Both the position numbers and the translations under genes were made by a program. Below are positions 1 to 64,000 of a stretch of 64,000 bases of DNA, in pieces; position 1 is the first letter of the stretch; every line of letters begins with the position of its first letter. The DNA comes from a virus: the IMG/VR virus record IMGVR_UViG_3300025815_002670, positions 13,671 through 77,670 of that record, one strand, 5' to 3'. The notes under the pieces are model-generated. The model did no database searches, was not told where the DNA came from, and saw only the letters and a program-made list of their open reading frames with translations.

Positions 1-2
1 CT

Positions 3-101
3 AGGACGCAAGTAGAGACAATGCAGTTTTTAGGATTGAGACACAACGATTTTCATACTTACAAAAATAAGTATGATCCAGTTTCTTACTTTGAGGATTA
101 G
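3..101 (+). CDS. 3' end of a hypothetical protein entering from the left edge (...RTQVETMQFLGLRHNDFHTYKNKYDPVSYFED*)
   Basis: Frame 3 is open from the window edge to TAG at 99-101, which abuts the tmRNA 5' end. Confidence 0.55.
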   Translation, partial: RTQVETMQFLGLRHNDFHTYKNKYDPVSYFED

Positions 102-437
102 GGGGGTGCACTGGATTCGACAGGGTAAATGAAGAGAATAGTGCAGGCAGTCGTGATGACTCAAAAAATCAAAAACAAATTAGTTGCCAACAACAACGCA
201 CACTTTGATTCCGTCCGCCTAGCGGCTTAATCAAGGAGGCTGATCAGAGCCTTCTATCCAATCTGGTCAACACAACAGACAAGTTGTAAAAATCAAAACA
301 ATTCAACGCAACAGGGCGGTGAGCGTTGATTTACAACCGCCTACCTTCTCTAGTTTGGATGGTAAAAACTAGACAAGCCTGTGGATGACTTGAATTGAAT
401 TTTATTCTGGACGCGGGTTCGATTCCCGCCACCTCCA
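102..437 (+). ncRNA. ssrA: tmRNA; tag peptide ANNNAHFDSVRLAA* (186-230); 3' CCA not encoded
   Basis: 5' GGGGGTG (102-108) pairs with CACCTCC (430-436), giving the G3.U70 alanine identity pair. GGATTCGAC follows near the 5' end, T-arm GCGGGTTCGATTCCCGC near the 3' end, TAGTT precedes resume codon GCC, and the tag ends LAA-stop. Confidence 0.95.
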
Positions 438-461
438 TTTCTGTCTTTTCTCTAACAGAAA

Positions 462-470
462 ACTATTTAT
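462..470 (+). promoter_or_regulatory. Candidate phage late promoter ACTATTTAT
   Basis: Recurrent motif upstream of start codons; here 28 nt before ATG 498. Confidence 0.6.
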
Positions 471-497
471 GAAAGTAAGACAGGGAGGATTCATGTC

Positions 498-767
498 ATG
501 TCTAAAGATGTTATGGACAAAGTTTGGAAAGTCTTCACAGTTGTCCTCGGTGTTGTGGTAGTTCCACTCGCAGGTTGGGTTTGGAACACCAACATTATGG
601 TTCACGAAATAACCAACGATCTTGGTGATGCCGAGAAGACCATTGAAAGCTTAGAAAACAAAGTCAAAGAAGCTGATGGAAACACGAAAGCCATCATTTC
701 CATCGAAAAAGACATCGAGTACATGAAAACAACCCTCGAAAGAATTGAGAGGTTTGTAACACAATGA
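498..767 (+). CDS. Small membrane protein: N-terminal TM helix plus coiled coil
   Basis: VFTVVLGVVVVPLAGWVW hydrophobic span, heptad-like C-terminus, GGGAGG RBS. Confidence 0.7.
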   Translation: MSKDVMDKVWKVFTVVLGVVVVPLAGWVWNTNIMVHEITNDLGDAEKTIESLENKVKEADGNTKAIISIEKDIEYMKTTLERIERFVTQ

Positions 768-1093
768 TTGAAACCTGGAGCTTGCTTTTCATCTTAGCCG
801 AAGAGCCAAAAAATAAAGTTTTTCTTGTTCAGGATGGTGATCTACAAGAAGAGCTTGCCGAAGGCATTGAAGAGTGTCACGAAGAGGTCGAGTCAGCTTA
901 CAGAAATGTTAAAGACCTCAGAACATCAATGTCTGGTCTTGAGTTCTTTATGAAAGACAGATTTCTTAAAGATGAATTCTGCTCTAATATTGAGTGGGAA
1001 CAGCCAAGCATCGATATTTACAAAGACGAACCAAAGTCCTATCTTCCAGAAGAGTGTCAGAAAGTTCTTGACGAATCAGAGCCAATAGACTAA
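764..1093 (+). CDS. Hypothetical acidic protein
   Basis: ATGA overlap with the upstream gene; 109 aa. Confidence 0.6.
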   Translation: MIETWSLLFILAEEPKNKVFLVQDGDLQEELAEGIEECHEEVESAYRNVKDLRTSMSGLEFFMKDRFLKDEFCSNIEWEQPSIDIYKDEPKSYLPEECQKVLDESEPID

Positions 1094-1113
1094 ACTCTTA
1101 TTAGGAACATAGA

Positions 1114-1293
1114 ATGAAATTCATGAAACAACTAGCCAAGCAGTATTTTGGTTTCCTTTTGGGACTTGTACTTGGCTCGGTTGTTGCAACTTTGACCACT
1201 TATGTCTTTTTTGCTTTTTACTACGGAGATATTCCAAAGGTCAATGTTGAAGAGTTTCAGGAATTCCAAGAATGCTTGTTAGATGAGGAATAG
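1114..1293 (+). CDS. 59-aa single-TM protein (not in ORF track)
   Basis: Read by hand: MKFMKQLAKQYFGFLLGLVLGSVVATLTTYVFFAFYYGDIPKVNVEEFQEFQECLLDEE*. AGGA RBS; stop abuts the next ATG. Confidence 0.65.
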   Translation: MKFMKQLAKQYFGFLLGLVLGSVVATLTTYVFFAFYYGDIPKVNVEEFQEFQECLLDEE

Positions 1294-1749
1294 ATGGGAA
1301 AGACAGTAGTAGTTTCAGGAGGTTTCGATCCAGTCCATGTTGGACACCTCCGCATGATGCAAGAAGCAGCAAAACACGGCGAGCTTATTGTGGTTATCAA
1401 CTCGGATCCATGGCTCATGAGAAAGAAGGGTTTTATTTTTATGCCCTTTTCAGAGAGGGCTGAGATCATTTCTGCTTTTGAGTGCGTTTCAAGGGTCGAA
1501 GTAGCACTAGACAGCGACAACACCGTTTGTCAGTCGCTTCGTGTAATAAAGCCTGACATTTTTGCTAATGGTGGAGATAGAACACCCGGCAGAGTCCCAG
1601 AGCAGGATGTGTGTGAAGAACTAGGAATCGAGATGCTTTGGAATGTTGGAGGCGGCAAGGTTCGCAGTTCATCGACTCTCGTAAGAGAAGCAACAGACAA
1701 TAAGAGAAAGTTAGATCTAGCACATTTTAGAGAGACAACCGCTATTTAG
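1294..1749 (+). CDS. Cytidylyltransferase-like protein (TagD/RfaE-II family)
   Basis: SGGFDPVHVGH (HxGH), ERAEII, FANGGDR and SSS motifs. Confidence 0.88.
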   Translation: MGKTVVVSGGFDPVHVGHLRMMQEAAKHGELIVVINSDPWLMRKKGFIFMPFSERAEIISAFECVSRVEVALDSDNTVCQSLRVIKPDIFANGGDRTPGRVPEQDVCEELGIEMLWNVGGGKVRSSSTLVREATDNKRKLDLAHFRETTAI

Positions 1750-1760
1750 AAACTTTCGGA

Positions 1761-1792
1761 GCCCGCCTAAACATAGGCGGGTTTCGTTGTTT
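1761..1792 (+). terminator. Intrinsic terminator
   Basis: GCCCGCCTA-aaca-TAGGCGGGT stem followed by TTCGTTGTTT. Confidence 0.75.
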
Positions 1793-1842
1793 AACACTAC
1801 TTACTATGAGCCTGATGAGGGCTAAACGAGGTACTACTCAGT

Positions 1843-3198
1843 ATGGCAAAAAAAACCTATGTGCTTGACACAAGCGCATGTTTGACAGATGCAGACTGCA
1901 TCTTTAACTACGCAAATAACGATATCATTATTCCGTTAAAAGTTCTTCAAGAAATAGATAAACACAAGAAGAGACAGGATAGCGTCGGTATCAACGCAAG
2001 AATGATTATTCGTTCCCTTGACGAACTGCGCACCAAAGGTTGCTTACAGAAAGGCGTCAGGCTTGGTAAGGGAAAAGGAATTCTAAAAGTTGCTGGTGGG
2101 AACCCAGATGTTCTACCATCCGATCTCGACTCTAGTGTCCCTGACCATGAAATTATTTCTACTGCTCTGCACGAAGACGCCACTAACGGAAGCAGAAAAA
2201 CTGTTCTTGTAAGCCGCGATATTAACATGCGAGTTATTTGCGATTCGCTTGGAATAACGAGTGAGGACTATACCGAGAACGAGGTCATCAAGCGGGAGTC
2301 GGATTTTTATTCAGGTTTCACGACTATTCTTGTAGATGACCAAACCATAGACCAGTTCTATGATGGCAGCAAGATCAAAGTATCCGAAGAAGAAAATCGC
2401 GGTTTGTTTCCTAACGAGTTCGTCATGTTGGTTTCCAGTTCCAACGATAAGAAAACAGCACTTTGTAGGTTTATTGACTACCAGTTTCCTCTAATGCCTG
2501 TGGTTCAATTCAAACAAGGACTTTGGGGTGTAAAAGCAAGAAACAAGGAACAAATGTTTGCCCTTGATCTTCTAATGGACCCAGAAGTCCAAGTTGTCTC
2601 ACTCGTCGGTAAAGCCGGCTCTGGTAAGACCCTAATAGCAATTGCGGCTGGGTTAGAACAGGTTATGAGCACAATAGATGTTAAGTACGGACTAAAAGAA
2701 GGAACTTCTAATGATGTCTGCTACAAGCGTCTTGTCGTGTCTCGTCCAGTTATGCCCATGGGTAAAGACATTGGCTTCCTTCCAGGCACAATGGAAGAGA
2801 AGATGGCTCCATGGCTCGCTCCCGTGCAAGACAATCTAAAGTTCCTAACTGGCGACGATCAAACAACGCTTGACGAGTACATGCAACGTGGTCTTATTGA
2901 AATGGAAGCGCTAACTTACATTCGTGGTCGCTCCATCGCCAACGCCTTCATCGTCATCGACGAGGCACAGAACCTTACAGCACATGAGGTCAAAACTATT
3001 TTGACCCGCGTTGGTGAAGGCACAAAGATCGTCCTAACTGGCGACATTGAGCAGATCGACAACATTTACATCAACGAAATGTCGTCTGGCCTCACACATG
3101 CAGTAGAAAAAATGAAAGAGTTTGGCATTACTGGACACGTTACTTTGAAGAAGGGCGAGCGTTCAGAAGTTGCCACACTTGCAGCGAAAGTATTATAA
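1843..3198 (+). CDS. phoH: PIN domain-PhoH ATPase fusion (PhoH2/YlaK type)
   Basis: N-terminal PIN (YVLDTS, LQEID, DHEI, SRDINMR); Walker A GKAGSGKT; IGFLPG, YIRGRS, IDEAQN, GDIEQID. Confidence 0.92.
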   Translation: MAKKTYVLDTSACLTDADCIFNYANNDIIIPLKVLQEIDKHKKRQDSVGINARMIIRSLDELRTKGCLQKGVRLGKGKGILKVAGGNPDVLPSDLDSSVPDHEIISTALHEDATNGSRKTVLVSRDINMRVICDSLGITSEDYTENEVIKRESDFYSGFTTILVDDQTIDQFYDGSKIKVSEEENRGLFPNEFVMLVSSSNDKKTALCRFIDYQFPLMPVVQFKQGLWGVKARNKEQMFALDLLMDPEVQVVSLVGKAGSGKTLIAIAAGLEQVMSTIDVKYGLKEGTSNDVCYKRLVVSRPVMPMGKDIGFLPGTMEEKMAPWLAPVQDNLKFLTGDDQTTLDEYMQRGLIEMEALTYIRGRSIANAFIVIDEAQNLTAHEVKTILTRVGEGTKIVLTGDIEQIDNIYINEMSSGLTHAVEKMKEFGITGHVTLKKGERSEVATLAAKVL

Positions 3199-3201
3199 AA
3201 C

Positions 3202-3230
3202 TTGACAAGATAAAAATAGTTTATTATATT
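3202..3230 (+). promoter_or_regulatory. Sigma70-type promoter TTGACA-17-TATATT
   Basis: Near-consensus -35/-10 in the intergenic gap, followed by AAGGAG RBS and ATG 3248. Confidence 0.75.
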
Positions 3231-3247
3231 GTTAGAAAGGAGCAAAA

Positions 3248-3592
3248 ATGCTGACAAAAGAGACACTCAGCAAACATGAAACCAACCCAACATTAAAGGC
3301 ACCGGTCGTCCCAAACACACAGATGAAGGAATGGCTGGTAAACTATGTCGGAGAACACTTCGCAGCCGAGAAGGAACGCTTTGAGGAGGCGATGGGACAA
3401 GAATTTAAGTGGGACGGCTCGGTGACCGTTGAAATGGTTGCAGAACTGATGATCCGAGAGTTCCCAGAGTTTATGCTTGCCGTCGCCGAAGAAAACTTTA
3501 TGAGAGGCTATCGTCAGGCTCTATCGGATGTAGAATACACAGAAGACCTTGAAAGGCACTTCGTTGGAGCAGAAGATGGGCAGCAAGGATAA
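3248..3592 (+). CDS. Hypothetical protein
   Basis: 114 aa; strong RBS and promoter. Confidence 0.75.
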   Translation: MLTKETLSKHETNPTLKAPVVPNTQMKEWLVNYVGEHFAAEKERFEEAMGQEFKWDGSVTVEMVAELMIREFPEFMLAVAEENFMRGYRQALSDVEYTEDLERHFVGAEDGQQG

Positions 3593-4268
3593 GATACAAA
3601 AGATCATCGAAAACTCTTTGCAGAACTTCAACAGGACACAGAGAGAATATTCGATTCTTGGCAAGATGTTCTACCTCCAACAACATTTCCACGGAGAGGT
3701 AGAGGTTGATAAGGTCATCGAAAAGATAGAAAGGATGATGCCTCCACACCTCTTCGACGAAATAGATATGGTTATAGTTGATGACTATGACTTCCTCCGC
3801 GAGAGAGAACTGGAAGCGCTCTACAAGGACGGAGCCATCTACTTAACCCCTTTCCTTTACACCGATCGCGATGTCATAGAAAACATCATCCACGAGGTTT
3901 CCCACTCTATTGAGGAGCGCCTTGGCAGGATCATCTACGGAGACGGAAAGTTAAGAAAGGAGTTCCAGATCAAGAGAGATACTTTAGTTCGCCACCTCGA
4001 CGCACACGAGTACGACACAAGCGGGTTAGATTTTGAAGATGTAGAATACAACCTTGCATTTGACGAGTTTTTACATAAAGAGGTTGGCTACGCAAACTTG
4101 AGAAACTTTACAGAAGGTGTTTTTCACCGCCCATATGCAGCAACAAGTTTGAGAGAATATTGGGCAGCGGGCTTTGAAGACTATTTTATCGGAGACGCCG
4201 AAGAAGTCGCCCGTCTAAGCCCGGTACTATTTAGTAAAATAGAGGAGGTTGTTTCGTATGAGGATTGA
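3576..4268 (+). CDS. Zincin-like metallopeptidase-fold protein
   Basis: IIHEVSHSIE (HExxH) plus downstream EYWAAGF third-ligand-like motif; ATG 3576 with GGAG RBS preferred over TTG 3549. Confidence 0.6.
   Translation: MGSKDKIQKIIENSLQNFNRTQREYSILGKMFYLQQHFHGEVEVDKVIEKIERMMPPHLFDEIDMVIVDDYDFLRERELEALYKDGAIYLTPFLYTDRDVIENIIHEVSHSIEERLGRIIYGDGKLRKEFQIKRDTLVRHLDAHEYDTSGLDFEDVEYNLAFDEFLHKEVGYANLRNFTEGVFHRPYAATSLREYWAAGFEDYFIGDAEEVARLSPVLFSKIEEVVSYED
4226..4234 (+). promoter_or_regulatory. Candidate late promoter ACTATTTAG
   Basis: Motif followed by GAGGAGG RBS and ATG 4258. Confidence 0.5.
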
Positions 4269-4605
4269 AAAGTTTGAAGTAGAGGAGAAGGACAACAAGA
4301 TTCATGTATTCGTTCAGATACCACATTCCAGTCAAAACAGAAATATTGAGCGTTTCCGCTGCAAAACTAGTGACGTTCTAGCCATACTTGAAGAGAAGGG
4401 TGTTGAGGTTGGAGAGTGTGTTTCGTCCGCAGAACTAAAGAACTGGAGAGACTATTCCCGTAGAGGAACTTGGGTTTTTGAAAAGAAAGTTGAAAAAGTG
4501 CTTGACCCAGACCCAGAACCGATTATAATAGAAGAAGAGAAACCAGTGCCGGCTCGTAAGAGGCGCACTAGATCTTCAACCACGAAGGTCTCTACTGAGG
4601 AATAA
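4258..4605 (+). CDS. Hypothetical protein with basic C-terminal tail
   Basis: GAGGAGG RBS; ARKRRTRS tail. Confidence 0.65.
   Translation: MRIEKFEVEEKDNKIHVFVQIPHSSQNRNIERFRCKTSDVLAILEEKGVEVGECVSSAELKNWRDYSRRGTWVFEKKVEKVLDPDPEPIIIEEEKPVPARKRRTRSSTTKVSTEE
4502..4529 (+). promoter_or_regulatory. Sigma70-type promoter TTGACC-16-TATAAT inside the upstream CDS
   Basis: Perfect -10 and 5/6 -35, about 75 nt upstream of the nuclease gene. Confidence 0.5.
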
Positions 4606-5370
4606 TTGGCCCACGTTTCGTATTCAGAGATTAAGATTTGGCACGAGTGCCCCTACAAGCATAAACTACAATACATTGACAAGATCGCAGGCTTCAAAGG
4701 CAACCTGCACACCGCCTTTGGAACTGCGATTCACTCCGTTTGTGAGCACGGTCTCCTAGACGAAAACCTAGACCGAGGCGCACACTTCTTAAAGGAGTTC
4801 GCAAAAGAGGTTGCCTCCCTGGAAGAAAAGGAAGTTGTTATTGAACTCGATCTCAAAGAGCAGATGATGGGACAGTACAAGCCCATTGTCGATTCTTTCC
4901 GTGACGAACTTGACAACTACTTTGAGGACTGTGAAGTCGTCGCAACCGAAGAGCAGCTTTATGAGGACATTGAGGGCGAAAACATGAAGTTTAAGGGCTT
5001 CATTGACCTCGTTGTAAAGACAAACGATGGAAAGTACCACATCCTTGACTGGAAGACCTGTTCCTGGGGTTGGGACTCCAAAAAGAAGGCTGACAAGATT
5101 ATTAACTATCAGCTTACCCTCTACAAGTATTTTTGGGCAAAAAAGCATGGAGTGCCGCTTGATATGGTTGAGACGCACTTCGGGCTTCTCAAGCGAACCG
5201 CAAAGAAGAACAACACAGAGATTTTCAGGGTTACAAGTGGAAAGATAAAAATGAAAAATGCCTTGACATTTCTTGATAAGGCAGTTAAGAATATAAAAAG
5301 GAACATGACCATCAAGAATCGTCTTTCTTGCAAGGGTTGTGCGTTTTATAAAACGGAACATTGCCGTTAG
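4606..5370 (+). CDS. PD-(D/E)xK exonuclease, Cas4/RecB-like, with probable Fe-S cysteines
   Basis: SYSEI..WHECP, FGTAIH, GFIDLV, ILDWKT, QLTLY, C-terminal CKGCAFYKTEHC; TTG start after GAGG. Confidence 0.85.
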   Translation: MAHVSYSEIKIWHECPYKHKLQYIDKIAGFKGNLHTAFGTAIHSVCEHGLLDENLDRGAHFLKEFAKEVASLEEKEVVIELDLKEQMMGQYKPIVDSFRDELDNYFEDCEVVATEEQLYEDIEGENMKFKGFIDLVVKTNDGKYHILDWKTCSWGWDSKKKADKIINYQLTLYKYFWAKKHGVPLDMVETHFGLLKRTAKKNNTEIFRVTSGKIKMKNALTFLDKAVKNIKRNMTIKNRLSCKGCAFYKTEHCR

Positions 5371-5378
5371 AGGTTTAG

Positions 5379-6647
5379 ATGAGTGAAAAGAAGACGATCC
5401 TAGTTATCTCGGATCACCCGTTAGCGCCCTCTGGTGTTGGAACACAGACGAACTACATTATCCAGACACTATTGAGAACCGGTCGCTACAAGTTTATTTG
5501 TTTAGGTGGTGCGGTAAAGCATCAGAACTACCAGCCCCAGAACATCCAGGGAGACGCATGGGATGACGGCGATTTCGTCGTGCATCCCGTTGACGGTTAT
5601 GGAAATGCTGACATTATTCGTTCAGTCCTATGGACGGAGAAGCCAGATATGCTTTGGTTTATGACCGACCCGCGTTTCTACAACTGGCTTTGGCAGATTG
5701 AAAACGAGATTCGTGCCCTCGTCCCAATGGTCTATTACCATGTTTGGGACAACTACCCACCGCCAAAGTTCAATGCAAAGTGGTATAACTCAACAGATGT
5801 CATCGCATCTATTTCCAAGGTCACGCACGACATTGTAAGCCAGGTCGCCCCGGATGTTGAGAACCACTACATCCCTCACGCGGTCAATGGCGAGATCTTC
5901 CGTAAGTTGGACAGCGAGGTCATTGAGGAGTTTAAGAACACAAACTTCCCAGACCACAACGACCGGATGATCTTTTTCTGGAACAACCGTAACGCCCGCC
6001 GCAAGCAGTCCGGCACGCTCATCAACTGGTTCAACAAGTTCGCCGAGCGAGTTGGTCCAGACAAGGTTTGCCTCATTATGCACACCGATCCAAAGGATCC
6101 AAATGGTCAGGATCTAGAGGTCATCCTCAAGGACTACGACATTGCCGACGGTCGCATTGTTATCTCCAGAAACAAGATGCCAGCCGAAGGTCTTGCTTTA
6201 ATGTATAACATGGCTGACTGCACCATCAACATTTCAGATGCCGAAGGCTTTGGTCTTGCCACCCTTGAGTCTCTTTCTTGTGGAACTCCCATCATCGTCA
6301 ACATGACCGGTGGACTACAGGAGCAGGTCACGGACGGAGAGGAGTGGTTTGGTATTGGCCTTGAGCCGTCCTCTAAGGCCCTTATCGGCTCACAGACAGT
6401 TCCATACATCTACGAGGACCGTTTGAGCGAGGAACAAGTTGTAGGGGCCTTAGAGCGCTTCTACAACCTATCACAAGAAGAGCGTGATGCAATGGGCGAG
6501 AAGGGTATGGCTCATGTCCAGGCTAACTACAACTTTGAGGACTTTACGACTCGTTGGGTTGAACTAGTTGACGACATTGTTGAGCGTCTTGGATCATGGG
6601 AAAACAGAAAGGGCTACAAGGCTTGGGAACTTAAGGAGGCAATGTGA
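5379..6647 (+). CDS. GT-B (GT4-like) glycosyltransferase
   Basis: SGVG, NRNARRK, EGFGLATLESLSCGTP, TGGLQEQV. Confidence 0.88.
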   Translation: MSEKKTILVISDHPLAPSGVGTQTNYIIQTLLRTGRYKFICLGGAVKHQNYQPQNIQGDAWDDGDFVVHPVDGYGNADIIRSVLWTEKPDMLWFMTDPRFYNWLWQIENEIRALVPMVYYHVWDNYPPPKFNAKWYNSTDVIASISKVTHDIVSQVAPDVENHYIPHAVNGEIFRKLDSEVIEEFKNTNFPDHNDRMIFFWNNRNARRKQSGTLINWFNKFAERVGPDKVCLIMHTDPKDPNGQDLEVILKDYDIADGRIVISRNKMPAEGLALMYNMADCTINISDAEGFGLATLESLSCGTPIIVNMTGGLQEQVTDGEEWFGIGLEPSSKALIGSQTVPYIYEDRLSEEQVVGALERFYNLSQEERDAMGEKGMAHVQANYNFEDFTTRWVELVDDIVERLGSWENRKGYKAWELKEAM

Positions 6648-7912
6648 AAAAGACAGTTTTAGTAAGAGGGCCGGCCCTCACACAGTCAGGCTACGGCGAG
6701 CACACCCGCTTTGTTCTTCGCGCCCTAAGGATGCGAGAGGACGAGTTTGACATCCACATCCTTCCCACAAAATGGGGAGAGACTGGCTGGCTCGCTATTC
6801 CAGGCGAGGAGCGAGAGTGGATCGATCAGCAGGTAAACAAGGCAACAGTCCATCTCCATCAGAATCTTCCTTACGACATTTCTGTCCAAGTCACCATCCC
6901 CAATGAGTGGCAAAAGATGGCAGCGGTCAACATCGGTGTCACAGCGGGCATCGAGACAAACAAGGTCGCCCCTGTGTGGATCCAGCAGGCCAACCTGATG
7001 GACAAGATCATTACGATTTCTGAACACTCCAAGGCCGGCTTTGGTGCAGTCTATTCAGGCCAGCACCCGCAGACCGGGCAGCAGATTCATCTTGCTAACC
7101 AAACTCCTGTGGAGATCGCTCACTACCCAGTAAAGACTTTTGACGAACTACCTGAACTAGACCTAAACCTTGAGCACGACTTCAACTACCTTGCAGTCGC
7201 CCAATGGGGTCCACGAAAGAATATCCAAAACCTTATTCGTTGGTTTGTAGAAGAGAACCACGACGAGGAAGTTGGTCTTATTGTAAAGATGAGCTTAAAG
7301 AATAATTCTGTTGTCGACCGCGAGTTTGCCCTCCAGCAAATCGAAAACTCTATCCCCGTTATCCCCGACCGCAAGTGCAAGGTCTACCTTCTACACGGGG
7401 ACATGTCTGAGAGCGAAATGCATGCCCTCTACAAGCATCCTAAGGTCAAGGCAATGGTTTCGCTCACTCACGGCGAAGGCTACGGTCTACCCCTATTTGA
7501 AGCCGCCTACAGCGGTCTTCCTATTATTGCCCCTGGCTGGTCTGGTCAGTGCGACTTCCTTTACATGCCATGGGAGTCCAAGTCAAAGAAGAATAAGGAC
7601 AAGAAGAAGGCGATGTTTGCCGAGGTTGATTTCACTCTTGGGCCTGTCCCTGACGCTGCTCTGTGGCAAGGCGTCATTGAAAAGGGGATGTCTTGGTGCT
7701 ACCCAACCGAGGGCTCTTTCAAGCTTCGCATGCGCCAAGTCCGAAAGAACTATGATAAGTGGCGGGCAAAGGCCGAGGAACTTCAGGCTTGGGTTTGCGA
7801 AGAGTTTGCTTGGGATAAGAAGCATGAGGAACTTTCTATATCTATTTGGGATAGAAAAGAGTATATTAAACTTCAGGAAGAAATTGATAGTTTATTAGAA
7901 GATCTACTATGA
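6644..7912 (+). CDS. GT-B (GT4-like) glycosyltransferase
   Basis: SGYGEH, QWGPRKN, EGYGLPLFEAAYSGLP. Confidence 0.88.
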   Translation: MKKTVLVRGPALTQSGYGEHTRFVLRALRMREDEFDIHILPTKWGETGWLAIPGEEREWIDQQVNKATVHLHQNLPYDISVQVTIPNEWQKMAAVNIGVTAGIETNKVAPVWIQQANLMDKIITISEHSKAGFGAVYSGQHPQTGQQIHLANQTPVEIAHYPVKTFDELPELDLNLEHDFNYLAVAQWGPRKNIQNLIRWFVEENHDEEVGLIVKMSLKNNSVVDREFALQQIENSIPVIPDRKCKVYLLHGDMSESEMHALYKHPKVKAMVSLTHGEGYGLPLFEAAYSGLPIIAPGWSGQCDFLYMPWESKSKKNKDKKKAMFAEVDFTLGPVPDAALWQGVIEKGMSWCYPTEGSFKLRMRQVRKNYDKWRAKAEELQAWVCEEFAWDKKHEELSISIWDRKEYIKLQEEIDSLLEDLL

Positions 7913-8760
7913 AACCTAAAATTTATTTCATCGCGGACATGTTTGCAGAAGATTATATTGGAGGAGCAGAGCTAACAACTAAAGCCATTATGCAGGCGTG
8001 CAAGAACTATGAAATTGAAAAAATACATTCTCATAAGTTAACTCTAGAAATTTTAGAAAATAATAAACAAAATCATTTTATTGTTTGTAATTTTTCAAAT
8101 TTAGATGATAAGAATAAGATTTATATGTGCAAAAACAATCATTACTCTATTATTGAGTATGATTACAAATTTTGTAAATATAGATCAACTGTTAAACACA
8201 AGCAGGCTGAAGGGATTGAGTGTAATTGTGTTGAACAAATGCATGGAAAGATCAATAGTGCTTTTTATGGATATGCTTCAAAAATATGGTTTATGAGTCA
8301 AGAACAGAAAAACATATTTATAGATAATGTTGTGACAATAAAGAAAGAAAATTGTAGTGTGCTAAGTTCAGTTTTTTCAGATGGAGATCTTAGATTCATT
8401 CAGTCGTTAAAAGACAATGAAAAAAATGATAAGTATTTAATCTTAGATTCTAACTCATGGATTAAAAACACTACAGGATGTATTGAATATGCAATCAGTA
8501 ACAATTTAGGCTATGAGCTAATAAAGAACTTGCCTTATCATGAGCTTCTGATTAAGATGTCTACATCAAGAGGCTTGATCTTTATGCCAACAGCCCCAGA
8601 CACTTGTCCAAGATTTGTTATAGAAGGCAAGCTTCTAGGACTAAAACTACATTTAAATGATTTTGTTCAGCATAAAGACGAATCTTGGTTTTTAAATCCA
8701 GAAAGCACCTATGAATATTTGATTAAAAGAGTAGAATATTTTTGGAGTTTTTATGAATAA
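7909..8760 (+). CDS. Putative glycosyltransferase (GT-B-like)
   Basis: IGGAELT N-terminal motif; DTCPRFVIEGKLLG acidic-x7-E-like motif. Confidence 0.6.
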   Translation: MKPKIYFIADMFAEDYIGGAELTTKAIMQACKNYEIEKIHSHKLTLEILENNKQNHFIVCNFSNLDDKNKIYMCKNNHYSIIEYDYKFCKYRSTVKHKQAEGIECNCVEQMHGKINSAFYGYASKIWFMSQEQKNIFIDNVVTIKKENCSVLSSVFSDGDLRFIQSLKDNEKNDKYLILDSNSWIKNTTGCIEYAISNNLGYELIKNLPYHELLIKMSTSRGLIFMPTAPDTCPRFVIEGKLLGLKLHLNDFVQHKDESWFLNPESTYEYLIKRVEYFWSFYE

Positions 8761-9448
8761 AAAAACTTTGGTAGTTATGGGAAATGGACCATCTTTAAAA
8801 GATATTGATTTTTCACTTTTAAAACATGTTGATACATTCGGACTTAATTCGGCTTATAGAGCATATCGCAGAATGGACTGGTGGCCAACATATCATGGAT
8901 GTTTTGATTATAGAGTTACAGACAACCACAAGGAAGAGTTTATTAACTTGATAGACTCTAAAAAAATACAAAAACATTTCTATATTAGAAACATTAGTTC
9001 TGCATCTAATTTTCAGTTTGTTAATCTTCTAGCTTATGGTTCTACAGATAAGACAAACAATTCTATCCAAGACTTCAATAATTTTCATGATAATGGAAAT
9101 TCTGGAGCGAATGCCTGTTCTGTAGGGATATGCTTAGGGTACAAAAAGATAATACTGCTTGGTGTTGATTGCAATTATATTGAATTTGTAGATGGATGTA
9201 AAAAAGACGGACCAGGAGGTCTAGTGATGGAAAAAACACCAGACAAAAATCCAAACTATTGGTTTGATGACTATCAGCAAAAAGGCGATGAATATAATGT
9301 ACCTGCTGGACTCTCTTTCCATATGCCTACATGGAACATGTTAGCTTATAGAGCAGCGCACGCAGGTGTTGAAATTATTAACTGTAGTCCCATTACAAAT
9401 CTTAGATGTTTTAGGAGAATAAACTTACTGGAAGCGTTAGATGAATAA
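8753..9448 (+). CDS. CstII/GT42-like (or DUF115/Maf-like) ulosonic-acid transferase
   Basis: VMGNGPSLKDIDFSLL..FGLN and NSGANACSVGICLGYKKIILLGVD resemble the conserved blocks of Campylobacter CstII. Confidence 0.6.
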   Translation: MNKKTLVVMGNGPSLKDIDFSLLKHVDTFGLNSAYRAYRRMDWWPTYHGCFDYRVTDNHKEEFINLIDSKKIQKHFYIRNISSASNFQFVNLLAYGSTDKTNNSIQDFNNFHDNGNSGANACSVGICLGYKKIILLGVDCNYIEFVDGCKKDGPGGLVMEKTPDKNPNYWFDDYQQKGDEYNVPAGLSFHMPTWNMLAYRAAHAGVEIINCSPITNLRCFRRINLLEALDE

Positions 9449-9848
9449 AATATTTTCAAAAATAATTCCTAATAAGTTAATACACACTGTTTTTAAAACA
9501 AAAGACATACAAAATAGAATTGATATTTGTCCTCCTGAGCAGTTCCTTCAGTTAGCAGTACTGAGAATGGATAAAGGTAAAACTTTCAAGCCTCATAAAC
9601 ATATATTTAAAAAAGGTGAAGAAAATGTAATTGCTCAAGAGTCATGGACAGTTATTCAAGGATCAGTTAAAGTTTTTTTATATGATCTTGATGACACGAT
9701 TGTATATACTGATATCCTTAAGCCAGGAGACTGTTCTATAACTTTTTACGGTGGACATAACTATGAAATTTTAGAAGATAACACTTTGGTTTATGAACAC
9801 AAAACAGGTCCGTACAAAGGACAAAAATTGGATAAAAAGTTTATATGA
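9441..9848 (+). CDS. Cupin-fold protein (WbuC-like)
   Basis: PHKH...QE...GGHNY..EHKTGPY. Confidence 0.7.
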   Translation: MNKIFSKIIPNKLIHTVFKTKDIQNRIDICPPEQFLQLAVLRMDKGKTFKPHKHIFKKGEENVIAQESWTVIQGSVKVFLYDLDDTIVYTDILKPGDCSITFYGGHNYEILEDNTLVYEHKTGPYKGQKLDKKFI

Positions 9849-10396
9849 TAAAGGTAAATATTGGCTGTGGTTGGAGAAACTTCGGTTCAGAATGGATTCA
9901 CATTGATGGTGGAGATTATTCTCATTTAGATTACAGAACAGATAGATTACAAGACTTAAGTTTTTTTAAAAGTTGTACCATTGACCTAATTTATTCATCA
10001 CATGTGATTGAATACTACGATCGAGAAAAAATTAAAGACGTGCTGAAAGAGTGGAAAAGAGTTTTAAAACCTGGCGGTGTTATAAGAATTGCCGTGCCAG
10101 ATTTTGAGGTATTAAGCTATCTATATTCCACAAGACAAGTAAAACTATCTCAAATTATTGGACCTCTTTATGGGAAGATGGAAATGGGAGATAAAGAAAT
10201 ATTTCATAAAACGGTGTATGATTTTGATAGCTTAAAAGATGTTCTAGAGGATGTTGGTTTTCATAGTGTCACGCGTTATGACTGGAGAGAGACCGAGCAT
10301 GTAAGATACGATGATCATTCTCAAGCATATATTCCTCATATGGACAAAAACAACGGTACACTCATCAGTCTAAACGTCGAGGCATACAAAAAATGA
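9845..10396 (+). CDS. Class I SAM-dependent methyltransferase
   Basis: VNIGCG, DLIYSSHVIE, RVLKPGG, AVPD. Confidence 0.85.
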   Translation: MIKVNIGCGWRNFGSEWIHIDGGDYSHLDYRTDRLQDLSFFKSCTIDLIYSSHVIEYYDREKIKDVLKEWKRVLKPGGVIRIAVPDFEVLSYLYSTRQVKLSQIIGPLYGKMEMGDKEIFHKTVYDFDSLKDVLEDVGFHSVTRYDWRETEHVRYDDHSQAYIPHMDKNNGTLISLNVEAYKK

Positions 10397-10983
10397 ATTT
10401 TGATGTCGTAACACAGTTTGAAGATAAGGTAGCAAATTATTTTGGCTCTCCTTTTGCAATAGCGGTTGATTCATGTACTCATGGATTAGAAATATGTTTG
10501 AGATATAAAAACATTAAAAAACTTGTAGTTCCTAAGAGAACTTACATTTCTGTTCCATTTTTAGCAAATAAGCTCAATATTGATTTAGAATGGAAAGAAG
10601 AATCTTGGACCGATTTTTATGAGATTGGGGATACAAAAATATTTGACGCCGCTGTATTATGGCGTTATAATAGTTATGTATCTGGAACAATGATGTGTCT
10701 TAGTTTCCAATATCGAAAGCATCTTAGTCTTGGCAGAGGGGGAATGATATTACTGGATGACCCTACGGCTGCGATAGAGTTAAAGAAGATGTCTTACGAC
10801 GGAAGGCTTCCAGATATCCCTTGGAGGGAACAAGATATTAATTCCTTTGGATATCATTATTATATGACACCAGAGACGGCACAACTTGGTTTAGATAAAC
10901 TACCACAAGCTATAGAATCTGAACCAAAAAAATGGACAGTTACCGACTGGCCCGATCTTACAAAAATGGAGATTTTTAAGTGA
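10393..10983 (+). CDS. Short DegT/DnrJ/EryC1/StrS-family PLP enzyme (196 aa)
   Basis: AVDSCTHGL, FDAA, SFQYRKHLSLGRGG with the PLP lysine. Confidence 0.75.
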   Translation: MNFDVVTQFEDKVANYFGSPFAIAVDSCTHGLEICLRYKNIKKLVVPKRTYISVPFLANKLNIDLEWKEESWTDFYEIGDTKIFDAAVLWRYNSYVSGTMMCLSFQYRKHLSLGRGGMILLDDPTAAIELKKMSYDGRLPDIPWREQDINSFGYHYYMTPETAQLGLDKLPQAIESEPKKWTVTDWPDLTKMEIFK

Positions 10984-11945
10984 AAAAAGCACTAATAACA
11001 GGAATAAATGGACAAGACGGAAGCTATTTAGCCGAACACCTACTATCACTAGGATATGAAGTCCATGGTATGGTTAGAAGACACTCTGTAGCTGAGAATC
11101 AAAATTCTAGACTGCACCACTTAAATGGCTCTATTCACACTCATTACGGTGACTTGCTTGATTATCCATCTTTAGTAAGAGTAGTGTCCAAGGTCATGCC
11201 AGATGAAATTTATAACTTAGGTGCTATGAGTCATGTGCGTATTAGTTTTGATATGCCATCATTTACCATTCAGACTAACGCTCTTGGAGTATTAAATATT
11301 CTTGAAGTATATCGAACGGTTTGTCCTGTCGCTAAGTTCTATCAAGCCAGTTCCTCAGAGATGTTTGGCAACTCTGTAGATGAGGATGGGGTACAAAGAC
11401 TAACAACCCCTATGAACCCCGTGAGCCCATATGGGTGTGCAAAGGTAATGGGCTTTAATCTTGTTAGGCATTATCGTCACGCTTATGGTTTACACGCCTG
11501 TAATGGTATTCTTTTTAATCACGAGTCTCCACGGCGAGGTTCTAACTTTGTAACCAACAAGGTTGTAAAAGGTGCCGTAGCGATTAAGAAAGGTCTTCAA
11601 GATAAGCTAGAACTCGGAAATATGGATTCATATCGAGACTGGGGCCATTCGAAAGATTATGTTCGAGCAATGCACATGATTCTAAATCATGAGACTCCTG
11701 ACGAGTTTATTGTCGCCACTGGCGAGACTCATTCAGTTAGGGATCTTTGCGAAGTTGTTTTTGCAAAGCTTGGCATGGATTATCGAGACTATATTGTTCA
11801 GAACCCAAAGTATATGAGACCAGAAGAATTGAAATATCTCAAGGGAGACCCTTCAAAGGCTAGAGAAGTTTTAGGATGGCACCCAGACTACACTTTTGAG
11901 ACTATGCTGAACGAAATGATAGAAAGATGGGAGACTGAGTTGTGA
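10980..11945 (+). CDS. gmd: GDP-mannose 4,6-dehydratase
   Basis: ITGINGQDGSYLA, YQASSSEMFG, SPYGCAK, ILFNHESPRRG, RDWGH. Confidence 0.95.
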   Translation: MKKALITGINGQDGSYLAEHLLSLGYEVHGMVRRHSVAENQNSRLHHLNGSIHTHYGDLLDYPSLVRVVSKVMPDEIYNLGAMSHVRISFDMPSFTIQTNALGVLNILEVYRTVCPVAKFYQASSSEMFGNSVDEDGVQRLTTPMNPVSPYGCAKVMGFNLVRHYRHAYGLHACNGILFNHESPRRGSNFVTNKVVKGAVAIKKGLQDKLELGNMDSYRDWGHSKDYVRAMHMILNHETPDEFIVATGETHSVRDLCEVVFAKLGMDYRDYIVQNPKYMRPEELKYLKGDPSKAREVLGWHPDYTFETMLNEMIERWETEL

Positions 11946-13846
11946 ATTCACAGAAAAGAGTATGTGTCTTGCAGGTCACTCCTGAAACACCTAACCCTAA
12001 GCATGTCGAGTTATTTCACAATAAAGCAGATTGTGATTTCTTCTTTGTTACGCACGATAGTCCACACAAAGATGCTTTACAATTTTGTCCAAACACAACT
12101 TGGACAGACACGAGAAACATCTTGGCTGCCAAAGTGACAAAAAATTATGAATATTATGCATTTGTAGATTATGACTATATTTTTCGACCTCTAGGGGAGT
12201 TAGGTGTTCTAGAACAAATACTTCACGACCTTGAGGAATATAATCCAGCAGTCCTTACTTTTTACCCCGGTAATGGTATGACAACGCCTTTTGCCGCTAA
12301 CGTAGCTTATAGAGATAGCAAAGATTACTCTATCTTACCCTTCAGCCATTGCGGCTTAAAGATTATACACCACAGCCTTCTCAAATGGTTTTTTCCCATG
12401 GTTACGCGCTTCGGCGGTGGAGTAGAGGCTTGCCATTTATTCAACATACTTGAGATACCCTTCTTGAAAAATGTAGTGTGTAGTCATCAAATGGTTTATG
12501 ATAATGGAGTGACTGACTTTGACGCTCCTCACAATCAAGATGGTGCTTGGAGCGACTATTGTATGAATGAAATGTGGAAGTGGATAAAGCCATCTTTCAA
12601 GAAAAACAATCTTTTAGATTCTCAGGCGTCAAGCAATGCAGAAAAAATGAGTTCACTTCTGATTAAAAAAGTCTTTCAAAACATATTTGTAACAAAAAAT
12701 ATACAACCTCTTAAGAGTGGTAGAGTAGAGAATTACTTTGACCGTGAGAGGATTGAAAAGTTTTTTAATTTTTTTCACGAAAGATTTCAAAATTTTGACT
12801 GTAATTTAGATGCGCAATTGTCGCATATTACTTCTGATGATATGGGCAGGGTTACTTCTCGTTTGACGAAGATTGAGTTTGCAGATTTAAATGTGCAAGA
12901 AAACCCTTGGATCCAAATCACAGCGGATATAAACAAAGAAATTAAAGAAAGCAGAAAGCTTACGACATCTGAAGTTGTTGAAATATACCAGAAGACAGCA
13001 GGTTCTTCTTTGTTTTACAACTCTCACAATAAAGATCCTAGACTAGAAGAGTTTCTAAAAGACAAGAGGGTGGCGTTTGTTGGACCTGCACCGTATCTTA
13101 ATGGAAGCGGTAAAGGTGCTTTGATTGACTCATACGATGTAGTTGTGAGAATACAACATGGTATACCCAATATAGAAGATTACGGCTCTAGAACAGATGT
13201 GGTTCAAAGCTGCTTGAACTCAAATTATGGCCCACCTTTGGTGAGATACTTGGAATCTATTCCACCAGAACAACGACCAGATTTTGTTATTTGTAACGAT
13301 ACAGCGAGTCAGCAAAAAAGAGATGGAAGCTGGGCTCTTGTAGATGAAATCTATGAGTCTATTTTTGAAAATCTTTCTATACCTTTTGTGCATTTGAAAA
13401 ACCAAGATTCCACTTGGGATCGCTGGGGTTTGTACTGGGAAATCTACGCTAAACAACACATTGAGAAGTTTGCAAAAGGCAGTTATACAATATATTCTGC
13501 TAATTTTAATTCTGGATATGGTGCCCTAAATGTCTTGCTGGGCTACCCTTTGAGGGAGTTAGCAGTATTTGGAGTTGACTTCTATAACACAGGAATACCA
13601 CAAAATGATGCACAAAAGTACAATAATCAGTATACTAGTACATATGGTGCCTCTGGCACCCCTAACGGTCCAGATAAAGTCCTCCACGATCAGATTTCAC
13701 AAATAATGCATTGTAAAAATGTTTTATTGAGAGATTCTAGGTTTAAATTGGATGAGCCTGTACTTAGACTGTTGAATCAAGAAAGTATTAATTCTAGAAT
13801 CAACAAATTTGTATTGTTACCAAAATTTAAAAACGAGACGAGATAA
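11942..13846 (+). CDS. Two-domain glycosyltransferase: N-terminal DxD domain plus C-terminal GT29 sialyltransferase-like domain
   Basis: YAFVDYDY; KRVAFVGPAPYLNGSGKGALIDSYDVVVRI (sialylmotif L-like); NSGYGALNVLL..LAVFGVDFY (motif S-like). Confidence 0.6.
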   Translation: MNSQKRVCVLQVTPETPNPKHVELFHNKADCDFFFVTHDSPHKDALQFCPNTTWTDTRNILAAKVTKNYEYYAFVDYDYIFRPLGELGVLEQILHDLEEYNPAVLTFYPGNGMTTPFAANVAYRDSKDYSILPFSHCGLKIIHHSLLKWFFPMVTRFGGGVEACHLFNILEIPFLKNVVCSHQMVYDNGVTDFDAPHNQDGAWSDYCMNEMWKWIKPSFKKNNLLDSQASSNAEKMSSLLIKKVFQNIFVTKNIQPLKSGRVENYFDRERIEKFFNFFHERFQNFDCNLDAQLSHITSDDMGRVTSRLTKIEFADLNVQENPWIQITADINKEIKESRKLTTSEVVEIYQKTAGSSLFYNSHNKDPRLEEFLKDKRVAFVGPAPYLNGSGKGALIDSYDVVVRIQHGIPNIEDYGSRTDVVQSCLNSNYGPPLVRYLESIPPEQRPDFVICNDTASQQKRDGSWALVDEIYESIFENLSIPFVHLKNQDSTWDRWGLYWEIYAKQHIEKFAKGSYTIYSANFNSGYGALNVLLGYPLRELAVFGVDFYNTGIPQNDAQKYNNQYTSTYGASGTPNGPDKVLHDQISQIMHCKNVLLRDSRFKLDEPVLRLLNQESINSRINKFVLLPKFKNETR

Positions 13847-14274
13847 TGGGTATTAAAACTAATTCAGACTCTAACCTTGTTAGTGTCTTAGAAAATGATG
13901 GAGTTCCATACTCCGAACTTATAAAATATGAAAACTATTCAACAGTTAATTTGCAAGAACTTAGAGAAGATCTTGGTATGGGTTCTTGGGCAGTAAGGAT
14001 TGCGTACAATGATTTGTTTGGTGGTGTTGTTATACAGCAACACCCCGGAGAAGGAAACAGAAAGCACTTTCATCCAGATGCCGATGAAAATTGGGTAATC
14101 TTGGATGGCGAATGGGAATGGTGGATTCAGGGGATAGGAACTCGTAGAGTAACCAAGAATGACATCATTGTGGTTCCAAAGAATACTTGGCACCACATAA
14201 GATGTGTTGGTGATAAGCCGGGTGTTAGATATGCCATTACTCGTCCTGATGTGAATCATGTCTACGAAGAGTGA
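13846..14274 (+). CDS. Cupin domain protein
   Basis: HFHPDADENW...VPKNTWHHI. Confidence 0.8.
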   Translation: MGIKTNSDSNLVSVLENDGVPYSELIKYENYSTVNLQELREDLGMGSWAVRIAYNDLFGGVVIQQHPGEGNRKHFHPDADENWVILDGEWEWWIQGIGTRRVTKNDIIVVPKNTWHHIRCVGDKPGVRYAITRPDVNHVYEE

Positions 14275-14980
14275 TATTTGTTTTAACTTTTCTGGTAAGA
14301 CTGTGATTGTATTCGGTGGAAGTAGAGGGATAGGTAAAGAAATCTGTCGCCTCTTTTCCGATTCTGGAGCCACGGTTTACAATGCTTCTAGAACTCCTTC
14401 ATTATTAGAATCTGTTATTGATTTAAAATGTGATTTACAGAGCACAGATGAAATAAAAGAAGTATTTTCTCAATTTAAAAAAGTAGATTTTGTAATCAAT
14501 GTGGCCGGCACGAATCTATGTGAACCAATTGAAAAAATTAGTGTTGATGAGTGGGACAGATTAATGAACGTTAATCTAAAATCTTTTTTTATAATTTGTA
14601 AAGAAGCCGTAAGGGTAATGAAAAAGAACAACTATGGAAAAATAGTCAATGTCTCGTCAATAGCCGGAAGGAGCAAAAGTATTGTAAGTGGAGTGCATTA
14701 CACTTCCAGTAAATATGGTATAATAGGTTTAACAAAGCAGCTTTCTAATGAAGTTTCGAAATTCAATATACTTGTAAATTGTGTTTGTCCAAGTCAAACA
14801 ATGACTAAAATGCTGCAAGAATCTATGTCCACTGAGGCCATAATGAAATTAGAAGAAAAAATACCTGTTAGAAGAGTAGCTACAACAACCGAACAGGCTC
14901 TTCCTGTTCTATTTTTATGTTCGTCTGCCGCTTCTTATATTGCAGGGACAGTGATTGATATCAATGGAGGGCAACTCTGA
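14258..14980 (+). CDS. SDR-family oxidoreductase
   Basis: GGSRGIG, NVAG, NVSS, YTSSK, INGG. Confidence 0.9.
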   Translation: MSTKSDICFNFSGKTVIVFGGSRGIGKEICRLFSDSGATVYNASRTPSLLESVIDLKCDLQSTDEIKEVFSQFKKVDFVINVAGTNLCEPIEKISVDEWDRLMNVNLKSFFIICKEAVRVMKKNNYGKIVNVSSIAGRSKSIVSGVHYTSSKYGIIGLTKQLSNEVSKFNILVNCVCPSQTMTKMLQESMSTEAIMKLEEKIPVRRVATTTEQALPVLFLCSSAASYIAGTVIDINGGQL

Positions 14981-15648
14981 TGCCAAGAGAAGTAGATATA
15001 AACGTCCTGATTGCTGTCCGTGGTGGCTCAAAGAGAGTTCCAAGAAAAAATATTAGACCCTTCGGGGGTTCTAACATGCTTACGTTAAAAGTGCAACAGG
15101 CTCTTAGACTCTCTAATGTCAACAAGGTAATTGTAACATCGGACAACGAAGAGATGTTGAATATTGCATCAGAACTTGGTGCTCATGTAATGAAGAGAGA
15201 CCCATATTATGCTAGTGATACTGTGCCCATGGGAGATGTTTATGTTCATCTTGCCTCATCTCTAGATTGCAAAGATATTCTCTGGACACCAGTTACGAGT
15301 CCGCTTGTCAAAGACGAAACAGTGCAAGAATGTATACAAACTTATATTGATAATGAGCAGCATGATTCAGTTGTAACAACAAATATAATAAAAGAATACA
15401 TGTGGCTTGGAAACAAAGCAATAAATTATGATCCCAAGAATCACCCACGTTCTCAAGATTTGCCGAATATATATGCTTTAAATTTTGCTGTCAATATCTT
15501 GCCACGAAAACTAATGATAAAGAATAAAAATATATTAGGAGACAATTTTTATCCATACACGTTAGATGAAGTAGAGGCGGTTGATGTTGATACAGAGTTT
15601 GAATTTATGCTTGCTGAAACACTATATGAAAAGTTAAGAAAAAAATGA
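14980..15648 (+). CDS. CMP-ulosonic acid synthetase (NeuA/PseF-like cytidylyltransferase)
   Basis: AVRGGSKRVPRKN, VTSD, TSPL, RSQDLP, VDVDTEFEF. Confidence 0.88.
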   Translation: MPREVDINVLIAVRGGSKRVPRKNIRPFGGSNMLTLKVQQALRLSNVNKVIVTSDNEEMLNIASELGAHVMKRDPYYASDTVPMGDVYVHLASSLDCKDILWTPVTSPLVKDETVQECIQTYIDNEQHDSVVTTNIIKEYMWLGNKAINYDPKNHPRSQDLPNIYALNFAVNILPRKLMIKNKNILGDNFYPYTLDEVEAVDVDTEFEFMLAETLYEKLRKK

Positions 15649-16574
15649 AAAACATAAAAGTTTTTATTGTCACCTACAGAAGACCTAAGATTCTTAATCA
15701 AACATTAAGAAGGCTATTTAATGAGACAGATTTTGCAAATGTCAAGAATACTGAGGTAAACATCATCAATAATCATAGCGAGTTTACTCTTGATGATGAA
15801 TTTGCAGATAAAATCAATGTGATTCATAACAATGCTAGACCTGATTGGGATACTGGCAATCTTGCAAGAAATTGGAATCAAGCATTAATTCACGGCTTCA
15901 AGGATCTAAACAATCCAGATGCTAAGATTGTTGTAACAATGCAGAATGATATTGTCCTGAGTTCAAATTGGGTTTCTAATCTTTTAAGGATGCATCAGAA
16001 ATATACGTTTATTACTGGACAGCTTGGCGATAACATCATAAGTTATCGTCCAGAGGCAGTTAAAAAGATAGGTATGTGGGATGAGAGATTTCTTACGCCT
16101 GCCAATAAAGAAGCCGACTACTACATTAGGGCTCTAATTTACAATAAAGAAAAGTCGATGATTGGCGATAAAGTTCATGGCAGGCTCCTCAATTCTCATG
16201 ATGCTCTTGAGTTAGATACAAGTGAATATCTTGGAGACGAAGCAAAATGGAGAAAAGAAAAAAGCAATGATATATCACGCGAAGCCTGGTATCATACATC
16301 ACAAATTTTTTATTGGAAATGGAAAGATACTTGGAAGACCCAGCCTAGCTATTATGGGTGGCTAACAAGGTGGAGTAAAGAATTTGTTGATAATCCTCCA
16401 ACCCCACCAAAAGTTCCAAATTTTATACAATACTATTATTTTGAAAAAGATATTGAACTTAGTGACAAAAATTATGTAGGATGGAGAGAGGGTGATTGTT
16501 GGCTAGATGCCAATAAGTGTCTTGACATAGATACCCACCCATTTAAAGAAGAGCAGAGATTTAGAAATGATTAA
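15645..16574 (+). CDS. GT-A (GT2-like) glycosyltransferase
   Basis: IVTYRR, ARNWNQ, QND, IGMWDERF, EADYYIR. Confidence 0.75.
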   Translation: MKNIKVFIVTYRRPKILNQTLRRLFNETDFANVKNTEVNIINNHSEFTLDDEFADKINVIHNNARPDWDTGNLARNWNQALIHGFKDLNNPDAKIVVTMQNDIVLSSNWVSNLLRMHQKYTFITGQLGDNIISYRPEAVKKIGMWDERFLTPANKEADYYIRALIYNKEKSMIGDKVHGRLLNSHDALELDTSEYLGDEAKWRKEKSNDISREAWYHTSQIFYWKWKDTWKTQPSYYGWLTRWSKEFVDNPPTPPKVPNFIQYYYFEKDIELSDKNYVGWREGDCWLDANKCLDIDTHPFKEEQRFRND

Positions 16575-17937
16575 ATTAGTTGTATTTGATTTAGATGGCG
16601 TCTTGGTTGACGCCCGTGAGCTTCACTATGATGCTTTAAACCTGGCTTTGGCAGAGGTTGGGGAAGAATATGTTATAAATCGTTCAGAGCACCTCTCTAC
16701 TTACGATGGACTCTCTACCAGAAAAAAGCTTGGAATGCTTACTCTCAATAAGGGTTTGCCTGAAAATATGCATGACTTCGTGTGGAGAACAAAGCAGAAA
16801 AAGACAGTAGAAATTATCGATGATTTTGCACCAGATTTTAGAATACAAAACATACTAAAGAAGTTGAAGTCTGATGGCTACATGGTTGCTTGCGCTACAA
16901 ATTCTATTAGAGAAACAGCTAAATTACAGTTAATTAGAAAAGGATTTTTTGAATACATCGATTTTCTTTACACCAATCAAGATGTAAATAAGCCTAAGCC
17001 AAGTTCCGAAATCTACATGAGGTGTATGCTAAAGGCTGATGTAGATCCAAACGAAACTCTTGTTGTAGAAGATTCACATCATGGCAGAAAGGCTGCCCTT
17101 AACAGTGGTGCTTACCTTTGTCCTGTTAAGAATAGTGGCGATGTAACATATGAAAAAATTAATGAGCATATCCAAAATATAAATAAAACCAATATAATAA
17201 AGCCAAAGTGGCAAGGTGGTAAAATGAATGTTCTAATTCCAATGGCCGGCGCCGGCTCTAGATTTCAGAGCGCGGGCTATACTTTTCCAAAACCTCTTAT
17301 CGAAGTTAGGGGCAAACCCATGATTCAACTCGTTGTAGAGAATCTAAATATTGACGCTAGGCACATCTTTGTTGTTCAGAAGTCTCATTATGAACAATAT
17401 AACTTAAAACATCTTTTAAGTCTCATATCTCCGGGCTGCGAAATAGTTCAAGTAGATGGTATGACTGAAGGTGCAGCTTGTACTACTCTATTAGCAAAAC
17501 AATTTATAAACAACGATGAGCCTCTAGTATTTGCTAATTCTGATCAGTTTCTGGATTGGGACAGCAATGAATTCATGTATTCTATGGAAGCAGATGAAAT
17601 AGATGGCGGTATGTTAACATTTAAAGCCACACACCCTAAGTGGAGTTTTGCAAAATTAGACGAGTACGGATATGTTTCTGAAGTAGCAGAAAAGAAAACT
17701 ATCAGTGATATCGCAACAGCAGGAATTTACTATTGGAAACATGGTAGAGACTATGTTAAGTACGCTGAACAAATGATAGAAAATAACATAAGATTTAATA
17801 ATGAATTCTATGTCTGTCCCGTTTTTAATGAAGCAATAAGCGATGGAAAGAAAATCAAGACTTTCCACTTTGATGGGATGTGGGGTATAGGAACTCCAGA
17901 AGACTTAGATTATTTCAACAAATTTCATAAGAGGTAA
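16567..17937 (+). CDS. HAD phosphatase fused to sugar-phosphate nucleotidyltransferase
   Basis: FDLDGV, KP, EDS (HAD); then MNVLIPMAGAGSRF..PKPLI, ANSDQ, EKK, GTPEDL. Confidence 0.88.
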   Translation: MIKLVVFDLDGVLVDARELHYDALNLALAEVGEEYVINRSEHLSTYDGLSTRKKLGMLTLNKGLPENMHDFVWRTKQKKTVEIIDDFAPDFRIQNILKKLKSDGYMVACATNSIRETAKLQLIRKGFFEYIDFLYTNQDVNKPKPSSEIYMRCMLKADVDPNETLVVEDSHHGRKAALNSGAYLCPVKNSGDVTYEKINEHIQNINKTNIIKPKWQGGKMNVLIPMAGAGSRFQSAGYTFPKPLIEVRGKPMIQLVVENLNIDARHIFVVQKSHYEQYNLKHLLSLISPGCEIVQVDGMTEGAACTTLLAKQFINNDEPLVFANSDQFLDWDSNEFMYSMEADEIDGGMLTFKATHPKWSFAKLDEYGYVSEVAEKKTISDIATAGIYYWKHGRDYVKYAEQMIENNIRFNNEFYVCPVFNEAISDGKKIKTFHFDGMWGIGTPEDLDYFNKFHKR

Positions 17938-17940
17938 ATA

Positions 17941-18636
17941 ATGGAACTAAAAGAATTAGAGATCATAGATGCATCACAGAAACTCTATGATGCATTTAAT
18001 GGGTTCATACTTAGTTCGGACACAAAAGTCTTTGGGAAACTGTTAGCAAGAACGCTGTTAATGAATCAGGTAAAAGACTTGCCTGGAGACATTGTTGAAT
18101 GTGGAGTGTTCAAGGGCACAGGGATGCTTTCTTTTCTTAAACTAAAAAGATTTCTCTGCCCAAACAGTGGCAAAAAAGTTATTGGATTTGATTTTTTTAA
18201 TTCTGAAGGCTTAGTTGATAGTCTTTCTGGCCAAGATAAAGAGGCTATGTCTACATTATTTGAAAAGAGAAATTACAAACACGATGCCGAACATGTAAAC
18301 AAGTTTAAAGATGTAATTTTGAACTTTGGATTTGAAGAATATGAGTTTGAACTTGTGCAAGGCGATATTGCATCCACTGCACATTCTTATGTCTCGGAAA
18401 GGCCGGGATTTAGAATATCACTTTTATATCTTGATTTAGATTTAGATGTTCCAACATATGAAACACTTAGCGCCATGTGGGATAGGGTTGTAAAGGGCGG
18501 GATTGTAGTGTTTGACGAATATGCTTTTCACAAGTGGTCGGAAGCTGCTGGTGTTGATCGATTTTTTTCTGACAAAGAAGTGGAAATTAAAACTTTAAAC
18601 TATATTTGTCCATCTGCTTATGTTATAAAAAAATGA
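17941..18636 (+). CDS. TylF/MycF-family O-methyltransferase
   Basis: GDIVECGVFKG, GFDFF, LYLDLDL, GGIVVFDEY. Confidence 0.85.
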   Translation: MELKELEIIDASQKLYDAFNGFILSSDTKVFGKLLARTLLMNQVKDLPGDIVECGVFKGTGMLSFLKLKRFLCPNSGKKVIGFDFFNSEGLVDSLSGQDKEAMSTLFEKRNYKHDAEHVNKFKDVILNFGFEEYEFELVQGDIASTAHSYVSERPGFRISLLYLDLDLDVPTYETLSAMWDRVVKGGIVVFDEYAFHKWSEAAGVDRFFSDKEVEIKTLNYICPSAYVIKK

Positions 18637-19088
18637 TTTTAATAGCACACCGTGGAAACACTAATGGACCAAACCCAAAACAAGAAAATAATCCTAAATA
18701 TATTGACTATGCGATTAAAAAAGGTTATGATGTAGAAATAGATGTAAGAGGTTCTTCTTTGTCTGAAATTTATTTGGGACACGACTATGAACAATATAAA
18801 GTATCGTTTAATTGGTTAATAAAAAGAATTAAGAATTTATGGATTCACGCAAAAGACATAGAAGCTTTATACCAGTTTACGGAGCCAGGAATAGAATGGA
18901 ACTGTTTTTGGCATGAAGAGGACAGGCACACATTAACAACACACGGCTATATCTGGGCATATCCAGGTAGCGCTTTGACACATAGATCAATATGCGTAAT
19001 GCCAGAGGCTGCTCCTACTCAATATACACAGAGTGAGATACAACTTTGTGCTGGTATTTGTTCAGATTTTATAGAGAAGTATAGATGA
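18633..19088 (+). CDS. Glycerophosphodiester phosphodiesterase-like protein
   Basis: LIAHRGN, EN, DVEIDV, LGHD, GICSD; ATG 18633 overlaps the upstream stop. Confidence 0.75.
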   Translation: MILIAHRGNTNGPNPKQENNPKYIDYAIKKGYDVEIDVRGSSLSEIYLGHDYEQYKVSFNWLIKRIKNLWIHAKDIEALYQFTEPGIEWNCFWHEEDRHTLTTHGYIWAYPGSALTHRSICVMPEAAPTQYTQSEIQLCAGICSDFIEKYR

Positions 19089-19765
19089 TTTTATCTTGGC
19101 AACAAATACCATCAACATTAATCTCTGAAATCATGTGTCATAATTTTGACGGGGTGGTTCTAGACACAGAACACGGATGCTACAGTAATGAAACTCTTTA
19201 TTCTTGTATTCAAGTAATAAAACGCTCAGGAAAAAAATGCTTTGTGCGCTTGACAGAAATTTCAAATACTTTAATAAGATATTGTCTGGATGCTGGTGTA
19301 GACGGGCTTATTTTTTCAACCGTGGAAACAAAAGAACAGTGTAAAAAAATAGTTGAATATTGTTATTATTCTCCAAAGGGCAAAAGAGGATTAGGTCTCG
19401 TTCGTCAAAACATGTGGGGAGAAAAGTGTTTGATCCAGCCAGAACCGATAATCATTCCACAGATTGAGACAAAAAATGCCATTGATAATATAAAAGACAT
19501 AATAAACTTTAATTTTGATTACTACCTGATAGGACCATATGATCTATCTTTATCTTTAAATACTCCAGGAATGTTTGACAACTCACAATTTAAGCGTTAT
19601 ATTAATGAAGTTAACAGCAAGATTCCTAAAGAAAATTTAGCAGTCCATATTCCTAGCGATATTAAGGAACAAATTAATAAATATGAAGGATATGGAATAA
19701 AGTGCTTAGGAATGGACACTGTAGCGATATTAGAATTTAATAAAGAGAGTAAAAAGTATGCTTAA
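19085..19765 (+). CDS. HpcH/HpaI-family class II pyruvate aldolase
   Basis: LDTEHG, FVR, LDAGVDG, YSPKGKRG, QIET, IGPYDLS. Confidence 0.88.
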   Translation: MILSWQQIPSTLISEIMCHNFDGVVLDTEHGCYSNETLYSCIQVIKRSGKKCFVRLTEISNTLIRYCLDAGVDGLIFSTVETKEQCKKIVEYCYYSPKGKRGLGLVRQNMWGEKCLIQPEPIIIPQIETKNAIDNIKDIINFNFDYYLIGPYDLSLSLNTPGMFDNSQFKRYINEVNSKIPKENLAVHIPSDIKEQINKYEGYGIKCLGMDTVAILEFNKESKKYA

Positions 19766-20735
19766 TTTTGAAAACATTGGTCAAAGATTCGTCGATGTTG
19801 TGCACTCAGAAGAGTGGGCAGAACTACAAGAAAAGTTTAATCATTCTGACGATATTTATGTCTTAGGTCATGGCGGAAATTTAGCAATTGCCGACCACGC
19901 TGCTGTAGATATTACAAGATTATCAAACGGGACCAAGAATGCTATGTGTCCAGGTAGCGCTGTTGTTGCCACATCTTTAATCAATGACACTAGTTTTGAT
20001 CAGTGGATGGTTTCATGGTTATCATCCAGAACATCTACAAGAACAAAAAGGCAAATGAAAAAGTCACTAGTTCTTGGAGTGTCTTCTTCTGGTTCCTCAA
20101 AAGACGTACTAAAAGCGCTGCAATGGGCGAAAGAACACGGAATGAACATCGCCATGATCACTTCAAAAGATATACCACTTCAAATTTCAGGTTTAACTAA
20201 GGTGATTTTAGGTGCTGAATACTATCATACAGCAGAAGTTCTAACACTACTTTTAACTTATCAATTGACTCATGGCTCTGGTCATGTTTGTCCTCCTATT
20301 GGGAAGAACAGTCCACAAGAATTGGAAAACCTAAACTGGAAGGGTGGAAAGATTCGAGAACACAGTTATCCTGATGAGACGATAAATATTGGTGTAGATT
20401 TTGATAGAGTCATACATAAGTGTTCTAAAGGTTATTACGATGGGACAATTTATGATGATCCGGTTGACGGAGCAGAAGAATTACTTAAGCAATTGTCGGA
20501 GAAATATACTGTAATTATTTATACTTGCAAAGCTAGGAAGGATCGAGGATTAGTCAACGGAAAAACTGGTACGGAGCTAGTTTGGGACTGGCTATGTGAG
20601 CATGGATATAATAAATATATCTCAAAAGTTACTGCTGAAAAGCCAAGAGCAGTCTGCTACATTGATGATAAAGCAGTTAGGTTTGAAACTACAAGTAAAA
20701 CAATTGAAGAACTAAAGGCTTTGGGAATTTTATAG
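19758..20735 (+). CDS. SIS-domain (GmhA-like) isomerase fused to a HAD-like phosphatase
   Basis: LGHGGNLAIADH, VSSSGSSKDV (SIS); IGVDFDRVIH, EKP, YIDDKA (HAD). Confidence 0.78.
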   Translation: MLNFENIGQRFVDVVHSEEWAELQEKFNHSDDIYVLGHGGNLAIADHAAVDITRLSNGTKNAMCPGSAVVATSLINDTSFDQWMVSWLSSRTSTRTKRQMKKSLVLGVSSSGSSKDVLKALQWAKEHGMNIAMITSKDIPLQISGLTKVILGAEYYHTAEVLTLLLTYQLTHGSGHVCPPIGKNSPQELENLNWKGGKIREHSYPDETINIGVDFDRVIHKCSKGYYDGTIYDDPVDGAEELLKQLSEKYTVIIYTCKARKDRGLVNGKTGTELVWDWLCEHGYNKYISKVTAEKPRAVCYIDDKAVRFETTSKTIEELKALGIL

Positions 20736-20736
20736 T

Positions 20737-21561
20737 ATGAAAATACTAGTAACAGGGTATAAAGGCTACATCGGAAGCCACCTATTCCGTGCTCTAGATA
20801 ATGGAATAAATGTCGTACACGGCATCGATCTCAAAGACGGGAATGATATTCTACACAACCTTCCAGATTCGTCTTATGACGTAGTTTTCCACATGGCAGC
20901 ACTCCCACGGGTTCAGTTTTCTGTAGAGCAACCATCTTACACTTTTCGTCATAATGTTTATGCAACATCTGTTCTTCTCGAATGGGCTAAGAACCATAAC
21001 GTAAAGAGAGTAATTTTCTCCTCTTCATCGGCAATTTACGGCGACGGAGAAGGCCCGAACTCTCCTTATGGTCTACACAAGTTGCTGTCAGAACAAGAGT
21101 GTCTCCTATATTCAAAGATCTATGACTTGGACACAGTAAGTCTTCGTTACTTCAATGTTTATTCGGAGGACCAGGAATATGGAGGTTCATATTCAACAGT
21201 CGTAAGCGCTTGGATGGAAATGGTTCGCCAAGGGAAACCTTTACGCATTGACGGAGACGGCGAACAAACAAGAGACTTTATTCACGTTGACGACATTGTG
21301 AAGGCAAACATTTTTTGTATGAATCACAAAGAAAACTTTAATGGACAATTCTATGATGTTGGTAGCGGAGATGTTTATTCATTAAACAATATAAAAAGTT
21401 TGATTCAAATGGAAAGAAGAGTTTCATTTTATAATGGACCGAGAAGGGCAGGAGATGTTCTTCACACGAGAATGACCGAAAAAAATCTTATGACTTTGGG
21501 CTGGGAGCCCACAAAGAATTTTGAAGAAGAAATAAAGAACTATTTCAAGGAGCAAAAATGA
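20737..21561 (+). CDS. NAD-dependent sugar epimerase/dehydratase
   Basis: TGYKGYIGSH, SSSSAIYG, YGLHK, RYFNVY, GDGEQTRDFIHV. Confidence 0.9.
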   Translation: MKILVTGYKGYIGSHLFRALDNGINVVHGIDLKDGNDILHNLPDSSYDVVFHMAALPRVQFSVEQPSYTFRHNVYATSVLLEWAKNHNVKRVIFSSSSAIYGDGEGPNSPYGLHKLLSEQECLLYSKIYDLDTVSLRYFNVYSEDQEYGGSYSTVVSAWMEMVRQGKPLRIDGDGEQTRDFIHVDDIVKANIFCMNHKENFNGQFYDVGSGDVYSLNNIKSLIQMERRVSFYNGPRRAGDVLHTRMTEKNLMTLGWEPTKNFEEEIKNYFKEQK

Positions 21562-21752
21562 AAGATATGTATTTAACAGACCAAGCGCTCGCAGCCCTAA
21601 TGATGGCGCTACAGAAGTCCCTAATGGAGCAGTCAGATATTGTTCCGGTCCTTAAGGGCTTCAAGTTCCGCCTTTCAGACCAGGGTTTGGTCGTTTTGAA
21701 CCCGCCTCTTGTAAAGATGGGGCATAATTTTGATGAAGAAGGGGAGGAATGA
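21558..21752 (+). CDS. Hypothetical protein
   Basis: AAGGAG RBS; ATGA overlap. Confidence 0.7.
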   Translation: MKDMYLTDQALAALMMALQKSLMEQSDIVPVLKGFKFRLSDQGLVVLNPPLVKMGHNFDEEGEE

Positions 21753-21753
21753 C

Positions 21754-22008
21754 TTGCCGCGTTATACTTATAGGTGCGATGCTTGTGCCGAGTATTTCGA
21801 AGTCTTCCATTCCATTCACGACCGTTTAACTGATTGCAAGTGCGGCAGTGAGGGTTCTCTAAAAAGAGTTCCTTCACTGCCTTTTCGTGTTTCCGTAAAC
21901 CAGGGCTCTCAAAAGCCTGGTGAAGTCGTTAGAGAGTTTATCGAAGACACAAGGAGAGAAATCGAAGAGGAAAAAAGAAATATGAAGGGTGATCTTAATG
22001 ATGTTTGA
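21754..22008 (+). CDS. FmdB-family zinc-ribbon protein
   Basis: MPRYTYRCDAC...CKCGS; TTG start after GGGGAGG. Confidence 0.75.
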   Translation: MPRYTYRCDACAEYFEVFHSIHDRLTDCKCGSEGSLKRVPSLPFRVSVNQGSQKPGEVVREFIEDTRREIEEEKRNMKGDLNDV

Positions 22009-22342
22009 GGTTTTTATTGTTGTTTGTATCTTGTCTCTTGCTGTAAATGCGGGCGGGGCTTGGTACCTTAGAAATGTTTTGAGGAACTTTTATGATATGA
22101 CCTCAAATATGAAAGACCTAACCGAAGAGGTTATGGACTTTGACGAGCACCTAAACCAAGTTCACGAAATGGAAATGTTCTATGGCGACGAGATTCTTGG
22201 CGGCCTAATCGCTCACTCCCGAGCCCTCCGTGACACACTGGAGGACTTTGCCGACATCTATGCCCTCATTGACGAGGACTATGACGAGGTTGAGGAGGAT
22301 GAAACAGAGGAGGTGCCTGATGATGCCGAAGCCGATGCCTAA
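22001..22342 (+). CDS. Membrane-anchored coiled-coil protein with acidic tail
   Basis: N-terminal TM span VFIVVCILSLAVNAGGAW. Confidence 0.65.
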   Translation: MFEVFIVVCILSLAVNAGGAWYLRNVLRNFYDMTSNMKDLTEEVMDFDEHLNQVHEMEMFYGDEILGGLIAHSRALRDTLEDFADIYALIDEDYDEVEEDETEEVPDDAEADA

Positions 22343-23024
22343 GAGAAGTCGTAGAAGAGGAAGACTTTATTTTACCGAAGAGCACGAAGACGCAATAGTG
22401 AGGTATGTCGCCTCCAACTGCATAAAAGAGCGATCAGAACTTTACAACGAACTTATTGGTCCAGCGTTCAGTGAGATGGTCGACAAGATCGTTTACACCT
22501 ACAAGTTTACAACTTTACCGAATATTGAGACGCTACAAGACGAGTGCAAGATCTACCTCGTAACGATCCTGCCAAAGTACAACAAGCAGAAGTCAAAGGC
22601 GTTCTCTTATTTTTCAGTCATTACAAAGAACTGGTTTATTCACAAGGTTAAGAAGCAAGGCAAGAAACGCAGAACTGAGATGGAGATCATCGAGGAACTA
22701 CCAAAAGAACTGGAACTCAAATACCTCTCAACCAGTAACCCCTATCCAAAGAAGAGGGAGCACGAGGAGTTTTTCAACCACCTTATGACCGAGATCAACT
22801 CTTGGGAAGACGAGAAACTGAAAGAGAACGAAGAGAAAGTTTTGAACGCCATTAAGATACTTTTTGACTCTGCTAACGACATAGAAATTTTCAACAAGAA
22901 AGCTATTTACTTATACCTACGAGAGATAACTGGCTTAAATACAAAGCAAGTTGTCAGCAACCTTAATAGAATGCGTGTTAAATATGTAGTATTTAAGGAA
23001 AAGTGGGATGAGGGTGAAATGTGA
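22320..23024 (+). CDS. Phage sigma factor, T4 gp55-like (late transcription)
   Basis: YFTEEHEDAIVRY...LPKYNKQKSKAFSYFSVITKNWFIHKVKK resembles gp55/sigma region 2 (NFD..KSKNPFAYFT.I); GAGGAGG RBS before ATG 22320. Confidence 0.65.
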   Translation: MMPKPMPKRSRRRGRLYFTEEHEDAIVRYVASNCIKERSELYNELIGPAFSEMVDKIVYTYKFTTLPNIETLQDECKIYLVTILPKYNKQKSKAFSYFSVITKNWFIHKVKKQGKKRRTEMEIIEELPKELELKYLSTSNPYPKKREHEEFFNHLMTEINSWEDEKLKENEEKVLNAIKILFDSANDIEIFNKKAIYLYLREITGLNTKQVVSNLNRMRVKYVVFKEKWDEGEM

Positions 23025-23305
23025 AAGATCTTGAGACATACCTCGAAACAGCCATAGACAACGTTCAAAATGACCGAGAGGTCACCAGAGAGCTTCTGGA
23101 CGACGTGATGCGTTACCTCGCTAAAGACGAACAGAGACACGCACAGGTCGGTGCGGTGGCTGCTAAGTATGTTGAGACGCTTCAGAGGAGCAACGAACAA
23201 CTGGTTAAGATCGCCAGCCTCGTTCACAAGCAGCAGTCAGGCGATGTTGGCCTGTCTGACAAGGACAAGGCTGATATCTTCGATCTGTTGCAGGAGGAGG
23301 GCTGA
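23021..23305 (+). CDS. Hypothetical helical protein
   Basis: GTGA overlap with the sigma-like gene. Confidence 0.7.
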   Translation: MKDLETYLETAIDNVQNDREVTRELLDDVMRYLAKDEQRHAQVGAVAAKYVETLQRSNEQLVKIASLVHKQQSGDVGLSDKDKADIFDLLQEEG

Positions 23306-24504
23306 TGGCAACCGGGTTTCCTACAATAACCCCCGAACAAGTAAAAGAGTTTGTCGATGGACTTGGAGACTCGCTTGGGGTAGACGTAGCCGATCCGATC
23401 CTTAACCCTGGAATGATCATAGACAACCAAAAGGCGGTCTATGATGAACTGGTCAGCAATGCGTATGCAACAGACAAGTTCAAGAATGTCCTAAACTTCA
23501 AAGCCATTGTTCTTTGGAAACTCAAAACACAGTCAGAGTTTTCTTTATTTTCTGCTCTACGAAGTTTGCTTCCTTTCCTTAACAGCCAGGGCTCTGAATC
23601 GTCAATCTTCTTCATTTGCTACATACCAGAACTTCACGCCACAATGACAAACCCGCTTTATTTTGCTGGGGATCAACAGGAATACCTAAGGCGCATACTT
23701 CGGTTCCCATCTTTCCAAATAAGTTCTGTAGCGGACAAGACCAACAAAAGTTTGTTAGAAGAGTGCCAAGAGGGATCCGTGGTAAATGTCCGTTTCACTG
23801 ACAGCAACAGAAGGCTTGGGTATGTAACAGAACTCGTAACAGAGGGAAACTGGTCAGAAGCGTTAAAGAATTCTGGAGTCTCTGATTCTTCACAGGTTTT
23901 TACCTCTGGGGATGCAGTCGTTTCCGAAGACGCGGTAGCTTTTTACAATAGGTTGAGATCATCCGGCGCTTTTCAGGGTTATAGTGATGCAATGCTTATG
24001 GCTTTGACAGCAAACGCACAAGCAGAGTCCAACTTCTACTCTAACGCCGCAGGAGACGCCAGGTCGCCAGGTAATAAAGACTATCCTAAGACAATCAGAA
24101 CGGCCAACGGAACAAATGGAGCAGAAGCAAACTATTGTTCTTTCGGATACTTTCAGTTGAACATTTGCCCAGACACAGCAGAGGGCTCTTTGTTTATTGA
24201 TTTTTTTGGTTTAGATAGGAACAACCCGCAAGAGGTGCTTGATGCAATTACGAACGAAGAAAAACAGTTTCAATTTATGGCGAACAGATTAACAAAAATC
24301 GGAACAATTTCTAAATACTTAACTCAAGAAGTCGCAGATGGTCTCAGTGAAGAAGAGACTGCCGCTTTCTACGGCGGACTTATCGCAAGAGACTTTGAGA
24401 GGTGCGCAGGGTGTGCAGACGGCGGCTCAAAAAATCAACAAAGACAAGAACTTGCAGCAGCACTCTACAGAGAGTTGAGACAAGAGAGCGAGGCTAACGC
24501 ATAA
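23305..24504 (+). CDS. Virion protein with C-terminal phage tail lysozyme (Phage_lysozyme2-like) domain
   Basis: ANAQAESNF, SFGYFQLN, QFQFM, ARDFERC, RQELA pattern. Confidence 0.65.
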   Translation: MATGFPTITPEQVKEFVDGLGDSLGVDVADPILNPGMIIDNQKAVYDELVSNAYATDKFKNVLNFKAIVLWKLKTQSEFSLFSALRSLLPFLNSQGSESSIFFICYIPELHATMTNPLYFAGDQQEYLRRILRFPSFQISSVADKTNKSLLEECQEGSVVNVRFTDSNRRLGYVTELVTEGNWSEALKNSGVSDSSQVFTSGDAVVSEDAVAFYNRLRSSGAFQGYSDAMLMALTANAQAESNFYSNAAGDARSPGNKDYPKTIRTANGTNGAEANYCSFGYFQLNICPDTAEGSLFIDFFGLDRNNPQEVLDAITNEEKQFQFMANRLTKIGTISKYLTQEVADGLSEEETAAFYGGLIARDFERCAGCADGGSKNQQRQELAAALYRELRQESEANA

Positions 24505-25673
24505 TGGGAAATAGAACAAGAAGTTATTCAAGATACACTCAAAATGTTGAAGAAGGTTTTGCAAATGCAGACTTTTCACAAGAAGTCTACACCGAAGAGC
24601 AACTACCAGTTCCTGAAACTTCTAAGAATCTTCTCCCCCCACCCGAGCAAGATGCTAGGATTGGTGAAGCAGGTTCTAGCGATACTCTCGATCCTTATGA
24701 CGGGAGTCTGGAGCCCTTTGAAAATGCAGGCTTGCAGAACAAGAAACTCAAAGAAAAACTACCAGCCTACAATGCCTCGGACAGCGAGACAGTAACATCC
24801 GGCCAGAACAACACCCACATCATCCTCGGCAGGGATCGTTGGGGCGGTCCTGAGACGGGCTACGGTGGCTTAGGGCACACGCGAGCAGGTGCAATAGACA
24901 TTGTGGTCGGCTTACAGGGCTGGAGCCCTGGTGAGGCTGGTAAGACCGGAGAGAGAGGTGAGTGGATCCCTGGTCGAGCAGATAAGAACTTTGGTTCACT
25001 TAACCGAGACATTTCACCGGGAGATGCAGCGCGAATCTACATTTCTCAAAGAGCCGACATTGATGATTATTTTGACATCTGCGATGGCTTCGTCGGACGT
25101 TCTTATTCTGACTCCGCGATCGCGATGAAGGCAGACTCAATCCGAGTTATTGCAAGAAAGGGAATCAAACTAGTAACGCAGAAGAACCCTCCAGGTCGAA
25201 ACTCAATAAATGGTAAGATTGGGACAGTCTATGGAATCGACCTAATCGCCGGCAACAGAGACTTCAAGACTGGACTAGAAGGATTAACTATTGGAAATCC
25301 AGAGTTCCCCGGTGGGAGAGAAATAAACTACTTACAGCCGATTCCAAAAGGCGACAACCTACAAGAGTATCTTTCAAAACTTCACGACAATGTTCAGTTA
25401 CTTAACAGTATTTTGTCTGGTCTTATTCAGATAACTTGGAACATCGCAGATAACACCATTAGTCCAGATGCGGTCATAGGTCCGCTATCTTTCGGAAGTT
25501 TCACTGTTCCGCCACCATCCGATTTCACAAATTGGTTTGAGTATGTTATTCTTTCACTAAAGCAGTGGTTCAAATTGTGGGCGACAAGACAAGAGATGCT
25601 TGCTTACAAAATTGACTATTTAGAACCTGTTGGCTCTCTATATATTAATAGCCGACACAATAGGACAAACTAA
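24504..25673 (+). CDS. Baseplate hub/spike-associated protein (gp5-like region)
   Basis: Beta-strand-rich repeats (IILGRDR, RIYISQ, IAMKADSIRVIARKGIKL); lies between the lysozyme and gp25. Confidence 0.45.
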   Translation: MGNRTRSYSRYTQNVEEGFANADFSQEVYTEEQLPVPETSKNLLPPPEQDARIGEAGSSDTLDPYDGSLEPFENAGLQNKKLKEKLPAYNASDSETVTSGQNNTHIILGRDRWGGPETGYGGLGHTRAGAIDIVVGLQGWSPGEAGKTGERGEWIPGRADKNFGSLNRDISPGDAARIYISQRADIDDYFDICDGFVGRSYSDSAIAMKADSIRVIARKGIKLVTQKNPPGRNSINGKIGTVYGIDLIAGNRDFKTGLEGLTIGNPEFPGGREINYLQPIPKGDNLQEYLSKLHDNVQLLNSILSGLIQITWNIADNTISPDAVIGPLSFGSFTVPPPSDFTNWFEYVILSLKQWFKLWATRQEMLAYKIDYLEPVGSLYINSRHNRTN

Positions 25674-28600
25674 TGACAATAAGAGTAAACAGAAGTGGCA
25701 GATCTGCCTATGAAGAGTTTGCAACAGAAGGCGAGTTAGAAGAACTTAGGAACTCTAACTTTAGTTTCGGCCAGGCTGGTCCGGCAATTGACCAAGCGGG
25801 GGCTGCTCTCGATGTTCAGCCGCCACCTGCTCCCCGCTCGCTGGGTCCAGATCCGTTCAGCCCTGTCCTAACCGAAGCCGCATTGGCAGAGGCTGGTCTC
25901 GATGTTGAACGTTTCAAATTTCTTGTTTGTGATCCACGCCCTGGCCTAGAAGAACCTGATCCTTGTCCTATTTGTCGTCCAAACCCGTTTGCCTATGTCC
26001 CAGATTATCGAATGATGGGCGAAGGCGAAACATTCTTTGACGGCAAAGACTGCACGCAATGCATCGTCTATACCTTTGATTCCCCGGCAGTCGAAGGCGG
26101 TGTTCCGATCGAGAAGTTTGAGAGAGACGGAAAGTTCATTAATGAACAGAAAGAGCGCGCTGTAAAATACGCTCTTGACCTATTCAATAAGTCTGAGTTC
26201 ATCACTGTTTACACTTATATTGAGAAGCCGCCAAGAGTCGACAAGTTCAACATTCTTGGAGGAGCAGCAGTTGGTGCTGTCGTCGGTTCAGCAGGAGGCA
26301 TCCCTGGCGCTGTCATCGGAGCCGGCATCGGTGGTGTCTTAGATTACATGATTCCTCCAAAGGTTCCTGGCTACGACTTGGAAACTAGAGAAGAGAATGT
26401 CGTCGATTCGCTCGTCGCTCTTGCAACAACAGAATATCATGTTCCAATCCAAAGAAAGTCTCGCACAAGACTTCTAATCAAGATCCCTGTCGAGGTTTTT
26501 GATCGCCTACCAGAGCGACTAGTCCAAGAGCCAGACACAGAGTTCGAAACAAAATTAGAAGTTACTTATCAAGGAAACCAGTTTGTCCCTACTCTACGTC
26601 GCATCTCCAAGGCTTTCAATGTCTACCACGGAGAGTCAAAGCGCTGGGCGACCTATGAAGGTGGACGTTTCGTTACAGCAACATCGTTCGCTGAATCTTC
26701 TAACAACTCAGACACAAGGGAGCGTGTTTACCTAAATCTTGAGAAAGAAGCAGATCAAATAGACATTTTTAGAGATGCAGTAAAAGACTGGATTACCAGG
26801 AAAGAAATCGGAATGTCTTTTAGTCCTCTACGACCAAACCGCGTTCCAGAGAAGATAACGTTCAAGTTCAAGAAAAAGGACAATAACCCGGAAGAGATCG
26901 AACTAAGACAAGTTGTCTTCAATAAGCCTGGCTGTGAAGATGTTACGATCGGAAAGAACGGGCGCTACAAGGGCCTTTTTAGAGAACTAAACGCATCCAT
27001 AAAGAGGATCGACTCAAGGACTCTTTACTACATCGGTTCAGGCCCAGAAATAGACACAGATCTAACTGCAAGAACCCCCACGCCTTGGCTACAAGTCGTC
27101 ACCGACTACACTTACCCGCCATTGGAAGTTCTTTACGGAAGCAACGGAAACACGATCTACGATCAGAACAGAATAGACAAGTGCCTTGTGAAGAACACGA
27201 GCGTTGATGAAGACTTCGACCAGTTGATGTCCGGCATTGAAGACACTGTTCTTGGCGCACCAGATGCGTTCTTGGAGGCTTTCTCTAGGGGTGACGACCC
27301 TCTCTCCTGTAACACGGAAGGAAACGCTTTAGAAAAGGCTGGGCAGGCGTTTGCAACGACACCTGAACGCGCTTCGCAGATCCTAAACGCTTCCATCGCC
27401 GAAGCAAAGAGGAAGGTCGCAGTAGACGATCCTTATCTCGCGATTGTCTTAGACGAGATCGGTGCAGCAGCAAAGGCAGCAAGGTCTTCTACAAACCAGT
27501 TCTTTTCGGAAGACGCAGTTGATTTAGGAGATGGCGTGACTGTCAGCAATGACAGCGGCCTGGAAAACACCCCAAAGAATAGAAGAGAGACCAGAAAAGC
27601 TTTTAGAGACTACTACCGAGACAACCAGAAAGGCTTTATGGCTCGCGTCAACGACCGCATTGGTTGGTGTGGTTGGCTCGCACTTATCAAAGCAGCCGCT
27701 GACTGTGTTGCCAAGGGTCTTGGAGAAGAGAGTTCAACAAAGGCTCTTGCAAAGGCTGCCTTTGGCGCAATGGACGACAACTACCTTGGAAGGTCTTTCC
27801 TTGGCCTCCCACCAGAAGAACAGCAACGCATTGCAGACAGGATCCAGTCAGAACTTGGCGACGTTCCTGCTCCTTGGGACATTGGTTACCAAGCAGGCAA
27901 CTATGCAGGTGGCTCTTTCTCACTGAGAGAACGCAAACTTGCAAACCAAATAGCAGACGGGACATTACAGCCTGGGACTACTGAATATGAAGAGGCTGTT
28001 GCAGAGTTGAATTCTACTGGATTCAACGCCTTGCCAACGGCGGAACAATTAAAGCAAGCAGAGGCTATTGACAGCGGCGAAATCACTGGTTTTGAGGCCG
28101 AAAGAATAGGAGAAGAGCTTGCAGCGACAGGGTTCTTCGAGTTTGGTGTCCTAGAGTTTGAAGGCGAAAAAATCTATTCCATCGTCAGAACAACTGATTC
28201 AGAACAAGAACTCCTACAAAGACTAAGAGAGTTCAATCAAAACTTTGTCTTCGACAGCGAAAGTGTCGGCGGCTTTGGACTGGACTCGGAAGGCGAACTT
28301 GCTTTCAACCAACGAAACTCATCACAGGGTTCAGGCGGAACTTATGGTGAGGCCCTTGGTGATGTTCAAAAAGAGATCACCGATGCTTACCGCAGAGTGA
28401 TCCTTGACACGGTTGGGGCCGACTCTCTGCTCCAGACAATGAATAGGATCCCAGGTGCTCCCATTGTCGCAAGACTTCTAAAGAACAGTCCTTGCAAAAT
28501 CAACTCCCCGATCAAGGCGAACCCAAGACTTGACAACTTCCTAAACACTTTGGAGTTTGACATTTGTCAGTGGGATGTTGATCTGACGTTGCCAGTTTTC

Positions 28601-31600
28601 TCGACTGGCCCACTGGCTATTGGTGCCTTCTTACAGGATCTCACAACAAGACTTCTGCTTGCCTTAGTGAACACTATTATTGACACTGCTCTTGCTATTT
28701 TCGCGCAGATTCTAAAGTTCATCCTCGACAAACTACTTTCCCTTGCTTGTGAAACCCTCGGTGCTCTCGGCGCAAACCTTGCTGGCCTTGCTTCCGGCAA
28801 CAACCAGTTCCTAAACCTTCTCCGCGAAAACCTTTGCCCAGAGGCGACAGAAGAGGATCTACTTGAGTCTCTAAAGAAGTTATTCTCGGTTCTTGGCGGC
28901 GACAACTACCCATGCTTGCAGGAACTCTCTAACCAAGAAATGGCAAACTTTATCGAAGACATGTCCCTCATGCTTACACAGGGACAACTTCTTCAACTCC
29001 TTGCTGGTGAGGCGAACGAGGAAACGATCAGGCTTGCCCTTGAGGTTGCAGCAACCAGCAACTCTCCTTGCATCCGTGACGTTTTCAGTGATCCAGGTTC
29101 TATTCAGAACTTCTTCCCAGCCCTCGGCACATTCATCCCAGACCTCGATCGCCTTCGCGATGTCATTGGAACAACCCCGGCGGCTCTACAACCCATTTAC
29201 CCATGTGCTCCAGAAGTCCTAACAAGGATCGATGATCTACGCTGCGATCTTCTCGGTCAGAAGGGACTTACAAAGCGTCAATGCCGCGAAGAGTTAGACA
29301 AACTAAAGGATCAGGCGGTTCAGGATCTACAAGATCTCCTTGACCTCCTACAGAACGGCCCAATGTCTAACTTCCCTCCACTTAACAGCGAGCCTGGTTG
29401 TCCGCCAAATGGTTTCCTCCCAGCGGTTGATCCGTTCCTTGCAGATGCAAACTCACAGATTACAGGCATCCTATTTGATAAGGTTGAAGAGGCCCATCTA
29501 AGAGATCTTATGGGTAACATTAACTTTGCAACTGGTCATGGTGGAGTCTTAAATGCAGTTCTTTCAGACACGATGGGTCGAACGTTTAAGAAGCACAACT
29601 ATGTTATTAGACACTTCGGGGCTCCATTAGCAGAAGATCTTGGATTCTTTGAAACCTACAGTGACAGCGCCATTCGTGAGCCTGGTTCAACTGGAAAGGG
29701 TAAGCCAATAGACATTTATGGCAATCAACTTACTGACGACGAAATTGGAAACTTTGCTAACTACTCAAGAGGAGGTTATCCTCCAACAGTCGGCGCTTGG
29801 CTTGCACAAAACTACAGAACATTTGAGCCAGAGTTCAAAACCGTCAATATTCCAGGCGGCTACGACAGTGTTGACGAGGCCCTAAGGGAACTTGAAAAGA
29901 CAGAAAAGAAGAACAGAGAAAGAATCAAAGCACGAAAGAAGTACCTAAGGCTTTGGATCGATGAGTTCAACTTTGATAGAAGAAAGACCTGGCCAGAGAA
30001 ATACCAAAGAGCAGCAGACGACCTACTAGTCGGTGCAGAAAGGGAAATCTTTGGGCCAGACCCGACAAAAGAGACGATGAAGCACGAGGTCAACTCTCCA
30101 GAACAGAGAGCGTTCAACGCGCTAAACGGAAAGAACATCAGTGTTGCCGGCGTTCTAACAGGAAACAAGGTTCCCAAGAAGTGGGACGACGACCTGAAGA
30201 GGAAGTTGAGAGACATCAAGATCGAAGGAAAGAGATTCGATCCCGAAGAGCATAAGTCTTTTGTCGACGCTTTCGGCAAAAAAGCAAGACTTATTCCGCT
30301 TCCAGACACTTCTTCCGCAGATGTTCGTTTGAAGTATGAGTCTTTCCCGGTTCAGAACAACAAGGGAGAGGATTTAGGTTCTCCTTACTCAGTTTCCGTG
30401 GAATATGATTACAACTTATTTGATGAAGACGGGGAGTTGATCAAGGATAATGTTTACAACCTCAAAGTTGTTGAAGAGATTAGAAGTATCAAGGGTGATC
30501 CTCTAAAGAAAAATGAAATAAAGAAGGTTGGGCCTGACCTACCTCCCGAGTCGATCCTTGGCGATGAGTACAGTTTCACAAGTTATAACCTTAAGATCAG
30601 AGGAACTGACGACCAAGATGTTGTAAGGCTTCTTGAAACGCTAGACGCTTCAAATGACATTCCAGATTCTTATCAGATAGAATATCTTTTCAGATATTTT
30701 GAAAGTATCTACCGAGAAGCAACAGACAGCACAGACAGGAGAATAAGAGAGGTTTCATCGGAGGCAGGGCTAAGAAGATACTTCAAGGGTCCAAAGTCAC
30801 CAGATGAAAAAATAAATGTTTTTGACTCCATAAACTCTGGTTTCTTGCAAAGACTTTCTTACCTTATTTCAACCGGCCAAACTGGAAAGGGAAACAAGGG
30901 GCAAAAAGCACCTGAAGATTATGATGTTGGTAGAAGAAAAGAAAATCAAAACGAAGACAGAAGAAACAAAATCGATCTAAACCAGTTTTCAAAGGCGTTC
31001 AAGTTTGGCTATGACCCCTACAAGCAGCCAAAAATCACTTACATGGATGCTGAAAAGTATGGTGGTCTTCTTGGAAAAAGAGATCCTAAAAATGCTCCAA
31101 AGCCATTCTATGTCGAGGCCCGTCGATATGATGGTTGGATGGACATAGCGGACGCCCTTATCCCGGAGTTAGACGGGTGTGAACCATCTTCTAAGCCAAT
31201 CTTTGAACTGTCCGATGTAAAAGAGATTGTTGACAACTTTACAAACACAGTCCCAAGAGACGAGCGCCTTCAAGGAGATCCGCTATGTGTGGTCGAAGCA
31301 CCTTTTGACAGAATCTTAGCACCAGAAGATGCAGGCCGAATCGAAGGAGCAATCCGAGCAATAATCAGAATCTATGCTTTAGACGTATTTTTGCGAGCAG
31401 TTCCGGTGCTTACAGCTTTCGAAGTCAACAGCGTTAACTATGATAACCTTCTTGAATCTTTCATTGCAGAGAGAATGAGGCAAGGACTCTATGAAGACGG
31501 TGTTCGCCGCTCAAACGCCACAGACGAAGAATACTACTTCCGTTTCATTGAGCAAGTTGCTAATAACACAGTAAGAAAGATCGATGCCGGCCTCTTAACA

Positions 31601-33220
31601 AGAGAGAGCGAGCCAGGAGCAGCCGACGGAGACTTTAACGCAGCAGAAGAAGAGGCCCTTAATAGAATCATCAAAACCGTCAACGGCTACTACAGGCAGT
31701 TCGCCGGTCAACCAGAGACACTTTCCGATGTTGCCATCAAGACACAGGACGCATTCAAGAGACTCTTCTCTACACCAGCTTCAAGCAAGGTTATTCAGGT
31801 AGGCTCAGGAAGTTCCAGGTTCAGCAAGGTTCAGGCGAAGGCTGCTAAGAGGTTGGCATTTGAGCAGACACTGAGAGAAAATGAAGCAGACGCTCTTGTC
31901 CTCCTTGGTCCATACATCAGAGAGGAACTTGAGGCTCTAAAGACTAAGTTTGTTGGAACGCTACCCGCTCTTGTCACAAACGTGGATCACCTTTTCTGCG
32001 TAAACAACGAGTGGATCCGAGGGTCTGTCTTTGAAGGCGGCCCATTTGATGTCCAGTCAGATCCGAGAGACGGAACGACACACAACATCCAAAAGTTGAA
32101 GACCAACGGCGAACTTCGTCCAAAGCAGTTCAACCCTAACTTCAAGCGCTCCCAGCCAGACACGGAGTGGCCATTTGTTCTTGAAAAGTACATCAAGATC
32201 GAAGACAAGTCGCGACGAGTCCAAGGTGTTTCAAAGCGCGCAGAAAACCTTTACAATGTTGTCAACATTAAGGACTGGGATCGTTATGTCAAGGAAAAGA
32301 AGGCCGAGGGCCTAAGGGGCGACATTTCCGAGTTCTGGGGTGAGCCAACACCTTCTGGCGAGACCGAGTTCATCGAAAACCACAACCACACCTACGAAAT
32401 CGATTTCAAGGGTAATGGAAGAACGTCAGTTCACACCGATGCTCTCGGAAACACTCACTATCACGAGATTGTAAATGGGGAAGTCCAGAGGTCAAGGTTA
32501 AATGCACAGGACAACGGACACGTTCACAACATTCCCGTCGAAGGCTGGAAGTTTGGTTTGAGAATCTGCTACATGCCGACAAAGGCGTCTCATGGGCCGT
32601 TTGTTGAAATGAACAGGGAACTCATAACACAAGAACAGATCATGAACAACAAGGCTTTCAGCGTAACAGGCAAGGAAGGCAACAATAGAGTTCTAATCCC
32701 GATCGCTTCCGCAGAACTCCCAATCCCAGATCAGGAGTTCACGAACTTTGACCCGAACTCTTACGATGTCTACTGTCTCATAGAAGAACTCGTAAAGACC
32801 CCAGAGTACAAGACATTATTCAAGTACATTTTCCCCATCCCAAGATACACCTCGCTACTCGCAGTTCACAGCACTATGTCATTCTTTGACGCAATCGGCA
32901 ATAGTGGCTACCCAAGCGAGGGTGGAGACATGTGGGAAGTTGCCGGTGGAAGAAAAGGCAAGAAGTTTAGAAAGTGGGTTCGTGGACCGCAGGCTTTCAA
33001 GGATTCACGACAAAAAGCAAAGATTCTTTTCACAAGTCTTTACGAGTCGGCACAAGCCATCGACTTCGACGCTGGCAACCCAACTGACCCCGTAAGAGGT
33101 CCAGATTCTATTAGAGAACTAATTAGACCAAAGGTTAACTTTGAAGACGGCTTACGTTGGTGGGAGAGAGGAAGACTATTGAGTCGCCCGTTCAATAAGG
33201 ACGGAGAGGAATGCGAATAA
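25673..33220 (+). CDS. 2515-aa virion-associated protein with glycine zipper, long apolar helices and HxH cluster
   Basis: Uninterrupted ORF inside the baseplate operon; GAAVGAVVGSAGGIPGAVIGAGIGG; NHNH..THYH..GHVH. Confidence 0.75.
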   Translation: MTIRVNRSGRSAYEEFATEGELEELRNSNFSFGQAGPAIDQAGAALDVQPPPAPRSLGPDPFSPVLTEAALAEAGLDVERFKFLVCDPRPGLEEPDPCPICRPNPFAYVPDYRMMGEGETFFDGKDCTQCIVYTFDSPAVEGGVPIEKFERDGKFINEQKERAVKYALDLFNKSEFITVYTYIEKPPRVDKFNILGGAAVGAVVGSAGGIPGAVIGAGIGGVLDYMIPPKVPGYDLETREENVVDSLVALATTEYHVPIQRKSRTRLLIKIPVEVFDRLPERLVQEPDTEFETKLEVTYQGNQFVPTLRRISKAFNVYHGESKRWATYEGGRFVTATSFAESSNNSDTRERVYLNLEKEADQIDIFRDAVKDWITRKEIGMSFSPLRPNRVPEKITFKFKKKDNNPEEIELRQVVFNKPGCEDVTIGKNGRYKGLFRELNASIKRIDSRTLYYIGSGPEIDTDLTARTPTPWLQVVTDYTYPPLEVLYGSNGNTIYDQNRIDKCLVKNTSVDEDFDQLMSGIEDTVLGAPDAFLEAFSRGDDPLSCNTEGNALEKAGQAFATTPERASQILNASIAEAKRKVAVDDPYLAIVLDEIGAAAKAARSSTNQFFSEDAVDLGDGVTVSNDSGLENTPKNRRETRKAFRDYYRDNQKGFMARVNDRIGWCGWLALIKAAADCVAKGLGEESSTKALAKAAFGAMDDNYLGRSFLGLPPEEQQRIADRIQSELGDVPAPWDIGYQAGNYAGGSFSLRERKLANQIADGTLQPGTTEYEEAVAELNSTGFNALPTAEQLKQAEAIDSGEITGFEAERIGEELAATGFFEFGVLEFEGEKIYSIVRTTDSEQELLQRLREFNQNFVFDSESVGGFGLDSEGELAFNQRNSSQGSGGTYGEALGDVQKEITDAYRRVILDTVGADSLLQTMNRIPGAPIVARLLKNSPCKINSPIKANPRLDNFLNTLEFDICQWDVDLTLPVFSTGPLAIGAFLQDLTTRLLLALVNTIIDTALAIFAQILKFILDKLLSLACETLGALGANLAGLASGNNQFLNLLRENLCPEATEEDLLESLKKLFSVLGGDNYPCLQELSNQEMANFIEDMSLMLTQGQLLQLLAGEANEETIRLALEVAATSNSPCIRDVFSDPGSIQNFFPALGTFIPDLDRLRDVIGTTPAALQPIYPCAPEVLTRIDDLRCDLLGQKGLTKRQCREELDKLKDQAVQDLQDLLDLLQNGPMSNFPPLNSEPGCPPNGFLPAVDPFLADANSQITGILFDKVEEAHLRDLMGNINFATGHGGVLNAVLSDTMGRTFKKHNYVIRHFGAPLAEDLGFFETYSDSAIREPGSTGKGKPIDIYGNQLTDDEIGNFANYSRGGYPPTVGAWLAQNYRTFEPEFKTVNIPGGYDSVDEALRELEKTEKKNRERIKARKKYLRLWIDEFNFDRRKTWPEKYQRAADDLLVGAEREIFGPDPTKETMKHEVNSPEQRAFNALNGKNISVAGVLTGNKVPKKWDDDLKRKLRDIKIEGKRFDPEEHKSFVDAFGKKARLIPLPDTSSADVRLKYESFPVQNNKGEDLGSPYSVSVEYDYNLFDEDGELIKDNVYNLKVVEEIRSIKGDPLKKNEIKKVGPDLPPESILGDEYSFTSYNLKIRGTDDQDVVRLLETLDASNDIPDSYQIEYLFRYFESIYREATDSTDRRIREVSSEAGLRRYFKGPKSPDEKINVFDSINSGFLQRLSYLISTGQTGKGNKGQKAPEDYDVGRRKENQNEDRRNKIDLNQFSKAFKFGYDPYKQPKITYMDAEKYGGLLGKRDPKNAPKPFYVEARRYDGWMDIADALIPELDGCEPSSKPIFELSDVKEIVDNFTNTVPRDERLQGDPLCVVEAPFDRILAPEDAGRIEGAIRAIIRIYALDVFLRAVPVLTAFEVNSVNYDNLLESFIAERMRQGLYEDGVRRSNATDEEYYFRFIEQVANNTVRKIDAGLLTRESEPGAADGDFNAAEEEALNRIIKTVNGYYRQFAGQPETLSDVAIKTQDAFKRLFSTPASSKVIQVGSGSSRFSKVQAKAAKRLAFEQTLRENEADALVLLGPYIREELEALKTKFVGTLPALVTNVDHLFCVNNEWIRGSVFEGGPFDVQSDPRDGTTHNIQKLKTNGELRPKQFNPNFKRSQPDTEWPFVLEKYIKIEDKSRRVQGVSKRAENLYNVVNIKDWDRYVKEKKAEGLRGDISEFWGEPTPSGETEFIENHNHTYEIDFKGNGRTSVHTDALGNTHYHEIVNGEVQRSRLNAQDNGHVHNIPVEGWKFGLRICYMPTKASHGPFVEMNRELITQEQIMNNKAFSVTGKEGNNRVLIPIASAELPIPDQEFTNFDPNSYDVYCLIEELVKTPEYKTLFKYIFPIPRYTSLLAVHSTMSFFDAIGNSGYPSEGGDMWEVAGGRKGKKFRKWVRGPQAFKDSRQKAKILFTSLYESAQAIDFDAGNPTDPVRGPDSIRELIRPKVNFEDGLRWWERGRLLSRPFNKDGEECE

Positions 33221-33232
33221 AGGAGGAGAATT

Positions 33233-33634
33233 ATGGCAGAGGGACTATCCGTTGCACTACCACTTAGAATAGATCCAATTGACGGTGCTTATGGACTGAA
33301 CAGGACACTAACCCAGGTAGCCGCACAGAACTTGCGAATGGTTATTCTGACTTCTCCAGGGGAAAGAATAATGTTTCCAGATTTTGGCGTTGGAGTAAGA
33401 AGATATTTATTCGAACAAAACACCAGTGCAACTTTAGGGTTGATACGAAGTAGAATAGAACAGCAGGTGTCGACATATCTTCCATACATTAGGATCCTTG
33501 ATTTAAGCGTTGATAGCCCTGAAGTTGTTGGAGCAGTTGTCGAAACAGATAAGTCAACAGTTCTCATAAGAATTCGTTATTCAGTCCCGTCCGCCAATGT
33601 CGTTTCAGACTTAACTATTCCTGTTTCAAGTTAA
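33233..33634 (+). CDS. Baseplate wedge protein, GPW/gp25 family
   Basis: QNLRMVILTSPGERIMFPDFGVG..YLFE. Confidence 0.9.
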   Translation: MAEGLSVALPLRIDPIDGAYGLNRTLTQVAAQNLRMVILTSPGERIMFPDFGVGVRRYLFEQNTSATLGLIRSRIEQQVSTYLPYIRILDLSVDSPEVVGAVVETDKSTVLIRIRYSVPSANVVSDLTIPVSS

Positions 33635-33641
33635 GTTTTGT

Positions 33642-33650
33642 ACTATTTAT
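33642..33650 (+). promoter_or_regulatory. Candidate late promoter ACTATTTAT
   Basis: Intergenic, followed by GGAG and ATG 33668. Confidence 0.65.
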
Positions 33651-33667
33651 AACTGGAGAACCTTTTT

Positions 33668-35467
33668 ATGGCTAAAAGAACATTTCCTATTGACTACACA
33701 AGTCGCGACTTTAGTTCTATCCGCGACGATCTCATAAACTACACAAAGAGATATTACCCTGATACTTTCAAGGATTTTAGTGAGGCATCTTTCGGTTCTC
33801 TAATGCTTGATACAGTCGCCTACGTCGGCGACATTATGTCTTTTTACCTTGATTATCAGGTAAATGAGTCCTTCCTTGATACTGCATCAGAATACGACAA
33901 TGTTCTTCGCCTCGCAAGACAGGCGGGCTACAAATTTACAGGACCAAACTCCACAACAGGAATGGTCTCGGTCTATGCAGTAGTTCCGGCAAACTCAGTT
34001 GGTCTTGGGCCAAATAATGATTATTTGCCCATCTTAAAGAGAAACACAACCTTCTCTTCCACCTCGGGCGCAAGTTTCATTCTTTTAGAAGACATTCGTT
34101 TTGATGAACCTTCTAACGATGTCGTCGCAGCAAACATTGATGATGCAACAGGAAACCCATCAAGTTATGCTGTGAAAGCAATGGGCCAGGTCATTTCAGG
34201 CGAGTTTGGTGTAACAAATATTGACATTGGCGCTTTTGAGCGTTTTAAAAAGGTCCGCATAAGTGAACCAAATTTAGTTGAAATCATCAGTGTTTTTGAT
34301 TCAGAGGGTCACGAATACTTTGAAGTCGAATATCTTTCACAAGATGTGGTCTACAAAGCAGTTCCGAACAGAGACGAAAACACCAGAGACAATGCCCCGT
34401 CTTTAATAAGACCTTTCAACGCAACACGTCGCTTTACAGTCACAAAAAATAGAAGAACGACAACCCTACAGTTTGGCTTCGGCTCGGACACAGAGATCGC
34501 AACACCTGGCCTTGCTGAGCCGTCAAACGTTGTTCTTCAAAGACAAGCAAAGAACTACGTTACAGACGCGATCTTCGATCCATCTGACCTTGTTGGGTCG
34601 GACAAATTGGGCATCGGGCCGGCAAACACAACTCTAACCATCACTTATCGCTTGAACACCTCGAACAACGCCAACGCAGCCATCGGAGCGGTCAACAGGA
34701 TCACAAACTCTCTTGTTGAGTTCAATAATCCAAGCATAGCAAACAACTCAACAGCAAGAACAGTCGCTGCTTCCTTTGAGTGCTTCAACGAGGAGCCAAT
34801 CGTCGGCTCTGTAAGGAACCCAAACGTTGAGGAAATAAGACAGCAGGCTTTAAACATCTTTCCAGCCCAGTCCCGCGCCGTCACTTCTACAGACTACGAA
34901 GCAATGGTTTACGCAATGCCAGGACACCTTGGGGCGGTAAAGCGCTGCCGTGTCCTAAGAGACCAGGACTCGATCAAACGAAATCTAAACGTCTACGTCA
35001 TTTCCGAAGACACACAGGGCAAGTTGGTTCAGTCTAACTCCGCTTTGAAAGAAAACCTCAAAATCCATCTCAACCGCTACAGAATGATCAACGACACAGT
35101 TGACATCCTTGACGCCAAGATCGTCAACGTCGGCATCGAGTTTGAGGTTGTTGCCTCCGAAGAGATCAACAAGTTCGAAGTCCTTGACAATGCAACAACA
35201 GCGCTTATTGCTGCTTTCGGATCAAAGACAATGTTCATCGGCGAGCGTTTCTACATAACGGATGTTTTCACCGCCCTCAACAAAGTAAGAGGCGTGGCAG
35301 ATACAGCGAAGGTCAAACTAGTTAGCAAGAGGGGAACGAACTACTCTTCTTCGACACTTAACATCGATCAGTTTATGTCCCTCGACGGACGCTACCTTTC
35401 AGTCCCCGACAACGTGATCCTTGAGATCAAGTTCCCAAGAATTGACATTAGAGGAACCGTAAGATAA
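33668..35467 (+). CDS. Baseplate wedge subunit (T4 gp6/baseplate J-like)
   Basis: DYTSRDF, DFSEAS.G.LM, AYVGD..SFYLD, ESFLDTA, QFGFG, QSRAVT..DYE. Confidence 0.88.
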   Translation: MAKRTFPIDYTSRDFSSIRDDLINYTKRYYPDTFKDFSEASFGSLMLDTVAYVGDIMSFYLDYQVNESFLDTASEYDNVLRLARQAGYKFTGPNSTTGMVSVYAVVPANSVGLGPNNDYLPILKRNTTFSSTSGASFILLEDIRFDEPSNDVVAANIDDATGNPSSYAVKAMGQVISGEFGVTNIDIGAFERFKKVRISEPNLVEIISVFDSEGHEYFEVEYLSQDVVYKAVPNRDENTRDNAPSLIRPFNATRRFTVTKNRRTTTLQFGFGSDTEIATPGLAEPSNVVLQRQAKNYVTDAIFDPSDLVGSDKLGIGPANTTLTITYRLNTSNNANAAIGAVNRITNSLVEFNNPSIANNSTARTVAASFECFNEEPIVGSVRNPNVEEIRQQALNIFPAQSRAVTSTDYEAMVYAMPGHLGAVKRCRVLRDQDSIKRNLNVYVISEDTQGKLVQSNSALKENLKIHLNRYRMINDTVDILDAKIVNVGIEFEVVASEEINKFEVLDNATTALIAAFGSKTMFIGERFYITDVFTALNKVRGVADTAKVKLVSKRGTNYSSSTLNIDQFMSLDGRYLSVPDNVILEIKFPRIDIRGTVR

Positions 35468-36969
35468 TGGCTATCAAAAGATACTACGCTTCAAAAGACA
35501 ACACAATAACAAACGCCTTTGAAGAAAACCTATCAACTCGTGGGACAGACGCCAACATGGGCGCCGCCGACATCCTTGAGGTTTTCTCTATCTACGGCCA
35601 AGCATCTTCTGCCTCTGCTGAAGCGTCAAGGGCTCTAATCAAGTTTGACTGCACAGCCTCCACAAACTCGATCCAAGCAGACAGAACAGCAGGGGTCATT
35701 CCGGCAAGCGGCAGTGTCTCTTTTTACCTTCGCCTCTACAACGCCCCACACGGACAAACCTTACCAAAGTCTTACACGATGGATATTTCCGCAGTTTCCG
35801 GCTCTTGGACCGAGGGCACAGGTCTTGATATGGAACTCTACAAGGACAAGGGCTCGTCAAACTGGGTTTCATCTTCTGACGGCAACACCTGGACAACAGC
35901 CGGCGGCGACTATTTCACCGACACTTCCTCTTCTTTCACCGCTTCTTTTGACGACGGAACAGAGGACATAGAACTCGACATCACAACACTCGTCGAACAA
36001 TGGCTTGACAGCGCCGGCAACGTTCTCGGATCTAAGGAAGATGAGGGTGTTGGCATCAAGATCTCAAGCGCCTACGAAACCGCAACTCGTTCCTACTACA
36101 CCAAGAAGTTCTTTGCCCGAGGCACAGAGTTCTTTTTCAAAAAGCCCTGCATCGAGGCTCGCTGGAACTCCTCTGTCCAAGACGATCGAGGCAACTTCTA
36201 CTATTCCAGTTCACTCGCAACTGCTGCCGAAAATCTACAGACGATCTACCTTTACAACTATTTCAGAGGTCGTCTCCGCAACATCCCAAGCATCGGAACC
36301 GGAGCCATTTATGTCAACCTTTATTCAGGTTCAACGGCACCAACTGGCTCAGCCATTACGCTTGTCGCTGACGGAACTTATGTCACATCCGATTCTCCAA
36401 CCTTCGTAACCGGAGGCTGGGTCTCAACTGGCATTTATTCAGCATCTTTCGCTATGACTGCTGCATCTACGCCACTTGAAACCGTCTTTGATGTTTGGAA
36501 CGACGGATCTGGAACACAGTTCTACACAGGTTCTTTCGAGCCAACAGTTCTTTCACCTTCTGCGGTTGCTCCGTCAGAAGAATATTTCATCTCAATAACA
36601 AATCTGCGCCAGTCCTACCGTAATGATGAAACGGCAAGGTTTAGAATTTACACTCGCCAAAAAGATTGGAACCCAACTATTTACACAAGAGCGGTGGCAA
36701 CACCCGAAGTTCAAATAGCGGAGAGTGGTTCTTACGAAATTTATAGAGTGGTAGATGACCTCAAGGTCATTCCTTACGGGACAGGCAGCGATAACCAAAC
36801 AGTAATGTCTTATGACGCCTCTGGTTCATACTTTGACTTAGATATGAGCATGTTTGAAACTGGCTACTCCTATGGAATAAAGCTTTCATTCTATAACCAA
36901 GATGTAGGAGCCTGGGTTGAACAGCCCGAAACATTCAAGTTTAAAGTGGAATCAAGGCAGAATAAATAA
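35467..36969 (+). CDS. Virion structural protein with DNRLRE-like beta-sandwich
   Basis: SRALIKFD, LRLY, SWTEGTG, WTTAGGD, LDITTLVEQW. Confidence 0.6.
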   Translation: MAIKRYYASKDNTITNAFEENLSTRGTDANMGAADILEVFSIYGQASSASAEASRALIKFDCTASTNSIQADRTAGVIPASGSVSFYLRLYNAPHGQTLPKSYTMDISAVSGSWTEGTGLDMELYKDKGSSNWVSSSDGNTWTTAGGDYFTDTSSSFTASFDDGTEDIELDITTLVEQWLDSAGNVLGSKEDEGVGIKISSAYETATRSYYTKKFFARGTEFFFKKPCIEARWNSSVQDDRGNFYYSSSLATAAENLQTIYLYNYFRGRLRNIPSIGTGAIYVNLYSGSTAPTGSAITLVADGTYVTSDSPTFVTGGWVSTGIYSASFAMTAASTPLETVFDVWNDGSGTQFYTGSFEPTVLSPSAVAPSEEYFISITNLRQSYRNDETARFRIYTRQKDWNPTIYTRAVATPEVQIAESGSYEIYRVVDDLKVIPYGTGSDNQTVMSYDASGSYFDLDMSMFETGYSYGIKLSFYNQDVGAWVEQPETFKFKVESRQNK

Positions 36970-39900
36970 TGAGCATCAGAAAACTTTTTGACTCAAATAA
37001 GCCGCAAACGGTCTTAGTTTCTACAAACCTCGAAGAAGAGGTTGTCAAAAACGCCCCGGAACTTGAGTCTGCGGACAATGTTAGAGAGCAGATCAAGCGC
37101 ATCAACCGCTACATCCCGGCGGTTGACTTCTCCGATCCAGCAAACTTCGTCACTTACGGCTCGGCACAGTCCTATTACGAAGACGCCGTTTCCCGCATTT
37201 ACCGTGAGTTTCCTTATGACGGCTCCGAGGAAGAAATAACTCGCTTCCACAACGAGTCAAATTACCTCGATCTCTACATTTTTGACAACCGCTACCCACG
37301 CACAACCGGTTATGCCATTTTCTCCTCTAACGGCTGGGGCACAGCAGGCTCGGCAGTCAGCGGCTGGGGCTCTTCCTCCGCACCCGAATATATTTCATTC
37401 GTAGGCGGCCCACACACCGCTTCTGGGGGCATGCCAGCCGGAACACTACACTACACCTTCACCGGCTCCAACTACTACGACACGGACATTTACGGCACTG
37501 ACGGCACGCTTGCTCTTGACCGTGTTGGTTCCCGCGAGTCAAACCTAAACTACGATCTTTCCAAGGGCGTCTCCGTTGAGTTCTGGCTAAACAAGGACAC
37601 TTGGCTTACCGCTTCTACCGAAAAAGAAGTCATTTTTGACCTTTGGAACGGCTCTGTTTCCTCCTCTGCCGGTTATGGTCGCTTCCTCCTCTACGTCACA
37701 GGCGCCACTGACGGTGCGGATCCGCTTTACCTTCACCTTGGATCCGGCTCCAACACAGCAGACATTAGCCTACTTTCCAGTGCCTACACAACCGCATCCA
37801 TCGCTGACGGTGCTTGGCACCATTACGCCGTCACAGTTCAGTCAGGCTCTACGGGGCTCACAACAAAGGCTTACGTCGATGGCACACTAAACAAGACCAC
37901 GACATCGGCTATTGACTTTGGAGCCGTCACAGGGTCGCTCAAGGCTTTCATAGGGGCATTGCAAACCGCTCCGTCCGGTGCTGCCTTCGCTGGCACAACG
38001 ATGACCGGCTACGGCAAACTTTCTGGTTCTATTGACGAGTTCCGCTACTGGAAGTCCAAGCGAGACGAGAAAGACATCCAAAACAACTGGTGGACGCAGG
38101 TTCGCGGCGGGACAAATGAAGAGATCGCCAACGCAGAACTCGGTGTTTACTACAAGTTCAACGAGGGCATAACCAGCGTCACGGCGACTGACTCCGTTGT
38201 CCTCGACTATTCAGGCCGCATCACAAACGGAACCTGGGTTGGCTACCCTGGCTCCTCTGCTCGTTCCACAGGGTCCGCTATTGACTCCTCCACAGCAGTC
38301 GTTGCGGACACGGTAGAATACAAAGATCCGATTATTTACTCCACACACCCGGATGTGAGCGCACTTTACGACGAACTTTCTTCGTCCGGTAGCGTCCACG
38401 ACTATGAAAACCAGGCAAGCATCAAGGACTCTATTCCGTCTTGGATCATCGATCAGGACGAAACACAGGGCTCAAACGAGGTTACGCGCCTCACACAGAT
38501 CGTTGGTTCCTACTTCGACACACTAAACCTCCAGATCAAGGCACTTCCACACCTAACCGACAACACTTACCTAACTTCCAGCGCCAAGCCAACCCCATTT
38601 GCTCGCAACTTGCTTTCCTCCAAGGGCCTTGAAGTCCCAGAGATCTTCGTTGACGCTGACATCCTTGAGCGTTTTGCTAACAGAAGGTCAGACAGAGCCT
38701 ACGAACTCGATCTAAACGAGGTCAAAAACCTCATTTACCAGAACATCTACAATAACCTTACTTACATCTACAAATCAAAGGGAACGGAAAAGGCGTTTAG
38801 AAACCTTATTCGCTGCTATGGCATCGGCGATGAAGTCGTTCAGTTCAACGCTTACGGCAACAACGCAGAGTTCAAGTTCGAGGACACAGACTACTCCACG
38901 ATCACTCGCAAGAACTTTGTTGATTTCAACCACCCAGATCGTTTTGGTGGCATCGTTTACCAGAGTTCTTCTGCTACAAACTCCGAAACAACTGGCATTA
39001 CACACGTCACAGGAACAGCCCGCTACCTTCCAAACACAGCCGAAGTAGAGGTTTTCTTCCCAAGAAAGTACGAGTTCAGCAACCCGCAGTATTTCCACAC
39101 TCCGTTCCTAAGTTCTTCCATTTTTGGACACCACAACTCCCAGGGCGAGACAAACTTTGACTGGCTCACTACTGCTGCTGACGACAAGAACTTCCAACTT
39201 TACTTTGTTCGCACCTACCTAAACTCAAGAGATGGCTACTTCCAACTTCGGAACAGAACAGGAACACTAAACCTCACAAGTTCCGTTTACAGCAACGTCT
39301 ACGACAACCAAAAGTGGAACTTTGCTGTCCGAATCAAACACGAAAAGTACCCTTACTCCAACGGTCTAACTGGTTCAGCGTCAGACACGCATATCCTCGA
39401 ATGGTACGGCGTCAACACAGAGTTTGGTGTTGTCAAAAATGAGTTTGAAGTCACAGCAAGCGGTCTCGGAAACGAGTATCTTACCAACGATCGCCGCTAT
39501 TACATCGGTGCAGACCGCACAAACTACTCCGGTTCCGTCGTCACAAACTCGGATGTCAAGGTTACATCCATTCGTCACTGGGCTTCCTACCTTGAAAACG
39601 AAGTCATCGTCGAACACGCAAAAGATCCTGCTAATGTCGGAACCAAGTTCCCAAGCAGAAATATCGCTTTCAACGCGGATTCAACAACTGCCGGCGTCGA
39701 CAACCAGACTATTCCAAACATCGAGTCCCTCGCCATGCATTGGGACTTCGCACAGGTCACAGGAACAGACGCAGGTGGCGCTTTCACCGTTGAAGACGCC
39801 TCTTCTGGTTCAGTATCACTATTCTCTCGCTACTCCAACGACGGCAACCTTTCCAGAATTATCAATAGTCAGTACGCTGGCGTTGCCTACTTCCCGGCAG

Positions 39901-42900
39901 CACTTTCCTCCACAAGCGTCATCGATAAAGAATTCCTACCAACAAACCGTCAGCGTTTGCCCGAGGTCATAAACTCCGCAGATGCTGTCAATGTCCTTTC
40001 CAGGGACGATGAACTTTACCCAAGAGACGCTGCGCCTTCACAGATGTTCTTTGCTTTTGAGAAGAGCATGTATGGCATCGTTTCCCAGGAAATGGTTAAC
40101 TACTTTGGAACGATCGTAGAGTTCAACAACCTCATCGGCGATGTTGTCAACAAGTATCGCGGAGACTACAAGGGTCTTCGCCTCCTTCGCCAACTCTTCT
40201 TTGAGAAGATCCAAAACAACCCAGACCTCGACAAGTTCATCGAATACTACAAGTGGATCGACAACTCCCTTGGCATCTTCCTCCAGCAACTCGTCCCCGC
40301 TTCTGCCGACGTTTCCGACGAAATTAGAACAGTCGTGGAAGACCACATCCTTTCTCGCTCCAAGTACGACCACAAATACCCGCAACTCGACTACAAGGGC
40401 AACGAGCGCTTTGGTGGTGACGAAGCCAAGTTGGAAGCCAGGGTCAAGGGCATCGAAGAACTTACTTACAACTGGGAGTTTGGCCACGCACCACTCAATA
40501 ACCTACAAAGCACAAGCGGTCGTTGGTGGAAAGAAAGAGCCAAGCGAACCAACACAGCCTTTGGCACGGCAACAGCCATCGACACAGCCCGCCAAGACCT
40601 CAACGACATCATCCTAAGTTTTAACTCTGCTTCTGCCGAGGAGTTCAACCAGAGCACCGGCATCGGAAACACCTACTTCGGTTCCACTTACGCCCTACGC
40701 AACTTTGCGCAGACAACCAGAACAACGGTTCACCTAGACAAGAAGATCGGCGGTGGCTACAACTACCCACCAGGGCACAGGCCAGACGCGCTATTCTCTA
40801 TTACAAAGCGTGGAACAGCCGGCGCAGATCTACTAACAGTATCTAAAGGCAACTTCCAAGACCTTGACATTGCTGAAACTGGCGAGCCCATCGTCACCAT
40901 CAAACGCCGCTTTGACGATCCTCTCGGAACCGACAACCAGAACCAAAACGGCTACTCAACCGGCAAAAACAGCCTACCGGCTGTCCTTTACAGTTCCTCA
41001 GCCGGAACAACCGGTTACAGATCCGAGACTACTGGAATCGAGTTTGCCGGCTTCCACAACGACTCTTACGGACCAGAATACGATGTTCCGATGCAGGGTC
41101 CGTTCTCCGACGCCCATGTCGGCGGTTACAGGCATCGCCACGAAGATCTTACCGGAGATCCTACTCTAACCTCCTCTACAACCAGAGCCGAGGCTTGGTA
41201 CAGAAACGGCGCGAACTACTCATCTGCTGACTACAACTTTACAAGACCCTCTGCTTCTCCACAGTACCGCAGAGGCGAAGGTGTCAAGCGCCCACTAAAC
41301 ATCGAAAACATCCAGCACAGGACCGGCTCCAACACGATCCGCATGGGCAACTTCGACAAGCGTTACGAAGTTGTTATGACAAACTCTCGCAGAACAAATA
41401 ACTCCCAGTTTGTTAAGAACGAGGGCTTCTCTACCGCCTCTGTGACCTCCGATGTTCTCGGCTATGTCGAAGCCCTTGTGGACTATGCAAAGCCCGTCAG
41501 AGCACGCACAGAGCACGTCATCGTCAACCGTTTCTCTGCTCCCGGCGGCCCAGAGACTGCTGGTGACGCACAGGGTGGTGCGGGACTTGATTACGTTTCT
41601 TCCGAGTTGAGCCCTTACAACAACCTAAACTACAGAAATCTAACGATCCGCCAGCCTCTCCGCACACTCCTTACCGAGCGCTCCGAGCAGTTTGGTCTTC
41701 GTTCTGGTTCAGCGGTTTCAGCCCTGGACTACACAAACGTCACGGCAAGTTTCCACAAAATCAACAGAAACGGCATAAAGCAGTTGGAGTCAAGTTCTGC
41801 CGGCGGCATTGTGACTTCTTCGGTGTTCGACAACTACTATGTCCAGCACATGATCCCGCAGTCCGACTTCCAATACACTTGGATCACAGCGTCTTATGTC
41901 TCCACAGTCGGCGACATCTACGGCTACCTTCCTTACGACGGCTTGGCATCCTCCTCAACGGGGCTCATTAGCGCAATCAACTTTGTTAGTGGTAGTGAGA
42001 TCACTATTGCTGGGAGTTTTGTTGATTTTGTCAATACCAACACAATAATTGTCGATCCAATAAATACCTCTGATTTTACAACAGGCTATTCACTTCCTAC
42101 TGATGTTGATGAATATGTTCCTGGGACATCGCTCGGAGCCCAGCGGAGTAAAGTCTTGAATGGACTTGTTGCTCACCGTGGAGGAGTATACGGCTACAAC
42201 ACTTGGAAGCAACAGAGGGTTGGCGAAGGCAGGCTCCCACGCTACTTCCGCGAAAACAACATCTACACCCACACGCCAAAGGTCGGTGAACCAATAACAG
42301 TGACGACTCCTGGCGGAACAACAACGGTTCCAGTCAGAAATAGAGCAACCTTGGCTGTCACACAGTCCTCTGTCGACGTTGCATTTAGGCCACTTTCCTA
42401 CAAACTCGTCGTCAAAACGGGCGAAAACGACAGAGGCGAAGACATAAACTCGATCGCAGTTGTCAAAGCAAGTTTCGGAAACAACCTTGCGTTCTTCGAA
42501 GACTCCGACTTCAACGAGGCGATCGGGGCACAAATAGATTTCAGAGACACGCCTTACAGAACTCTCCTAAACCTCTACGGCAGAAAGAACAACCAAAACT
42601 CTTCACTTCCGATCAAGCGTCTTTCAGAACTCCGCTACTCAGAAGTTGTTTACCCATCCAGGGCAAACATCTACAGAGACATCATCCGAGGTAGAACAAG
42701 TTTTGAAAACAACTTCTGGCGTGATGCTCGTGCAGATCGTGTTACCAAGGGTGAGGCGAAGAAGCCAACAAACGTTGCGCAAGTTACAGTAAGCCAAAGC
42801 GCATGGGCATTAGATGCGCACATCAATTTTGTTTCTATTGCAGACACAGTTTTTTCTGGCGGTTTAGCAAGAAACAACGAAGACGGTTACAAGCCAGGAG

Positions 42901-45900
42901 AATTGCAAAACCTTTATGTGCACTTCCACGCAGGCACTTCTTCAAACGCTCAGCCAGGCTTGCTTTATTCCAGAAAACAGATCTATCCCTTAACTAGTGC
43001 TGTGGCCCCTGTGTGGGGTATGGAGATTCCAGAGATTGCAGCGTCATCAGATCCAAACCTTTTGCAGCCGAAATCAATGTTCCGTGGTGAAGCCCTCTGG
43101 GAAGCTGCTGCACAAGCCGGTGCTTACGAAGGAACGTCAAGCACATTCGTTTCTTCCGCAGCCAACCCGTTCTACGACGACTACGAGGCTTACTTTGCCG
43201 ACATCAGAAGCAAGGGCAAGGACTACTCCATCATTCCAGAGTTCAGGATCTCCGAGCACATTGACTTCTACGATGCAAACTCCGACGACTTCCTCAAAGA
43301 AAACCAGAAACTATTCTCCATTTTCGGAACACCAACCGCTTCAACAGTTCCGCAGAACAGTTCAGAGGCTGACTTCTTCAAGGTCTTTACAAACTCAGAC
43401 TTTATGAAGCATTTTGAACTCATAAAGAACGACCACGAAAGAATCGCAGATCCACACGCCATCACCTTGAAGTGCAAGGCAATCAAGAAGTTTGTTCCTT
43501 ACGACGGCTTCTACCCTGCTGAAAGAACAACGGAGATGGTAGAACAGTTTATTCAAGATTATTCTGGTTCTGTAAATAAGATCAGCGGCGAAAACTTAGG
43601 AGAGGATGCTTCATTGAGAACGGTCTTAAAGCCGCTCTTTGCACCGGGCATTCTTTACAACACTATCAAGTCAGGAATCGCTGTTGATTATCCAATTTTG
43701 CAACAAGGGTTAACCCAACAGATCGGCACTAATACTCCAAAAAGAGGAGTGACTTATGATGCAACTTCATTCACTGCACAGGTTAATGAATTTATCACAT
43801 CTGCCTCTTTCGCCATTATGTCAAGCACAAAACCAGAAAGTAGAAATGCCGTTTCTAGAGTAGTCGACCACTCAAGAGGCTGGGATAAGAGAATCCCATT
43901 CGAAGCAATAATTGATCCAGACAACTACCTTGCAAGCGTAAGAGTTGCTGATGACGAACCAAGCAACTGGGCAAGAATAAGAAGTGTCGTGTCATTTGAC
44001 GGAACTGGCGGTTCAAAATACAAAAAGATGATTAACAACTTCTTTGCTGAGAGTGTAAATTTCTTCTTACCAAACGGACAACTTACAACATTAGAGTCTC
44101 TACCGCAAAGAGAGTTCAAAACAGTGACTCCTGGAGTGCCATACGGAATGAGAATCAAGATGTGGCGCTCTATGGACCAGCCACGCCTATTCAGTGGTTC
44201 TTGGGGTGATTTTGAGGTTCCACAGAACACTCCAGAGTCTGGTTCTACCGAGTCAAGAGCAGCAAGAGAAACCTTCACGATGTATAGTCGACCAGGCGCA
44301 TTTGGTGTTCCGTTGGCGCTCTATGCGAGCGGTAACCACAACTTATGGCCTGGTGCAGACACGGTTCCAGGCACAAAATATGACTTCTCACCAGCAAATG
44401 GAATTTATGGATCACACACACCGCCTTATTATGACGGTGAATGTTGGTTTGACATTATTTTCTGGCCCCGGGGCGTAGAAACAGCACTAGAGCCCTCTCC
44501 ACCACAAGTCTTCCAGTTTAAGGCAGATGAAACTGGTGAACAATACAGACCAACTCTAGATGAGATATTCGCTTCTCCACACGAATCAATTTTTTATGTC
44601 AGCGGAACTCAAAACAACAATGTCCCACTCGCCGGCTCTTTTACAAGAAAATGGCGATATGATCAGGAAGCTCTTAAAAACATCGCTGGCTCTTCTTACC
44701 ACGTCAAGTCTTTCACAGGCGGCGCCGCGACGGTTCCATACGTTGGGCCAGCCTCTGGCCCGTTTATGAACGAGTGGGCAATGCAGCTTGATTCTTGCCT
44801 CAACATTTTCCGTAAGAATGCACGAGGAAACAAGTGGTCTATTCAGACAAAATTTGAGACACCAATGCTCAACTTTAATCACGTCAGTACGGGAAGTAAC
44901 ACGTTGACCGTAACCGATGATGCCGATGCGAATTCTTGTATCCCAAGAGGTATGTGGCACCAGTTTGGTCGCCTACCACTTGACGGCGAGGGTGTTTATC
45001 TACAAATTACTGACATTCCGACGCAATGGCTTGAAACTCACCCAAGCGCTACGCTAGTTCCCGATCTGGCTGGAACTATTTCTTCACTAAATAAGAGCCC
45101 TTATGTGAACAATGAGTCTGATGTCGCAACATATTTCAACGGCTATACTCTTCCGATCGGAACAGTTTCAGATGATGGTTCGTCTACTAGTTACATTAGA
45201 CCAGAAGTCCAATCTCTTGTAGACATCTGCGGCTTTAGCACCGATCCGGTTAGAATTGGTGAGATTCGCGATCGCAAGTTCCTGAGAGAAGCTGTTGTAG
45301 CCGTTCCATTCAAGATCGTTGACGGAGAAAGAAAATTCTACAGAACATTTGATCCGAGACGACCAGAATCACGCATTTCCGGCAAGAGTTACAGAAACCT
45401 TGTTGATGCGATGCAAAGATATGTTTTCCCACCGACATTCGACTTCGTAAACAACCCAGAAGTCACACCGGTCTCAATGTATGTCTTTGAGTTCAAACAC
45501 GAACTTACAAAGGACGATCTTTCCAAGATCTGGCAGAACGTCACGCCAAACATTGGCACAGAAGCACAGGCTTCTTTCGCAACAATAAGCCACGAACTTC
45601 TCGCAAACGAACTGCTTGGAGATATTGAAGAGGCCAATGCAGCAACCGCTGCAAACATTCCTTACGACGATATGGATAACCAGATCCAGTGGATGGTTTT
45701 CAAGGTCAAGCAAAGAGCCCGCAGCGACTATTTTGAGGATGTTGAGAACAAGGGCCGCTCAATGCCGTTCTACACCTACAACTGGCCTTACGACTTCTGC
45801 TCCCTTGTTGAACTTGCACAACTTGAAGTTTCCATGGACTTCAAGAAAATCCCAGACACAAGAAAGGTTCGCGCCAAGCGCGTCGATCTACCTGACGAGT

Positions 45901-46256
45901 TGGCTCTCCTTGACAGAGGCGCAGGAGCAGGCCGCGAAGGTACATTTGTTGGAGATGTAAGTGTATTCGCAGAAACAAGTCTTCGTCCAGACCTTGAAGG
46001 TACTGGTCGTTCTACCGCAACCTTCAACCAGGGCGGCGATGTTGTTGAACGAGGAGGCCCAACAATTCTCGGACCAGGAGGCGTTGTGGACGCTGAAACT
46101 GCTGCCTCACAAACCGCCGGCGGGATTATGGATACTCTAGAAGGTGGCCGTTCTGGAATAGCAGGAGTTAGAAACGACACAGTTGGAGGACCACAAGGTC
46201 AAGCACCCGGCACAAACAACCTTGGTGGCATAGGCGACCAGGACATAGACGGATAA
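36969..46256 (+). CDS. 3095-aa baseplate/tail protein with LamG (concanavalin-like) domains and a gp7/P2-I-like motif
   Basis: SVEFWL, WHHYAVT, YVDG, GSIDEFRYW, YYKFNEG (LamG); IYKSKGTEKAFRNLIRCYG. Confidence 0.75.
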   Translation: MSIRKLFDSNKPQTVLVSTNLEEEVVKNAPELESADNVREQIKRINRYIPAVDFSDPANFVTYGSAQSYYEDAVSRIYREFPYDGSEEEITRFHNESNYLDLYIFDNRYPRTTGYAIFSSNGWGTAGSAVSGWGSSSAPEYISFVGGPHTASGGMPAGTLHYTFTGSNYYDTDIYGTDGTLALDRVGSRESNLNYDLSKGVSVEFWLNKDTWLTASTEKEVIFDLWNGSVSSSAGYGRFLLYVTGATDGADPLYLHLGSGSNTADISLLSSAYTTASIADGAWHHYAVTVQSGSTGLTTKAYVDGTLNKTTTSAIDFGAVTGSLKAFIGALQTAPSGAAFAGTTMTGYGKLSGSIDEFRYWKSKRDEKDIQNNWWTQVRGGTNEEIANAELGVYYKFNEGITSVTATDSVVLDYSGRITNGTWVGYPGSSARSTGSAIDSSTAVVADTVEYKDPIIYSTHPDVSALYDELSSSGSVHDYENQASIKDSIPSWIIDQDETQGSNEVTRLTQIVGSYFDTLNLQIKALPHLTDNTYLTSSAKPTPFARNLLSSKGLEVPEIFVDADILERFANRRSDRAYELDLNEVKNLIYQNIYNNLTYIYKSKGTEKAFRNLIRCYGIGDEVVQFNAYGNNAEFKFEDTDYSTITRKNFVDFNHPDRFGGIVYQSSSATNSETTGITHVTGTARYLPNTAEVEVFFPRKYEFSNPQYFHTPFLSSSIFGHHNSQGETNFDWLTTAADDKNFQLYFVRTYLNSRDGYFQLRNRTGTLNLTSSVYSNVYDNQKWNFAVRIKHEKYPYSNGLTGSASDTHILEWYGVNTEFGVVKNEFEVTASGLGNEYLTNDRRYYIGADRTNYSGSVVTNSDVKVTSIRHWASYLENEVIVEHAKDPANVGTKFPSRNIAFNADSTTAGVDNQTIPNIESLAMHWDFAQVTGTDAGGAFTVEDASSGSVSLFSRYSNDGNLSRIINSQYAGVAYFPAALSSTSVIDKEFLPTNRQRLPEVINSADAVNVLSRDDELYPRDAAPSQMFFAFEKSMYGIVSQEMVNYFGTIVEFNNLIGDVVNKYRGDYKGLRLLRQLFFEKIQNNPDLDKFIEYYKWIDNSLGIFLQQLVPASADVSDEIRTVVEDHILSRSKYDHKYPQLDYKGNERFGGDEAKLEARVKGIEELTYNWEFGHAPLNNLQSTSGRWWKERAKRTNTAFGTATAIDTARQDLNDIILSFNSASAEEFNQSTGIGNTYFGSTYALRNFAQTTRTTVHLDKKIGGGYNYPPGHRPDALFSITKRGTAGADLLTVSKGNFQDLDIAETGEPIVTIKRRFDDPLGTDNQNQNGYSTGKNSLPAVLYSSSAGTTGYRSETTGIEFAGFHNDSYGPEYDVPMQGPFSDAHVGGYRHRHEDLTGDPTLTSSTTRAEAWYRNGANYSSADYNFTRPSASPQYRRGEGVKRPLNIENIQHRTGSNTIRMGNFDKRYEVVMTNSRRTNNSQFVKNEGFSTASVTSDVLGYVEALVDYAKPVRARTEHVIVNRFSAPGGPETAGDAQGGAGLDYVSSELSPYNNLNYRNLTIRQPLRTLLTERSEQFGLRSGSAVSALDYTNVTASFHKINRNGIKQLESSSAGGIVTSSVFDNYYVQHMIPQSDFQYTWITASYVSTVGDIYGYLPYDGLASSSTGLISAINFVSGSEITIAGSFVDFVNTNTIIVDPINTSDFTTGYSLPTDVDEYVPGTSLGAQRSKVLNGLVAHRGGVYGYNTWKQQRVGEGRLPRYFRENNIYTHTPKVGEPITVTTPGGTTTVPVRNRATLAVTQSSVDVAFRPLSYKLVVKTGENDRGEDINSIAVVKASFGNNLAFFEDSDFNEAIGAQIDFRDTPYRTLLNLYGRKNNQNSSLPIKRLSELRYSEVVYPSRANIYRDIIRGRTSFENNFWRDARADRVTKGEAKKPTNVAQVTVSQSAWALDAHINFVSIADTVFSGGLARNNEDGYKPGELQNLYVHFHAGTSSNAQPGLLYSRKQIYPLTSAVAPVWGMEIPEIAASSDPNLLQPKSMFRGEALWEAAAQAGAYEGTSSTFVSSAANPFYDDYEAYFADIRSKGKDYSIIPEFRISEHIDFYDANSDDFLKENQKLFSIFGTPTASTVPQNSSEADFFKVFTNSDFMKHFELIKNDHERIADPHAITLKCKAIKKFVPYDGFYPAERTTEMVEQFIQDYSGSVNKISGENLGEDASLRTVLKPLFAPGILYNTIKSGIAVDYPILQQGLTQQIGTNTPKRGVTYDATSFTAQVNEFITSASFAIMSSTKPESRNAVSRVVDHSRGWDKRIPFEAIIDPDNYLASVRVADDEPSNWARIRSVVSFDGTGGSKYKKMINNFFAESVNFFLPNGQLTTLESLPQREFKTVTPGVPYGMRIKMWRSMDQPRLFSGSWGDFEVPQNTPESGSTESRAARETFTMYSRPGAFGVPLALYASGNHNLWPGADTVPGTKYDFSPANGIYGSHTPPYYDGECWFDIIFWPRGVETALEPSPPQVFQFKADETGEQYRPTLDEIFASPHESIFYVSGTQNNNVPLAGSFTRKWRYDQEALKNIAGSSYHVKSFTGGAATVPYVGPASGPFMNEWAMQLDSCLNIFRKNARGNKWSIQTKFETPMLNFNHVSTGSNTLTVTDDADANSCIPRGMWHQFGRLPLDGEGVYLQITDIPTQWLETHPSATLVPDLAGTISSLNKSPYVNNESDVATYFNGYTLPIGTVSDDGSSTSYIRPEVQSLVDICGFSTDPVRIGEIRDRKFLREAVVAVPFKIVDGERKFYRTFDPRRPESRISGKSYRNLVDAMQRYVFPPTFDFVNNPEVTPVSMYVFEFKHELTKDDLSKIWQNVTPNIGTEAQASFATISHELLANELLGDIEEANAATAANIPYDDMDNQIQWMVFKVKQRARSDYFEDVENKGRSMPFYTYNWPYDFCSLVELAQLEVSMDFKKIPDTRKVRAKRVDLPDELALLDRGAGAGREGTFVGDVSVFAETSLRPDLEGTGRSTATFNQGGDVVERGGPTILGPGGVVDAETAASQTAGGIMDTLEGGRSGIAGVRNDTVGGPQGQAPGTNNLGGIGDQDIDG

Positions 46257-46267
46257 AGGACTAAAAA

Positions 46268-47305
46268 ATGAAGTTTTTTGACTCAAAAGAAGAAGTTTTA
46301 GATGTCCAAATAACCAAGTATGGTCGTCATATGCTCTCACAGGGCAGGTGGAAGCCGACCTACTATGCGTTTTTTGACGAAGGCGTTATGTATGACGCAA
46401 ACTATGCCGGCATTACAACCGAAAATAAGAACTCCGCAGAGTCAAGAATCCAAGAGGACACTCCTTACCTAACCACGCAAACCAACTTTACGGGCCGTGA
46501 AGAATATTTGTTTGATGGTGTGGGCGATATCCAAGACAGGATGAGACTCGGTGTTTATGAAAAACTAAATGTTATGCCACAAAGCCTCGGCACAACAACG
46601 CTCGAATCAACAAAGACACCCGCCTACAAGATCCGCTTCCTTGAAGGCAGGATCCAGAACCTTGAAAACTCCCTAACCGGCAATGTTCGCACGGCAAATA
46701 CAGGTTCATCCACAATAACCAACTATTCCCAGCAACTTCTCAACATCCCACAGATCGATCTTGACGTTGAGTTCAAGATCTCCACAGAGGAAGTCGGCTC
46801 AACTCCAAAGTTTGAGTTCGATCCAGCACTGACACAGGGCAGGACTTACCCAGACAACTACCAAGTTTTCGTTGGACCGGATCAACTTCTTTTCATCATC
46901 GAAGAAGAGAACGCCTCTTTTGACCACGAGAACTTTGAGATCGAGATCTTCGAAATAAAAGACGAAACTGGCAACCTCGGCGAGCCAGTCCTCGAACAAC
47001 TTTCTTTCATCAAGCCAGTTCAGACAGTTGTTGACAACAAACTTATTGACGAAAGAAGAGCACAAATAATGGCAGGTCGTCCAAATGGTCAACTTCCAGA
47101 ACTGGATCCTACTTACGTTGAATATTTCTTTGATGTCAATGTCGATTCCGAGATCGATCAAAACATCATTTGTCGCTCTCTCAAGAAGGTCAAGTCCAAA
47201 GACCTATTCAACGACATTGAGGTTAACTGCCCAGACCTTAGAACAGTTATTAACACGAACATTTACGGCACCGATGCTCTATCCGATAACTGTCCAGATT
47301 ATTAG
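46268..47305 (+). CDS. Virion structural protein; N-terminus paralogous to 53406..54344
   Basis: FFDSKEEVLDVQITKYGRHMLSQG..YAFFDEGVMYD versus FLDNSGDIILDAVLTDTGRMRLAKG..FALGDDEINYE. Confidence 0.65.
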   Translation: MKFFDSKEEVLDVQITKYGRHMLSQGRWKPTYYAFFDEGVMYDANYAGITTENKNSAESRIQEDTPYLTTQTNFTGREEYLFDGVGDIQDRMRLGVYEKLNVMPQSLGTTTLESTKTPAYKIRFLEGRIQNLENSLTGNVRTANTGSSTITNYSQQLLNIPQIDLDVEFKISTEEVGSTPKFEFDPALTQGRTYPDNYQVFVGPDQLLFIIEEENASFDHENFEIEIFEIKDETGNLGEPVLEQLSFIKPVQTVVDNKLIDERRAQIMAGRPNGQLPELDPTYVEYFFDVNVDSEIDQNIICRSLKKVKSKDLFNDIEVNCPDLRTVINTNIYGTDALSDNCPDY

Positions 47306-47311
47306 AAAGAA

Positions 47312-47320
47312 ACTATTTAC
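47312..47320 (+). promoter_or_regulatory. Candidate late promoter ACTATTTAC
   Basis: Intergenic, before AGGA and ATG 47339. Confidence 0.65.
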
Positions 47321-47338
47321 ACCATAGGACACTAATCG

Positions 47339-50300
47339 ATGGCAACAAGAGTAGATTTTTCAAGCGTATTTGACACTGTTCTCCCAAATGTTTACATTAG
47401 GAACGTGTCGCTTGCACACGCAAGTTTGGCCGATCCAAGGCGAGGTGTCGAATACGACGACGATCAAAACTACGTCTTCGAAAAGAACGAGTTTGGTAAA
47501 AGGTTTTTTCCAAACTTGCCTCCACAAGATGTCCAACTCATAGCAGAGGGCAAGTTTTTAGAAGTCAAGGCACAGATCGTCATCAAGGACTACTACCGAG
47601 ACAACCAGAAGAGCCTATGGTTTGAAAATGACGAGGTTCTAAACCTTCTAAAACTCCGCGTCCTCCTAAGCACCAAGGCACAACTAACAGACGATCTTCG
47701 AAATAGAGGTCTTACAGAGAAAAACATTGAAGACTCAAAGGCAGAAGGCGGCCTAAAAGAGCAGATCATCTCACTCAAAAAAGTCCATAAAACAAGCCTT
47801 ATGGACTTTCAGAAGCAAGAAATAGACGGGAGAACGGTTTACACTCTTACTTACGATGTTTCTTTTAAGGTTTACCGTCCAAACCCAAGACATGTTGCTA
47901 TGTTCGCAGGAACCTTTATGGATCTGAACGAATATGCCAGAACAAGAGAATCACTAGCACAGTCAAGGAGACGTTTCCTTTATGGCAACTTCGCTGGTCA
48001 ACTGCTCGTAAATAAAGGCGAACGTCCACTAAACTCAAATGTTTTCATCCAACCTGACGGAAAAGCCTGGGCTGGACCGGTTCACTTCCAACAAGAAACA
48101 AACTCTTTTATGGCCGGTGCTTTCCACAGCAGTCAGCCACATCCCCGCCTCGAAAGAAAGGTTATTGGGAACACAACAACGCTTGACTACCGCCTCCTAG
48201 ACGGAGCAGAGGAAGCAACAACCCTCCTCCGACCCTACACACCACGCAGTCGTCGAAGAAGAAAGGCTATGTCGAGGCAAGAAGACTTCAAAAAGATTAT
48301 GAAGTCCGCTTACATTTCAGAGCCAGAATACTCAACAAACCGTTTGGGCGAAGTCTTTATGACTTTCCACATAAACTTTGACAAGATCATAAAAGAAAAG
48401 ACACAGTTTGGCGCCATTGCAGTCAAAGCAGATCCAGATGCTCTAAATGATATTCGAGGTCTAACTGAAATAAAAACAGTCAAGGTTTACAGAAACAGGG
48501 TAAAGAAAGGTTTCATACCAGGAACGTCAAACCTTGTGGATTTTGAAGACAGAACAGAGCTTATTGCCGAAGCCACAGGCGCACAACTAGACGACGGTTT
48601 GAGTGTTCCGCTTGAAAAAACAGTCAACTCTTACGACGAAGAAGCAAGAAAGATCACAGTCGGCCAAATAAGAGAAATAGACTTGCAGTATCGAGGCGCA
48701 GTCGGCATTAGAACCTTTGGCGTTTCGGATCTCGAAATGGACAGAAAGACAGACGGCCTCTATTCTTATTCAGTTGAGTTTGAGATGGTCGATGGAACAA
48801 AGGTCTTTGCGGTGCAAGAGTTGGACAAACTCATCCAGGCCAAGAACCTAATGATCGAATACCGCGATATGGCCTCCAAACCAGACAACACCGACGAAGA
48901 GACTGGTCTATTCACAGACGCTTTCCGCACCAGGGTCAACGAACTTTATGATGAACTCGCCCCAAGGGAAGCAACTGGCAGAAACAGAAGGGAACGACGC
49001 CAGGCAATCCGCCAGAGTTTCGTCAACCTTCCTTGGAATAATGCTGTCGCGGCCTACATTGATGTTCTAGGCAACGCAACGGCTTTCAGCAACAGGAACA
49101 TCGCCGGCCTCTCAACTCTTCTCTATTCGCTTGTCAGGCCCGACACGGGAAGTGTCGAAGGCATCAACACAGTGATCGGTCTAATGGAAGCACTCGAAGC
49201 AAAAATGTCGAGCGCTCTTGGAAGAAAGGCTGTCCTTGTCAATGAGGTTGATTACGGCGACAGAACCAGGGCTTACAAAGGAAAACTGCCACAGAGAGAT
49301 CTATTCATAGAAAAAAGGTTCCAAAAGATTTTCAACAGCAATGTTCAAAAAGATGTTGGTTTTGACTTCCTTGGAGACCTTGGATCCCGAGAGAACGCGG
49401 GACACCTCGAAATAACTGTCCAAGATATAAGAGGTCGTTTCGCAGACGAGAACAGAAAGTATTTCATCACCTCAGGTCTTGGTGGTGACTCACTCTTGCC
49501 AGAGGGACTAACCAAGGGTTTAGATCTGGAACCAAACTTCTTCTCTTTCCTAACACCAGCAAGAGCAAGGATGGGCAAGGGCGTCTCTCTTTCCACTCTA
49601 CAAAAAGGAAACTCCATTTTAGACAAGGGCCAGTTTGACGTTATTTCTACAACTCGTCTCGCGATGAACCCACGAGCAGCAGCACCGAACAAAAAACTTA
49701 ACACACCAGCAGATCCGAGCAGCAACATAGGGGAACTCATGCCGCCTGTGAACTTCTCGGTTGGTTTCAACCCCACGCTTTCAAACTTGTCAGAGGAAGA
49801 CTACACTATTTCCACAGCGATGTCTCCCATTATGGCTGCTGCCGGCATCTCTATTACGACACCTACTTTGGCAAATGCAGAGAGGCTTTCTTTCACTGCT
49901 CTAGACGGCCAGACAGAAGAAAAAGAAGATGGTGTTGATCCCAAGGAGATTCTAGGCGACAACACGAACTTCTCCATTGACCCCTTGCCCAAGAAGGATG
50001 TGGACGAAGAGGAAAATCTAACACCAGAACCAAAGCAGCAGTTCAACGAACTTGAAAAGATCTTTGTTGGTGCGATGGTCGATTCGGAAGACAGCCTTTT
50101 TGATGGCAAGAAGCGGGCAACTATTGAAAAAATCTCAAACCCAAGAAGGATCTTCTCCAAGGATTTAGAAGTGGATGATGATTCTACTGCAAAGCAGGCA
50201 AGATTCTACAACGGACTTCCAAACCAAATCAAGTCACTTTTCCTAACACAGACACCATTGGCGAGAGTTAACTGGGTAGAAAGATACAGACAAACGGGTG

Positions 50301-51031
50301 AAGATATTCTAACAAGCCCCTCTTTGGCCAACTTCCTCTATTACAACTACAAGCACATAAACCGCATAGAAGTTCTTGTAGGTTTTGAAAAGGACGATCG
50401 AGGCGAACTACAAATCTCCAGACCAAAATATGAAAGACTAACAAGAAGACTTCTACAAGCATCACGGACTTTTGCAAGACCTTTATTGTGTCGTATGACA
50501 CCATATTCTAATGCGAGGCTTGGGATGAGAAAGAGCAAGAAGTTGAGTATGACGGAGTATGATGAAAACTTTGTCATCATCCCAGACACCTCGCCGACTA
50601 CAAACGTCGATGAAATCGCAGCAGAGACAGAGGCAGAAATAGAAGACTTTATTACGGAACTTCTTCCAGAAGATCCGACAACAACAGAACAGGGCGACGA
50701 ACTATTTAGAAGTGTCCTTGTCGATCGTTTGACTGAATATTCAGAACTAAACTCAACAGGCAAGCGCTCCCTGAAGGTCGAGGTCGATAGAAGAATAATG
50801 ATGGACGAGATCCCACCAGAGTTCCAAACAAACCTAGTTGTCTACCAGCCAAGAAACGTCACAAGAATCGGAACAAGTTTTGGTGATGATGGACAACCAA
50901 GAAGAACAGTCGTGGAAAGCAACGCAAGAGCGGCCTTGCAGCGCAGAGCAACAGGCACACCAGCAAGAACACAGACAGCACGAACCACGAGAACACCAAG
51001 TACAGGCGGAACTAGCGGAGGCGGTTACTGA
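47339..51031 (+). CDS. Large hypothetical virion protein (1230 aa)
   Basis: Long ORF in the structural module. Confidence 0.7.
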   Translation: MATRVDFSSVFDTVLPNVYIRNVSLAHASLADPRRGVEYDDDQNYVFEKNEFGKRFFPNLPPQDVQLIAEGKFLEVKAQIVIKDYYRDNQKSLWFENDEVLNLLKLRVLLSTKAQLTDDLRNRGLTEKNIEDSKAEGGLKEQIISLKKVHKTSLMDFQKQEIDGRTVYTLTYDVSFKVYRPNPRHVAMFAGTFMDLNEYARTRESLAQSRRRFLYGNFAGQLLVNKGERPLNSNVFIQPDGKAWAGPVHFQQETNSFMAGAFHSSQPHPRLERKVIGNTTTLDYRLLDGAEEATTLLRPYTPRSRRRRKAMSRQEDFKKIMKSAYISEPEYSTNRLGEVFMTFHINFDKIIKEKTQFGAIAVKADPDALNDIRGLTEIKTVKVYRNRVKKGFIPGTSNLVDFEDRTELIAEATGAQLDDGLSVPLEKTVNSYDEEARKITVGQIREIDLQYRGAVGIRTFGVSDLEMDRKTDGLYSYSVEFEMVDGTKVFAVQELDKLIQAKNLMIEYRDMASKPDNTDEETGLFTDAFRTRVNELYDELAPREATGRNRRERRQAIRQSFVNLPWNNAVAAYIDVLGNATAFSNRNIAGLSTLLYSLVRPDTGSVEGINTVIGLMEALEAKMSSALGRKAVLVNEVDYGDRTRAYKGKLPQRDLFIEKRFQKIFNSNVQKDVGFDFLGDLGSRENAGHLEITVQDIRGRFADENRKYFITSGLGGDSLLPEGLTKGLDLEPNFFSFLTPARARMGKGVSLSTLQKGNSILDKGQFDVISTTRLAMNPRAAAPNKKLNTPADPSSNIGELMPPVNFSVGFNPTLSNLSEEDYTISTAMSPIMAAAGISITTPTLANAERLSFTALDGQTEEKEDGVDPKEILGDNTNFSIDPLPKKDVDEEENLTPEPKQQFNELEKIFVGAMVDSEDSLFDGKKRATIEKISNPRRIFSKDLEVDDDSTAKQARFYNGLPNQIKSLFLTQTPLARVNWVERYRQTGEDILTSPSLANFLYYNYKHINRIEVLVGFEKDDRGELQISRPKYERLTRRLLQASRTFARPLLCRMTPYSNARLGMRKSKKLSMTEYDENFVIIPDTSPTTNVDEIAAETEAEIEDFITELLPEDPTTTEQGDELFRSVLVDRLTEYSELNSTGKRSLKVEVDRRIMMDEIPPEFQTNLVVYQPRNVTRIGTSFGDDGQPRRTVVESNARAALQRRATGTPARTQTARTTRTPSTGGTSGGGY

Positions 51032-53352
51032 TGTCGACAAAGAAGATCACTATTGTCAACGAAGAACTTTTAGCAAGAGACGCAAGTTCAGATTTAGTTC
51101 GCGACCTTCACGCAGGACGTTGGGGAGTTTTTACAGGTGAAGGCATCAAGTATTCCCCAATAACAGACACTGACATCAAAATAGAAACTACGATCCTACC
51201 TCCATCAAGAGGACCAATAGACGACAGGCCGATTTCTCCAGGTACTTACCAAGCCTTACGAAAGCATACAGAAATGGTTGAGTTGGTTCAGAACTTACCA
51301 TTGGACGAAAGAAGAACACCAGAGGACAATGCAAACTGGATCAGCCAAGTCGAGGGCCTTGTAGACATTGGCGTCCCCCATTATGACTTTGCAACCACAA
51401 TGATCACAGAGCCAGTCGAAGAAGAAACCCAAAACTCAACAACTGACGAAGGCTCCCTAAAGCAAGGCGCAACTTTCCACTACAACTTCTTTGATAGAGA
51501 GTATGAAGACGAACTTGCAACGATCACGCAGCACTATTTCATACCAAACGTCTACCAAGATGTAGACCGCTTGGAAGCCAGAACAGAGCCAGGGGAAGAA
51601 CCAGAATACGCCCTCCGTGCCCCGTTCAAGAGAAAACTAATAAGAAACAGACGACGCCCCGTCCAAAGTCTTTCAACAGTCAATCAAATAGTTCCAGCCG
51701 AGAACGGTGGAAAGTTTAGAGATTATTCACCAGATTTCTACCCAATGCACGCCCAAGTGGTCGTAAACACAAAGAGCGTCGGAGGCCGAAAGATTTCTTT
51801 GGCCCTCAAAGACTGTGCTGCCGAGATCAACCTAACAAGAGACCTTGAAGGCGTTGCAACCCCAGGTGCTCCAAGTTCTATTGCGAGAGAAAACATAACA
51901 CTCTCAAGCACGATCATCAATGCCGATGGTGTCAGAGAAACCTTTTCTGAAGACATCGATGCAATAAAGACTGTTAACCTTGCACTATGGGGAGACGAAG
52001 ACGCTCCTGGTTGGGTCAACGCAAATCCGGTTCCACCAGAGTTTTCATTCATTGGACCAGAAACCTACTCCTCAGCACAGTCATTATTTGGCTTGCCGTC
52101 TCTATTGGGCGCAAATGTTGCTCACCTTTACGATCGCCTAAGTGAGATCGCAACAGAGCACGGCAGAACGATGCAAGACATTATGAATGGTGTTCCTGCC
52201 TATTCAGAAACTGTCTTGTTCAAGGTCGAAAAGTTCCTCGGCCCAGTTAGTTCTATCACGACTTCCACACCAATAAAGACGTTCCATTTCTCAAACGCTG
52301 GCAGTATTGACATTGATAAGATTGAAAAAAGAATAAAAGTTGTTGACACGCAGGTCAAGTACGGCGAAACCTATTCTTATGTTGTTACGGCTTATCAGGC
52401 AGTTGTTGGATCAGCGTATCAATACGCCAACCTTACTATTTTAGAAGAGTCGCGCCCAAGAAGAGCATCGGTCACGACAGCGATTGAGACCATAATAAAA
52501 CTTGTTGAAATCCCTCTTTATGTCTCTACTGGCGCGATTTACGATTACCCACCACTTGCCCCACAGGTCGAGTTCCTACCACTAATCGGATCTCCAAGAA
52601 AGTTAAAACTACACTTCCAAATGTCTTCTGGTTTTGAGGACCAAGTTCCAATAGCACTTAACCAAGCAGATCAGGATATTTTTGATCAAATGGCGATCAA
52701 CCAAGGGCGAACAGTTGGAGGTCCATTGACATTTGGTTCAGACAATGCACCGGTCGCTTATGAGATCTACAGGGTAAACGAACCACCAGTTAGTTATGAT
52801 GACTTCAATCGCAGAAGAATAGCCAGAGTCTCCACTCTTTCAAGCGATGCAAAAACGACAAGACAAGCATCCTCTGCTGCCTTTGTTTTAAACCAGGCTT
52901 TAAACCGCAAGTTCTACTACATGTTCAGAACTGTTGATTACCACGGCGGACTCTCAAACCCAAGCCCGGTTTTTGAAATCGAACTCCTTGGAGATACAGG
53001 AGTTAGTTTCCCAGTTATTCGTGAATATGAGTTTGGGCAAATAAGCCCCAAAACAGAGACAAAGATGGCAAGAAAGTTCGTTCAAATAACACCTCGAATC
53101 ACACAAGCCATCGTAAACGAAGAGATTTCAGGACTACTTAATCCAGACGGAACTCTTGGAAACGCAAGAAATAACAGAGAGATCGTTCTTGGAGTAGAAG
53201 ACGAAGCTTTATTCGGGCAGGATGCCTCTACATCACACGCGATTCGCAGAGGCAAGAGATTCAAAATAAGATTTACCTCGAAGACGACAGGAAAGAAAGT
53301 CGATTTGAACGTTTCTTTCAAAACAAAACGAGTTCGAGGCGAGACAGAATAG
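51031..53352 (+). CDS. Hypothetical virion protein with FN3/Ig-like segments
   Basis: DTQVKYGETYSYVVTAY; YEIYRV; YYMFRTVDYHGGLSNPS. Confidence 0.6.
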   Translation: MSTKKITIVNEELLARDASSDLVRDLHAGRWGVFTGEGIKYSPITDTDIKIETTILPPSRGPIDDRPISPGTYQALRKHTEMVELVQNLPLDERRTPEDNANWISQVEGLVDIGVPHYDFATTMITEPVEEETQNSTTDEGSLKQGATFHYNFFDREYEDELATITQHYFIPNVYQDVDRLEARTEPGEEPEYALRAPFKRKLIRNRRRPVQSLSTVNQIVPAENGGKFRDYSPDFYPMHAQVVVNTKSVGGRKISLALKDCAAEINLTRDLEGVATPGAPSSIARENITLSSTIINADGVRETFSEDIDAIKTVNLALWGDEDAPGWVNANPVPPEFSFIGPETYSSAQSLFGLPSLLGANVAHLYDRLSEIATEHGRTMQDIMNGVPAYSETVLFKVEKFLGPVSSITTSTPIKTFHFSNAGSIDIDKIEKRIKVVDTQVKYGETYSYVVTAYQAVVGSAYQYANLTILEESRPRRASVTTAIETIIKLVEIPLYVSTGAIYDYPPLAPQVEFLPLIGSPRKLKLHFQMSSGFEDQVPIALNQADQDIFDQMAINQGRTVGGPLTFGSDNAPVAYEIYRVNEPPVSYDDFNRRRIARVSTLSSDAKTTRQASSAAFVLNQALNRKFYYMFRTVDYHGGLSNPSPVFEIELLGDTGVSFPVIREYEFGQISPKTETKMARKFVQITPRITQAIVNEEISGLLNPDGTLGNARNNREIVLGVEDEALFGQDASTSHAIRRGKRFKIRFTSKTTGKKVDLNVSFKTKRVRGETE

Positions 53353-53371
53353 CATAAAACATTTTCATTAC

Positions 53372-53380
53372 ACTATTTAT
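53372..53380 (+). promoter_or_regulatory. Candidate late promoter ACTATTTAT
   Basis: Intergenic, before AGGAG and ATG 53406. Confidence 0.65.
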
Positions 53381-53405
53381 TAGTGAAACCTTCAGGAGAC
53401 AACGA

Positions 53406-54344
53406 ATGGGATTCCTAGATAATTCAGGCGACATTATCTTAGACGCTGTTTTAACCGACACTGGTCGTATGAGATTAGCAAAGGGCGACGGAAGTTTTAA
53501 GATTGTAAAGTTTGCCCTTGGCGATGACGAGATCAACTACGAGATCTACAACAAGAACGATAGTAGAGGCTCGGCCTACTACGACCTAGAGGTGCTACAG
53601 ACACCAGTCCTAGAGGCGTTCACCGATAACGCTGCTTCTATGAAGTCAAAGTTAATCTCTATTCCAAGAAACAACCTACTTTACCTTCCGATCGTCAAAC
53701 TAAACACAACATTTGACTCTTCTACCGCGAAGCATTCTTCAGGCGACTTTCTCATTGCAGTCGATACTGAGACCGAGGATGAATTGTTCACAGATGCTTC
53801 TGGTGTCTCTATCGACGGCGTTCTCATGGGTGAGACACCAACCCGCTCTGGCAACCGCATTCGCCTCGACCAAGGACTAGACACAACTGAGATTTCGCCT
53901 GCTCGTGCTCTAGACCCGCTTCTACTTGAGACACAGTACGCCATCGAAATCGACAACCGTCTTGGAAGCATCGTTGAACAAACAGATGGTGTTAAAGCTT
54001 CTGTCTCCTTTGTTGATGATGATTCAATCGCCACCTACTACCTCTCAAGGGGCACAGACAACGAGTTCGTAATGGATATTCAGGACACCAGCGAAAACAC
54101 TTCTGCTGGTTCTATCAAGGGTCCGAGAGGTACAAAGCTTGTCTTCAAGGTTCAGTCTTCACTTGAATTAAACACAAGTGATTATCTTTTTGATACCATA
54201 GGAACAACAGATTCCACAATTGCAAGTAAGTCTGGTGTTGCGGGGACAGTAAGCTTTAAAACAATCAAGTCCACTATTCGCGTAACCGGCGTGAATACTG
54301 GTTATCGTATCGACATTCCGGTCAAGTTCGTCAAGAAAGTATAA
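53406..54344 (+). CDS. Virion structural protein (tail-collar/baseplate-like N-terminus)
   Basis: VLTDTGRMRLAKG..KIVKFALGD resembles tail-collar fibre N-termini (LT..GR..LA....I...A.GD). Confidence 0.55.
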   Translation: MGFLDNSGDIILDAVLTDTGRMRLAKGDGSFKIVKFALGDDEINYEIYNKNDSRGSAYYDLEVLQTPVLEAFTDNAASMKSKLISIPRNNLLYLPIVKLNTTFDSSTAKHSSGDFLIAVDTETEDELFTDASGVSIDGVLMGETPTRSGNRIRLDQGLDTTEISPARALDPLLLETQYAIEIDNRLGSIVEQTDGVKASVSFVDDDSIATYYLSRGTDNEFVMDIQDTSENTSAGSIKGPRGTKLVFKVQSSLELNTSDYLFDTIGTTDSTIASKSGVAGTVSFKTIKSTIRVTGVNTGYRIDIPVKFVKKV

Positions 54345-54360
54345 AGGATAGGATAACATA

Positions 54361-55473
54361 ATGGCTACAACATTTAAGAATTTCTTAAGCAACGACCTAG
54401 CAAACACGAGAACGCTTCTCCACGAGGCTATCCCGATCACTGGTTCTATCGTTTCTGGAACTTACGCAAGCGACGGAAACATCAAGACCTACGGTCACGG
54501 TATGTTCAAGAGTGTCTACGACTACCCTTACCTATCCTCTTCTGCTAACCACATCTTCGACATCACCGCTGGATACGCCAACGCCTCTGCCCTTTCTGGC
54601 GCAAGCAACACGCAGAACGCCAAGAAGATCAATCTTTACAACCAGATGGCCCAGTATCTTGTCGGATACGACGACACAGGCAGCATCAAGCAGTTCACAA
54701 TGCCAACAGACGGCACCGTAATGAATGACTGCTTCTTCGTCCCATTCGCCCGCCTTCTCTCCAAGGACGAGATCAAGAAGGGCTCTGTAACACTTGAGTT
54801 TGGCCTTTCTGCTTCCTATTCACAAGATGGGACAGCATTTGACAAGAGAGCCAAACTAATTGACTATTCCGGCTCCGATGGCTACTATGTTGATTCTCCT
54901 GCTGGCGAGTACGGTGTCCTTTATGGAACTTCTTCAGCCCTCGGCGGAGGCGCCGCGAGCTTCTTCGACGGAGAGACTCTAGGAAATGCTGCCACAATGC
55001 CAGCCATTGGCCTCATTTACTACCAGGCCGGAATCGCTGTTATTTCCAGTTCCCTATTCAACGACACGGCTGACGGTGGTGCTCTTAAGGCCGGTCTTGG
55101 AACTCTTGAGCTTGGTTCCGGTTTTGGACCATCCGGCTTCAATGCCATCACAGGCTCAACGCTTGACAACTTCTCTGCCGGCATTCTAAACCGAGTTTAC
55201 AACGTTTCATTCAACAACACGACCGAGCTAAACTCAACTATCTACTTCTGCCGCGCAAGCCACAGCGACTTCAACTACAGTTCCAACCCGACTTACCTAA
55301 GTGGAAGCAAGATCCGCGTCAAGACTCGTTCAGAAGACGCCCCTGTTTCTTACATTACGACGGTTGGTCTTTATTCCGCAGACAACGAACTTCTTGCTGT
55401 CGCCAAACTTTCCGAGCCGCTTCGCAAAGATCCGACAAACGAGATTACACTTCGCGTAAGGCTAGACTACTAA
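54361..55473 (+). CDS. Virion structural protein
   Basis: C-terminal NYSSNPTY...YITTVGLYSADNELLAVAKLSEP..LRVRLDY. Confidence 0.65.
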   Translation: MATTFKNFLSNDLANTRTLLHEAIPITGSIVSGTYASDGNIKTYGHGMFKSVYDYPYLSSSANHIFDITAGYANASALSGASNTQNAKKINLYNQMAQYLVGYDDTGSIKQFTMPTDGTVMNDCFFVPFARLLSKDEIKKGSVTLEFGLSASYSQDGTAFDKRAKLIDYSGSDGYYVDSPAGEYGVLYGTSSALGGGAASFFDGETLGNAATMPAIGLIYYQAGIAVISSSLFNDTADGGALKAGLGTLELGSGFGPSGFNAITGSTLDNFSAGILNRVYNVSFNNTTELNSTIYFCRASHSDFNYSSNPTYLSGSKIRVKTRSEDAPVSYITTVGLYSADNELLAVAKLSEPLRKDPTNEITLRVRLDY

Positions 55474-55485
55474 GGGGGTGCTACG

Positions 55486-56721
55486 ATGCCTCTCTACAAG
55501 TTTGGGGCGGGTGATGTTTTTTACAACCAGATAAAGGCACACCCAAGTAGTTCCTTCTTCGTTTACAACGGCAAGATCTATTACAACGACAAGGCAACGG
55601 AACCCGGCGCTAATGTAAGCAATGTCGGCGGTGTTCCAACTGGCCACGTCAGTCTTTATGAAATGAACGTTGACCGTGTTGCTGCGTCAACTGGTCGCTT
55701 CATCGGCGGCTCGTCTTCCATCTCAGGCGAGAACGTAGACGACACAGGACTTATTTACCCATTTGTCTACAAGGGCTTCGATAAGGTTGCTTTCAAAACC
55801 ATAAAGCGAAGAAACTTCGTCCACGACTATTCAAACGGAGATGTGATAACAGGAAGTTATCAAATGTCTGCGTCCATCGTCCGCTCCTTCTACGACTCAG
55901 GAGACGGCTTCTTTGGCTCCAACCTAACAGGAAGCGCCATAAAGAACTCCCTTGACTATGCTGCCCGTTTGGGCCAACATTACATCTTCGCCTCTGGTGC
56001 TACGGAAGTCGTCAACCTTATTGACATTCCTTCTATTTTCTATGGATCTGAAATCAAAAAGGGCTCTGTTGTCCTTGACCTCTACATCACCGGCACACTT
56101 GCGGCAAGGCTAACGGACAAGTTCTACAATGGAGCCCTCGTCCAAGAGTCAGGCACCTACGCCTCAGCAAACGACGGCCAGATCGCAGGCGTCGTCCTCT
56201 ACAACGAGGGTCTTATTCTTCTAACTGGATCCTGGGCTTTGGATGCCACGCTTGAATTAGAAGACAGAAACTACTTGGGAACAGACATAGTGTCTGACAT
56301 CTCTTGGAAACATTTTGCTCTTGGTGCAAACTCTTTTTACAGCGCGTCTGTTTCCAACTCTTCTGCCTCTTATTCACTCAACTTCGCAGGAACAAACAAG
56401 ATCCCAACGGTCACGATGTTGGCAAATGCTAACCGAGGCGAACTAAATTTCACAAACAACCCGACCTACATTGAATACGGCCAGATCCCCTACCACCCAA
56501 CCACAGGCTCCAACTTCTACAAAGAGCAGCCGCTAACCATCAAAAACATCCACTCCTCCTCTTACACAGATCCAACTGGCTCTCTCAAAAAAACAACATA
56601 CATCACCAAGATCGGCATTTATGACGAAGACAAGAAGCTCATTGGCATCGCCTCTGTTGCAAAGCCAGTGAAGAAACTTGAAGACCGAGACTTGACATTT
56701 AAACTAAAACTTGATATGTGA
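55486..56721 (+). CDS. Virion structural protein, paralog of 54361..55473
   Basis: Shared EIKKGSV, G.(I/V).Y..G, NF(T/S)NNPTY and YIT.IG.Y...L..(I/V)A....P..K...(L/F)...LD. Confidence 0.7.
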   Translation: MPLYKFGAGDVFYNQIKAHPSSSFFVYNGKIYYNDKATEPGANVSNVGGVPTGHVSLYEMNVDRVAASTGRFIGGSSSISGENVDDTGLIYPFVYKGFDKVAFKTIKRRNFVHDYSNGDVITGSYQMSASIVRSFYDSGDGFFGSNLTGSAIKNSLDYAARLGQHYIFASGATEVVNLIDIPSIFYGSEIKKGSVVLDLYITGTLAARLTDKFYNGALVQESGTYASANDGQIAGVVLYNEGLILLTGSWALDATLELEDRNYLGTDIVSDISWKHFALGANSFYSASVSNSSASYSLNFAGTNKIPTVTMLANANRGELNFTNNPTYIEYGQIPYHPTTGSNFYKEQPLTIKNIHSSSYTDPTGSLKKTTYITKIGIYDEDKKLIGIASVAKPVKKLEDRDLTFKLKLDM

Positions 56722-56725
56722 TAGT

Positions 56726-57256
56726 ATGCTTTTAGGTTTAGACATTTCAACAAGCATCACGGGCTACACTTTATTAAACGAAGACAAGATAGTCCTAAAT
56801 GGTGCTTGGGACACAAGAAAGTTTAATGACTTTTTTGACAAAGCAAGATTCGTGCAAGAGGGTTTAGATGAGATTTTTAAGAAATATGGAAGCGAGATTG
56901 AATCAGTATATATTGAACAGTCGCTACAATCGTTCCGTTCAGGTTTCTCTTCTGCGAAAACAATTTCAACTCTTGCTCGTTTTAACGGCATCGTGTCTTG
57001 GCTTGTTTTTGATCAACTACAGATTAAGCCAGAATACATCGCGGCTACGTCTGCCAGGAAACTTTGTGGGATTAAAATACCCAAGGGCGAAAAGGCTAAA
57101 CCAGTCGTCCTAAAATTTCTCCTTGACTCCGAGCCCCAGTTCAGCATAGAATACACTAGGCAGGGCAACCCAAAGCCAGAGTCCTACGACCGAGCGGACT
57201 CACTTGTTGTTGCCAAAGCGGGGGTTATATGCGAGAGGAAAAAGAGAAAATCATAA
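56726..57256 (+). CDS. RuvC-like Holliday junction resolvase
   Basis: LGLDISTSITG, VYIEQ, DRADS acidic residues of the RNase H fold. Confidence 0.8.
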   Translation: MLLGLDISTSITGYTLLNEDKIVLNGAWDTRKFNDFFDKARFVQEGLDEIFKKYGSEIESVYIEQSLQSFRSGFSSAKTISTLARFNGIVSWLVFDQLQIKPEYIAATSARKLCGIKIPKGEKAKPVVLKFLLDSEPQFSIEYTRQGNPKPESYDRADSLVVAKAGVICERKKRKS

Positions 57257-58158
57257 AGTCGGTTCTTGGCCGGAACTATTCATCCGGTAAAGAACTGCTT
57301 TTTCATTGCCCTTTCTGCAACCACCACAAGAAAAAGCTGTCCGTCAATGTCGACAAGGGTGTGTTCAAGTGTTGGATTTGTGACAAGTCCGGCTCCAGTC
57401 TTGGCTACCTTATTAATAAGTTTGGTTCAAGCAAGGACCGCGAGCATTGGAAGAAGTTTGAAACGTCTGTTGATGTATCTTCTTATGAAGACCTCTTCTC
57501 GCCCCCTGACGAGCCCGTGGAGCAACGCATCGACTTGCCCAAGGAGTTCGTCTCCCTAACAGGCAAGACGACCCACAAGGGCCATTTCCCCGCCCTACGC
57601 TACCTTAAAGAACGAGGCATCACCCGCGACGACATTATGCGGTGGAAGATCGGCTATTGCGCCGATGGCGAGTTTGCTGGAAGGATCATCATCCCATCTT
57701 TCAATAAGGACGGGTGGGTTGATTATTATGTTGCTCGCTCTTGGGGTTTTGAGTGGCCACGCTACAAGAACCCTCCCATCAGCCGAGACATTATTTTCAA
57801 CGAACTTTACCTAAATTGGGACGAAGAAGTAGTTATTGTAGAAGGCGTTTTTGACGCAATAAAGGCTGGTAATGCTATTCCTCTACTTGGATCCACGCTT
57901 CGTGAGGGTTCTGTTATTTTTGAGGCCCTTGTTAAGAATAATGCAAGGGTTCTATTGGCTCTTGACGCTGACGCCCAAAGGAAGAGCCAATCGATCGCTC
58001 GCATCCTTTCTTTTTACGGAATAGAAACTTATGCTATTGATACGACTGGCTTTGAAGATGTTGGAGCGATGCCTAAAGACGAGTTCAAGGTTCGCAAGGA
58101 AAACGCTTCTTTTAATGGAAAAGACAACTATTTATTGGAGAAACTGCTTTCGATCTAA
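57229..58158 (+). CDS. DNA primase (zinc finger plus Toprim)
   Basis: CPFC..H..CWIC, RIIIP, RYKNP, IVEGVFDA, LDADA, DVG. Confidence 0.9.
   Translation: MREEKEKIIKSVLGRNYSSGKELLFHCPFCNHHKKKLSVNVDKGVFKCWICDKSGSSLGYLINKFGSSKDREHWKKFETSVDVSSYEDLFSPPDEPVEQRIDLPKEFVSLTGKTTHKGHFPALRYLKERGITRDDIMRWKIGYCADGEFAGRIIIPSFNKDGWVDYYVARSWGFEWPRYKNPPISRDIIFNELYLNWDEEVVIVEGVFDAIKAGNAIPLLGSTLREGSVIFEALVKNNARVLLALDADAQRKSQSIARILSFYGIETYAIDTTGFEDVGAMPKDEFKVRKENASFNGKDNYLLEKLLSI
58127..58135 (+). promoter_or_regulatory. Candidate late promoter ACTATTTAT in the primase 3' end, upstream of the shared-leader array
   Basis: Motif 48 nt before ATG 58183. Confidence 0.55.
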
Positions 58159-58182
58159 GGGAAGCGCAAAGGAGAAAGATTT

Positions 58183-58635
58183 ATGAAGATCACAAAGTCA
58201 GAACTCAGAAAGATCATCAAGGAAGAGTTGGCAAACACACTTTCTGAAGTGGGCACCATTGAGCCTTATGTCGGCCCGCAACCGAAAAATAAGAGAAACT
58301 ATGCAAAACTTCTAATGCGCATTGCTCCACTTGAGGGCTTGGGCGATCAGATCAGAAAGAAGCTTGGTTTTAACCAGAAAGAATATGAAAACTGCGCAGA
58401 TCCGCGATACAAAACAAGATTCGTAGAAGGCGAACAGTGGGAATCCACCAAGGCAAAGGTTGGTCTTGCGCTTAGGCGTCTTCCTACTGCGGCCAAGCAG
58501 AGCATCATGTATGACGAGATCATGGGTCGTCTTGCCCAAGACAAGCTAGATCGTTGTGAAATCTATGATTTTACATCTGCTTTTGACGAACTATATGTTG
58601 AGTTAGAGGGCTTGGCAAAGGATGGAGATCTATGA
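58183..58635 (+). CDS. Shared-leader protein 1 (MKITKSELRKIIKEEL)
   Basis: AAGGAG RBS; conserved 16-aa leader, unique body. Confidence 0.8.
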   Translation: MKITKSELRKIIKEELANTLSEVGTIEPYVGPQPKNKRNYAKLLMRIAPLEGLGDQIRKKLGFNQKEYENCADPRYKTRFVEGEQWESTKAKVGLALRRLPTAAKQSIMYDEIMGRLAQDKLDRCEIYDFTSAFDELYVELEGLAKDGDL

Positions 58636-59027
58636 AGATCACGAAGGCGCAACTTAGAAATTTTATCAAGGAAGAGTTAGCCTCCAATCTGTCAGAAGCC
58701 GATGTCCTTGACTTCCCAGGAGACAGGGTAAGTCCTGGTGCTTCCGGTGAAGGCGAAGGCGAGGTTGTCCCTCTTAAAAAGGACGAACCAGCCGGTCTTA
58801 CTCTTACGGATAAAGAAATGGCAATAGGCGTCTATGGCATGGTTCTTGGCTTCCTTATTGGAACAAAGGCTCGTCGCGATGTTGATATTGAGGAGATCCA
58901 GGGTGGGAACCCAGAACTTTTCCAGGCGCTTATAAATGCCGTTGCGGCAGATCAGATCGCATTTGCACAAGACTGGATGAACATGCCCGAGGGCGAATTT
59001 AGAGCGAAGCATTTACCAGGCTTCTAA
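58632..59027 (+). CDS. Shared-leader protein 2 (MKITKAQLRNFIKEEL)
   Basis: Leader plus hydrophobic segment AIGVYGMVLGFLIG. Confidence 0.8.
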   Translation: MKITKAQLRNFIKEELASNLSEADVLDFPGDRVSPGASGEGEGEVVPLKKDEPAGLTLTDKEMAIGVYGMVLGFLIGTKARRDVDIEEIQGGNPELFQALINAVAADQIAFAQDWMNMPEGEFRAKHLPGF

Positions 59028-59039
59028 AGGAATAGAACT

Positions 59040-59399
59040 ATGAAGATTACAAAGACACAACTCCGTCAGATCATCAAGGAAGAGCTTGACGCCACTATGG
59101 AAGAAGGAATGTTCGGAGATTTGGGTGCTAAAATCTCAGCCGGAATCAAAGAAATTCTTATGTTCCCTACTAATCTAGTAGCTGCTGGCATGTTGGTTTA
59201 CCTTGACACTGTGGCACCAAGAAACGACATTGACATAAAAGAACTAGCAAATGATAACGCAGCGATGGACGCATTCCTTAAGAATCTCACTTCAGGTAAT
59301 GGGAAAGCATTCGGCAGCCAGCTTGCAAAAGATTGGACAAACTCAAGAATGAGCAAAGATGAGATTATGTCTAAGTATTTCTCATCTAGTGAAGCTTGA
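59040..59399 (+). CDS. Shared-leader protein 3 (MKITKTQLRQIIKEEL)
   Basis: Leader; body weakly resembles protein 2 (R.DIDI.E....N.....DW.N....E...K). Confidence 0.8.
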   Translation: MKITKTQLRQIIKEELDATMEEGMFGDLGAKISAGIKEILMFPTNLVAAGMLVYLDTVAPRNDIDIKELANDNAAMDAFLKNLTSGNGKAFGSQLAKDWTNSRMSKDEIMSKYFSSSEA

Positions 59400-59482
59400 T
59401 CTCAACTGATCTAACAGACTAGTAAGGAAACAAGACTATGAAATTTACAAAGACACAACTCCGTCAGATCATCAAGGAAGAG
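59047..59482 (+). repeat. 38-nt identical direct repeat (59047-59084 and 59445-59482) encoding the leader
   Basis: TTACAAAGACACAACTCCGTCAGATCATCAAGGAAGAG occurs twice. Confidence 0.9.
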
Positions 59483-59851
59483 TTAGAAACTCTACAAGAA
59501 GACGGACACGAAGATGTTTCTTCGGCAGTCAGAAAACTAAAGACCTCTATTGAGGACGCCACAGAGATCCTACAAGGTCTTCAAGCCCACCAGGGCGATC
59601 TTCCTTCTTGGTGGATGAGCAAGGTAACACTTGCTTCTGACTACCTAAACAAGTGCCGTGATTATTTTCTTGTTTCCGGCGAAGTGATGGAAGAAGAAGT
59701 CGTTGATGAAAAGATAGAAAAGGCTGACGGAGGTTATTTCGTGACCTCCAAGTCAGGGAAGCGTCTTTCAAAGAAGCCGCACGAAACAAAGAAAGCCGCC
59801 CTCGCTCAGTTGGGCGCTGTTGAAGCCAGCAAGGCAAGGAGAGGCAAATGA
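59438..59851 (+). CDS. Shared-leader protein 4 (MKFTKTQLRQIIKEEL), two-module body
   Basis: Helical module DLPSWWMSKVTLASDYL, acidic linker, basic C-terminal module. Confidence 0.8.
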   Translation: MKFTKTQLRQIIKEELETLQEDGHEDVSSAVRKLKTSIEDATEILQGLQAHQGDLPSWWMSKVTLASDYLNKCRDYFLVSGEVMEEEVVDEKIEKADGGYFVTSKSGKRLSKKPHETKKAALAQLGAVEASKARRGK

Positions 59852-60105
59852 AAATAACAAAGACTAGACTAAAAGAGATCATCAAGGAAGAACTTGATAT
59901 GATGAGCGAGGGCAGCGAAGTTGATGCGATCCTTGCTATGCTCGATCCAGAGACGCTTAGCGCCATTAAGATCGTCGCCCAGGCAGCAGGAAAGATGGCT
60001 CCTGGCGCTGCTGGTGTCGCTGCAACCACTTTTGCTGTGGATCAACTAAGGCAAGCGGTAAGCAAGATCAAGGGTGGCAAGCCCGAGGGTGAAGAAAACG
60101 CTTGA
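59848..60105 (+). CDS. Shared-leader protein 5 (MKITKTRLKEIIKEEL)
   Basis: Leader plus Ala/Gly-rich apolar body. Confidence 0.8.
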   Translation: MKITKTRLKEIIKEELDMMSEGSEVDAILAMLDPETLSAIKIVAQAAGKMAPGAAGVAATTFAVDQLRQAVSKIKGGKPEGEENA

Positions 60106-60130
60106 CAAGCCCAGCCCCTTGTGCTACATT
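60102..60130 (+). promoter_or_regulatory. Sigma70-type promoter TTGACA-17-TACATT
   Basis: Upstream of the GAGGGG RBS and the relic Mre11 start at 60155. Confidence 0.7.
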
Positions 60131-60154
60131 ATAATAGTCTGAGGGGTTAGACTT

Positions 60155-60244
60155 TTGAAAATCGCGCATATCGCGGACAATAATAGGGCACATAGCGGAC
60201 ACAAAACTATTTACTATAGTAAGGAGTGTTTGCTATGGCTTTAA
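60155..60244 (+). pseudogene. Relic original 5' end of the Mre11 gene (MKIAHIAD, then unrelated sequence to a stop at 60244)
   Basis: TTG AAA ATC GCG CAT ATC GCG GAC matches metallophosphoesterase motif I and parallels RVAHLADTH at the start of the 60911 ORF; has its own RBS and promoter. Confidence 0.7.
60191..60237 (+). promoter_or_regulatory. RNA hairpin pairing the endonuclease start codon, with the late-promoter motif ACTATTTAC (60206-60214) inside the loop region
   Basis: CATAGCGGACAC (60191-60202) pairs with GTGTTTGCTATG (60226-60237): 12 bp including two G.U. Confidence 0.7.
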
Positions 60245-60921
60245 TTTATATGGTTCTCTTTCCAAACGGCAAGAAGTATATTGGAAAGACTGAACGCGAG
60301 TTATCCGATCGCATGAAAGAACATAAACACCATTCCAAGAATTCAAATCGGCCCCTTTATAACGCAATAAGAAAATATGGTTGGGACAATTTGGAATGGA
60401 TAGTGCTTGACAAGGACGACAATTTTGATTACATTAACAGTAGAGAAAGGGCTCTAATAGACGAGCACGGCTGCCTTAAGCGAGAAAATGGGTACAACTT
60501 GCGAGAAGGTGGAGACGGAGGTCGCCACGCCCAAGACACAAAAGATAAAATTTCTATTTCTAATGCTGGTGAGAAGAATGGTATGTTTGGCCGAAAAGCG
60601 TGGAATAGTGGAAAGAATTTATCTAAACAACACATAGAGAGACTGCGTGAAGCACACAAGGGGCAAATACCTTGGAACAAGGGAAAGAAGTTGCCACCAA
60701 AAGGCCCGCGAAACGAAGAAACAAAGAACAAAATAAGTAAAGCGAATAGTGGGGAGAATAACGGACAAGCAAAATTGACTTGTGAAAAAGTAATAGAGAT
60801 AAGAGAAGCATATTCTAATGGCGGTTTAACTCAACGCCAATTGGCAGAAAAATATAGAGTATCTCAATCCGTAATAAACGGCATAGTAAATAATAAAACC
60901 TGGAGGAACTGTGGGGATTAG
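60235..60921 (+). mobile_element. Free-standing GIY-YIG homing endonuclease with NUMOD3-like repeats and C-terminal HTH
   Basis: LIY..NGKKYIGKT, R..EH, E, GYNL..GG; ETKNKIS and PWNKGK repeats; TQRQLAEKYRVSQSVI; AT-rich relative to flanks. Confidence 0.9.
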
Positions 60922-63900
60922 AGTTGCGCACCTGGCTGACACACATATACGGAATTACAAGTATCACAAAGAGTACCGAGTCATTTTTGACCAGATCTTT
61001 GACCGCTTACGAGAAGAGCAGGTCGATCTGATCGTCCATTGCGGAGACTTGGCTCACACAAAGACACAGTTGTCGCCAGAGTATTTTGACCTTGCGACAC
61101 ACTTCCTTAAGAACCTTGCCGACATTGCCCCAACCTACATCATTTTGGGCAACCACGACGGCAACCTTAAGAACGAACACCGACAGGACGCCATCACACC
61201 AATCGCAAATGCGTTGGCACACAACAACCTTCACCTTCTAAAGAACGCAGGCGAGGTTGTTGTTGGTGATGTTGCCCTAAATGTTCTTTCTGTCTTTGAC
61301 GAAGACAACTGGGTGAAGCCATCCGATCCTTCCCGCATCAACATTGCCCTTTACCACGGCTCTGTTTCGGGTGTGAAGACGGACACGGGCTGGGTGATGG
61401 ATCATGGCGACCATCCCATCAGCATCTTTGAGGGGCACGACTTTGTTCTTCTTGGCGACATTCATAAAACAAACCAGATCCTTGACGATGAGGGTCGGGT
61501 ACGTTATTGCGGAAGCACGATCCAACAAGGGTTTGGTGAGACAAACGACAAGGGCTTCTTGCTTTGGAACATCCAGGGCAAAGATGACTTTACTTGCGAA
61601 CACATCGCAATCGCAAACCCCAAGCCATTCATCACGATCATTCTAACCCCCACCGGTCGGATGCCAAAGGGCTTGAAAGTGCCAAGTGGTGCGCGTTTGC
61701 GTCTTGTTTCCAATAACAACTTGTCTCTTGAGACGATGCGAAAGGCTATTGAGGTCGCAAAGCATCGTTTCAAGCCCGATACCATTACCTTCCTCAACCG
61801 CGCAGCAGGGGAACGCGGGAATGTTGAGGAACTAACGGAAGGTCTTCAGCAAGATGACATGCGAGATCCAGCCATCCAAGAGGAGTTGATCCGCGAATAT
61901 CTTACTGACTACCAAGTTGATGAAGAAATAATGAAGAGAGTTCTTGACCTCAACTCTACTCTTACAAAGAAGGCAGAGGAAGACGAGGAGATCTCAAGAA
62001 ACATCAAGTGGCGAATCAACGAACTTGCTTGGTCAAACCTTTTCAACTACGGGGAAGACAACAGGATTGACTTTTCTCGCCTCAACGGCACCGTTGGCAT
62101 CTTCGGCAAGAACTATTCAGGCAAGTCCTCCGTTATTGACACCTTGCTCTACACGCTCTACAACACCACATCAAAGAACGAGCGGAGAAATGTTAACATC
62201 ATCAACCAGAATAAGACCGAGGGTGTAGGCGAGGTTTCCATTTCTATTGGCGACGACACCTATTATGTCCGTCGCGTCTCTACAAAGTACACAAAGCGTC
62301 TCAAGGGCGTGGAAACACTTGAGGCAAAGACCGATCTTGACTTTTACAAGATCGACGCAGATGGCGAAAGGATAAGTTTGAATGGACTCACAAGAATCGA
62401 CACGGACAAAAACATCAGAAAAGTCTTCGGAACCATTGATGACTTTCTTCTTACTAGTTTGTCTAGCCAGTTGGACAGTCTTTCCTTTATTCGGGAGGGC
62501 AGCACAAAGAGGAAAGAGATCCTTGCGAAGTTCTTGGACTTGGAGATCTTTGAAAAGAAGTTCCGCTTGGCTAAGGAAGAAGCGGCAGACATGAAGGGCG
62601 CTCTTCGTCGCCTGGAAGGCAGGGAATACGACACCGAGTTGGAGGAGGCAAAGAAAGAACTGCGCCTCTCAGAAGCTAACTTGGAAGCCCAGACCCGCAC
62701 TTGCCAGGAGATCGAAGGCATCATCGCTGACCTCCATAAGCAGAAGGGCGAGGTTGATGGAAAAATAGATTCCATCCCAGCAGAAATGATCGACATTGCC
62801 CAGGTCAAGGTGGACATTCGTCAAAAGCGAGTTGCCCTTACAACTGCACAAAAGAACCTTGAAGGCGACAAAAAGACCCTGAAAGATAAGAAGGCTTTGC
62901 TCGCAAAGATTACCGAGTTCGTTGAAAACTACGACATTGACGATCTAAAAAACAAAAAGACAGAAGCAAACAAGATCACTTTGACCCTCAACGGTCTCCA
63001 AAAAGACCTAACGATCCTTGAAGAAAAGGTTTCTTCCCTAAGCGACCCTGGTTTCCTCCGTGGCTGCAAGTGTCTCCACGAGGCAGAGAAGGCACAAGAG
63101 CAGAAGCCTAATGTAGAGGAAAAGATCAGCATCTTCACAACCGAACTGGAAGGTCTAAACCTCCCAGAAACAACCAAGAAGATCGACCAGCACGCCGCCC
63201 TTCTAACAAAGAAGAGCAACACCTCACAGGAAATAACAAAGACCGAACTTTCTATTGCTCGCAATCAAAACCTCATAAACCGCCTCGCCAACGAACTAAC
63301 GGCTCTTATGGCAAAGGAGACGGCTTATGAAGAGAACAGGGAGGCCATTGAAAACTTGGAAGCCCTTATTGTAGAGCAAAAGACCATCGGATCGCTTATT
63401 TCCGGTAGGACAAGGGAACTAAACGGCTGCAAGACAAAGATCAATAACCTCAACCGTCAGGTCGGTTCTTTGGAGCAAAAGGTAGAAAACATCAAAGAGC
63501 AAAAGCAGGAGTTTATTGACCTCCGCGAGCAGTTCTCGGCTTATGACCTTTACATGCGTTGCATGCACCCAAACGGCATTGCTTACGATGTCATCAAAAA
63601 GAAGTTGCCCGTCATCAACCAAGAGATCGCAAAGGTCTTGGCAAACCTAACAAACTTTGAGGTCTTGTTTGAGGAGGACGGAAACAAGTTGGAGATCCTC
63701 ATTAAGCATCCAGCCCACGAGCCACGACCGCTTTCTATGGCATCAGGCGCGGAAAAGACGATGGCTGCTATGGCTATTCGCCTTGCTTTCCTCTCCGTTT
63801 CCAACCTTCCAACCAGCGACATTATGGTTTTGGACGAGCCAGGAACAGCACTGGACGAAGACCATCTTCAGTCCTTTACCCAACTGTTAGACATGATCAA

Positions 63901-64000
63901 GGGCTATTTTAAGACTATTCTTCTCATTTCTCACCTTGATTCTCTCAAGGACATAGCAGACATGACCCTTGACATAACCAGAAAAAACGATTACGCTTTC
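60911..64000 (+). CDS. Mre11(SbcD/gp47)-Rad50(SbcC/gp46) fusion, at least 1030 aa, truncated by the window end
   Basis: One open frame from GTG 60911 (GGAGG RBS): AHLADTH, CGD, GNHD, YHG, LGDIH nuclease motifs, then Walker A GKNYSGKS (62105), coiled coils, signature SGAEK, Walker B VLDEP, H-loop ISH. Confidence 0.92.
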   Translation, partial: MGIRVAHLADTHIRNYKYHKEYRVIFDQIFDRLREEQVDLIVHCGDLAHTKTQLSPEYFDLATHFLKNLADIAPTYIILGNHDGNLKNEHRQDAITPIANALAHNNLHLLKNAGEVVVGDVALNVLSVFDEDNWVKPSDPSRINIALYHGSVSGVKTDTGWVMDHGDHPISIFEGHDFVLLGDIHKTNQILDDEGRVRYCGSTIQQGFGETNDKGFLLWNIQGKDDFTCEHIAIANPKPFITIILTPTGRMPKGLKVPSGARLRLVSNNNLSLETMRKAIEVAKHRFKPDTITFLNRAAGERGNVEELTEGLQQDDMRDPAIQEELIREYLTDYQVDEEIMKRVLDLNSTLTKKAEEDEEISRNIKWRINELAWSNLFNYGEDNRIDFSRLNGTVGIFGKNYSGKSSVIDTLLYTLYNTTSKNERRNVNIINQNKTEGVGEVSISIGDDTYYVRRVSTKYTKRLKGVETLEAKTDLDFYKIDADGERISLNGLTRIDTDKNIRKVFGTIDDFLLTSLSSQLDSLSFIREGSTKRKEILAKFLDLEIFEKKFRLAKEEAADMKGALRRLEGREYDTELEEAKKELRLSEANLEAQTRTCQEIEGIIADLHKQKGEVDGKIDSIPAEMIDIAQVKVDIRQKRVALTTAQKNLEGDKKTLKDKKALLAKITEFVENYDIDDLKNKKTEANKITLTLNGLQKDLTILEEKVSSLSDPGFLRGCKCLHEAEKAQEQKPNVEEKISIFTTELEGLNLPETTKKIDQHAALLTKKSNTSQEITKTELSIARNQNLINRLANELTALMAKETAYEENREAIENLEALIVEQKTIGSLISGRTRELNGCKTKINNLNRQVGSLEQKVENIKEQKQEFIDLREQFSAYDLYMRCMHPNGIAYDVIKKKLPVINQEIAKVLANLTNFEVLFEEDGNKLEILIKHPAHEPRPLSMASGAEKTMAAMAIRLAFLSVSNLPTSDIMVLDEPGTALDEDHLQSFTQLLDMIKGYFKTILLISHLDSLKDIADMTLDITRKNDYAF

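Follow-up and report, generated by a model that had tools for sequence, protein, structure and literature searches.

A GIY-YIG endonuclease cassette likely supplies the start and first codons of a phage Mre11-Rad50 gene

Homing endonucleases in essential genes are thought to persist either within an intron or intein or by dividing the gene into pieces that assemble. Here we ask how a phage repair protein is made from a locus in which a GIY-YIG endonuclease gene lies among the first codons of the repair gene. The locus is found in a window of 64,000 nucleotides (the whole stretch of viral DNA analysed, positions 13,671 to 77,670 of record IMGVR_UViG_3300025815_002670). A first-pass annotation had read it as a sigma70 promoter, RBS and TTG opening the peptide MKIAHIAD, then a GIY-YIG gene whose last codons, overlapping its stop, hold a new RBS (GGAGG) and a GTG from which Mre11 restarts. 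We found every one of these elements:

60102..60130, + strand: native sigma-70-like promoter of the Mre11-Rad50 gene, TTGACA-17-TACATT with TG ahead of the -10 box (10/12 matches, promoter scan)
60141..60178, + strand: native RBS GAGGGG, TTG start and first eight native codons (remnant copy 1), from base-for-base alignment to endonuclease-free relatives
60235..60921, + strand: free-standing GIY-YIG homing endonuclease gene, 228 aa, with GIY-YIG, three NUMOD3 and HTH (Pfam)
60902..60943, + strand: RBS GGAGG (in the endonuclease codons W-R), GTG and recoded codons M G I R V A H L A D T (copy 3), from the sequence and the ORF list
60911..64000, + strand: Mre11-Rad50 (SbcD-SbcC) fusion gene, intact, with Metallophos at residues 3-185 and SMC_N/AAA_23 at residues 369-1024

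The Mre11 nuclease is indeed encoded downstream, but not alone. The ORF, 1030 aa long and open up to the contig end, has a Metallophos domain (PF00149) followed by SMC_N/AAA_23 (PF02463 over the range listed, plus PF13476), and we thus call it an Mre11-Rad50 fusion, with the plan of a nuclease followed by an SMC ATPase head. Relatives of the fusion measure about 1045-1055 aa, and the N-terminal motif I, D-T-H (of the D-x-H type), is kept in 49 distinct native alleles. The endonuclease gene has an RBS, AAGGAG, an ATG at 60235 and a TAG stop at 60919-60921, and is present once in the 77.7-kb contig. Its product combines GIY-YIG (PF01541, E 5e-9, residues 2-80), NUMOD3 in three stretches (PF07460, E 1.6e-12) and HTH_3 (PF01381, residues 195-222), and the catalytic-type residues Y5, Y15-I16-G17, R26, H30, E71 and N88 are invariant in a three-lineage alignment (A2). 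The family comprises at least 52 clusters at E<=1e-30; source databases name its endonucleases ‘group I intron endonuclease’, with no intron present.

The sequence upstream of the endonuclease is the severed native start of the host gene. In L003-L006, the closest relatives lacking the endonuclease (81-83% aa), promoter, RBS and TTG are the same and lead directly into MKIAHLADTHIRNYKYHK, so that their native starts read contiguously as MK[IF]AH[LI]ADTHIRNYKYHK (MKIAHLADTH or MKFAHIADTH), as had been predicted for uninterrupted alleles; none of these nearest uninterrupted relatives begins with the VGIRVAH-type sequence. In the window, the TTGACA and the -10 region align with those 5' of the native gene in L003-L005. 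From the promoter through the RBS (60141-60146), the TTG (60155) and the first eight codons, window and L003-L005 match base for base, with the similarity ending after GCGGAYA. Because of this match the remnant, TTG AAA ATC GCG CAT ATC GCG GAC (MKIAHIAD, 60155-60178), is not a chance likeness.

At the other end of the endonuclease gene, the Mre11-Rad50 frame is closed by a TAA at 60887-60889, and the first start codon past it is the GTG at 60911. This GTG lies inside the last endonuclease codons behind the GGAGG at 60902-60906, restarts the protein as MGIRVAHLADTH (also given as MGIRVAHLADTHIRNY) and makes the two ORFs overlap by 11 nt. The design is common to L083, L011, L093, L094, L096, L099, L100 and L175, in which the codons for K-x-W-R supply GGAG[GA] and are followed by a start and x..[RK]x[AC]H[LV][AS]DT. 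The amino acids of copy 3 are kept across lineages through synonymous change, while the upstream copies decay: the one in L094 lacks the Asp, the one in L011 is truncated after codon 5 and the one in L093 has no start codon. This conservation at the protein level supports the earlier proposal that the severed N-terminus is re-encoded and that no splicing is needed.

Our combined findings make it likely that a free-standing, intron-less GIY-YIG cassette has inserted in the D-T-H codons and that the protein is restarted from the element's own RBS, start and recoded N-terminus. The mobile unit would consist of a left arm, made up of a short AAACTATTTAYTA and an adjoining decayed copy of host codons, followed by the endonuclease gene with an RBS in its last codons, a new start and the first ~10 host codons in recoded form. 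The full-length repair protein would be translated from the element's start, with RNA or protein splicing unneeded, and what is left of the native 5' end (promoter, RBS, start and eight codons) would remain only as a short leader. To spread, the endonuclease would cleave alleles that lack it, in or close to the D-T-H codons, and repair would then copy the element in, along with some adjoining host-gene sequence.

The arrangement recurs. It is present in L002, a 99%-identical contig, and in the diverged L083, and is thus not an assembly artefact. Altogether, the architecture was found in at least six diverged lineages, on contigs from different metagenomes and with endonucleases 42-88% identical; among the loci compared, independent lineages number about 6-7. 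All three parts are complete in L083, L011, L093, L094/L098, L096 and L175. Partial views come from L097, which can be followed as far as a truncated endonuclease, from L095, which reaches the endonuclease stop, and from L099 and L100, which show only the right side. The endonuclease is under strong purifying selection, with a dN/dS of 0.107/1.31, or about 0.08, between the window and L083, and of 0.20 between L094 and L096.

Could the cassette nevertheless be an immobile, domesticated relic, whose endonuclease is kept because its deletion would remove the RBS and start of an essential gene? The embedding of both signals in the endonuclease ORF suits such a history and disfavours clean deletion of the element; a similar retention logic applies to the T4 seg/mob genes (PMC2988022). 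Endonuclease identity, moreover, roughly parallels host-gene identity, and much of the element's distribution could reflect vertical descent with occasional loss and not frequent homing. However, retention of the 3' end would not need the purifying selection that extends over the whole endonuclease, catalytic domain included. Close alleles also differ in the presence of the element: L011, which carries it, is ~95% identical in nucleotides to L042/L010, which lack it, and 97% identical in amino acids across the first 420 residues (in the window's clade, the closest pair stands at 83% aa). Over the 3 kb past the start, most 100-nt windows of this comparison are 93-100% identical and a few 83-91%, whereas the first 100 nt beside the element are only 69% identical and have their best match elsewhere, at 85%. 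This mosaic flank, a recent case, is a co-converted tract of foreign host-gene sequence that reaches ~100 nt past the recoded codons. We therefore consider a relic unlikely.

Less probable still is an endonuclease inserted in the intergenic space 5' of an intact gene, with GIRVAH... native and the MKIAHIAD piece foreign or a local duplication. Some endonuclease-free relatives in other clades have three-residue leads (MGYKIAH, MSYKVAH), so the length of MGIRVAH is within natural variation. Against this, the upstream piece, promoter and RBS included, agrees with the sequence of the closest endonuclease-free clade. In every lineage the endonuclease ORF contains, and takes along, the RBS and start of copy 3. 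In L011, the first 100 nt of the gene are foreign to a body that closely matches L042. Codon usage speaks against it as well. The Ile/Leu codon is NTG in 6/9 element copies vs 3/49 native alleles, the Ala codon is NCT in 7/9 vs 3/49, and both together (the cassette-wide NTG GCT that copy 3 bears) are found in 4/9 vs 0/49, counts that take no account of ancestry shared among cassettes, the independent lineages being ~6-7. The same counts lend comparative support to the idea of recoding against self-cleavage: with NTG GCT in place of ATH GCG, the occupied allele would probably be uncuttable by its own enzyme.

That the endonuclease resides in a self-splicing intron (group I or II) or in some other spliced element is hardly credible. 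The mRNA would join MKIAHIAD to THIRN, leaving the downstream start incidental; remnant and body can be joined in frame, from 60178 to 60941, and short unannotated N-terminal exons are known beside phage endonuclease genes, for example in the ICP1 terminase (PMC10448857). Yet searches of 59500-61500 against Rfam gave no group I/II intron match at E<=10, and none reached the gathering score in six related loci (L083, L011, L093-L096). The first-pass annotation had seen no room for a group I core, and indeed only 56 nt separate the remnant from the endonuclease ATG and 0 nt follow the endonuclease stop. The RBS, start and synonymously varying protein sequence of copy 3 are conserved in all lineages, and the decay of the upstream copies is incompatible with a role as exons. 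Frame, distance and the presence of a complete restart led us to reject both an intein and a ribosomal bypass of about 760 nt.

The left side of the cassette holds four further features:

60180..60203, + strand: further copy of the severed codons (copy 2), without a start and within the endonuclease 5' UTR, reading I I G H I A D T (19/24 nt as in native codons 2-9, counted by eye)
60204..60216, + strand: left end of the element, AAACTATTTAYTA, conserved across lineages, with a ACTATTTA motif in the hairpin loop
60155..60244, + strand: 29-aa leader ORF from the native TTG through the endonuclease 5' UTR (ORF list)
60184..60243, + strand: predicted RNA hairpin in which copy 2 pairs with the start codon of the endonuclease and the final bases of its RBS (MFE, identity run)

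These features refine the position of the break, which had been placed just before T-H. This holds for copy 1, which ends at the Asp, but the element's left junction falls after the Thr codon of D-T-H, as ACR followed by AAACTATTTA, both in L095 and at 60180-60203. We place it there since the lone remnant of L095, ATG AAG TTT GCC CAT ATT GCG GAC ACG, is joined straight to AAACTATTTAC. In the window, the core of copy 2 (CAC ATA GCG GAC ACA, 60189-60203) is out of frame with copy 1 and abuts the element end. The block CAY WTA GCG GAY ACR precedes AAACTATTTA in L011, L093 and L095 and is decayed in L094-L097. The left end itself is kept in the window, L083, L011, L093, L094-L097 and L095, and a scan of viral contigs with this conserved motif returned only three contigs, all already known. 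The ATA heading copy 2 was considered as a mutated start codon, a reading that we dropped, ATA being the native second codon in the L094 lineage.

We could not obtain the two remnant copies in tandem from ordinary two-sided homologous repair. It may stem from a single ancestral illegitimate event, with copy 1 later serving as the left homology arm, or from repeated microhomology joins, ATA being found at the junctions in L094 and L175; the single remnant of L095 is possibly a secondary deletion between repeats. The ends of the two copies lie 2 nt apart, one after GAY A and the other after ACR. GIY-YIG enzymes leave a 2-nt 3' overhang, and the offset, which would fit it, may mark the cleavage site.

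The leader and the hairpin bear on the expression of the endonuclease. The leader stop (60242-60244) is 7 nt past the endonuclease ATG and overlaps the endonuclease start, as it also does in L083, L011 (TAATG) and L095 (GTGA), that is, in three of about six lineages. In L094-L097 the stop lies 68-98 nt inside the endonuclease ORF and in L175 about 30 nt upstream, and translational coupling of leader and endonuclease was therefore rejected as a family rule. The hairpin region (60150-60270) has an MFE of -31.4 kcal/mol (z -3.7), and the 65 nt from 60179 to 60243 are identical between the window and L083, although the adjacent ORF has a dS of 1.3. Values of z were -4.8, -5.7 and -3.3 in the window, L083 and L095; those of L011, L093, L094, L097 and L175 were close to shuffled sequence. 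With significance in two lineages only (the window with L083, and L095), the hairpin was likewise rejected as a family rule. In the window's lineage, by burying the endonuclease start codon, it probably gates translation of the endonuclease, with a candidate promoter in its loop as in T4 I-TevI. The loop motif, ACTATTTA, occurs 10 times in the window, always on the + strand, vs 1.9 times expected over both strands, and 7/10 sites are about 20-55 nt ahead of a start codon, making it a candidate phage promoter.

Taken further, these features suggest a ‘portable N-terminus’ cassette of a kind previously undescribed in a virus, a reading that we offer tentatively. Targeting active-site codons that lie very near the start, the cassette would use an RBS and recoded codons of its own to begin the entire protein anew, and would reuse the native codons as a translated leader and as the 5' arm of a hairpin, possibly also as an operator-like target mimic beside the phage promoter, thereby gating endonuclease expression; the 2-nt copy offset may be the trace of cleavage.

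Close precedents lower the novelty of the element. First, the MobA cassette of T4-like phages, an HNH endonuclease with a gene 60 bypass cassette in topoisomerase gene 39/60, is also a free-standing endonuclease inside an essential ORF, at a metal-binding motif and with no intron or intein (bioRxiv 10.1101/2022.08.31.505936). It too brings a diverged homologous replacement of the target segment (HomR, 67-81% DNA identity) and new N-terminal coding that overlaps the endonuclease ORF out of frame, and it sits at a single site in several clades and is missing from near-identical relatives (bioRxiv 10.1101/2022.08.31.505936). The overlapping segment here is copy 3 (60911-60943), which is conserved with the endonuclease in all lineages. 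MobA differs in its HNH enzyme, in splitting the gene into two polypeptides that reassemble, in deleting the host segment and in a 50-nt bypass for immunity (bioRxiv 10.1101/2022.08.31.505936). Here, by contrast, a GIY-YIG enzyme is inserted near the start, one full-length protein would be remade from a single ORF with no internal stop or gap, and the host segment is kept as a leader; split gene, CTE and NTE tails and bypass are absent. The analogy to MobA is functional and not one of homology.

Second, free-standing GIY-YIG/LAGLIDADG genes of fungal mitochondria (in atp6, cob and atp9) travel with a duplicated host-gene terminus and leave a pseudogene fragment, as here. Paquin et al. 1994 reportedly described an Allomyces atp6 hybrid gene made through an endonuclease gene and a duplicated host-gene terminus. 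Unlike our element, the fungal cases are mitochondrial, mostly C-terminal and often in-frame fusions, lack a built-in RBS and start and overlapping coupled ORFs, and include none in a phage or in Mre11-Rad50.

Third, the domain plan is that of I-TevI, GIY-YIG with NUMOD3/HTH (PMC2988022). The T4 Seg, Mob and I-TevI systems share co-conversion of flanking markers and expression signals of a downstream essential gene embedded in the endonuclease ORF; they also have a hairpin over a translation start, with a promoter in the loop and a homing-site-like sequence beside it (PMC2988022). The predicted hairpin and candidate promoter of the window's lineage would correspond to these. However, T4 elements lie between genes or in introns, and in no case do they replace the initial codons of the gene they target; they embed only promoters in the endonuclease ORF, whereas here a start codon and N-terminus are embedded too. 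Aeh1 nrdA/mobE and the split gp43 are likewise endonuclease insertions within coding regions without splicing, but both of their halves are functional and must assemble, whereas the upstream piece here is an eight-codon dead end (PMC2988022; PMC3045599).

What is new here is a phage variant of a known trick, in which the element supplies RBS, start and recoded N-terminus for the host gene. Such portable-start elements represent a simpler route to persistence in an essential gene, one that is stable over deep divergence, and a selfish element that carries an essential gene's translation signals is hard to delete. They also provide natural pairs of target and presumed immune sequences for a GIY-YIG enzyme, with the Mre11 motif I codons as the putative target, so that synthetic substrates would allow a direct test of specificity and immunity. 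Annotation is affected as well: the host Mre11-Rad50 gene can be missed, or given a wrong start, by gene callers. The elements occur in an abundant group of uncultured marine phages, roughly 170-200 kb in size. A blastn search with 59000-63000 found no match among cultured phage genomes; at the protein level, the host gene has its nearest cultured relative in Microcystis phage Mel-JY01, at 30%.

The window, the final 64 kb of a 77.7-kb IMG/VR virus contig, carries a GIY-YIG endonuclease gene inside the first codons of a nuclease gene. We consider it likely that this element is of homing origin and that it supplies, without splicing, the start from which the host gene is now translated. With the refinements given below, this supports the interpretation in the first-pass annotation. 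The locus is laid out as follows.

60102-60130, + strand: sigma-70-like promoter, TTGACA-17-TACATT, with an upstream TG (promoter scan)
60141-60146, + strand: ribosome binding site (RBS), GAGGGG (sequence)
60155-60178, + strand: native TTG start, TTG AAA ATC GCG CAT ATC GCG GAC (MKIAHIAD; sequence)
60180-60203, + strand: second copy, start-less and out of frame, reading IIGHIADT, between the native copy and the element
60235-60921, + strand: endonuclease gene, with AAGGAG, ATG at 60235 and TAG at 60919-60921; 228 aa with GIY-YIG, three NUMOD3 stretches and HTH
60902-60906 and 60911, + strand: restart, GGAGG and GTG, within the last endonuclease codons (sequence)
60911 to the contig end (64000), + strand: Mre11-Rad50 fusion, opening MGIRVAHLADTHIRNY; 1030 aa, still open

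The promoter, RBS, TTG and MKIAHIAD described in the first-pass annotation are thus present at 60102-60178, as are the endonuclease gene that follows, with its domains detected, and the new RBS and GTG in its last codons. The Mre11-like reading is lost past 60178, the same frame continuing as a 29-aa ORF with its stop at 60242-60244 (ORF list), and GTG 60911 is the first start codon past an in-frame TAA (60887-60889). A domain search of the ORF from 60911 found a calcineurin-like phosphoesterase domain and then an SMC/AAA_23 ATPase. The host gene, named Mre11 in the first-pass annotation, is therefore a fused Mre11-Rad50.

Scanning viral contigs with the nuclease domain yielded 80 related loci from marine or aquatic metagenomes, some on contigs of 170-200 kb, with fused genes of ~1045 aa in all. 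The closest endonuclease-free relatives (L003-L006, 81-83% aa) have TTGACA, a -10 box, AGGGGTTA and TTG upstream, followed by AAA ATA GCA CAT CTT GCG GAT ACT CAT, which reads MKIAHLADTHIRNYKYHK uninterrupted. This is the contiguous start through motif I that the first-pass annotation had anticipated, and none of the uninterrupted relatives in this clade begins with a VGIRVAH-type sequence. Window positions 60088-60178 align with them column by column, and the likeness stops past GCGGAYA. Mre11 and Rad50 form a single polypeptide throughout this uncultured marine phage group (window 60911-64000, L003-L081; contigs to ~200 kb). The nearest cultured match, from Microcystis phage Mel-JY01 (30% identity, 99% of query), is annotated merely as 'AAA domain containing protein'. 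Upstream of the promoter (58183-60105; 528-2180 in the related locus L011) lies an array of small genes, all starting MKITK.QLR.IIKEEL, whose number and body vary among relatives. Left of the cassette there is little homology for recombination, upstream identity to L003-L005 being mostly 35-50%.

We found no sign of splicing of the endonuclease region. Searching 59500-61500 with cmscan (E<=10) returned one chance miRNA match and no intron match, and six related loci (L083, L011, L093-L096) gave no match at gathering score. As the first-pass annotation had stated, there is no space for a group I intron core, with 56 nt on the 5' side of the ORF and 0 nt on the 3' side. The upstream copies are very unlikely to be exons of a spliced gene, since they decay while the third, element-borne copy stays conserved. 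The third copy has its own RBS and start in every lineage and keeps x-[RK]-x-[AC]-H-[LV]-[AS]-D-T-H via synonymous change. The upstream copy is cut off past codon 5 in L011 and is without a start codon in L093, and the second copy in L094-L097 reads KFAHLSLT, with the metal-binding Asp gone. Many clusters of the endonuclease family (P0009, P0012, P0014, P0017 and others) are publicly named 'group I intron endonuclease'; despite these labels, an intron was undetectable in the eight scanned loci of the family.

The cassette is a family that recurs across lineages. The same order of remnant, endonuclease and restart was found in L002 (a contig 99% identical), L083 (endonuclease 82% aa), L011 (57%), L175 (58%), and L093, L094/L098, L096, L097 and L095 (54-60%), with L099 and L100 having the right side only (43-55%). 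In every one of these loci the endonuclease C-terminus reads ...N-x-K-x-W-R..., and the W-R codons supply GGAG[GA], with GTG or ATG a few bases on. At E<=1e-30, at least 52 clusters in the protein database belong to this endonuclease. Strong purifying selection acts on it (dN 0.107, dS 1.31 for window versus L083; dN 0.063, dS 0.315 for L094 versus L096), and in the alignment the residues matching the I-TevI catalytic set are invariant. In L096 (93-806) the ORF is without the usual stop and ~50 nt longer (238 aa), crossing the new Mre11-Rad50 start.

A left end common to all cassettes, RAAACTATTTAYTA, follows CAY WTA GCG GAY ACR (codons H-[IL]-A-D-T). In L095 this block is the sole remnant: ATG AAG TTT GCC CAT ATT GCG GAC ACG, its ATG directly 3' of a TGnTATAAT-like box, is joined to AAACTATTTAC, and the element-adjoining junction therefore falls after the Thr codon of D-T-H in motif I. 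The break-off before T-H proposed earlier holds for the upstream copy (60178) and not for this junction. In the window, this block is the second copy at 60180-60203. Tandem remnant pairs occur in the window and L083, L011, L094-L097 and L175; three lineages have an upstream copy that ends after GAY(A), and in L011 it stops at codon 5. We found no derivation of the tandem by ordinary two-sided repair. Possible origins are a single ancestral illegitimate join, with the upstream copy since acting as left homology arm, repeated microhomology joins, or, for L095, secondary deletion between repeats. Illegitimate repair under limited exon homology is a route of T4 intron acquisition described in work cited in PMC2988022. 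The two remnant break points lie 2 nt apart; speculatively, this offset would fit the 2-nt 3' overhang that, as a passage in PMC2330249 has it, GIY-YIG enzymes typically leave.

Evidence bearing on mobility comes from L011, which has the element, and L042/L010, which do not. Across most of the 3 kb past the start, 100-nt windows show 93-100% identity between them (83-91% in a few windows), and the first 420 residues are 97% identical at the amino-acid level, versus only 69% nt identity in the first 100 nt beside the element, a tract whose best match (85%) lies elsewhere. Such a mosaic flank is the pattern expected from co-conversion in homing; the replacement N-terminus thus forms the near end of a tract that came from a donor. 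Among the relatives found for the window's clade there was no comparably close pair with and without the element. Endonuclease divergence roughly parallels that of the host gene, and long vertical co-descent is therefore also involved. By eye, the L011 promoter and remnant (2190-2260; GTG TAT AGA ATC GCA) match L066 over 40 nt before the start and the 15-nt remnant, and the gene body is nearest L010/L042 (95% nt), so the locus is a three-way mosaic around the cassette.

By re-creating the host N-terminus, the element also ends up with a near-copy of its own target on its right side. As the first-pass annotation had proposed, this copy uses different codons. At the Ile/Leu position, 6/9 element copies have NTG, versus 3/49 among distinct native alleles (Fisher p 1.5e-4); at the following codon, 7/9 have NCT (mostly GCT), versus 3/49 (p 1.3e-5). 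The two occur together in 4/9 versus 0/49. These statistics ignore kinship among cassettes. Upstream remnants retain the native ATH GCG. Since synonymous sites of the adjoining ORF are saturated between lineages, the persistence of T at a four-fold degenerate position speaks for selection. In the stretch 20-30 nt upstream of the junction, which is where cutting by an I-TevI-like enzyme would be expected (PMC2988022), endonuclease coding sequence stands in place of native sequence. We hold immunity through recoding, and the regulatory details below, with less confidence than the core mechanism.

Among known systems, the MobA element of T4-like phages comes closest as a precedent. It interrupts the topoisomerase ORF at a metal-binding motif, deletes 55-75 nt, supplies a diverged homologous region in an N-terminal extension overlapping the endonuclease ORF, and occupies one site in several clades alongside near-identical empty alleles (bioRxiv 10.1101/2022.08.31.505936). 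Unlike the window's cassette, it encodes an HNH enzyme, splits the protein in two and needs a 50-nt bypass. In fungal mitochondria, free-standing GIY-YIG/LAGLIDADG genes accompany partial duplications of atp6, cob and the atp9 N-terminus (PMC7487136; PMC6279837). Our literature search, of incomplete coverage and hence weak as evidence, returned no phage endonuclease cassette that replaces its target's N-terminus and restarts the whole protein, and no endonuclease in Mre11/gp47-type genes.

Upstream of the endonuclease, a 65-nt run (60179-60243) is identical in the window and L083, versus a dS of 1.3 in the adjoining ORF. It contains a hairpin (60184-60243; -31.4 kcal/mol for 60150-60270, z -3.7) whose 5' arm is the second copy and whose 3' arm spans the ATG and the last bases of the RBS. 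Only the window, L083 and L095 have a strong fold; in the other lineages it is close to shuffle level. The loop contains ACTATTTA, found 10 times in the window versus 1.9 expected on both strands; 7/10 copies are followed at 20-55 nt by a start codon that has an RBS.

462, 4226, 25615, 33642, 36676, 47312, 50701, 53372, 58127 and 60206, all + strand: ACTATTTA copies

The motif is a candidate phage-specific, perhaps late, promoter. If the motif acts as a promoter, a hairpin with it in the loop would resemble the arrangement known from T4, a hairpin with an internal late promoter and homing-site-like sequence beside that promoter (PMC2988022). The leader ORF that opens at the native TTG crosses the hairpin, and its stop overlaps the endonuclease start in the window and L083, L011 (TAATG) and L095 (GTGA), and not in other lineages. 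Leader translation may open the hairpin, coupling endonuclease synthesis to early transcripts, or the hairpin may limit synthesis to transcripts from ACTATTTA. Inside the endonuclease ORF, 60407-60435 holds a second TTGACA-17-TACATT, with hexamers as at 60102; L083 retains both (TTGACA ... TATATT), the intervening 17 nt differing at many positions. This site may be an embedded promoter for Mre11-Rad50, as in T4, where seg and mob ORFs contain promoters of downstream essential genes, favouring retention (PMC2988022). The window's cassette goes beyond these in also carrying the start codon and first ten codons.
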